Shown here in pieces: positions 1 to 64,000 of a stretch of DNA of 64,000 nucleotides (the stretch's first letter is position 1; the number at the start of each line of letters is the position of its first letter). Position numbers and translations under genes: made by a program. The DNA lies in NCBI GenBank assembly GCA_044892525.1, contig CM097885.1:7318001-7382000 (forward strand). The letters are read 5' to 3'. The notes beneath the pieces were generated by a model. That model had not been told where the DNA came from, ran no database searches, and saw only the letters and a list, made by a program, of their open reading frames with translations. The stretch comes from Schmidtea polychroa (Eukaryota).

Positions 1-2016
1 TTAAATTTATCAATTAAATTTATCACCATATAAACTTTTAATCAGTCAACATGAAATTCTTAGAAAATTATTCAATATCCTCATCAAAATTTATCCTATC
101 ACTTGATTATTGTAAAAACTCTAATTATTAACCTCATTAAAAATAAATTTTTATTTAAAATTTAAAAACAAGTCAATAAAAATACATCCAATTATCAAGA
201 AATTAATTAAATTTATCTTAGAACTAACTTTAAATTTTTAAATATTCTTTCAATAAACATGAAATTTACAAAAATGATAAAAATTCACAAAAATGATAGA
301 AATTCACGAAAATGATAGATTTCCACAAAAATTACAGATATTCACAAAAAATTACGGAAATTCATGAAAATAATAGAAATTCACAAAAAACGATAAAAAT
401 TCACAAAAATGATAGAAATTCGCAAAAATAATAGAAAATTACAAAAAATGATGGAAATTCACAAAAATGATAGAAATTTACTTGAATATTTATTAAAACC
501 ATCAACTCTAAAACTTATCAATGAATGCCTTAAACAACAAATTTGTCTAAATAATCATTCAAATAAAAGCATTAAATGATCAGTACCCTTGCGACATGTT
601 GAATGTGAGTAGTACCCTTGTGAGCAATACCCATAGGGGGACAGAATATTTTGTCGGATAAACTCAGAGTATATATAATAAAACTCATTTAAATTTATCA
701 TTGAATCAGTAAAATTATCATAAATTTTGATAAAAATTCTAAAGTGGTAAGCAATGTAAAATGAAAAGTGAAATATTCTTTAAACTTTGATAAAATTAGC
801 AATGAAGGTGGTAAGAATCTTCATTAAAGTGAGGAAATTAATCATTACTCGATGATAAATTCAAATGGGTGAAAATAATTGATAGAATAATTCATTAATG
901 TAGGTAAATACTGAGAATGGGCATAGATAAGAAGAAGGTTGATAAGAATGGAAATATATTAATTGAATTTATTTAAAATTATTTCATAAAATTCATAAAT
1001 TTAATAAAAAAAAACTTTTAAAACAAATATTTGTGGGGCTGTTATGTGGGGTTGTTATTTCACGGCCTGTTATGTAATAAAATAGTTTAAATTATATATC
1101 CTTCTCATTTATATTCCCCCGATTCTCTATTTTCCACTAATTAATCACTAATATCCCCCCGATTTTCCATTAATAAATCACTTATAAATCACTTAATAAA
1201 TCCGTGTTCGTAAGTTACTGGTTGTTGGTACTACGTTGTTGGTATCGTGTACTTGGTAGTTGGTATGATGTTGTTAGTATCTAGTTGTAGGTTGATATTT
1301 GTTAATTTCTCGATGGGTTTTGATGGTGGTTGTTAGTATGTGGCTGTAAGTGTTTAGTATTTTGTTGTTTGAAACATAGTGGTTAGTACATGGTAACTAG
1401 TTAATGGGTAGGTGGTGGTTGAGTGTTAGCAATACCCTTACGACTAGTACCCTTACAACCAGTACCCTTACGACCAGTACCCTTAGGGGGTCAAAACATC
1501 CTGTCGGATAAACTCAGAGTATATATAATAAAACTGATCAACAATAAGTATTTATTGAATGTGATTTTTACTTTGCAATAATAAGTCAGTAGTTATCATT
1601 TAAAAGAAGAATGTTTTGTAAATTAGAATTCATTAGTCTTTCATTGTAATTTAAATTATTTTGAATTTCAAGTGGTGTTTTAAAGTGATTGAGTTGTGGT
1701 TTTTTGATGAAAATCATCATTTTTGTTAAATTTTGACATTTTGAAAAGGTTTTTCTACTGATTGTAATTAAAATTATTATAGAAGCTGTATAAAAAATAT
1801 TAATTTAAAAAAAAATACAATTCATAAAATACAATAAAGAATATTTAGTTGATTGTAAGTAGATAGTTGTAAGTATGAGGTTGTTTGAGAGTTAGTTAGT
1901 ACGTGGTATCATGTTGAAAGTATTTGGTACTTATTTGTTAGCACCTAGTTAAAAATATTTAGTAACCGATTGTTGGTAACTGTTTAATGATTATTATAAT
2001 TATTATTATTATTATA

Positions 2017-2071
<55 letters not shown>

Positions 2072-5000
2072 CATTAAAATTTTCCATTTAAATTTTCATT
2101 ATAAATTACATTTCTCAAAAAAGTTGGTGGTTATTCAATCTTTTGATAATAAATTTAAAAATCTTACTTTAATTTAGTTATTTAGCTTTAATTTAAAATT
2201 TGAACCATTGGTTACTTAATTTTAAATTTTAAACCTTAATTTACTTATTTAAAATTTTAAACTTTAATTTACTTATCCTTAATTTACCTATTTATCCTTT
2301 ATTACTTAATTTTACACCATAATTTACTAAACAAATAATTATAACCATTATTTTCATATTTAACTAATAATTTCACGTGGTCATTGATTAATTGACGAAG
2401 ATTTGCATCTAAAATTAATATTGAAAATCCCAGAAATCTTTCATCTTAAATTGACTTTAACTTTAATATTTTAGATCATTGATTAGTTAATTTAAAAATT
2501 AAACATTAATTTACCTATTTAACCAATAATTTCATGTGGTCATCTAGTTGTAAGTGTTTGGTATCTAGTTGACAGTGCTTAGTACTAGGTATCTTGTACT
2601 TGGTTGTTAGTACTTGGTTGATAATGCTTAGTACCTGGTTGATGTTGGTTGTGATGCAAAGCTTGGTTTTACCTACCGCTCCAAAGAGAAGGTCGGATCC
2701 TGGCGGATGAGCTTCAACCTCAAAGCGGTCATTGCATAACTGGTTTGGTTTTTAAACGAAATATTTTCTTCTGTGTTCCCATGAGGGATCATCAGTCATC
2801 ACTACGCTGGTAGCCAAGGATTTGAGCACTATTATGCAGTGCTTCACGGGAATATCAGAGATAAAACCGCTCAATGATTTGATATTGGCGAGTTATCAAA
2901 TCATTTACATGTTTGTTATGTGTCAGTTGGTTATTTATGCCTCTGACTACATTTCTTCTTGCTTTTTTAGTCTACCCTAAAAGACTCATTTCTGATCCGG
3001 GGTCCGTTAGGGTACTTGCACTAATAAGCACTTTGTGCCATTAGATGCAATTAGGTATATTATTTTTATTCCCTGGGCCCAAGCCCTTCTCCTGTGTCGC
3101 AGACAGTAGGTGGTAGTTAGTTGTTAGTATCTAGTTGTAGGTACTTAGTAGTTGGTAATTAATGCTTAGTACCTGGTGGTTGTGGGTTGTGAGTACTTGG
3201 TAGGTGGTTGTAGGTACTTTGTAACTGGTTGCTAGTTTCTAGTTGTAGGTATCTGGTTGATGTTGGTTGTATGTACTTGGTAGGTACTTAGTAGTTGGTA
3301 ATTAATGCTTAGTATCTGGTTGATGTTGGTTGTGAATAGTTGGTAGGTGGTTGTAGATAGTTAGTAGTTGGTAACTGTTTGTTAGTTGTTAGTACTTGGT
3401 AGTTGGTTGTATTTACTTGGTATCAGGTAACTGGTTGTTAGTATCTAGTTGTAGGTACTTAGTAGTTGGTAATTAATGCTTAGTACCTGGTTATTGTCGG
3501 TTGTGAGTAGTTGGTATCAGGTTGTTAGTAACTAGTTGTAGGTTGTTAGTACTTGGTAATTGGTAATTAATGCTTAGTACCTGGTTGTTGTGGGTTGTGA
3601 GTACTTGGTAGGTGGTAGCTAGTTGTTAGCTGGTTGTAACTAGTTAATGGGTAGGTGGTTGTAGGTACTTGGTAACTGGTTGCTAGTATCTAGTTGTAGG
3701 TATCTGGTTGATGTTGGTTGTAAGTAGTTGGTAGGTGGTTGTCGGTACTTAGTAGTTGGTAATTAATGCTTAGTACCTGGTGGTTGTGGGTTGTGAGTAC
3801 TTGGTAGGTGGTTGTAGGTAGTTAATGGGTAGGTGGTTGTAGGTACTTGGTAACTGGTTGCTAGTTTCTAGTTGTAGGTATCTGGTTGATGTTGGTTGTA
3901 TGTACTTGGTAGGTACTTAGTAGTTGGCAATTAATGCTTAGTATCTGGTTGATCTTGGTTATGAATAGTTGGTAGGTGGTTGTAGGTAGTTAGTAGTTGG
4001 TAACTGGTTGTTAGTTATTAGTACTTGGTAGGTGGTAGTTAGTTGTTACCTGGTTGTAACTAGTTAATCGGTAGGTGGTTGTAGGTACTTGGTAACTGGT
4101 TGCTAGTATCTAGTTGTAGGTATCTGGTTGATGTTGGTTGTATGTACTTGGTAGGTACTTAGTAGTTGGTAATTAATGCTTAGTATCTGGTTGATGTTGG
4201 TTGTGAGTAGTTGGTAGGTGGTTGTAGGTACTTGGTTGTAAGTAGTTGGTATCTAGTACCTAGTTGGTTGTAGGTAGTTAGTAGTTGGTAACTGGTTGTT
4301 AGTTGTTAGTACTTGGTAGGTGGTTGTATTTACTTGGTATCAGGTAACTGGTTGTTAGTAACTAGTTGTAGATACTTGGTAGCTAGTTGGTTGTAAGTAT
4401 CTGGTTGTTTGAGAGTTAGTTAGCACGTGGTATCTAGTTGTAAGTACTTGGTAGCAGGTAACTAGTTGTTACTAGTTACATTAAAAATTATCTTAAAAAT
4501 TTCCATCTAAAATTATCATTGAAAAATATTTCATAAAAATTTCCATTAAAAATTACTTAAAAATTATTCATAAAAAATTTTCATTAAAAATTTCCATTAA
4601 AAATTATTCATAAAAAATTTTCATTAAAAAATTTCAATTCTCAAACACCTTCTATTATTTCAACTTTTTGTTAATAAATTTAAAAATCTTACTTTAATTT
4701 ACTTATTACATTACTTTAATTTACTTATTTAAAAATTATTACTATAATTTACTTATTTAAAATTTTTTACTTTGATTACTTAATTTTAAAATTTGGACCT
4801 TAATTAACTTTAATTTAATTTTTAGAACCTTAATTTACTTTAATTGTAAAATTTGGACCATAATTTACTTTAATTGAAAAATCTGAGCCCATAATTACTT
4901 TAATTCAATTTTTAGACCCATAATTTACTGTAATTTAATTTTTTAGGACCATAATTTACTTTATTTGAAAAATTTGGACCATTATTTACTGTAATTCAAT

Positions 5001-5438
5001 TTTTAGACCCTTTATTTATTGTAATTCAAAAATTTGGACCATTATTTACTTTAATTCAGAAATCTTAGCCTATAATTTACTGTAATTCAATTTTTAGACC
5101 CATAATTTGCTTTATTTTAAAAAATTTACCATGTTTTTTAGTGTAGACCACCTTTTTCTATTGAAATTCTCAGGACCAAGAATACCCCCCTGAATTGAAC
5201 TAGAAAAATCCATGCTTTTTTAGTGATGATCGGATTTTTGTATTGAAAAATTTTTTGTGTATTGAAAATCCCAGGACCATCGAGACCCCCTCACTATAGT
5301 CTGATAAAATAAAATTTGGACTAAAAATCCCTGAAAGCAAAAAAATGAGTTTTGAATAATTGCGTAATAAAAAGTTGGAACAATTTAATCCCCCCCCCCC
5401 CGGGGGTTATTTTTCCAGCGGGCTACTAACTACCTACT
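1..5438. mobile_element. Right part of a related non-coding Polinton-like TIR element (left end outside window)
   Basis: Ends GGGCTACTAACTACCTACT at 5438. 4490-5438 is reverse-complementary to ~14083-15770, 1440-2650 to ~16350-17540, and 1-1020 to ~22050-23078. Confidence 0.8.
3106..4480 (+). repeat. Degenerate GT-rich short-period repeat array (TAGTACTTGG, GGTTGTAGG, TAGTTG); mirror array at 15790-16450
   Basis: Directly visible shuffled 8-12-nt motifs with strong strand bias. Confidence 0.85.
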
Positions 5439-6730
5439 GGGTACCAAGTACCAGTTACTAAGCATTGTCAGCCAAGTACTAACAACCAAACACCAAGTAC
5501 CATGTACTAACAACATCCAAGTACTATCAACCACATACTTACACATAAGATACTAACAATTAAATACAAAATATTCTTCAATACATACACTATCTTGTCA
5601 AAATCTAAAAAGTCAACCAGATACCAAGTACTTACAACCAACCACTATGTACTAACAAATAGATCATTAAAAGAAAATTCTCTTCACTTGAAAAATTAAT
5701 TGAACTCAAGGAAATAACTAGGTAAAAATTGAATAAATCAATGTCAAATTTAGATTATTCAAAACATACTAAATAAATATCATAAAATGTAATTAATGAA
5801 TAAGAAAGAACTTTAAATTCAAGTCATTAATTATCCAGTAAATAAAAAATACTGATCATTCAAGTTAATATGAATCAACTAAGATAATAAATTAATAAGA
5901 ATTTTGAAATAAGATCTAGTAGATAATTGATTTAGATTGAATAAATTAATTGAAATAAATTAATTTTAATTATTTTTTTTAAAAGTAATACATATATACT
6001 CAAGTTTATTGACTGATTGATCAAATTATTCATTTACAATTATCAAAGTCAACAATATCTTAAAAATAAATTCCTAAAGAGACTGTTATAAGCCCACTAA
6101 TGATAACATCTAATAAACCAGTAAATTCATTTAAATGACAATATTCTACCATCCAATCGAATTCTCCAGTAAAATCCTCTAAAAAGCGTCAAATTTCTCT
6201 GAAATATCTATCAATATTTAAAGATTAGTATTTTAACGATAAGTAAGACCCCCTTTTTTGCATTGAAAATATCTTGAGATCTTAAATTACTATGGCTTTT
6301 TAACAAGAATTGGATTTTGTATTGAAAATCCCAGGAGACCCACTCAAATTATACTTAAAAATATCCAATATTTTTTATTGAAGACCCTATTTTGTATTGA
6401 AAATATCCTGAGATCTTAAATTACTATGACTTTTTTAACGATAGTCGGATTTTGTATAGAAAATCCCAGGACCAATGAGACCTGCCTTAAAAATACTCAG
6501 AAATATCTATGGTTTTTTAGTCATAGTCGTATTTTGTATTGAAATTCTCAAAATCCATCGAGACTCCTTCAATATAATCAAAAAAAACATGGCTTTTTTC
6601 CTATAGGTCCATTTTTGTACTGAAAATCCCAGAAAAAAATAAGCGTGGCCCTCTGTAGCAGTTACTTAACCGTTGAGCAAAAATAATTTCTGCAAAAATA
6701 ACTGCTGCAGATGGCCACTAACTACCTACT
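5439..6730. mobile_element. Right end of an older, diverged element of the same family (host of the 1-5438 insertion)
   Basis: Ends GCCACTAACTACCTACT at 6730. Contains degenerate GTATTGAAAATCCCAGGA subrepeats. 5550-6140 resembles 17750-18345. Confidence 0.7.
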
Positions 6731-6833
6731 TTTTTATTATTATTATCATTATAATCATTGTCGCCAGTAACTTGAATATTTCGGAAATATTTAGAAATCC
6801 GTTATCGCTGAAAAGCAAAAAGATAGCAATGAT

Positions 6834-7560
6834 ATGTATTGTATAGAGAAACAAGACCCATTCGAAAAGATACTGGAAATAAATATGAGCTCAAATGCAG
6901 TATTTCTTTTAAATATAAATTTTGTCTTACCTCTTGCGCCGGCTTTGCCAGTTATTCGAAAGAAGATTGTTTACGACGGAGTGCATTTTCAAATGGATAA
7001 TAACTTCGTGGGACTTTCTCCCACAACTAGAACAGAGTGTCAACTTGTTCTCACTTATAAAACAAAGCAGTACAAATTATACTAATTTTATAAAATTTTA
7101 AATATTTATATTTCCAGGAATGGTAATCGGTTAATCTATTTTACTTTAAACTCCTCTTTTCCCATTACAAAGATTCGATTTGATGAGCCGTTTGAAGGAA
7201 TTCCATTCAAAGTTTACTATTCTTGCAAATTTATTTCAGTATATTCTACTTCGTCGTCTTTCGTCATGGATCAAGGATCAATTTATGCTTCACAGAATGT
7301 AACCCCCTTAGAACCTGTCATTGGATTGCCATTTCGACAGATTTTCACTGTTCGATGGAATCATCCAAATTATTATCCGGAAGCTTACGTTGTGGCAGTT
7401 TATGAACTCGATGAAACCTTTAGGGAAAAATGTCTGAAAGTTTTTCGTTTATTTTCAGAAAAAATTAGAGTAAGTTTAAATGAAAAATTTTATTTTCTGG
7501 GTAAATAGTGACATGGTTGACACTTTGGTCTTTCAATAATTACCTGGACTACCACATAAC
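6834..7560 (+). CDS. Possible host gene or pseudogene with tiny introns, unknown product (one exon weakly fibronectin type III-like)
   Basis: Coding-like composition. Short AT-rich gaps end TTTCCAG (7117) and TTTCAG (7239). Peptide FTVRWNHPNYYPEAYVVAVYE. Exon structure not fully resolved. Confidence 0.35.
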
Positions 7561-8725
7561 AATAAAAGTACTTGAACAATATTCTAATGAAAATATAATA
7601 TATTACCTATAGTTACAAAAATATATATTTTGTTTTAATATTCACCTTGATAGCAGCGTTGGAGAGCACACTTTAAATTTATTTGTCAAACCATGCTACA
7701 TCCTGTGTATCATCGAAGTGTGAATAAATTCTTTATTTTTGTGTGGTGATAACAGTGAGCAAATATAGAATCAGCTGTAGACAACTAATGACAATATATG
7801 CTTCTCTCGTCGTCCCTGTGAAATTTAGGACCAAAAAAACTGATTTGCAAATAATGAAGGAATAATGTTAAATCACTATCAAGGATATCTCGCAGCAGTT
7901 GAATGTCAATATTGCACATCTGCATGCCATTTTGAAGGATATCTTACTTATAACACTGAAAGCGCTTGTAAAGTAGTTAGTTTGGGGGAAAAGTAAAAAG
8001 ATTGGACAAAAAACATGTGATAGTTTGTTACGCTTTCTGACGATAGTATGTCTCTATAACTCATTGTCAGGCGTGCACCCGGCTTCCTGCTTATGTTTCA
8101 CGTTTCAAAATGTGACTGGTCCCTGTTGATTCCTCTTCTTGCCCAAAGATTTGAGGATGACAGCGCTTTTGTATGTGGAGATGCTTTAGATAAAACATCC
8201 ACCAGAACAACATATTGGTCGTTGTACAACAATTTTTTAACAAGATTTCAGCCTCATGCCACACAGCTAGGCTCTAGTAGATAACGTACATTATCTTAAT
8301 CACATTTAAAATCTGTGGGTAATTATAAAAGGGAAGATAAGGACACGCGACATACGAACATTTATCACTTACATCAACAAATAAAGAAAGCCTGATTCTC
8401 AGAAGTAACGTACGAGCAATGAATTGAACTTTTTGAGTTTATTCCACGTTGAACCACAGCCTAAATCTCCATTTTATATTACTCACCTGGTAAAATCCCA
8501 AAAAAGATAAAAGAATATTCAATCTAGATTGTTAAAATCAAATAACAATATTAAAAATAATTATTTAATGTTTTCTGATTTATTGTAGTGATTATATTAA
8601 CATTTAGTTCATATTTGACTGTCCCGGTGGAGAGCCACATTGTGCATTACTAAACATGTCGTTTTTTAAATGTATAATCTAATTTTTCAATAATTTGATT
8701 CCGAAAATTTAATTAACAAATCAAA

Positions 8726-10083
8726 ATGAAACACTATTAAATGAGAAATTAACACTATTAAATGAAATTAACACTATTAAATGAGAAATTAATACTATTA
8801 AAGGAGAAATTAACACTATTAATTGAGAAATTAACACTATTAAATGAAATTAACACTATTAAATGAGAAATTAACACTATTAAATGAAATTAACACTATT
8901 AAATGAAATTAACACTATTAAATGAGAAATTAACACTATTAAATGAAATTAACACTATTAAATGAGAAATTAATACTATTAAAGGAGAAATTAACACTAT
9001 TAATTGAGAAATTAACACTATTAAATGAAATTAACACTATTAAATGAGAAATTAACACTATTAAATGAAATTAACACTATTAAATGAAATTAACACTATT
9101 AAATGAGAAATTAACACTATTAAATGAGAAATTAACACTATTAAATGAGAAATTAACACTGTTAAATGAGAAATTAACACTATTAAAGGAGAAATTAACA
9201 CTATTAAATGAGAAATTAATACTATTAAATGAGAAATTAACACTGTTAAATGAGAAATTAACACTATTAAAGGAGAAATTAACAATATTAAATGAGAAAT
9301 GAACACTATTAAATGAGAAATTAACACTATTAAAGGAGAAATTAACACTATTAAATGAGAAATTAACACTATTAAATGAGAAATTAATACTATTAAATGA
9401 GAAATTAACACTGTTAAATGAGAAATTAACACTATTAAATGAGAAATTAACACTGTTAAATGAGAAATTAACACTATTAAAGGAGAAATTAACAATATTA
9501 AATGAGAAATTAACACTATTAAATGAGAAATTAACACTATTAAATGAGAAATTAATACTATTAAATGAGAAATTAACACTGTTAAATGAGAAATTAACAC
9601 TATTAAAGGAGAAATTAACACTATTAAATGAGAAATTAATACTATTAAATGAGAAATTAACACTGTTAAATGAGAAATTAACACTATTAAAGGAGAAATT
9701 AACAATATTAAATGAGAAATTAACACTATTAAATGAGAAATTAACACTATTAAAGGAGAAATTAACACTATTAAATGAGAAATTAACACTATTAAATGAG
9801 AAATTAACACTATTAAATGAGAAATTAACACTATTAAAGGAGAAATTAACACTGTTAAATGAGAAATTAACACTATTAAAGGAGAAATTAACACTATTAA
9901 ATGAAAAATTAACACTATTAAAGGAGAAATTAACACTATTAAAGGAGAAATTAACACTGTTAAATGAGAAATTAACACTGTTAAATGAGAAATCAACACT
10001 ATTAAATGAGAAATTAACACTATTAAAGGAGAAATTAACATTATTAAATGAAATTAACACTATTAAATGAAATTAACACTATT
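8726..10083 (+). repeat. 21-bp minisatellite (TTAACACTATTAAATGAGAAA) with 19-bp variants
   Basis: Directly visible, about 65 units. It explains the 326-aa ISHLIVL and NSVNFSF ORFs. Confidence 0.97.
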
Positions 10084-10219
10084 ACATTTCAAAGTCATTT
10101 GAATAGATTACAAACCTTATAAAGGGACATAAAATGTTTGCTTCCGTTTAATAAATATTTTTAGTTATTGCTACACTAAGATCCAAAAGAATAAAAGAAT
10201 GAAAAATAGAGGTAATTAG

Positions 10220-10775
10220 AATCATTTGGTGCTTTTATAGTGCTCAGAAAAAAACAATTGTTGAAGATGAGCTAGAAACTCTCTCTTTGTTTATATACCA
10301 GGATTTGGTCGGGCTTTAGCTCTCAAATAGCTATCTGAACCGATAGAACTTATTCTATACCCAAAACTTAATTATCTATTTGAAGCACATTTTAGAAAGA
10401 GAATCATGCTTATTAACAAAGATCATATTAGGGGAAATGAGTCAACTCAAATGTCATATCAAGATGATAATAATTTGTATGGGTGTGCTCTTTCTCAAAC
10501 TCTTCTAGTCGGTGGGTTCAGATGGTTAAAAGATAAGACTGAAATGGACAGTATTGTCGGGATATTTATGAGTGGCGGTGAGTTTGTTGGTGATCATGGT
10601 TATACTCTAGCGGTATATATTGTCATTTTTGACTGTATTCAAGATAAAATAAACAAAATAGACAATTTGTCTATAGACCTAGAACTTTGCTATCTACCTA
10701 ACAATAAAGTTTAGAAACTGCTTTTAACAAATGAATCAAAGACTACTTATGTGATTAATGGTAGAGTTTTATTAA
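10220..10775 (+). pseudogene. Decayed pPolB fragment (motif A region)
   Basis: INKDHIRGNESTQMSYQDDNNLYGCALSQTLLVGGFRW aligns with INKHHVEADESTQMSYLDVNNLYGWALSRKLPIGEFRW of the intact gene. Contains stops and frameshifts. Confidence 0.9.
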
Positions 10776-13700
10776 TGAAATATTAATGAATATCTGATTT
10801 TATGTACCACTAGCAAAAACGTCTGCTCGCCATTGTATATATAAGTAATTGATATAATAAATTTTTATAATTATGTAATTAAAATAAAAAAATTAATAAA
10901 AATTATTCAATTAACCTTTATCTGAAGACTTGACATGCTTTTAAAGATATTGTGATGACCCTAAAATGTATTTTGAGGTCAACGCACGCTGAAGCTCCCA
11001 CTACTCATAGTATTTAATAGTTTATTTAAAAATTGTTTTTTACTTTAAATTTCGTTTCACAATTATTATTATTATTATTATTTTGTTTTTAAATAAAATT
11101 TGATTCATTGTTTAATTTAATGGAATCGAATAATCTGAATGCCATCAAAATTAATACAATTTTTATTTATTTTTATTCACCTTATTTTTTTCTTACCATA
11201 ACATATTTTTATTAACAGTCTCTGTGAGAAAACTCAATTAATTAATTATAATTCAACAAAATAAATTATATTAATAATGAATTCAAAATAATAAAATAAA
11301 AAAATGAGTTATTTAATTTTTTGTTGTAATTACATTTATTTTTCTTAAATAAATTGTTTCAACTAATTAAACAAATTAAATTTAGGGTCAAAATGAAAGT
11401 TCAAAATCAAAACCGATAATCCCGAAAAATTGTGATCAATCTGTACCAATTGAAGATCTCGGTTACTACAAAAATAAGGCACAATGGAATTTCTTTATTG
11501 TGTTGAACATGGATGTCCCCTTGAAATTCAACTCTAGACATAAACTTTTTATTTCATGGCAACACTCCACTTTGCCACCTGAGAACAATTTCATTTATTT
11601 TGAACCGCTTCCAAATCTAAGTTAGATTGATTTATTTTTTCATTTCCAGTTATTCTCAATAATTTATATTATTTCACCATTGATTAATTATTTTCAATTG
11701 ATTTTCTAGCAGGCTTCAAATGAGTAAACGAGTCACTTATTGGTCAAATCAATTAATTCCATAAAATAAAATGTAGAGAAATCTAATGAAATTATATAGA
11801 CCATTTTTTAAAGTTGCTTTCCAAATTCTAATTCAAATAAACAATTAGAAATCACATATGATTTCCGTTGTCTGTCTGTCTGAATATAACGCTAGTAAAA
11901 AATTAAATTGATAAATAAATTTTTCTACTACTCTATAATTATAAGTAGATAAATATCAAAAACAATTATTTTAGTTAAAGAGACATCATATTATTGGCAA
12001 TTACTTAATAACTCGAAAATACTGTCATTAAAGAGCTTTTCAATTAAATAAGATTTTATATGGTTATATGTTTTGAATACAATTAAATATAAATTTTCTG
12101 CCGGGATTTTAATATATCGAAACTAAAAATTGCTCCGTCATTTTTGGCCGGTAACAGCTTGTAATAATCATATTTATTAAGTAAATTTCGCACAAAAGCT
12201 TTAAACAATCCAAAGGGTGGAGTTATTCGTTTTGGTCTGTTCGCGTTAGTAAGTATATTTATTAATGAAAATGAAGTTATTTACATTGAAGCATCTACGG
12301 GACGCTTCTGAAATAGTAAAGGGTTGAAACCATGTCATAAATTTATATTAGGGATATCTAGAATAAATGTATGGTCCTGTATTTTGAGCTAGAAATACCG
12401 CAACGTAATATATTTGACATCAATATATACTTGCGTTGCTGATAATTCGTGATGTAATATTACATCTCTCACGATTAAAATACACCGCCCCACACTCATT
12501 ACCTGGTTTCTTGAGGAACGAAGAATATCCGCAAATAAATAAGAAAAAACTCAATAATTTTATATGATAGAATTAAAATCTTAGCTGAGCATTGCATTTT
12601 GCCATTTCATGGAATATAGAAAAAAAGAATTGTATAGAAAAACCTATATTTCGAAATTAAATAAAGATCCAATCAAAAGCAGATAATTCAAATAAAAAGA
12701 ACAGAATCGTTAAATTTTATATTCAAACTATTTTTCTTAGACAGATCGAAGAGAATTATTTCTTAGTCGAAAATTTTCACTTTTATTTCAAGTAAACTTG
12801 AAACTTTTAGCAAAGCCTTTGCACCACTCACATTTACCTATAATAACATAAGAAAGTAAGGTCAAACCTATTGCATTTAGGGTGCCTCTTTAAACATGTC
12901 AATATTTATTACATAAATGTTTTCTTAGAGTGAGATAAAATTCATCTGGCAAAAGGTCTGTCAGAAATCATCATCCATCCACCTAACATCCACAATCTTG
13001 CCGTTACACATTTTCTTTAGTTTATGAATCTCAAATAACCTTTGAGTTCATCAAGAATCCTTAGACTACCATTTTGGTTTAATGTTTCATGGAATAGCGA
13101 ACGAGGTGAAAGATAAGATCTTCAAGATCATTTAGATCTAAATAGAGAATATATTCTGTAATTTTGCAACCATATTTTGTTACTTTTTCAATTATTTTTT
13201 CATTTTTAGATAGTGGAAAATTGAACATAAAAGCCTTTATTACGAATTCCGCCAATTATTATTTATTTCTCGGAAGTTCCAATCCATTACTTCAGGATGG
13301 TAAAATATTTTTTATTTTCTTTACTATAAACTTAATTTCTTTACGTGTATTTAATACAAAGAATAAATCGTACCTCAAATTAAAAGTTGTATACTTGAAG
13401 GCGATGTGTTCACAATATAACTCGGACTTGGGATACGATTCTGTTCAATTATATATGTGGTCTAACTATGTGATGAAGGACTGTAAGGTCGTGAGGACGT
13501 TAAGGTTTCATGTGATTTGATGAGAAAAATAGACATTACGGTTTAAGGTTAAATGTTATATGGTTTTTACTTTCGGATTCTCCATTCGTGTTTCCTTCTT
13601 GACAACTCAACTAAAGCAGATTTTTTTTTATTTTTATCTCAATGTAAATTAGATCCCAGTACTTCCACCAAACCCACCAAATATCATTTTAAATCCAACG

Positions 13701-14082
13701 GTACAATTTTGTTTGGCATTTTTGAAAATAAAAGATTTTCTCATTTCACCAGAGCTATTAGGTAAATATACGACTTTTTGGTTTTTTTATATTTATAGAA
13801 ATAGATAATAATAAAATATTTACTTAATTTAATTGATTTTTAATATTAATTGCCTAGTTGCAATTAGGAGGGGGCTGTTGAGGAATTTGAAAGATTCTTA
13901 AAGATTTAATTAGAAATTTTGTTAAATTTAAAAAATATTTTTATCGAAAAATATTTTAAAAGAAAAATTGAAATTTGTTTAAATTACAAAAATAAGAAAG
14001 ACAAGTTTTTGAGTGTACAATTTATTGAATAAAATTTATGGAATTATTTAGTGATTTGGAACCAGATATTAATGTTCTAACG

Positions 14083-15100
14083 AGTAGGTAGTTAGAAGCC
14101 CGCTGCAGCAAACCCCCCCCCCCTGCTGCACGATTTTTTTTGCTGCAACTTTTGATTACGCAATTGCTGCAACTCACATTTTTTGCTTTCAGGGATTTTT
14201 GGTCCAAATTTTTTTTATCACACTATAGTGAGGGGGTCTCGATGGTCCTGGGATTTTCAATACAAAAAATTTTTTTTCAATACAAAAACGATGGTCCTGG
14301 GATTTTCAATACAAAAAAAAATTTTTTCAATACAAAAAGCTGGTCTCAATAAAAAAGCATGGAATTTTCAGACTATAGTGAGGGGGTCTCGATGGTCCTG
14401 GGATTTTCAATACAAAAACGATGGTCCTGGGATTTTCAATACAAAAAAAAATTTTTTCAATACAAAAAGCTGGTCTCAATAAAAAAGCATGGGATTTTCA
14501 GACTATAGTTAGGGGGTCTCGATGGTCCTGGGATTTTCAATACAAAAAATTTTTTTTCAATACAAAAACGATGGTCCTGAGATTTTCAATACAAAAAAAT
14601 TTTTTCAATACAAAAATCCTACTACCAGTAAAAAAGCATGGATTATTCACACTATAGTGAGGGGGTCTCAATGGTCCTGGGATTTTCAATACAAATAAAA
14701 TTTTTCAATAGAAAATCTGACTATCAATAAAAAAGCATGGTAATTTAAGGTCTCAGGATATTTTCAATACAAATAGGTGGTCTACACTAAAAAAGCGAAG
14801 GATTTTTCAGACTATAGTGAGGTGGGTCTCTTTGCTCCTGAGAAAAAGGTGGTCTACACTAAAAAACGTGGTAAATTTTTCAATTAAAGTAAATTATGGT
14901 CCTAAAAATTGAATTACAGTAAATTATGGCTCAGATTTTTAAATTACAGTAAATTATGGTCCTAAAAAATTAAATTACAGTAAATTATGGTTCTAAAAAA
15001 TTAAATTATGGCTCAAATTTTTCAATTACAGTAAATTATGGTCCTAAAAAAATTAATTCAAAAATCTGAGCCCATAATTTACTGTAATTTAAAGTAAATT
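14083..15100 (+). repeat. Left terminal inverted repeat with internal subrepeats (CACTATAGTGAGGGGGTCTCGATGGTCCTGGGATTTTCAATAC; AGTAAATTATGG)
   Basis: Reverse-complement match to 37948-38607, e.g. 14821-14893 vs ~38122-38194. Inner boundary approximate. Confidence 0.8.
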
Positions 15101-16916
15101 ATGGGCTAAAAAATTAAATTAAAGTAAATTATGGTCTAAATAAGTAAATTATGGCTCAAATTTTTAAATTACAGTAAATTATGGTTCTAAAAAATTAAAT
15201 TACAGTAAATTATGGCTCAAATTTTTAAATTACAGTAAATTATGGCTCAAATTTTTCAATTACAGTAAATTATGGTTCTAAAAAATTAAATTACAGTAAA
15301 TTATGGTCCAAATTTTTAAATTAAAGTAAATAATGGTTCTAAAAAATTAAATTAAAGATAATTATGGTCCAAATTTTTAAATTAAGTAATCAATGGTAAA
15401 AAATTTTAAATAAGTAAATTAAAGTAATAATTTTTAAATTAAGTAATCAATGGTAAAAAAATTTTAAATAAGTAAATTAAAGTAAATTAAAGTAAGATTT
15501 TAAAATTTATTAACAAAAAGTTGAAATAATAGGTGTTTGAGAATTGAAATTTTTTAATGAAAATTTTTTATGAAATAATTTTTTAAGAAATTTTTAATGA
15601 AATATTTTTCAATGGTAATTTTTAATGGAAATTTTTATAGAATAATTTTTTAAGTTAATTTTTAATGGAAATTTTTATGAAATATTTTTCAATGATAATT
15701 TTAGATGGAAATTTTTAAGATAATTTTAAATGAAAATTTTTATGAAATATTTTTCAAAGACAAATTTTAATAATAATAATTCAACAACAAACCAACAACT
15801 TAGTACCAACAACCAGTAACTTATGAACATGTATTAACAACCAGATACCTACAACTAGTTACTAACAACCTGATACCAGATACCAAGTACTTACAACTAG
15901 TTACTAACAACCAGATACATGATACCAAGTACTTACAACTAGATACTAACAATATGTTACCAGATACCAAGTACTTACAACTAGTTACTAACAACCAGTT
16001 ACCTGATACCAAGTACTTACAACTAGTTACTAACAATCAGTTACCTGCTACCAAGTACTTAAAACTAGTTACTAACAACCAGATACATGATACCAAGTAC
16101 TTACAACTAGATACTAACAATATGTTACCAGATACCAAGTACTTACAACTAGTTACTAACAATCAGTTACCTGATACCAAATACTTACAACTAGATACCA
16201 AGTACTATCAACCAAAAACAACCAACCAACTAGGTACTAGATACCAAGTACTAACAACCAACAACAACCAGGTACTAAGCATTATCAACCAACTAAATAC
16301 TAAGTACTAACAACCAACTAACAACTAGATACCAAGTACTAACAACCAACATCAACCAGGTACTAAGCATTATCAACCAAGTACTAACAACCAAGTAACT
16401 TACCTAGTACTAAGCACTGTCAACTAGATACCAAGCACTGACAACCAGATGACCACATGAAATTATTGGTTAAATAAGTAAATTAATATTTAATTTTTAA
16501 ATTAACTAATCAATGGTCTAAAATATTAAAGTCAATTTAAGATGAAAGTTTTCTGGGATTTTCAATGTTAATTTTAGATGCAAATCTTTGTCAATTAATC
16601 AATGACCACATGAAATTATTAGTTAAATATGAAAATAAGGATTACAATTAGTTGTTAAATTAAGAAATAAAGGATAAATAGGTAAATTAAGGATAAGTAA
16701 ATTAAAGAAAACAATGGTTTAAATTTTAAATAAGTAAATTAAAGTAATTTAAAGTAAGATTTTTAAATTTATTATCAAAAGATTGAATAACCACGATCTT
16801 TTTTTGAAAAATGTAATTTTTAATGAAAATTTAAATGGAAATTTTTTTAAGTTAATTTTTAAAGTAAATTTTAATGAAATAATTTTTTAAGTTAATTTTT
16901 AATGAAAATTTTAATG

Positions 16917-16958
<42 letters not shown>

Positions 16959-18455
16959 TAATAATAATAATTCAACAGTTCCCAACAATCGGTTACTAAA
17001 TATTTTTAACTAGATGCTAACAATTACTTACAATATGATACCACGTACTAACTAACTCTCAAACAACCACATACTTACAACTAACTACTTACACTCAACT
17101 AAATATTCTTCATTGTATTTTATGAAATGCTTTTTAAATTAATTTTTTATCTGTCTTCAAAAATAAGTTTAATTACAATCAGTAGAAAAACCTTTTCAAA
17201 ATGTCTAAATTTAGCAAAAATGTTGATTTTCATCAAAAAACCACAACTCAACCACTTTAAAACACCACGTGAAATTCAAAATAATTTAAATTACAATGAA
17301 AGACTAATGAATTCTAATTTACAAAACATTCTTCTTTTAAATGATAATTACTGACTTATTATTGCAATGTAAAAATCGCATTCAATAAATACTTATTGCT
17401 GATCAGTTTTATTATATATACTCTGAGTTTATCCGACAGGATGTTTTGACCCCCTAAGGGTACTGGTCGTAAGGGTATTAGTCGTAAGGGTATTAGTCGT
17501 AAAGGTACTAGTCGTAAGGGTATTGGTAACACTCAACCACTACCTACTCATTAATTAACTACCATGTACTAACAACCAGTTACCTGATACCAAGTACATA
17601 CAACCAACAACAACCAGGTACTAAGCATTATCAACCTACAACTATATAACAACAATCAGTAAACAACACTCTACCAACTATTAAATACAAGATACCAACA
17701 ACTAGATACCAAGTACCAACAATCAACTAACCATACATAAAAATAATAGCAATTAAATACAAAATATTCTTCATCACATACACTATCTTCTTATCAAAAT
17801 CTAAAAAGTCAACCAACTACTTACAACCAACAACTATGTACTAACAAATTGATCTTTAAAAGAAAATACTCTTCACTTGAAAAATTGGATGAAAAATTAA
17901 TTGAACTCAAGGCATCAATAACTAGGTAAAAATTGATTAAATATCATTAAAAAATACTAATAATTTCATCATTAAATATCATTATAAAAATTTAAATAAT
18001 AGACAAGAAAGAATTCTAGTTATTAATCATCCAGTAAATAAAAAAATACTGATAATTCAAGTTGAATCAACTAAGATAATAAATTAATAAGATAAGATCT
18101 AGTAGATAATTGATTTAGATTGAATAAATTAATTGAAATAAAATTAATTTTAATTATTTTTTTTTTAAAAGTACTCAAATTGATTGACTGATTGCTCAAT
18201 ATATTCAAAAAATCATTATGAATTCATTACAATTATCAAAGTCATCAATCTACAATAAAAATAATTATCATTAAATTCCAAAAGAGACTAGATAACTAAT
18301 GATAACATCTAATAAACCAGTAAATTCATTTTAAATGACAATAATTGGTATATCCGAGTGAATTCTCCTATAAAACTTTTGTAAATCACTGTACTTGAAA
18401 TTTAAAATAAATATAACTGACTAGGTCCCATTGAAAGATTAAATTTATCCATTCA

Positions 18456-19141
18456 GGACCAAGGAGACTCACCTGAATTGACCTAGAAAAATCCATGCTT
18501 TTTTAGTGTAGACCACCTTTTTCTATTGAAAATATCCTGAGACCTTAAATTACCATGCTTTTTTAGTGTAGACCAGCTTTTTGTATTGAAAATCCCAGGA
18601 CCATCGAGACCCCCTCACTATAGTCTGAAAAATCCTTGGCTTTTTTAGTGGTAGTCGGATTTTTGTATAGAAAAAATTTTATTTGTATTGAAAATCCCAG
18701 GACCAAGGAGACTCACCTCACTATAGTCTGAAAAATCCTTGGCTTTTTTATTGGTAGTCGGATTTTTCTATTGAAAAAAATTTATTTGTATTGAAAATCC
18801 CAGGACCATCGAGACCCCTTCACTATAGCGTGAATAATCCATGCTTTTTTATTGGTAGTCGGATTTTTGTATAGAAAAATTTTTTTTTGTATTGAAAATC
18901 CCTGGACCATCGAGACCCCCTCACTATAGTCTGAAAATTCCATGCTTTTTTAGTGAGACCGCCTTTTTGTATTGAAAAATTTTTTTTGTATTGAAAATCC
19001 CAGGACCATCGTTTTTGTATTGAAAAAATTTTTTTGTATTGAAAATCCCAGGACCATCGAGACCATCGGGAACAATTGCGTAATAAAAATTTGGGAACAA
19101 ACCCCCCCCCCCAGGGGGGGTAATTGTTCCCGTGCGCTACT
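18456..19141 (-). repeat. Internal copy of the right TIR within the large element
   Basis: Reverse complement of ~14160-14860. Ends CCCGTGCGCTACT after a C-tract/G-tract hairpin. Confidence 0.75.
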
Positions 19142-24753
<5,612 letters not shown>

Positions 24754-27514
24754 GGAATATATTATTGTAAGGGAGATATAGTCGATTGACTTTAATAAGA
24801 GATCGGTTAAGATGGGAAAATATGATCTTTTAAGGGAGATATAGTCGGTTAGATTTAATGAGAGATCGGTCAAGATGGAAATATTTCATTTTAAGAAAGA
24901 TATAGTCGGTTGCTTTTAATGAGGGAAGGGTTTCGATGGGAATCTTTTGAATATTTACATTGGTAATGTTGGTCAAATATCAATGTTTTAAGGGAAATTG
25001 CAATTAGTCAGTTATGAATCAATAATAATTATATCGTTTTATTAGGTTGTGATTAATCCATTGTATATTAATTTAGATTTATGGTTTATTAAGTAGGGTT
25101 AATGATCGATTTACTTGGTTTTGACAATGAAATCTTTACAAATAATTGGGATTGACTTCAACTTTAAATTATTTTTATCTTTATTTAGGCGGACAACGAC
25201 AAAAGTTGAGAAATATGGACTTAAAACATTGACTAAATAAAATAGATCTTTATTGGAAGAAATCTTGATTTTAATTAGTAATTAAATCGGTTGAATATCG
25301 GTAAAAATGATCATTTGAAGAAATATATTTTATTGAATGGATAAATTTAATCTTTCAATGGGACCTAGTCAGTTATATTGTAGTAATATTTATTTAAAAT
25401 ATCGAGTACAGTGATTAACAAAAAATTTAATTATAACCAGTTTTATCATTAGATTTTATAAATTATTTAGGGTTAATGATTTTACAGGTTTTATAGGGAA
25501 ATATTCGTGATAATACGAATTAAAGTTAGAATTATAGTCATTTAAAGGGGAGTTTAAGCAATCTTATTAGTTTGAGGTGAATATATGATCCTTTACGGTA
25601 CTTATCATTAAAATATCAATCTTTAAAGATAGTGTTATTTCAATGAAATTTGATGCTTTTTAGATGATATTTGTAATAATATGAATTAAGGATAGAAATA
25701 TAGTCATTTAAGGGGATTTTAAGGAATCTTGTTAGTTTGAGGTGAATATATGATCTTTAACAAGTACTTATCGATAAGATACTAATCTTAAAAGATATAG
25801 ATATTTCAGGGAAAATGATTCTTTTTAGATGATTTTATTAGAGAATTCACTTGGATATACCAATTATTTAAATGAATTTACTGGTTTGTTAGATGTTATC
25901 ATTAGTTATCTAGTCTCTTTTGGAATTTAATGATAATTATTTTTATTGTAGATTGCTGACTTTGATAATTGTAATGAATTTATACTGATTTTTTGAATAT
26001 ATTGAGAAATCAGTCAATCATTTTGAGTACTTTTAAAAAAATAATTAAAATTAATTTTATTTCAATTAATTTATTCAATCTAAATCAATTATCTACTAGA
26101 TCTTATCTTATTAATTTATTATCTTAGTTGATTCAACTTGAATGATCAGTATTTTTTTTTAATTTACTGGATGATTAATGATTAGAATTCTTTCTTGTCC
26201 ATTAATTAAATTTTTATGATATTTATTTCGAATAATTTAAATTTTTACAATAATTTAATCAATTTTTACCAAGTTATTGATGTCTTGAGTTCAATTAATT
26301 TTTCATCCAATTTGCCAAGTGATGAGTATTTTCTTTTAAAGATTAATTTGTTACTACATAGTTGTTGGTTGTAAGTAGTTGATAGTTGATATTTGATTGA
26401 CTTTTTAGATTTTGATAAGATAGTGTATGTGATGAAGAATGTTTTGTATTTAATTGCTATTATTTTTATGTGTGGTTAGTTGATTGTTGGTACTAAGTTG
26501 TTGGTATCTTGTATTTGGTAGTTGGTAGAGTGTTGTTAATTTCTCGATGGGTTTTGATGGTGGTTGTTAGTAACTAGTTGTAGGTATCTGGTTGTTAGTG
26601 TTTAGTATTTAGTTGTTTGAAACCTAGTTGTTAGTACATGGTAACTAATTAATGAGTAGGTGGGGGTTGAGTGTTACCAATACCCTTACGACCAGTACCC
26701 TTAGGGGGTCAAAACATCCTGTCGGATAGACTAAGAGTATATATAATAAAACTGATCAACAATAAGTATTTATTGAATGCGATTTTTACTTTGCAATAAT
26801 AAGTTATCAATTAAAAGAAGAATGTTTTGTAAATTAGAATTCATTAGTCTTTCATTGTAATTTAAATTATTTTGAATTTCACGTGGTGTTTTAAAGTGGT
26901 TGAGTTGTGGTTTTTTGATGAAAATCAACATTTTTTGTGTTAGGTGGTTAATGGGTAGGTGGGGGTTGAGAGTTAGCAATATCCTTACGACCAGTACCCT
27001 TACGACTAATACCCTTACGACCAGTAACCTTACGACCTGTACCCTTAGGGGGTCAAAACATCCTGTCGGATAAACTCAGAGTATATATAATAAAACTGAT
27101 CAACAATAAGTATTTATTGAATGCGATTTTTACTTTGCAATAATAAGTCAGTAGTTATCATTTAAAAGAAGAATGTTTTGTAAATTAGAATTCATTAGTC
27201 TTTCATTGTAATTAAAATTATTTTGAATTCCACGTGGTGATGAGTTGTGGTTTTTGATGAAAATCAACATTTTTGTTAAATTTGAAAAGGTTTCTCTAAT
27301 GATTGTAATTAAATATATTTTTGAAGATAGATAAAAAATTAATTTAAAAAGCATTTCATAAAATACAATAAAGAATATTTAGTAGTTAGTTGTAAGTATC
27401 TGGTTGTTTGAGAGTTAGTTAGTACGTGGTATCATGGTGTAAGTATTTGTTAGCACCTAGTTAAAAATAATCAGTAACCGATTGTTGGTAACTGTTGAAT
27501 TATTAGTATTTTTA

Positions 27515-27568
<54 letters not shown>

Positions 27569-28951
27569 CATTTAAATTTCCATTTAAATTTTCATTATAA
27601 ATTACATTTCTCAAAAAAGTTGGTGGTTATTCAATCTTTTGATAATAAATTTAAAAATCTTACTTTAATTTACTTATTTAGCTTTAATTTAAAATTTGAA
27701 CCATTGGTTACTTAATTTTAAATTTTGAACCTTAATTTACTTATTTAAAATTTTTAACTTTAATTTACCTAATTATTCTTTATTTCTTAATTTTACACCA
27801 TAATTTACTTAACAACTAATTATAACCATTATTTTCATATTTAACCAATAATTTCATGTGGTCATCTGGTTGTAAGTGTTTGGTATCTAGTTGACAGTGC
27901 TTAGTACTAGGTAAGTTACTTGGTTGTTAGTACTTGGTTGATAATGCTTAGTACCTGGTTGATGTTGGTTGTATGTACTTGGTATCTAGTTGTTAGTAAC
28001 TAGTTGTAGGTAATTAATGCTTAGTAGTTGGTAGTAGTATGTAGTAAGGACTCCAGCGCACTTTCAAGGTCATGGAATATCAAGATCAAATATAGACCAA
28101 TCGAATCATTTATTTTTTAAATTAACATTTTATTTAATTACTTCTTTTTAATTTTTCTTTTTAATTTTATTAATTAATTATTTTATGATGTTATATTTTA
28201 ATTACTTACTTTATTTAATTTTTAATTTATTACATTTAATTAATTTATTAGTTTATTAATATTTTATTTTAATTACTTACGCTTTATTATTATTATTTTA
28301 TTTATTTATTTATTTATTTATTTATTTTTTTATTTATTATTTTTTATTTATTTATTTATTTATTTATTTTTATTTTTATTTATTTTTTTTAATTTAAATT
28401 TTATTTAATTACTTCAATTTATTTATTTTTTAATTTTCTTAATTAATTATTTTATTATGTTTTTATTTTAGTTACTTACTTTAGTTAATTTTTAATTTAT
28501 TACATTTAATTAATTAATTAGTTTATTAATATTTTATTTTAATTACTAACGTTATTTAATTATTATTATTATTATTATTTATTTATTATTATTATTATTA
28601 TTTATTATTATTATTATTATTAATTTTTTTTTTTTTTTTTTTTAAATTTTACATTTACATTATATTCTAACAAGAGCGTAGATTATAACAGTAATATTTC
28701 AATTTGAATAAAATTTTAATTAGAAATTATTTAATTTATTATAAAATAAAACGCTGAGTTAATTTTAGATAAACCGGATATTAATTTTTCGGAAAAAATA
28801 AATAAATAAATAAAATAAACACGAAAATAATATTTCTTACTTGAAACTAATTATCTAAATTAATTGGACAAATAAATAATTAAATGATAAAACACATTTT
28901 AATTAACTAAGTCAAATAATTCACAATATATATTTTATTATTCACATAAAT

Positions 28952-31288
28952 TTAATTGTTAAAGTGCTTGTTTCGATTTGCATTCATTTGTAGACGGAGC
29001 AGTTGCAATATGCATTTGACGAATCTTATAGTGACCGTAGGCATAGCTTTCATTAGAATTGAACCAATATCTTTTATCATCCAAACATTGGAGAGCTCGT
29101 TTTTCTGTAATGAAAGTATCAACTGATGATTAACACTTCCTATTCTCTTTTGTTGGATGCTCACTGTTCCACCGTCAGTATACACTTTTTTATAAGCTTC
29201 ATGGGTGATATTAGAATTTGTAAGACTTATTCCTTTGGCTTTTAGAGTGTTTTTATCGCCTTGGAGTGAGTAGCATTTGGGTCGAAGAAACACCCATTCT
29301 TTATATTGGTTTCCTTTATTCTCATCCTTAACTTTCCCGATTACCGAACAAATTTTATCTGAGAACAATGGATCAGTCACTGGATAATTTGAAGTATCTA
29401 GGAGCCCATCTTCAATCATTTTTGGATATAGTTGTAAGCGTAAATCAACATTTTTACACTCTAAAAAGAAGGAATCTGTGTCACCGGCTACGATATTAAT
29501 TTGACAATTGAATTCTTCTCTATAACTCTGTAGTTCTTTATATTGAAACTTGTACATGCGAAATTTAGATAAATCAAGTACGGTTTGTCCAATATACATT
29601 GGTCTATCTAAACACACCATTTCCTTATCAAGTATAACAGCAATGAGATCATCCGCAATCTTGATGCTACGACGAAACATAGGATTACTACAATAAGTTA
29701 TCAATCTTTTGCTTTTGCTGCATAATCTCAAATTTATACGTTTCTTCAAGTTTTCCACAGTTTTACCGTATAAACTGTTGTTCTTTAACTTATAATAGTC
29801 TCGCTGAAACGAATCCGTACTAGCTGCTCTCATTTTGGTATTGTAATCAATATATCCTTTGAAAATAGCCACTTGCTTGAATTCTACAGCACGATTAACT
29901 TTTGTGACCTTTGCGCCGTAACTCATCCACTCTGTCAAAATTCTACCATTAACTACATAGTTTTTCTTAGGCTCATGAGTTAACAACAACTTTTCAACTT
30001 TACTACCAGGTGGATAACAAAGCTCAGGAGCTATAGGTAAATCATCTAGCTTATCTTGTATACTATCAGGAATGACGATGTCAACCTCTAGAACATATCC
30101 ACGATCTCCATCAAACTCATCCCCATTTGCACATCTTTCAACAATACCATTCATTTCAGTCTGATCATTTATCCATCTAAATTCACCAATAGGAAGTTTT
30201 CGCGACAGCGCCCATCCATATAAATTATTAACATCTAGGTATGACATTTGTGTTGATTCATCAGCTTCAACATGATGTTTGTTGATAAATGTCATTCCAC
30301 CACGAATACCAGCTTCAAATAAACGGTAAAGCTCTGGATCTTGAATAAGTTCTACTGGTTCAGGTAACTGTTTAATAGCTGATGCCCAACTTAATCCGGG
30401 TATGGAAACAAACGATAGAGCCTCAAGTCCATCTTCGTCAAATGTTTTTTCTCTGAAAGCTTCAAAAACATCGGCCAACAGAAAAACATCCAGCTTGAGA
30501 TATATTAGCATGTAATCTAGCAGTGTCTCACAGTTGTATTGTCGCCAGATTCGATTTGCATGTATATAATCTTCTTCACTAACTCCCTCCCAAATCGGTG
30601 GTAATTCTGTTATTGACTGTAAAACATCCATTGATGTAGCCATATCATAAGGAAAAATGGTTTTACAAGTCATCATCTGCGATTCGAAAACATCTGAGGT
30701 CAGTGGAAGACATGGTAAATTTTTTGATAAATTTGCCAAGCTGCTATTTAAAAATTGTAAAGAATCAATGAATCTAATTCTTCTGCCTTTCGATGTCGCT
30801 GTAAGTGTGAGAAACTTTTCTGTTGATTGAGGAATAACATTTAAATTCCAATCAGGGAATTTTCCAATTGCATATTTTAATATATGATGAATGTCATATC
30901 CACGAAGATTATGAAATACAACAGGTAAAGACGGATTGATTCTTCTAGCCAAGTTGCAATCTTGACATGCTGCTCCGAGATATTGACCAGTAAAATGATC
31001 ATGATCTCGAACAGGTATATTAATAATCTTTTTACAAAGGTAGCAATGTGTTTGAGTCGTGAATTCTTCCTGCTGTTCCCAAGTGAGTTCCATCATTTCC
31101 TTTGATCCATTAGTTTTATACCACGGATAAACTATGTCTGTAGCTATATCATCCAATGCTTGTATAAACTGAATGATACAGTTTTTCCCAACAAATGTTT
31201 CATTTCGAATCGGACAACCTTGATGAAGAAGCACAAATTCAGATGCAATCGGCTCATGTTTTTGGAAGTGTTTGTCATCTAGAGGTAA
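28952..31288 (-). pseudogene. Inverted, 5'-truncated duplicate of the pPolB gene
   Basis: Translation is identical to the + copy from LPLDDKHFQK onward, and the ExoI motif is lost. A 1-nt deletion near 29120 (CAGTTGATACTTTC vs CAGTTGTATACTTTC) shifts the C-terminus. The ORF-track N-terminus (31289-31369) is non-coding hairpin sequence. Confidence 0.9.
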
Positions 31289-31519
31289 GAGAGAAAAAGC
31301 GAGAGAAAAAACAGTAGAGTAGGGTATTGTGTGGAGTCGATGAGTCATATGACCTTGATGAGTCATCACGATGAGTCATGGCCTTTGTTTAAAAAAAATT
31401 TTTACCCCCCCCTCCCCGGGGGTATGACTTATATGTCTTTGTGACGTCATCGATGACGTCATATGTCTTTGTTCCCGACTCCACACAATACCCTGTTTTT
31501 TCTCTCTCTTTTTCTCTCT
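31288..31519. repeat. ~230-bp hairpin with AGAGAG...CTCTCT ends; loop carries TGAGTCA, TGACGTCA and a C/G tract
   Basis: Perfect 19-bp arms AGGGTATTGTGTGGAGTCG (31321-31339) and CGACTCCACACAATACCCT (31476-31494), extended by AGAGAGAAAAAGCGAGAGAAAAAACAG and CTGTTTTTTCTCTCTCTTTTTCTCTCT. Confidence 0.85.
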
Positions 31520-31559
31520 TTTCTCTTTGTTCGATTGGGATTTAAGTGTAACAATGTAT

Positions 31560-32165
31560 AGGCAGAATTTAATTCTCTACAAAATGGCTCAATTAAAACT
31601 TTAGTTTGTCGCTTTGTGTGTAATACACACATGTTTTTACGATAAATTTGTATTTTCGCGCGGTTAACGTAATTTTCTTGGATTTTTATTCATATATTAT
31701 ATAGATAAAATTTAATTTTCTATAAAATAGCTTGATTACAAATTATGTCTCGTATGTTGTGTGTAATACACACAATTTTTTACGATAAATTTGTATTTTT
31801 CATATAGTTAACGTAATTTTCTTAGGATTTTATTCATATAATATATAGATAAAATTTAATTTTCTATAAAATAGCTTGATTAAAAAATATGTCTCGTATG
31901 TTGTGTGTAATACACACATGTTTTTACGATAAATTTGTATTTTTCATACAGTTAACGTAATTTCCTTGGATATTTATTCATATATTATATAGATAAAATT
32001 TAATTTTTCTATAAAATAGCTTGATTAAAAATTATGTCTCGTATGTTGTGTGTAATACACACATGTTTTTACGATAAATTTGTATTTTTCATACAGTTAA
32101 CATAATTTCCTTGTATATTTATTCATATATTATAGAGATAAAATTTAATTTTCTATAAAATGGAT
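31560..32165 (+). repeat. ~144-bp tandem repeat, ~4 copies, each with palindrome TGTGTGTA-A-TACACACA
   Basis: The palindrome recurs at ~31615, 31759, 31903 and 32047. Confidence 0.9.
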
Positions 32166-32729
32166 TGATCTAGAGTTTAAAATGTTGTATTATTTTATTA
32201 CTTTGTTGCAATATTTTTATAATCTTATAACAATTTGCTTAAATATTTTACATCTGGTGAAATATTTCCGAAATATGTTATTACTTTGTTGTAATTTACT
32301 GAAAGACTTCACAATTTATTACAATATTCTTTTTAATTTGTTGTCCGTCTTCGAAATAATGCATTGATTTGTCCCAATTAACATCATTATTTTATTACTT
32401 TGTTGCAATATTTTTATTATTTTAGTTACAATTTGATAAATATTTTACAACTTTGTTGAAATTTTCTGAAATATGTTACTACTTTGTTGTAATATTTTCT
32501 AATCTTGTTACAATTTGCTTAAATATTTTACAACTGTTGAAAATTTATCAGAAATATGTTATTACTTTGTTACAATTTTATGAAAACGTTATTACTGTTT
32601 TGCAATTTGATGAAAAATGATATTACTTTGTGGGTTCATCACATTATTTTTTTATTAAATTATTATGAAAAATGTTAAATAAGTCAACTTTAGCATCAAA
32701 ATGTGTTTTAAAATACTGCAACGTAATGC

Positions 32730-32870
32730 ATTTATTTTTCCTACCCCCTTCCTTGATTTTGATTGGTCAGAATATATTTATTTTTCCTACCCCTTCCTTC
32801 ATTTTGATTGGTCAGAATTTAATCATGTGTAATATATAAGCAGTAACTTTTCAAATGTTTGTCATTTAAA
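32730..32870 (+). promoter_or_regulatory. Putative Pol II promoter of pPolB: duplicated inverted CCAAT box, TATA box, Inr-like TCATT
   Basis: A ~47-bp direct repeat contains GATTGGTCAG twice (~32761, ~32806). TATATAAG is at 32833 and TCATT at 32862, about 30 nt downstream, just before the first intron. Confidence 0.6.
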
Positions 32871-32890
32871 CTTTTAATTTAACTTATATA

Positions 32891-35800
32891 AGTGAATAAT
32901 TTTTTATTCTCTATCTAATATTAATGATTATTTTCTTTTAGTGAACGGATGCAGTTTATATAAATTTTGTATTGCCGAAAGTCATGAAGATGTGGAGAAC
33001 TGTAAATCAGTTACATCATCATATTTCAAGATAAATGACTCTACCTTATCGGGTTACATATGTCCGGAATGTCTCATTATATCACCAGGTAGGTGGTTAA
33101 TGTTTGTACGACAACACGGACACCATCTTAGAAGATTCGAAGAAACGAAGAGCAGGATGATCACTAAAAGTAATACCCTTTCTACTATTAACAATTATTA
33201 ATTTTTTATAGTACAATCGAAAATGAATACATCATACGATCCTAAGCAGATTAAAGAATATGTTACAAGTTATGTTATTTAAGTTGTTTAATATTAATTA
33301 TAAATATAGTTAGACAAAACTCTGGCACCACAAAACGAAAGTCAATATTTTACGGAAATGGAGACTCTAACATACAATTGTGTCCACGTCGGGAGACTGA
33401 CTTAAATGGTTCTCGTGTTGAATTGACAAGCGATGTATCTGCAATTAATTCTCCTGACATTGTTGTTCCAGATTGTCTCATCAAAGAAATAGAAGATCAT
33501 ATTCAACGAATGGGGACAGTAAAAATCCAATTTGGACTTTGTGCAGAGTTTATCAAAGAGGATGGTGAAATTAAAAAATGGTGTTTGTCGAATAAAGCAA
33601 TTACAATGTCATCTTCATTTATTAATGATGGAATTGAAAAATTAAAAGAAAAGTTAGAGAAATACACTCAACAAAGTAGTGGGTGGAGAATTCATAAAAT
33701 ATTAGAAGTTACTATGATTTTAACTAAATTATCAGACATAATACATGTATCTGGTAAGTTTATTTACATTATTATATATATAAATCTAGATATTTACTTA
33801 GGTTCAAGTTACATTAAAACGCCAAATTACCTGAAAAACTGCCAGGCTTTAGTTAATGTTCAAAATAATGATCAATTTTATTTTTATATAGCATACTGGC
33901 CGTATTACATTATGATGACATACGTCGGGATAGAGAAAGAACAACAAAATATAACTTAAGTGGTAATATATATATATATTTATAAATGTCATAAATCATT
34001 GAAATTTGTTTTTAAGACTTAAAATGGAAATTTGAATGGTTTCCGATGAAGTTGGTTAACATTTGCCAATTCGAAGCAATGAATCCAAATCTAGCGATCA
34101 ATGTTCTCAAATATAATAAAGATCCAATTAAACAAAAAACTAATGATATTTTCAAGAATCCGTTCGTTGACTTGGTATATAAAAGTACTTCGACGGGATC
34201 TCAAATATATCTCTTATTGATTGAAGAAGGTAATATTTCCATTAATCATTAAAATATTAACTAAATTTTAGAATTAAATTATCATTTTTTGGCTGTAACC
34301 AATCTCGATCGACTGCTGAATTACAGGGATAAAGTAGAAGGAGTCAGAATCCAATCACATTGGTGTCATACATGTCTTCATGGGTTTCAAAAACGTCCTG
34401 CTTTTGAAAGACATATAGGTCTTTGTAGGAAGAATGTGGAGCGGACGACTCTATACTCAATGCCAGAGAATAAATATATCGAATTTAAAGACTGGAGTAA
34501 AACTATAAAACAGCAGTTTGTTGTCTACGCGGACTTTGAATCGATATTACCTCTAGATGACAAACACTTCCAAAAACATGAGCCGATTGCATCTGAATTT
34601 GTGCTTCTTCATCAAGGTTGTCCGATTCGAAATGAAACATTTGTTGGGAAAAACTGTATCATTCAGTTTATACAAGCATTGGATGATATAGCTACAGACA
34701 TAGTTTATCCGTGGTATAAAACTAATGGATCAAAGGAAATGATGGAACTCACTTGGGAACAGCAGGAAGAATTCACGACTCAAACACATTGCTACCTTTG
34801 TAAAAAGATTATTAATATACCTGTTCGAGATCATGATCATTTTACTGGTCAATATCTCGGAGCAGCATGTCAAGATTGCAACTTGGCTAGAAGAATCAAT
34901 CCGTCTTTACCTGTTGTATTTCATAATCTTCGTGGATATGACATTCATCATATATTAAAATATGCAATTGGAAAATTCCCTGATTGGAATTTAAATGTTA
35001 TTCCTCAATCAACAGAAAAGTTTCTCACACTTACAGCGACATCGAAAGGCAGAAGAATTAGATTCATTGATTCTTTACAATTTTTAAATAGCAGCTTGGC
35101 AAATTTATCAAAAAATTTACCATGTCTTCCACTGACCTCAGATGTTTTCGAATCGCAGATGATGACTTGTAAAACCATTTTTCCTTATGATATGGCTACA
35201 TCAATGGATGTTTTACAGTCAATAACAGAATTACCACCGATTTGGGAGGGAGTTAGTGAAGAAGATTATATACATGCAAATCGAATCTGGCGACAATACA
35301 ACTGTGAGACACTGCTAGATTACATGCTAATATATCTCAAGCTGGATGTTTTTCTGTTGGCCGATGTTTTTGAAGCTTTCAGAGAAAAAACATTTGACGA
35401 AGATGGACTTGAGGCTCTATCGTTTGTTTCCATACCCGGATTAAGTTGGGCATCAGCTATTAAACAGTTACCTGAACCAGTAGAACTTATTCAAGATCCA
35501 GAGCTTTACCGTTTATTTGAAGCTGGTATTCGTGGTGGAATGACATTTATCAACAAACATCATGTTGAAGCTGATGAATCAACACAAATGTCATACCTAG
35601 ATGTTAATAATTTATATGGATGGGCGCTGTCGCGAAAACTTCCTATTGGTGAATTTAGATGGATAAATGATCAGACTGAAATGAATGGTATTGTTGAAAG
35701 ATGTGCAAATGGGGATGAGTTTGATGGAGATCGTGGATATGTTCTAGAGGTTGACATCGTCATTCCTGATAGTATACAAGATAAGCTAGATGATTTACCT

Positions 35801-36877
35801 ATAGCTCCTGAGCTTTGTTATCCACCTGGTAGTAAAGTTGAAAAGTTGTTGTTAACTCATGAGCCTAAGAAAAACTATGTAGTTAATGGTAGAATTTTGA
35901 CAGAGTGGATGAGTTACGGCGCAAAGGTCACAAAAGTTAATCGTGCTGTAGAATTCAAGCAAGTGGCTATTTTCAAAGGATATATTGATTACAATACCAA
36001 AATGAGAGCAGCTAGTACGGATTCGTTTCAGCGAGACTATTATAAGTTAAAGAACAACAGTTTATACGGTAAAACTGTGGAAAACTTGAAGAAACGTATA
36101 AATTTGAGATTATGCAGCAAAAGCAAAAGATTGATAACTTATTGTAGTAATCCTATGTTTCGTCGTAGCATCAAGATTGCGGATGATCTCATTGCTGTTA
36201 TACTTGATAAGGAAATGGTGTGTTTAGATAGACCAATGTATATTGGACAAACCGTACTTGATTTATCTAAATTTCGCATGTACAAGTTTCAATATAAAGA
36301 ACTACAGAGTTATAGAGAAGAATTCAATTGTCAAATTAATATCGTAGCCGGTGACACAGATTCCTTCTTTTTAGAGTGTAAAAATGTTGATTTACGCTTA
36401 CAACTATATCCAAAAATGATTGAAGATGGGCTCCTAGATACTTCAAATTATCCAGTGACTGATCCATTGTTCTCAGATAAAATTTGTTCGGTAATCGGGA
36501 AAGTTAAGGATGAGAATAAAGGAAACCAATATAAAGAATGGGTGTTTCTTCGACCCAAATGCTACTCACTCCAAGGCGATAAAAACACTCTAAAAGCCAA
36601 AGGAATAAGTCTTACAAATTCTAATATCACCCATGAAGCTTATAAAAAAGTGTATACTGACGGTGGAACAGTGAGCATCCAACAAAAGAGAATAGGAAGT
36701 GTTAATCATCAGTTGTATACTTTCATTACAGAAAAACGAGCTCTCCAATGTTTGGATGATAAAAGATATTGGTTCAATTCTAATGAAAGCTATGCCTACG
36801 GTCACTATAAGATTCGTCAAATGCATATTGCAACTGCTCCGTCTACAAATGAATGCAAATCGAAACAAGCACTTTAA
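32891..36877 (+). CDS. polB: Protein-primed family B DNA polymerase (Polinton/adintovirus type), spliced, with N-terminal terminal-protein/OTU-like region, endonuclease VII-like Zn motif, 3'-5' exonuclease and polymerase domains
   Basis: ORF 34289-36877 has ExoI YADFES, CYLC..RDHDH..CQDCN, ExoII FHNLRGYD, motif A YLDVNNLYG, motif B KLKNNSLYGK, motif C GDTDS and PKCY. Upstream ORF pieces join in frame through GT-AG introns 32892-32941, 33170-33211, 33269-33309, 33754-33801, 33963-34016 and 34230-34271, giving SGW, GSSYIKTP..VNVQNND, FPMK..QFEAMNP..INV and YHFLAVTNLDRL. One missing T at 33881-33885 must be assumed. Confidence 0.9.
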
Positions 36878-37947
36878 CAATTAAATTTATGTGAATAATA
36901 AAATATATATTGTGAATTATTTGACTTAGTTAATTAAAATGTGTTTTATCATTTAATTATTTATTTGTCCAATTAATTTAGATAATTAGTTTCAAGTAAG
37001 AAATATTATTTTCGTGTTTATTTTATTTATTTATTTATTTTTTCCGAAAAATTAATATCCGGTTTATCTAAAATTAACTCAGCGTTTTATTTTATAATAA
37101 ATTAAATAATTTCTAATTAAAATTTTATTCAAATTGAAATATTACTGTTATAATTTACGCTCTTGTTAGAATATAATGTAAATGTAAAATTTAAAAAAAA
37201 AAAAAAAAAAAATTAATAATAATAATAATAATAAATAATAATAATAATAATAAATAAATAATAATAATAATAATAATTAAATAACGTTAGTAATTAAAAT
37301 AAAATATTAATAAACTAATTAATTAATTAAATGTAATAAATTAAAAATTAACTAAAGTAAGTAACTAAAATAAAAACATAATAAAATAATTAATTAAGAA
37401 AATTAAAAAATAAAAAAAAAATAAATAAATAAATAAAAAAATAAATAAATTGAAGTAATTAAATAAAATTTAAATTAAAAAAATAAATAAATAAAAATAA
37501 AAAAAAATAAATAAATAAATAAATAAAATAATAATAATAAAGCGTAAGTAATTAAAATAAAATATTAATAAACTAATAAATTAATTAAATGTAATAAATT
37601 AAAAATTAACTAAAGTAAATAATTAAAATATAACATCATAAAATAATTAATTAATAAAATTAAAAAGAAAAAAAAAATAAATAAATAAATAGAAGTAATT
37701 AAATAAAATTTAAATTAAAAAATAAATAAATTAATTAAAAAAAAAATAAATAAATAAAAAATAAATAAATAAAAATAAATAATAATAAAGCGTAAATAAT
37801 TAAAATAAAATATTAATAAACTAATAAATTAATTAAATGTAATAAATTAAAAATTAAATAAAGTAAGTAATTAAAATATAACATCATAAAATAATTAATT
37901 AATAAAATTAAAAAGAAAAATTAAAAAGAAGTAATTAAATAAAATGT

Positions 37948-38607
37948 AATTTAATTTTTTAGGACCATTATTTACTTTAATTTAATTTTTAGAACCATAA
38001 TTTACTTTAATTTAAAAATTTGGACCATTATTTACTGTAATTTAATTTTTTAGAACCATTGATTACTTTAATTTAATTTTTAGACCCATAATTTACTTTA
38101 ATTCAAAAATTTGGACCATTATTTACTTTAATTGAAAAATTTACCACGTTTTTTAGTGTAGACCACCTTTTTCTCAGGACCAAGGAGACCCACCTTAATT
38201 TAATTCGAAAAAACCATGCTTTTTTTAGTGATAGTCGGATTTTTGTATTGAAAATATCCTGAGACCTTAAATTACCATGCTTTTTTATTGAAGACCGCCT
38301 TTTGTATTGAAAAAATCCTGAGACCTTAAATTACCATGCTTTTTTATTGATAGTCGGAATTTTGTATTGAAAATCCCAGGACCAAGGAGACCCCCTCACT
38401 ATAGTGTGAAAAATCCTTGGCTTTTTTATTGATAGTCGGATTTTTGTATTGAAAAAAAATTTTTTTGTATTGAAAATCCCAGGACCATTGAGACCCCCTC
38501 ACTATAGTCTGAAAAATTGCGTAATCAAAAGTTGCAGCAAAAAAAATCGTGCAGCAGAACCCCCCCCCCCCGGGGTCATTGCTGCAGCGGGCTCCTAAAT
38601 ACCTACT
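37948..38607 (-). repeat. Right terminal inverted repeat
   Basis: Reverse complement of the 14083 end; terminates in ACCTACT immediately before the CTAACG TSD. Confidence 0.8.
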
Positions 38608-38939
38608 CTAACGGATGAGAATCCTAATACTACATATAGCTGAAATCTGTTGATTAGTACAACTTCACTGTATAAACATAAAGATAATGATGAGCTGATA
38701 TCTTTCTAATTTGAATAATAATAAATTAAATATTCAAAGAACTAAATTAAAAAATTACGTAAAATAATGCTTATCTAATTAATACAATTACTAATTTCAA
38801 ATTTCTGCCTTTATTTTTTTCAAGGATTAAAACAAATTGTTCAATGTTTATTACAGCAGGTTTGTTAATGAATAAGATGCTTAGAAAAAACTAAATTTAG
38901 ATTAAACATACAAATCCATGAATATTAATATGATTTGAT

Positions 38940-39610
38940 TCAGAGGTCGGCGAATATCCACTAACAATATTTGGGAAAAATGTATATATAAATGGTAGTA
39001 ACTCATTTATTGCTGTATCGGGGAATGGGGGAAACTTTTATGGTTTGACTTATTTAAGTGCCTCCTGTGCCAAACCCGATGAGGTACTCTCCTAATTAAA
39101 TGATTAATATACTAACAAAATATACATCTAGATGTGTATTAATAGAAAAGATTGGGAAACAAACAGCTTATATCCATTTTTTTATCTTTGGGTCGGTCAG
39201 AATAACTTCAATGAGATTTTCCCAATAACGAAGATTGAAAGTAAAGAGTTCTCATTTAAAATTTTATATAATGTCTTCGTGTAGGCTTTAGTTCAAAAGT
39301 TCAGAAACTCGAATTCAATGCCAATAAACACAATTCAACTTTCTTCGTAAGTTGGAAGATTGCGCCATATTCAACTGTTCAAAGTTTTTACGTAGTTGAA
39401 GTTTTACACTCAAAATCTAAAGAACTTTCTATGGCTTACATTTTGAAGTGTAAAACGTGCAGTGGAATGCAAAAACAAGTAAATATTTAATAATCAAAGT
39501 TATCATTCTCGGTATTATGTCCCCACTATAATGGACGTGTTAGTTATACTTTGAAAATTACACAACAAATATTGCCCCATTGCCGATGTCTTAATCATGC
39601 TGGATACTCC
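38940..39610 (+). pseudogene. Possible host gene or pseudogene exons with tiny introns, unknown product
   Basis: Coding-like blocks (GGEYPLTIFGKNVYINGSNSFIAVSGNGGNFYGLTYLSASCAKPDE) are separated by GT..AG gaps of ~45 nt (e.g. 39084-39131, 39241-39284). Some frame breaks. Confidence 0.3.
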
Positions 39611-39887
39611 TTGATTTATGGGCTTGTGTTAAAACTCAATTAATTAATTTGCTGTTTTGGATCCTGGCTCTTCTATTAAACTTCTAATCAGTTAAAAATT
39701 ATTTTATATGTTTTCAAAATCTCATTTCTTACCACTTTCTCTCCACCCCTCACGAAAAATATTGATTATTGGTTTATTGATATTTTCATTAATTTTTAAT
39801 TGGTTTTGATAATTTGTAATTTTTTATATTTCAATTTTATATATAACGCCAACATTAGTATAATTAGTATATAATCCAAAAAAAGTG

Positions 39888-40708
39888 TTTCAAAAAAAAA
39901 TTGCTGCAACTTACATTTTTTTTTGATTACATAATTGCTGCAGTGGCTCCACTTTTTTTTCTGGGATTTTCAATACAAAAATTTTTTTTCAATACAAATA
40001 AAGTTTTCTCTGACTATAGTAAGGAGCTCTCGATGGAACCTGAGAATTTCAATATAAAAAAGGTCCTCGCTAAAAAGCCAAGGATTATTCAGACTATAGT
40101 GAGGTAGTGGCCTACATTAAAAAGGCATGATAAAGTTTTGAATTAAATGAAATTATGGTCCAAAATATAAAATTACAGTAAATTATGGTAAATTACGGTA
40201 AATTATTATTGAGCAATCAGTCAATCAATATGAGTACATGTATTACTTTTAAAAAAATAATTAAAATTAATTTATTCAATATAAATCAATTATCTACTAA
40301 ATCTTATTTATTAACTTAGTTGATTCATATTAACTTGAATGATTAGTATTTTTTTATTTACTGGATGATTAATGATCACAATTTAAAGTTTTTTCTTGTC
40401 CATTAATTACATTTTGTTATTTATTAGGTTTTGAATAATTTATATTTTTACAATTATTTAATCAATTTTTACCAAGTTATTGAGGCCTTGAGTTCAATTA
40501 ATTTTTCATTCAATTTTATCAAGTGAAGAGTATTTTCTTTTAAAGATCAATTTGTTATTACATAGTTGTTGGTTGTAAGTACTTGGTTGTTAGTACTTGG
40601 TATCTGGTTGTTAGTATCTAGTTGTAGGTTGATATTTGTCAATTTCTCGATGGGTTTTGATGGTGGTTGTTAGTAGCTGGTTGTTGGTAACTGATTGTTG
40701 AATTATTA

Positions 40709-40749
<41 letters not shown>

Positions 40750-40783
40750 ATTATTATTTTTATTAATATTATTGTTTTATTAA

Positions 40784-40841
<58 letters not shown>

Positions 40842-41698
40842 TTTATTAATATTAATATTATTTTATTATTATTATTTTTATTAATATTATTATTTTTTTT
40901 ATTATTATTATTATTTTTATTTTATTATTATTATTTTTATTTTATTAGTATTATTTTTATTAACATTGAAATTTGCATCTAAATTTGTCTTTGAAAATTA
41001 ATCCATTAAAATTTCCATTAAAAATTGACTTAAAATAATTATTCCATAAAACATTTTATTAAAAAATTTTATTCTCAAACACCGACTATTATTCCTACTT
41101 TTTGTTAATAAATTTTAAAATCTTACTTTAATTACTTATTACATTACTTTACTTATTTAAAATTATTACTTTAATTTACTTATTTAAAAATTAATACTTA
41201 TTTAACTATAATTTAAAAATCTGAACCCTAATTTACTTGAATTTAAAATTTTGAACCTTAATTAATTTATTTAGACCATAATTTACTTTAATTCAAAAAT
41301 CTGAACCCATAATTTACTTTAATTTAATTTTTTGGACCATATTTACATTTAATTCAAAACTGTACCATGCTTATTTAGTGTAGACCACCTTTTTCTATTG
41401 AAAACTACCTTTTTGTATTGAAAAACCCAGGACCAAAGAGACTCTCTCACTATAGTTTGAATAATCATTGGCTTTTTAGCGAGGACCTTTTTTATATTGA
41501 AATTCTCAGGTTCCATCGAGAGCTTCTCACTATAGTCAGAGAAAAATATATTTGTATTGAAAAAAAATTTTTGTATTGAAAATCCCAGAAAAAAAGTGGA
41601 GCCCACTGCAGCAATTATGTAATCAAAAAAGCAAAAAATGTAAGTTGCAGCAATTTTCTATGGGGGTCATTGCTACAAGGTGCTCCTAACTACTTACT
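39888..41698. mobile_element. ~1.8-kb non-autonomous element of the same family, left tip deleted
   Basis: TIRs at ~39901-40190 vs ~41330-41653. Right end GCTCCTAACTACTTACT. AAAGTG flanks both sides (39882-39887 and 41699-41704), a possible 6-bp TSD. Confidence 0.75.
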
Positions 41699-42487
41699 AA
41701 AGTGTATATGAAATCCAAGGCTTTCGTGAATAGTTGAATACTTAAAACAAGTTAGTGATACTATAATAAGGTATAAGGTATAATAAGAACATTTTTTCAA
41801 ATTTCACCACAGATTTCTTTTCCATTGACAAAAAGCTTGACTATGAATCAGTAAATATATCGATGTTTCTGATATTCAATTACACGTGTGCATATAATAT
41901 TATGAAAAAATTCTACTTCACAAGTACTAGTAGCTCCACGAGGCTTAAAAAAACTAGAAAATAAGAAATTTAACTTACCTTTATATTAGTCTGATGATCA
42001 TCTTGCTTGTGTAATGGATTTTATCTCTGCAAATACCCTTCATAATTTATATTTAAAATAATATAGTTATATTATTTAAAATTTTATTCATAGGTGGCTG
42101 AAGTAGAATTGTCGAAATTGCGGGAAAACCTTTCACCAAATAAAGTATTTGAAAATTATTATGAAGCTGTTGATGACAAAATTTCTTTCACCACAAACGA
42201 AATGATTCCAGAACTACTCTATGTAGCCAAAGTTTATTCTTATTTTTTCACAAAAATCAGTCATTCCATGGAAAGCACTCCAGAATTTATTCGATGTAAG
42301 GCCGTTAGTAATAAATGAAGAACAATTTTGTAAAATAACAATTTCCTTAATCTTTAATTTATCCACCTAAACCTTTCCTAATGTAATAATCTAATAATAT
42401 AACTATAAATAAATATATATATATATATATATGCATAAATATACATAATATACATAATATACAATATGCATAATTATACATATATAT

Positions 42488-45400
42488 TAGGGTGGGTCGA
42501 ATGTTAATAAATTTTGAGTTCAAGAAAGGAAACATGGTTAAAAAGTTGTATTTTGGTATAGAAAAATCGAATCAAACCATTTTACTTAGATTTATGGACA
42601 TTTACTGCTCCCAACTTTTCTCCGAAAATGCAGTTCAACATAAGTGTGAAAACAATGTAATTTGGCTAGTGTCGGAATGTGTTTTGCGCCTTTGTCCATA
42701 TTTAGATGTAGCTTTCTTAAGAGCTTATAAGTATATTATTTACTCTCTTGGGCTGAGACAGTATATTCTGTGTCCTCATCCCGCATTGAAATATATCCTG
42801 ACAACGTCAGTGATTAGGAAGGGCCAAATTTGAATTATCCTTTTCAAAGACAAAAATCAACTTTCGAAATTATTTTTTATTAAAAACATCCAGCCAAAAG
42901 TTTAGAAATGTATTAGCGAGGGCATAAAAAGAAGTCACATGAAATCAGCTTTGCTTTGCACCTTGGGCAATTCCTTCCTTGATTTTTTACACAGTAGTAC
43001 CATACCATGTCTGGACTTGTGACCAAACACTTTGCAACTGGCAGAAGAAACATCTTTGATGGCTCTTTCAACGGCTTGAGAATGACAGGGAAATTGTTCT
43101 AATGTAATTTTCTTATTCATCTTCAATTCATGATCCAATATATGAAATAAAAGAGGGGGAGGCGTCAAATTACATTTTGTCCAGTCAATCATGTCAACAT
43201 ATGATGTAGCAGACGACTGAAGAAAGACAGTATTCTTGTCCATAGTGCGAATCACTTCGGAAGGGAGAAAATTTTGTCTTGCAGTTATGATTTTTTCTGT
43301 TGCAAACTTTCTGATTTCTTCATCATCATCACCAACAGCAGCTAGGAGTATATTTTCTGGATGTGAGAAGTAATTGTTGTTCTGAATGACAGGAAAGATG
43401 ATTTCTTGGTCTGATGGATCCAAATCCTGCAGAAGTTGGAGCATATAAAAATATTTCTTGCACCATCTTGGCATGACGAGTGAGTCTTTATATAAAACCA
43501 TGACGGTCCATAGAAATTGACAATAAATTTCACTATTCGCTTGAGAGGTTCAGATGGATCAGTTTCGGACATATATAGTCGCAGAATTCTATTAGCTTTC
43601 GTTAGCCAGCGACTGTGATTCAAATTTCCTGGTTGTGCCATTTGTAGAAAAGGGACATCCTTGTTGTTGTGGTACCCTTTCTGGACTGCCAAGCATACTC
43701 TGAGGAAATACAATTGATCAGTGTTCAATTCTTTCTTGACATTTTCACTAATATCTACGACCTTTCCAGGAAGGGACATAAAGGCTACTACGGGCTTGTC
43801 TTTTGGATCAAAATCAAGAACGCTTCCTATTTCACCACATGACGTTTTTGGACCTTTTGTTTCTCCACCATCGACGTCTGAAAAATACTTCCTGAATGGC
43901 AATTCATTTGCATGCAACAAGCATATCAGCCATTGTAGAGGTCGCCCTAGGCTTTTTTCGAGTCTTCTGATTATTCCATTATTTTTTCCGGTGTTTGTAT
44001 TGGTTCCATCGCACACAATGGCTTGAAGGGTCAGTGAGGACTGCGTGCTAACGATGATTGACATGATTTCTTTGCCAATATCCACAGCTTTACTACTTTG
44101 AGGTACAACATGATCGATATATGTATCCCCTGGAAAGGCGACAATCACATAATGCTCCTCTTTTAGGATCCTTCTATGAAGTAAGGTGGAATCTTGTTTC
44201 CCGTCGAAACCGAGGCAAATCAAGTTTTTCGCTTCTGCTGAATGCTGTTCAATTTCTCTCTCCCTCCAGTACTTTCTCTGACGCCGTAATTTTGCGGGAT
44301 CGATGATTGTTTGAGAGGATAACAGTTCCATATCTTTCAGAAAAGCGTTTACTAGCAAACACGTGTCTCTGTTGCTCACACCACATCTGTCAACAGCTTT
44401 ACTTAATTCAGGATAATGTCTTCTATTTTGAAATTCATCACATTCTTCTACGCTTGACTCTGAGCTTTCTGTTGAATTGTCTAACTTATCTTTACTTTCA
44501 TCACTAGCGGCTTCACTCTCCGTGTCACTTCTTGAGGTCGGATGTAGATCGTTAACTTCAGTGTCCATTATTTCATTTTTCATTTGTTTTCCTTTTCCTG
44601 TAGGGCTGCTTTTCGTTTGTTTTCTCTTCAATTTTGAGGTTTCCTGTCTGTCCGTATTTCCGATTTTCATGTTTCTGGTAGTTTGTTGGTCAATCCAGAA
44701 CTCCCACTCTAAGGTAGGAATTTTCAAGGCCAATCGGCATGTACACTGACTTCTTCCACGAGCACCATCATTAAAACATTTGCAGCAACATATGTCAAAC
44801 AATTTGGAAAACGAGCTTAACTTATCTTGAAATTTGGCAGATGACCTCTTGCAATCTGGATACTTCTCTAATTCACGCACTTTTGATATTAGTCGCTTGA
44901 CACGAACCACAATACTACTGAACTCAACAGTTGGGATACTTGCCTTCATATAAATTTCCTTCACCTTATTTGTGAGAAGAGTTGCTTGTTCGTTAAAGCC
45001 AGTATGAAATTGCGTACATTTCTCATTGTAACAGTAATCACGAAACACATCTTCACAAGTAGGTAATTGGTTTCTGGGTAGTTCACAAGTTTGACCAAAC
45101 AGACAATGACGTGATTTACTTCTTGTTTTGCGAAATTGCTTATTTCTCTGTCCCTTCATAACTGCTCTTCTGTACTCAGCTCTGGCAAAATAAAAGTGAA
45201 TCATCAAGTTAACTTTTTTAATTAGGTCCAGCAAACACTTGACATCCAATCGAAACAAATTAAATTATCTGAGTTTAGACTGACTAGTAGTATCCATGTA
45301 GATTATGTGTTGACTGTAGTGTGTGTGTTAGTATTGTTCAGAGGAAATTGTCTTTGTGAGTGCTTGTGTGAAGGTGCTTCCGTGAATTAACCTCTCTATA

Positions 45401-45657
45401 CATGCACGCGTTAGCTTGGACTTGTGAATAGAGCATGTCAAAAATGGTCTTTCTGCAAGCGTGTGACTGCTTGCAGGATGAATTTACAATGGCACGTGTG
45501 CGAGCATTTTTACTGGGATAGTACTAATACATACAAACAAAAGTTGGGACCTGTAAACCCTTTTAAACAGCAGTCTTTTGCAGGGATATTTCATTTTCTA
45601 GCATAAGCACAACTTTTTAGGCATGTTTGGAGAAAAAAAAATTTTCGGCCCACCCTA
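42488..45657 (-). mobile_element. hAT-superfamily-like (hATm-type) DNA transposon
   Basis: TIRs TAGGGTGGGTCGAA and TTCGGCCCACCCTA enclose a transposase. The TSD is not clean (ATATATAT vs ATAGTCAT). Confidence 0.8.
42935..45159 (-). CDS. DDE transposase (hAT-like), split by one 1-nt frameshift
   Basis: Motifs GFDGKQD, EEHY, CDGTNTNTG, WLICLLH (CxxH), HSRWLT and PCHSQAVER. ORFs 43342-45258 and 42935-43501 join if one base is added in the A5 run at 43447-43451. Start codon uncertain. Confidence 0.85.
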
Positions 45658-46058
45658 ATAGTCATAGACAATTGCTTTAAACAAATATTATTGTTGGGAT
45701 TATAAATGTTTCGGTAGGAAATAATTACATCCGAGTCTGAATTATTTGGTCGTAATATCGTTATACCAATTTCAATGTACCCATTGGGATTCTTGCAACT
45801 TGTATCCAAGTTAACAAATACTATGTTACGCCATTATTAGTATTATTTGTTCTATTATTTCATCGTAGTATTATATATTAAACATTAAATTAAATACAAA
45901 ACCAATATTCTTGTTTTATTACACCTCACACCGACACCACGCAGAACACTTGATGTCGAATACAAATAGTACACCGAATGAATAATAAAAGACAAGTGAG
46001 CGAGAAAAGCGAAATAGACATGGAAATGGACTGTAGTTAACCTATACTTATGGGCGGC

Positions 46059-46718
46059 GGGACAAAATGGTAAAAGATAAAATAGTATGAGGACATAATT
46101 GAGATGATACAAGATGGTACGGACAAATTGTACAGACAAAATAGTAGTAATTTACTATTAAATGGCATGGACAAAATGAATAAAAAAATAAACGAACTAG
46201 ACTGATAGAGAACCAATAAAAATTCATTTTATTAAATACCATGTGACTTTAAATCAGTGTTTCTCAAACTGTGTGCCTCGAGACTTTATTTCTTAAAAAA
46301 CCAGGTAATAAAATGAAATTACAAAAACTATCAAACATTTTATTGTGAAAAGGTCACTTCTGTGGATCAAAATTACAAAGAATTGTCTTTATTACCTTAT
46401 AAAAATCTCTCGTAATTACATTTAATTAGTATAGAATAAAAAGTACTTTTTTTATATCATTGAAAAGTCAAAAACTTTGTAAAATATTTGATTTTTGGGC
46501 AGGTGTACCGCGAGCTTCTTTAAATTTTTTAGTGTGCCTCGAGCAAGAAAAGTCTGAGAAACACTGCTTTAGAAAGACTAATTGTTATTAGAAAATTAGC
46601 TCAATTGAAAGTTTAAAATGTTATAATATATAAGTTATAATTTATCTTTAATATTCTTTATTGACAAAATATCGGACTCAACCTAAATATTTGTCCATTC
46701 CATTTTGTCCTGGAACCA
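46059..46718. mobile_element. Possible MULE-like MITE remnant with GGACAAAATGG subrepeats, interrupted by the hAT MITE
   Basis: GGGACAAAATGG at ~46059 vs CCATTTTGTCC at ~46700, with repeated GGACAAA motifs. No TSD found. Confidence 0.4.
46255..46566. mobile_element. hAT (Charlie-like) MITE
   Basis: TIRs CAGTGTTTCTCAAACT and AGTCTGAGAAACACTG. Imperfect 8-bp TSD CTTTAAAT / CTTTAGAA. Confidence 0.8.
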
Positions 46719-47370
46719 GACTTGTGCCGTTAATTATTTATTATAATAATTCGTTTTATTCTTTTTTCAAAATCACCGGTTAAGTGTGAAAATGGTTTCC
46801 CTTAAACCGTTAACGTAAAATGTGCACAGCTTCATTGAACCTTACCTTGGGCACCTCATAAAACGAGCCTTTTATTTTTAAGCAGAATTGCACGGTAAAT
46901 GATTCCAACACATTGGTTAACAACAAAATTTGGTCCCTGACTTTCTTACTAAGAAATTCTTTCAAATTTGGGATACATGGAAGCTTTCTCTAAGGAGAAT
47001 GATGTTTTCTTTACAAATATTTTATTCAGTTTCCTCTTGTACCGTTATTCTTCTAACAAATTTCCAATATATGAAAAAATTCGAAAGCTTCAATATAAGC
47101 GAATTTACTACACTTCTCAACCAATTATGGGAAAACTTTTCTGGTTTCCGAGCTCCCTTTGATCATCAAATTATTCTGTTAATTCAAATGTATGAAGATT
47201 TACAGTGTTATTTTTTGTTTATTTAATTTTTATGATTATGACCGTAAATAACTTTTTAATTGATCAATTTATTAATTTAATTCTTGTGTTATCCTCCATT
47301 ACATCAACATTAATTATCATATGCTAAATAATAATAATAATATAAAATGATGATTGCTTGGTAGCAGCAT

Positions 47371-47655
<285 letters not shown>

Positions 47656-48424
47656 GTAATAATAATAATAACATAATAAATATTTCCAGTTAAAATATTA
47701 TTTTAGTATCATTCTGGAATATCCACGGTACCGTGATCATCAGCATAATTTCGATTGTTTGCATTGTAGGTATTTTTATTGGAATTATTTTCTGGTGTAG
47801 AAATTTGTTTGTCCATGGTTCGAAACAAATTGAGTAAATATTCTTATACTTTTATTATATATATTTTTAATTTCTCTATTCTAGTAATGAAGACAGTAAC
47901 AAATATTATGGAGAAGATGATGTATAATTTTTTATAAACAATTCATTCAACTTTTATATAATAACTAATAATCCACCAACCATAAATTTGAAAATTATAA
48001 ATTATTATTGTGTTATGAAATATATTAATTATATTTTATTATATTTTGTATGGGATTTTATATGATCCATCAAGCTATGTAGCGCAACTGGGGCAAGAAA
48101 TTAGGATGTTCTAGACCTAAAATTATAGAATCACAATTCCTAGTGAACTCCGTCCAATAAAATTATAAAGGTTTTGTGTGGACAGGAATTTTTTTAATTT
48201 AATGTTTTGTTTAAGTGAAGTGATTTTTCTTTTTTATTTATTTGTTTAAATTATATATTTTTTTAATTTTTGTTTTAATGAATTATTTTTTAATTAAAAA
48301 CACTAAACACTTTCTCTCAATAAAAAAGCACTAGGATTTTTTATGTTTCGAAAGTGATTTGTATGCATTAAATGGGCTATTCTTTAAATAATTAATAACT
48401 TGTAATTATTTTAAATAGGATATT

Positions 48425-48504
<80 letters not shown>

Positions 48505-49619
48505 GACGAGTGGATTAAGTTCATCACAAATCTCTTTAAATTAGTTTTCTCATCATCATTTAAAGCTACAATCTGAACAACTTTTTTTGATCACAGCCTA
48601 ACGACGTGCACACAAAATTGACCAATTATTCTATTCAAAATCCAACACAAAAGGTTCCACGACTCTTAATCAAAAACCCTCCAAATAAGTTCACAAACTC
48701 CATATTCAAATTAATCAAGATTGACCAAATATTTATTATTAGTTGTAACAAATATTATTATCCAAAACATATATTCAACACGCTATTATATAGCTCTTCA
48801 TTGCATAATATCTAAAAATGGAATGTGTTGGTTAACTAGATATTGATACAGGATTCCTGCAAACACGCATACACACCAACATTCAAAAACTAACATCAAA
48901 CATCATAAATAACCTCTGATCTTGAAACTACGATTTTGACATATTATTATGTAATTGCCCAGTTTAATTAATTGTGTAATATTTATTTATCATTCATTTT
49001 TAAAGTAAATATTTACAGTTAAAATTTAAAATTTGATGAAATTAAATATTTTTACATTGTGGAATTTCAGTATAATTTGTAAGAATAATTTTTGAAGGAT
49101 TTGATTTGTTCAGTTTAATTTCTCAAATTAAAATAAAGAGGATTTCTCATTTATTTCAGTAAGACATATTTTTATGTACACTTTATTAGTTAGATTTTTT
49201 TAATTTAGTTTTTTTGCAAAGAAAAGCCATAAAAATTCAGCAACTTTAGACAATTTTTATCCAAGTCAGAAAAAATGGTCCAATGTTTTCGAATTTTCTC
49301 AGACTTTTTTCATGAGTTTTAAAATAATTTTCCATGTTGTTTTATTTCTACTTATTTCTTTATTTTATTAATTCATAATGAAAAATAATATAAGTAAAGG
49401 TTTTGTTGCAATATGTATGCTTTTATCATTAATAATAATTTGCATTTTATGCAAATATTGTTATTCGGTTCAAAAAATTTAAAAAAATTATAGAAATATA
49501 TTGAGAAAATTATTTCAATTTCCTTCGTGTTTCTCTGATCCCTATTAACGGTGCAAATCGAGTTATTGGTGTATTTTAAAAAGTTCAATAATAAAATTAT
49601 GAATACTATTTTCAATTTT

Positions 49620-50390
49620 GTTTTAGATTAGCAAAAAAGGAAATAGTGAAAATTCATCTTTTAAAAGATAAAAAATAGCAAATTATCTTGGATGATGTTT
49701 ATAAAGCTTTACCAACGACATTTTGCTTTATAAATTGACAAGTCCTCTGACATTAGCTACAAAGAACATATATAGAATTCATTTGTTTCATTAATGAAGA
49801 CGAAATAGTGTATCAATTTCTATGCTACAAGGAGCTCACAGTGAGTTCTGCAGGACAAAATATCTTTGATTCTATTTCGTCATATTTAGAAAAATTTGAA
49901 ATATCATGAGAGTTATTAGGATTTTCATCCGTTAGAACATTAATATCTGTTTTCAAATCACAAAATAATTCCATAAATTTTATTTAATAAATTATACACT
50001 CAAAAACTTGTTTCATCTTATTTTTGTTATTTAAACAAATTTCTATTTTTCTTTTAAAATATTTTTCGATAAAAATATTTTTTAAAAATGCTAAATTTCA
50101 GTCTTATTTTTATTTTCTTATATTCTTTAATAAAAATATTTTTAAATTTAACAAAATTTCTAATAAATCTTTAAGAATTCTTCAACTTCCTCATAAGAGT
50201 TATGTGTAGAAATTTTGTAGACTCATTTAACGGATTAGTAACCCTTGTCAGGAAAAAACTCTAATATATTATCTACTCACTTTTTATTGCACATAGAATC
50301 TCTAGTGCTGTATACATGACCAGCAACATTAAAACCTATTTAGACCAAGTTTTAAATATGAACAACTACATAAAAACTAAATCTTATGAA
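49620..50390 (+). pseudogene. Decayed hAT (Charlie/Buster-like) transposase fragment, interrupted by a small insertion
   Basis: Translates to IDKSSDIS, FICFINEDEIVYQFLCYKELTVSSAGQNIFDSISSYLEKFEIS, then THFLLHIESLV and LDQVLNMNNYIKTKS. Confidence 0.65.
49917..50195 (-). mobile_element. ~280-bp small element with 8-bp TSD; uninterrupted paralog of the Polinton target sequence
   Basis: AGAGTTAT at 49909-49916 and 50196-50203. The sequence is reverse-complementary to ~13880-14082 joined to 38614-38626. Confidence 0.75.
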
Positions 50391-51100
50391 CGCTAAGTAC
50401 TAATGATTGCTTTTGCATATTTAAGAGAGATGGGAATTTTTATACATATTCTAAGATGATTAATTGATGAAATAAGAAATTATAAATCACTGATCTTACT
50501 CCAAGAGTGATTTGAATAACAACAATAACGAATTCCAGACAACATAAATATGTATTGATCAATACAATTACAATGTAGTCTTCCTATATTGATTACAATC
50601 ACACAGAATGATTTGACAATTTGACAATCCTTCTTGTACTTATTAATTACCATTGAATTAATTTATTTTGTTGTCATTAATTAATTAATTAATTAATTAA
50701 TTAATTATTTCTTGCTTTGCCAATATACCTTTTGCTTCTCACTTATTTCTCTATATAAATAATCAGTAATTATGCTAAATTAATTAATTTTTATAATTAT
50801 TACATCTTTAACAAAATGTTTTGCTGCAATTCAGAGCAGATTTGAGTAAACTTAGCAAATATAAGGAAAAAGAAAAAAAATCTCTGGGCCTTTTAGTTTT
50901 TATCAGCTTCAGCTAAATTCATTACTAAACTTCTTTCTAAAATGTAAATAATAATTCAACGCTTCTTCAAATTATGAAAAAGACTATCTTATAGTTGAAA
51001 ATTTTTTTATTTGTATTAAATATATTATTCGAAGCAAAATGCTTACATTATCCTTTAATTGTTTAAAATTTAATTAATTCTGCTACCAAGAAATCATCAC

Positions 51101-51309
<209 letters not shown>

Positions 51310-52849
51310 TCAACACAAAATTTTATAAACAAAGAAACAAAAAATTCTAACAATAGATGTTCAAAGATAAATATTTTTGAGAGGTAAAACAAATAAAAAT
51401 GATAATGAAGCTTCCTGTCAGATCTCGTTGGTTAAGTCAAGACCATGAAAATGTGTTTGCATTGCAGTAACAACAAAAGCCATATAAAGCGAAAGTTTTT
51501 AGATAAGAAAAGGCTACGTTTGTAAGTTAGGTCTGCAGAATTTACATGTTATGAAGATTTTTGTGCAATAATTGTTGAAAATAAAAGGAGAGATTTACAT
51601 TTTATATTTCCTCTTATTATTCATCTTAGATAATAGGTAAACTTTATTTTGGTGTTCATAAATAACTTATAAATATTATCACCATCAATTTTTGTATATT
51701 TGCAATTGGGTCGAATTGGCCCAGGTCACATATTTACAAGCCAGCATAAAAATAAGTGAAAAAAAGCAAATTAATCTTGCAAGTGACGCTAGGCACAAGA
51801 AAATATTGTGTTATATTTTAAATCACTATTATCTACAATAATCTTTCAAAAATCCGTTTAGTCATGTAAAACAAATAAATTTAATTACACCTGACGCGTG
51901 TTTGTTAATTTCATGGGAAAAAGGATAAATGAAGCAAAATTCAAAAATTAAGTAATCAACGATACAATAATATTTTTATGAAGGATGAATGGAATGTAGT
52001 TGACATAATAATAATTTATAATAAATCAATTATATAACCGGGTCACTATGACCTTGATGACTGATGTGGGAATGTTTGTGTATGCAATGAAGTGAAGTAT
52101 GTATCAATATCAATAATATACCTATTTGTATAGAATAATAACATCTATAATATAAGAAAATTAATAAATTTATATTATAGAAACGCACAAACTTATTTGT
52201 CTGTTGAATTTTAATGTTGCGTGGAATAGCAGCTTTAAATATAGAAATTGAGAAAGTAGCAAAAAAAATAACTGTAACGAACAGACATAACCTATAATAA
52301 AATATACATATAAATTTTCAAAATGTAGAAATGTTTGAATAAAATGAATAAAAACTTTTAAAATCTAATACCAAAAGCTCTACTGAATTCAATCTTACAA
52401 CTCTCGAGTTTTAGATTAAATAAAGAAAAAATATATTAAACGATGAAGACGAATTTCATTTTAAACGGTTATTGTGAATACCAAAACATTCATTTACGTG
52501 GTGCGATCAATAAGTAGTGAAATTTGTATAGAAATAAATAAATGAACGCATATATATTTTTTATTTACAGTAAACAAGTCATGTAAGTGTTAAATAATCA
52601 AAACACTACCAATCCCCATTCAGTTCGAATACCCCAATTCCAATTCAATCTGTCTTAATTGACTATTATGACTTAATTAAATTCGGATGGAGGGGTTAAA
52701 TTACTGCGTCTTATAAATATAATAAAACAAATAAAGTCAAATATTATTTAAACAAAAAAGATAATTTTTAGCAGGAAATCTACACAAAACTTTTTAAACA
52801 ATTTAATTATGAATTTATTTTATTTATATTTATTTATATGAGAATTTTC

Positions 52850-54201
52850 GTTTGGCGGATTGTCGTACAACCATTATCGTATTCCGACAATCCGCCAACA
52901 CTAAAACTGACCGGGTCACCTCATAAAATCGACTTCTAGTACATCGATTTTTAAAACATCGAGTGTGAAAAGATCTACTTTTAGCCTTAAAACATCTATT
53001 GTCGAAAACATCTACTGTCAAAAACATCAACTGTCAATAACATCTAGTAATAAAAGGCAAGAACATCAATCGCCTAAAACATCGAGTTTAAAAAACCTTT
53101 TTTAATTAAATGCTCTCATCATTTTTTTTAATTTTAATAGTTTTTTTTAATTTGTTTAATTTTGAAACTATCTCTTTTCGTTATATTTTCATCAATTTAA
53201 TTAATTCAACAAATTTTAATATCAGATGAAAGTTTAATTAACCTCAACATTTAATTTGTAGAACTTCAAAGCAATAATATTTTTTTAATATCTGGTTTTC
53301 TATTTATTAACTTGCATGCAATATCTTGCAAAAACTACATTTTGTTGGCTAATAGTTACATGCCTAATTTAGATAATTAAAACAGACACAAATTGATAAA
53401 AATTTTCTTCATATTTAATTTAATTTTAATTTGTAGATGTTTTAACACTCGATGTTTTAGAAGTTTTAAAAGTAGATTTTATTGACAATCGATGTATTTG
53501 TTGTTGATGTTTTGGACTCGATGTTTTATACAGTAGATGTTTTCGCCAATAGATGAATTAGAAGTTGATTATTTTGTTGTTGATTATCTAGAAGTCGATG
53601 TTTTGGGGGCGCGCCAAAACTGACATTTATAAAAAAAATATTTGTAGGTCATCATATTAAAATTAAAAGTCCTTTGTTGTGTATAACTCAATGGTAAAAT
53701 TTATCTAATCAATTTTTGATGATCTTGGTCAACTTGTGTTGAATTTAAATGTACATCAACTTGATTGATTTCACTGGACTGGTCCATGTAACCTTGAGCT
53801 CCTTTTCCTTTCTTTTGTCGCTTTTTTACCGGAGATTGTTTTGTACTAAAGATCACTTTTGGTTTTCTTGTACGCTTAAAGGGAAGCGTATCATCCATCT
53901 TTTTTAAATGATTAATTATTTGTTGCAATTAAATTGAAAATTAATATTTACCTCTCACCCAGTTAAATTGTTTAATTATTTAATTAAAATTTTATATTAA
54001 ACAATTACTAGTTGATTCTTATCTTTCAGCGGAGAATTTATTATTAAAATTTTAAAAATATAACAAATTTAAAATGTATGTATGTTAAAACAAAAATTTA
54101 TCGACTTTTTGGCAGATTGTCGCTTTGGCGGATTGTCGCTTTGGTGGATTGTCGCTTTGAACTATTTGGCAGTTTGTCGTTTGGCGGATTGTCGTACAAC
54201 C
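52850..54201. mobile_element. Older TIR-element remnant(s) with TTTGGCGGATTGTCG repeats hosting the MITE
   Basis: TTGGCGGATTGTCGTACAACC at ~52852 and ~54181, inverse CGACAATCCGCCAA at ~52885, tandem copies at 54108-54195. Confidence 0.5.
52912..53615. mobile_element. Mutator-like (MULE) MITE with AAAACATCGA subrepeats
   Basis: 9-bp TSD AAAACTGAC (52903-52911 and 53616-53624). Inverted subterminal arrays TCGACTTCTAG / CTAGAAGTCGA. Confidence 0.8.
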
Positions 54202-54699
54202 GAAAATTATAATATAATCATATTTATATTTAATAATGATTTATATAATGTTACATATAATCTATTTGGTGGTAGGCAAAATAGTTAAATTTGATTTCTC
54301 AAAAAAATGTTTATAATTATGGCTTTATACAAATTGCTAATCCCCGTTAAAAAAATATATAAAAGTAATAAGATTTCTAGTTGAATCGCCAAAAATTTGT
54401 AGCGATAAAATTTGCTATGAGCTAAGAGACATTAGCAAAAGCTGAAATAGATCAGACAATATCTATAAAAACAAATTAACAAGCATGTATAACACACCTA
54501 CATATATAGGTACACAATATTCTTTAGGGATATATCGTCTAGGCAGGTTTCTAGCACAATTCTTCTAATTGAAGTATATTTCCTCAGCAATCTTTTGAAT
54601 ACTGGAACCGCAGAAGCACAATTCTTAAATAAATAATCAAAGAAGAAGAAAGAAGCATGTTTAGACAATGAGATGATTCCTTCTTTATTTTCAAAATGA

Positions 54700-57240
54700 A
54701 GTTTTTATCTATTTACTGATGATGTTCGATCAATTCACCGAAAAACGTTATGTAGAATGTTGGAAGAACAGAGCAAAAAGAAATGGTTAATGGATAGCGA
54801 ATTGAATCTAATGAGATTGTCTTTGATAAGGTTAATTGGTAATTTTCGTTTTCAATTTTGTATCAAATGGGATATAAATGTTTTTGTTTAAAAACTAAAG
54901 AATAAATATGATAGCCATATTAAGAAGTTAAATAATTTAAGGAGATTGTTTGGTATTTATAAATTTGACTTTAAGGATACTATATTGAATATGAGCAAAA
55001 TTGTTATGTCGAAGGATAAGGAACGCGTGTTGAAATTTATCCCTAGTCGTGACATATATATCGTTTCTCATATAAAAAACTATATTAACAAATATAAAAA
55101 GCTACATTAACAATTGAAATAGTACATTAAAACTAAAAACACTTACATTGAAGAATATTAGAGTAAAAGCTAGAAAGTTATTTAAGAAGAAAAAAATGTA
55201 ACTTAACTAGCAGATTGGCTAGTAATTTAATATAGTTTTATTTAACAGTTAGCCAGTGGTTTTACACCATATAAATAACATGATGTTTACACACTCGACA
55301 CAAACACGTTTTTAACTTCAGAAATGAATTGATAAAAATAAATTATTCGCAAAAATTGAAAGATTGTATTATATGATGTGTGTGTGTGTGTGTCTAATAA
55401 GGATATTGATAATATGTAAAACACTTGTTGAATGTTTACACTACTGATTATGTTAATAAAAATAAAAAACAGGATATTAAGGACTTCATGGTACTGAAGA
55501 ATCTATATTTAAAAAGATATCAATGTTTGTAAATATGATAAAGGCAATGGTTTAGTGATGTTCGACCATGACGTCTATGTTAACAAATTAAATAATGTTT
55601 TATTATCTATCAGTTTATGAAAGTGGAGATAACCCGTAGTAATGGGAAGGATGAATTGGTTTCATTAAGACTGTTGAAAGAATTATCAGATAAGAAGCAT
55701 ATGGACGTTGCCTTGTCTAAGTCTATTCTTCCGAAAGGCTTCCAACCGGCAAAACTTTATGGACTACCTAAAGTGTGCTCTTGAGATCAGTCTCGTCGAT
55801 GATGGAAACTGCTCAATACTAAATTGCAAATTTTTTGGATGGGTTATTAAAACCTTTAATGATTACTTATTTTGATTTTAAGGACAGCTTTGAATTTTCA
55901 ACTTTTATTTCACAGTTAAATAAAAAAGGTACAGATAAATTTATGGTATCATTCGATGTGAGTAGTTTATTTACGAATGTCCCACTATCATAAATGATTA
56001 ATTTATGTTGCAAGATGTGGAAAGAATATCTTATCGAACATGAGAAATTTGATGAAATCGCATTTCATAAATTACTTGAATTTGCAACCTTTAATGTGAA
56101 TTTTATTTTTAATAATGAGTGGTATAAACAGATGAATGGTGTTGCTAAGGGTTCACCATTGGCTCCAACAATGACATAAATTTGTATGTCAAATTTAGAA
56201 AAGAAAATTTCAACATACAATTTAACTATACCAACTGTGTATAAACGTTATGTTGATGATTTTTATTTTTTAGTGTTTGAGAATATTCTACATATGAATA
56301 TTAAATTTACGTGTGAAGAAGGGAAAATATTTACGATACCATTTTTGGACCTGTTTACTCAATGAAAGGGAAAGACTATCAGACTAATATATACTGAAAA
56401 GCAACTAATACTGGTCTTTATACTACTCGTTAGAGATTCTGTGAATATAAATACAGGCGAAATATGGTGAGAGACTTAGTTATTCGTGCATCGTCTTTAT
56501 CATCCACGTTTATCAATTCAGCGAAAAGTGTTGATTCTCCAGTTGTATTGCTACATAAAAAGGGATATTCTAAATCTTTTCTTGGGAGCATGACAAAGGA
56601 AACCGTTGATGAATGGGTGGTGAATACTCATGATTCTTGCATAGGTTTGTCTGGCGGTGTCAAGGTCAGAAGGTGAAAAAATCGATCTAAGCACACTGAT
56701 CAAAAATACGTTTTGGTATTAACTTATTCAGAGGGTTTCAGAGAATTCAATCATAAGATTCTTAAAAATGTAGATAAGACTATATTTAGGATTGTTTCAA
56801 TGTCTTGCAAGGTTTGTAGCATGTTCATAAGTTCCCAACTCCAGATGGGCTGTGTTCACATCTTCTTCAAGTAATGGGTGTAATTCCAAATACATTGGCC
56901 CGTTATCTCTGCACTTGAGTTTTTGAGCATTGCCGACGGAATTGACTGAACCCCATTAGTGATCATTTTTAGGAAGTGTACCAGTAAAAAATAAGTATTT
57001 CTGATTTTAAGATTTTGCCGAAAATTTTGAGTAATTATTGGGAACGAGTAACGAGCGACACGTTGTTAATTAGGTCTTGAAATCCTATAATTAATATTTA
57101 AATTATTTTTTAGTTTGATACAATTTAATTACGATTATTATTGATTTATTTATTTTCATTTAGTTGTTAATAGTTTGTAACTAATACGATTCCTAGCCTG
57201 AATAAAACTGTTAAACGGTTGAAACATATAGCAATGTTAT
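54700..57240 (+). mobile_element. Decayed Penelope-like retroelement (RT plus GIY-YIG remnant)
   Basis: Frame-broken motifs KYDKGNGLV, AKLYGLPKV, MVSFDVSSLFTNVP, FNNEWYKQMNGVAKGSPLAP, YKRYVDD, IPFLD and CNSKYIG. Boundaries approximate. Confidence 0.85.
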
Positions 57241-57310
57241 ATTTTAATATACTTAGTTGGCGATTTTCAATTATTAAAACTTTTCCTTTTTCTTTGATTA
57301 AATGATAAAA

Positions 57311-64000
<6,690 letters not shown>

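Follow-up and report, generated by a model that had tools for sequence, protein, structure and literature searches.

A 64-kb stretch of the Schmidtea polychroa genome (the window; positions given without a locus label refer to it) carries a gene for a protein-primed DNA polymerase of viral type, and six short segments that look like spliceosomal introns interrupt its 5′ part. Polymerase genes of Polintons are usually intron-free, as the first-pass annotation had stated: the available text of two papers describes the core genes of intact Mavericks/Polintons as intronless (PMC8097293; 10.1101/2022.07.12.499685). Are the segments spliced out of this gene, and did it acquire them in this host or bring them along?

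Intron candidates were read from the DNA as GT..AG segments and numbered 1 to 6 from 5′ to 3′ (Table 1). All six have GT..AG ends and are in phase 1, with exactly the lengths and coordinates first reported for them. Their GC content is 0.12-0.19, versus 0.28-0.37 in the intervening exons, and after each intron the exon is open in phase 1 only. Reading through runs into stops in five of the six; intron 4 is in frame and stop-free. In the 1.4-kb 5′ part, a scan for GT..AG segments of 40-55 nt with a GC content of ≤0.2 gave 13 candidates, which overlap and are almost all variants of the called introns, and in the 2.6-kb polymerase exon it gave none. This last exon is a single open frame that matches Pfam DNA_pol_B_2 (PF03175; E 3.6e-31), which bears out its earlier naming as a Polinton/adintovirus-type polymerase. 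It had been described as an intron-free exonuclease/polymerase exon. The scan and a spliced aligner, which placed no intron there with any of four homologues (4/4), agree on the absence of introns, but the end of the OTU domain also lies within it.

Table 1. Features of the polymerase gene and of the palindromic element that contains it, in window coordinates.
Feature	Position	Strand	Remarks
Left terminus	28033..28054	+	begins AGTAGT (Polinton-type end)
Left-arm terminal region	28055..28951	.	AT-rich, non-coding; inverted match to 36717-37954
Second polymerase exon, inverted	28952..31288	-	5′-truncated; without introns and N-terminal exons
Central segment	31289..31518	.	non-coding, short inverted repeat; also central in other copies
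Tandem repeat	31614..32161	.	144 bp, 3.8 copies (TRF); upstream of promoter
Putative promoter	32730..32839	+	ATTGG (reverse CCAAT) in both of two 45-bp repeats, followed by TATATAA at 32833-32839; sequence, TRF
Exon 1	32865..32891	+	5′ end inferred from TATA-like box; last base is first base of start codon
Intron 1	32892..32941	+	50 nt, phase 1; start codon split; residue 1 of homologue P0011 aligns at 32941
Exon 2	32942..33169	+	N-terminal Cys/His-rich domain; tblastn to homologues, E down to 2e-9
Intron 2	33170..33211	+	42 nt, phase 1; directly 3′ of Cys/His domain
Exon 3	33212..33268	+	variable linker; 57 nt, stop-free in 30/30 copies
Intron 3	33269..33309	+	41 nt, phase 1
Exon 4	33310..33753	+	linker and terminal-protein-like (little-finger/PAD fold) domain
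Intron 4	33754..33801	+	48 nt, phase 1; border of terminal-protein-like and OTU domains
Exon 5	33802..33962	+	OTU domain start; frame broken in window copy at ~33873-33880
Intron 5	33963..34016	+	54 nt in window, 43-62 nt in other copies; phase 1; within OTU domain
Exon 6	34017..34229	+	OTU domain middle
Intron 6	34230..34271	+	42 nt, phase 1; four codons 5′ of invariant OTU histidine
Exon 7	34272..36877	+	OTU end, exonuclease and polymerase domains; intron-free
Right-arm terminal region	36878..37954	.	AT-rich; ~last 85 nt and terminus missing

The exons had been expected to join in frame. For the window copy this fails: exon 5 has 161 nt, the total exon length of 3710 nt is not a multiple of three, and spliced alignment of the window copy required a frameshift at 33873-33880 with 7/7 homologues. 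The window copy is therefore unable to make the full protein. Exon 5 is open in 28 of 29 other copies, and the remaining copy has a separate break of its own.

The start codon appears to be assembled by splicing. Exon 1 has no usable ATG, and the junction A/GT..AG/TG, in which the slashes mark the borders of intron 1, is found in 30/30 copies. The spliced start resembles the starts of homologues (MNTC, MSNC and MNYLC; M-N-x-C or alike). Since removal of intron 1 creates the start codon, no full protein would be made without splicing. The region with ATTGG and TATATAA may act as the promoter. An alternative first intron of 113 nt with an ATG at 32825 was ranked lower, since the TATA-like box lies downstream of this ATG and the starts of homologues agree with the split codon; from an in-frame ATG at 32855 only four codons can be read before a stop. 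Trans-splicing of a leader with a terminal AUG is known from flatworms. Such a leader would lead to an immediate stop at either nearby acceptor, and this candidate was rejected.

Homologous proteins were used to ask which segments are missing from the product. From 120 listed homologues we took those with 1090 aa or more, 74 in number, and aligned them to the unspliced DNA sequence. Intron 4 corresponded to a gap of 15-17 codons in 39/39 spanning alignments, intron 5 to a gap of 16-18 codons in 59/68, and intron 6 to a gap of 13-15 codons in 58/70, with one alignment lacking a gap. Homologues do not align through these segments but skip them with gaps of matching length, and introns 4 to 6 are by this evidence probably absent from the protein. 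None of the 74 homologues gave an alignment spanning introns 1 to 3. A spliced aligner that was given no coordinates placed introns 4 and 6 exactly with 7/7 references and intron 5 with 6/7, in phase 1. With seven homologues it recovered the donor of intron 2 in 6/7 and both of its ends in 2/7, and the acceptor of intron 3 in 6/7 and both of its ends in 3/7. An intron 2-like site is present in two relatives (L095 and L102). For introns 1 to 3 it is only the frame, the flanking homology and this spliced alignment that suggest absence from the protein. ORF callers would truncate such genes, in line with the earlier remark that ORF-based screens easily miss them; several database homologues start at the first Met past the intron-6 position and may have been truncated in this way.

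The six segments have the features of U2-type introns: GT..AG ends, a T-rich 3′ end, and host-like size and composition. In host chaperonin genes we counted 18 short introns (found with at least two references; GC ≤0.25) of 40-109 nt, 16 of which were 40-57 nt, with phases 11:5:2. Size fits, as had been proposed, but six of six in phase 1 is unlike the phases of these host introns (Fisher p 0.003). No pair among the six window introns was more alike than shuffles at p 0.02, the test for introners. Rfam gave no match at the gathering score in 27500-39000, and the segments are also far too short for group I or group II introns.

The domains of the encoded protein were assigned on the intronless homologue P0003, the first 440 residues of which were folded (72 rows, mean pLDDT 83). 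In the model, the structural match of residues 117-228 is to the little finger of Y-family polymerases (Z 8.7, rmsd 2.4, 92 aligned) and that of residues 239-372 is to OTU proteases (Z 7.1, rmsd 4.2, 106 aligned); these Z values are modest, and by alignment to this model the window gene is predicted to contain a terminal-protein-like and an OTU domain. Foldseek gave no match at E 0.001. The catalytic Cys and His of the OTU domain are invariant in the 72 aligned rows, and the Cys is present in 31/31 motif reads from other copies. On the intronless homologue, intron 4 falls at residue 234, the border between the two domains, and introns 5 and 6 fall at residues 288 and 359, inside the OTU domain. 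Introns 2 and 3 map to the linker past the Cys/His-rich N-terminal domain, upstream of the terminal-protein-like domain. Thus, the first-pass placement of all six introns in the terminal-protein/OTU region holds for introns 4 to 6, but intron 1 splits the start codon and introns 2 and 3 are in the upstream linker. The Cys/His-rich domain of exon 2 may bind zinc. The accessible part of 10.1101/2024.03.18.585575 describes a layout of terminal protein followed by a viral OTU (vOTU) domain, proposes that the two are cleaved apart and reports a coral Polinton in which they are naturally split; the window gene has the same domain order. The encoded protein would consist of a Cys/His domain, a terminal protein, an OTU protease, an exonuclease and a polymerase, that is, a Polinton-type, protein-primed enzyme.

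The genome (781 Mb) contains many copies of the gene with 97-99% identity (among the best 52 and best 41 matches listed), and the family therefore appears young in this genome. In 29 other copies, GT..AG was retained at 173/174 intron instances and 144/145 exon instances were multiples of three. Intron lengths varied among these copies (intron 1, 50-51 nt; intron 5, 43-62 nt; intron 6, 32-43 nt) and included non-multiples of three. Substitutions in exons 2 to 6 found in at least three copies were 11 replacement and 11 silent (ratio 0.34, p 0.011 versus neutral), and those found in at least five copies were 6 and 10 (ratio 0.20, p 0.002). Private substitutions were 51 replacement and 19 silent (ratio 0.90); the difference between shared and private substitutions had p 0.067, with small counts. 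For exon 7 the ratio was 0.21 for shared (p 1e-10) and 0.60 for private substitutions. This pattern indicates purifying selection on the spliced frame across copies, which are not independent of each other because they were chosen as the best-scoring ones and include paired arms.

The gene is part of a palindromic element. In the window, the arms at 29120-31288 and 34547-36715 are 100% complementary, and 99.96% over 2254 nt. The 22-mer of the left terminus has 254 exact matches in the genome, versus none for the reversed control. Among the best 52 matches there were 12 head-to-head pairs, on four chromosomes. Four full palindromes were read; they are ~8-12.7 kb, have two head-to-head polymerase genes, and all four have AGTAGT ends and 6-bp target duplications, while the window copy has the left terminus only. 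The window copy is a dead member, with the frameshift in exon 5, a truncated left arm and no right terminus. Of 20 further copies, 13 had a second arm, whole or partial. Among the first 100 termini listed there were 30 terminus pairs, 27 of which span ≤13.3 kb. Of the longer ones, a 20-kb pair is a split arm and not a complete Polinton, and a 30-kb pair has no Polinton gene in its middle.

No capsid, packaging ATPase or integrase module was found in the window or the four palindromes, nor inside the element upstream of the 20 further copies. Weak integrase matches (23-42% over part of the protein) occur near 3/20 of the latter, outside the arms, and in one 20-kb span they are within an insertion that splits an arm; we read them as belonging to other mobile elements. 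We found no complete Polinton with the same terminus (3 of 18 candidate stretches examined). The element is a Polinton derivative without capsid and integrase, which forms one giant inverted repeat. At locus L194, a terminus of the window family lies inside the ATPase gene of another Polinton and the ATPase match is outside the terminus; this locus appears to be a palindrome inserted into a complete element.

Other mobile sequences were seen, most of them in the same genome, in which complete Polintons are abundant. A second polymerase-only palindrome of ~14.5 kb (L154:7568 to L156:2112; C3, ~42.84-42.85 Mb) has AGTAGG ends, a 6-bp duplication and arms 99.2-99.8% alike, and its polymerase has a long open frame and belongs to a different lineage. 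Most of the best 150 genome matches to the packaging ATPase have one TGA inside the match; this could reflect the spread of a very large Polinton family whose members have this stop in common, or else a short frame end. Complete Polintons also carry a gene like that for TATA-binding protein (L158:7750-8208 and L071:11330-11779; PF00352, E 3e-15). The ORF L071:13480-13977, at the end of a metagenomic Polinton contig, may encode a protein like a ubiquitin-conjugating enzyme. A chaperonin gene fragment (profile positions 311-454) is scattered over the genome in many copies that lie within long frames, as might result from capture by a mobile element. In the window itself, a 640-codon open frame on the minus strand (43342-45264), without a Pfam match and with unnamed eukaryotic clusters as its atlas look-alikes (0.97), is probably the transposase of another element; at 10286-10771 lies a remnant of a related polymerase, decayed and interrupted by two stops. 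Short Polinton-end-like motifs at 5431, 6723, 14083, 17541, 38600 and 41691 adjoin gene-less repeat blocks and probably mark non-autonomous relatives.

The two arms of an element are 99.84-100% identical (0-4 differences per 2500), versus 97.4-99.0% between elements (1.0-2.6%), and in one element a frameshift is common to both arms. Such near-identity could be explained by copying through a fold-back (hairpin) intermediate, most likely by the element's own terminal protein and polymerase; it is from arm identity alone that we infer hairpin replication. Insertion would be by the integrase of complete Polintons in the same genome. A possible though unlikely alternative is that the arms were made alike by gene conversion after insertion and that the palindrome is a passive product of deletion and duplication, with the introns as described. 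Long inverted repeats can convert each other, and one arm is truncated in many copies. However, polymerase-only palindromes with 6-bp duplications have arisen in two distinct polymerase lineages of this genome, and the polymerase has been under selection during spread.

The age of the introns was examined in 61 related loci with enough upstream DNA, 17 of which were close metagenomic relatives. Four of the 17 (L075, L078, L079 and L087; 51-56% identity; L079 and L087 are one family) have introns at the codons of introns 4 and 6, and these are 43-48 nt, AT-rich and in phase 1. Intron positions are kept in the other copies of this genome, and two of the sites recur in metagenomic relatives. None of the four has an intron at the intron-5 site, which was seen only in the window family. 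L075 and L078 have additional upstream phase-1 introns and the same ATTGG/TATA promoter layout; both are without the Cys/His N-terminal domain and have short acidic first exons (L075:171-308 and L078:140-288). The contigs that continue L075 and L079 have no capsid-module gene within ~1 kb past the polymerase, as in the window. The introns of L083 and L095 (one element), L085 and L102, three or four per locus and all in phase 1, are confined to the linker; those of L083, L085 and L095 were missed by the aligner and picked by eye, so that the phase count is biased to expectation. L083, with three of these introns, has a double-jelly-roll-like capsid gene (atlas, 0.98), an integrase and an ATPase gene. 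At L085:242-423, two adjoining 66-nt phase-1 linker exons are duplicates of each other with similar introns, an exon duplication within a viral-type gene.

Single frames were found in L069-L072, L074 and L084. Other Polinton families in the genome also have long single frames, yet with an AG acceptor just 5′ of the Cys/His domain. Intron calls by the aligner in L090 and in the distant homologues L105-L143 and L144-L153 were mostly of GC 0.25-0.62 or inconsistent between references, and were set aside as artefacts. In viral contigs, a single-protein scan gave no match and a profile scan gave four distant loci.

The first-pass annotation took host-sized introns as a sign of long nuclear residence in the host. 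The evidence does not support this: relatives with 51-56% identity have introns 4 and 6 at identical codons, and the copies here are 97-99% alike. Because the same two sites are used in metagenomic relatives, and because a relative with capsid and integrase genes also has phase-1 introns, the introns are probably old and did not arise through residence in this host. The opposite reading, with real introns gained in the host during a long nuclear residence and the matching sites of relatives explained as parallel gains at favoured positions, seems rather improbable to us. In its favour, the carriers of introns 4 and 6 are not monophyletic: the window, L075/L079 and L078 are placed among intronless forms (AU p 6e-89; LG+G4, 16 rows, omitting rows that cover under half of the alignment, most database proteins and outgroups), and their distribution takes at least three changes on the 16-row tree. 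In the tree the closest relatives are L069 and L070, which have single ORFs; intron 5 is confined to the window family, and introns at shared sites are not alike in sequence between the window and the relatives. A tree of the terminal-protein exon alone, although poorly resolved, did not unite the carriers either. However, parallel gain would require three separate lineages to acquire introns at the same two codons and in the same phase. Moreover, it leaves aside the three such introns of the relative with capsid, integrase and ATPase genes, and the family is young in this genome. Ancestral introns with repeated loss or recombination appear to be the simpler reading. Introns 4 and 6 would then be old in the polymerase clade; some lineages would have retained them, and others would have lost them or had them removed by recombination.

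Sequencing runs were searched for spliced transcripts. Fifteen runs were listed, none recorded as RNA, and contigs of four were compared with the gene (X1 and X4, guessed to be RNA; X2; and X6, DNA-like). Contigs of X1 and X4 bridged introns 2 and 3 unspliced. None of the seven contigs of X2 had a joint, and three ran into intron sequence; X2 was not counted as evidence because its cover is of the gene span only (20/30 bins). Of 126 joints, 15 were shown, all of them from X6. The unspliced contigs are no refutation of splicing, since the genome has more than 100 mostly decayed copies and the guessed-RNA runs may contain DNA. That the segments are unspliced, old AT-rich insertions in a dead gene, and that the palindromes are mobilised wholly by the enzymes of other Polintons, is very improbable. 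The guessed-RNA runs did give unspliced contigs only and the window copy is broken, but the spliced frame and exon 7 are under purifying selection, the exact GT..AG borders coincide with homologue gaps, and the sites are conserved in relatives whose frames need the cuts. An origin of the palindromes as assembly artefacts from fold-back reads, which arms of up to 100% identity might suggest, can practically be dismissed, as in 4/4 cases the two flanks of a palindrome are unlike each other and bear 6-bp direct duplications, and head-to-head pairs recur on four chromosomes.

We therefore favour, as a likely reading of the whole, a spliced Polinton-type polymerase with old introns 4 and 6, in a palindromic, polymerase-only derivative that copies itself by fold-back and borrows its integrase. 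Six ordinary GT-AG introns would split the N-terminal third of the gene and would be removed by the host spliceosome. Speculatively, skipping or retention of the symmetrical phase-1 exons might tune the terminal protein against the polymerase. Such exons would also permit exon duplication, with L085 as an example. A wider proposal, which we put forward only tentatively and think doubtful, is that a clade of animal Polintons controls its replication polyprotein by splicing, in a manner like that of adenoviruses, and that hairpin polymerase-only replicons are a distinct capsid-less class that borrows only the integrase. If so, the start codon would exist only after splicing, and through retention or skipping at the conserved phase-1 introns, one of which marks the terminal-protein/OTU border, the full polymerase would be accompanied by free terminal protein or by forms that lack the protease.

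Conserved introns would tie the expression of virus-like elements to the host nucleus and spliceosome, and their sites could serve as positional characters for the history of these elements. They might also represent an intermediate on the way to adenoviruses, which have spliced replication genes and a separate terminal protein. As a natural minimal Polinton, the palindrome is a system in which the proposed fold-back replication could be tested by observation in one genome with more than 100 young copies. An intronless state is a criterion for picking 'intact' elements in the available text of PMC8097293, and under this rule intron-bearing lineages would be classed as decayed, with polymerase calls that omit the terminal protein. 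The literature searched describes neither conserved spliceosomal introns in a Polinton polymerase nor palindromes that have the polymerase as their only gene; Repbase, supplements, the founding paper and a 2024 review were outside the scope of this search and may describe such exons.

Among known systems, the element is closest to Polintons/Mavericks (eupolintoviruses; Alpha adintoviruses, with OTU and pfam03175 PolB). It shares with them the PF03175 polymerase, the terminal-protein-like and OTU domains (10.1101/2024.03.18.585575; PMC8502044) and, in its family, the Maverick signature of (AGT)2 ends and a 6-bp target duplication (PMC8097293), as far as the available parts of these papers describe them. 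Its nearest relatives have capsid, integrase and ATPase genes, and its polymerase is 50-62% identical to those of complete elements. It differs in its six spliceosomal introns, where intact elements are reported as intronless, in its lack of integrase, capsid and ATPase, and in being as a whole one inverted repeat with two polymerase genes. Without integrase and capsid it is not a complete Polinton, but it works in the manner of a Polinton replication module.

Spliceosomal introns in Polinton-like elements have a precedent in the dinoflagellate Polinton-like viruses invaded by introners (PMC12166617, in the part available). Those introns are copies of intron-making transposons, whereas the window introns are unlike each other, host-sized and in phase 1, with two sites conserved across distant lineages. 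In the accessible text, group I introns are another known exception (PMC12220804), and intron-bearing cargo genes are a further one (10.1101/2022.07.12.499685). The available portions of PMC8502044, 10.1101/2023.08.22.554363 and PMC6431247 add nothing on splicing of Polinton polymerases.

A likeness to adenoviruses lies in the start of the gene. The polymerase and terminal-protein mRNAs of the adenovirus E2B region start a protein-primed polymerase from a tiny spliced 5′ exon, as would the window gene. In adenoviruses the terminal protein is encoded separately and the OTU is inactive, according to the available part of 10.1101/2024.03.18.585575. In contrast, the window gene has these domains fused, with introns also inside the OTU domain. 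Its palindromic form has another counterpart. Fold-back and non-autonomous inverted-repeat transposons have a palindromic body, transposon ends and a borrowed integrase, as the window element appears to have; unlike them, it keeps a selected replication gene in both arms.
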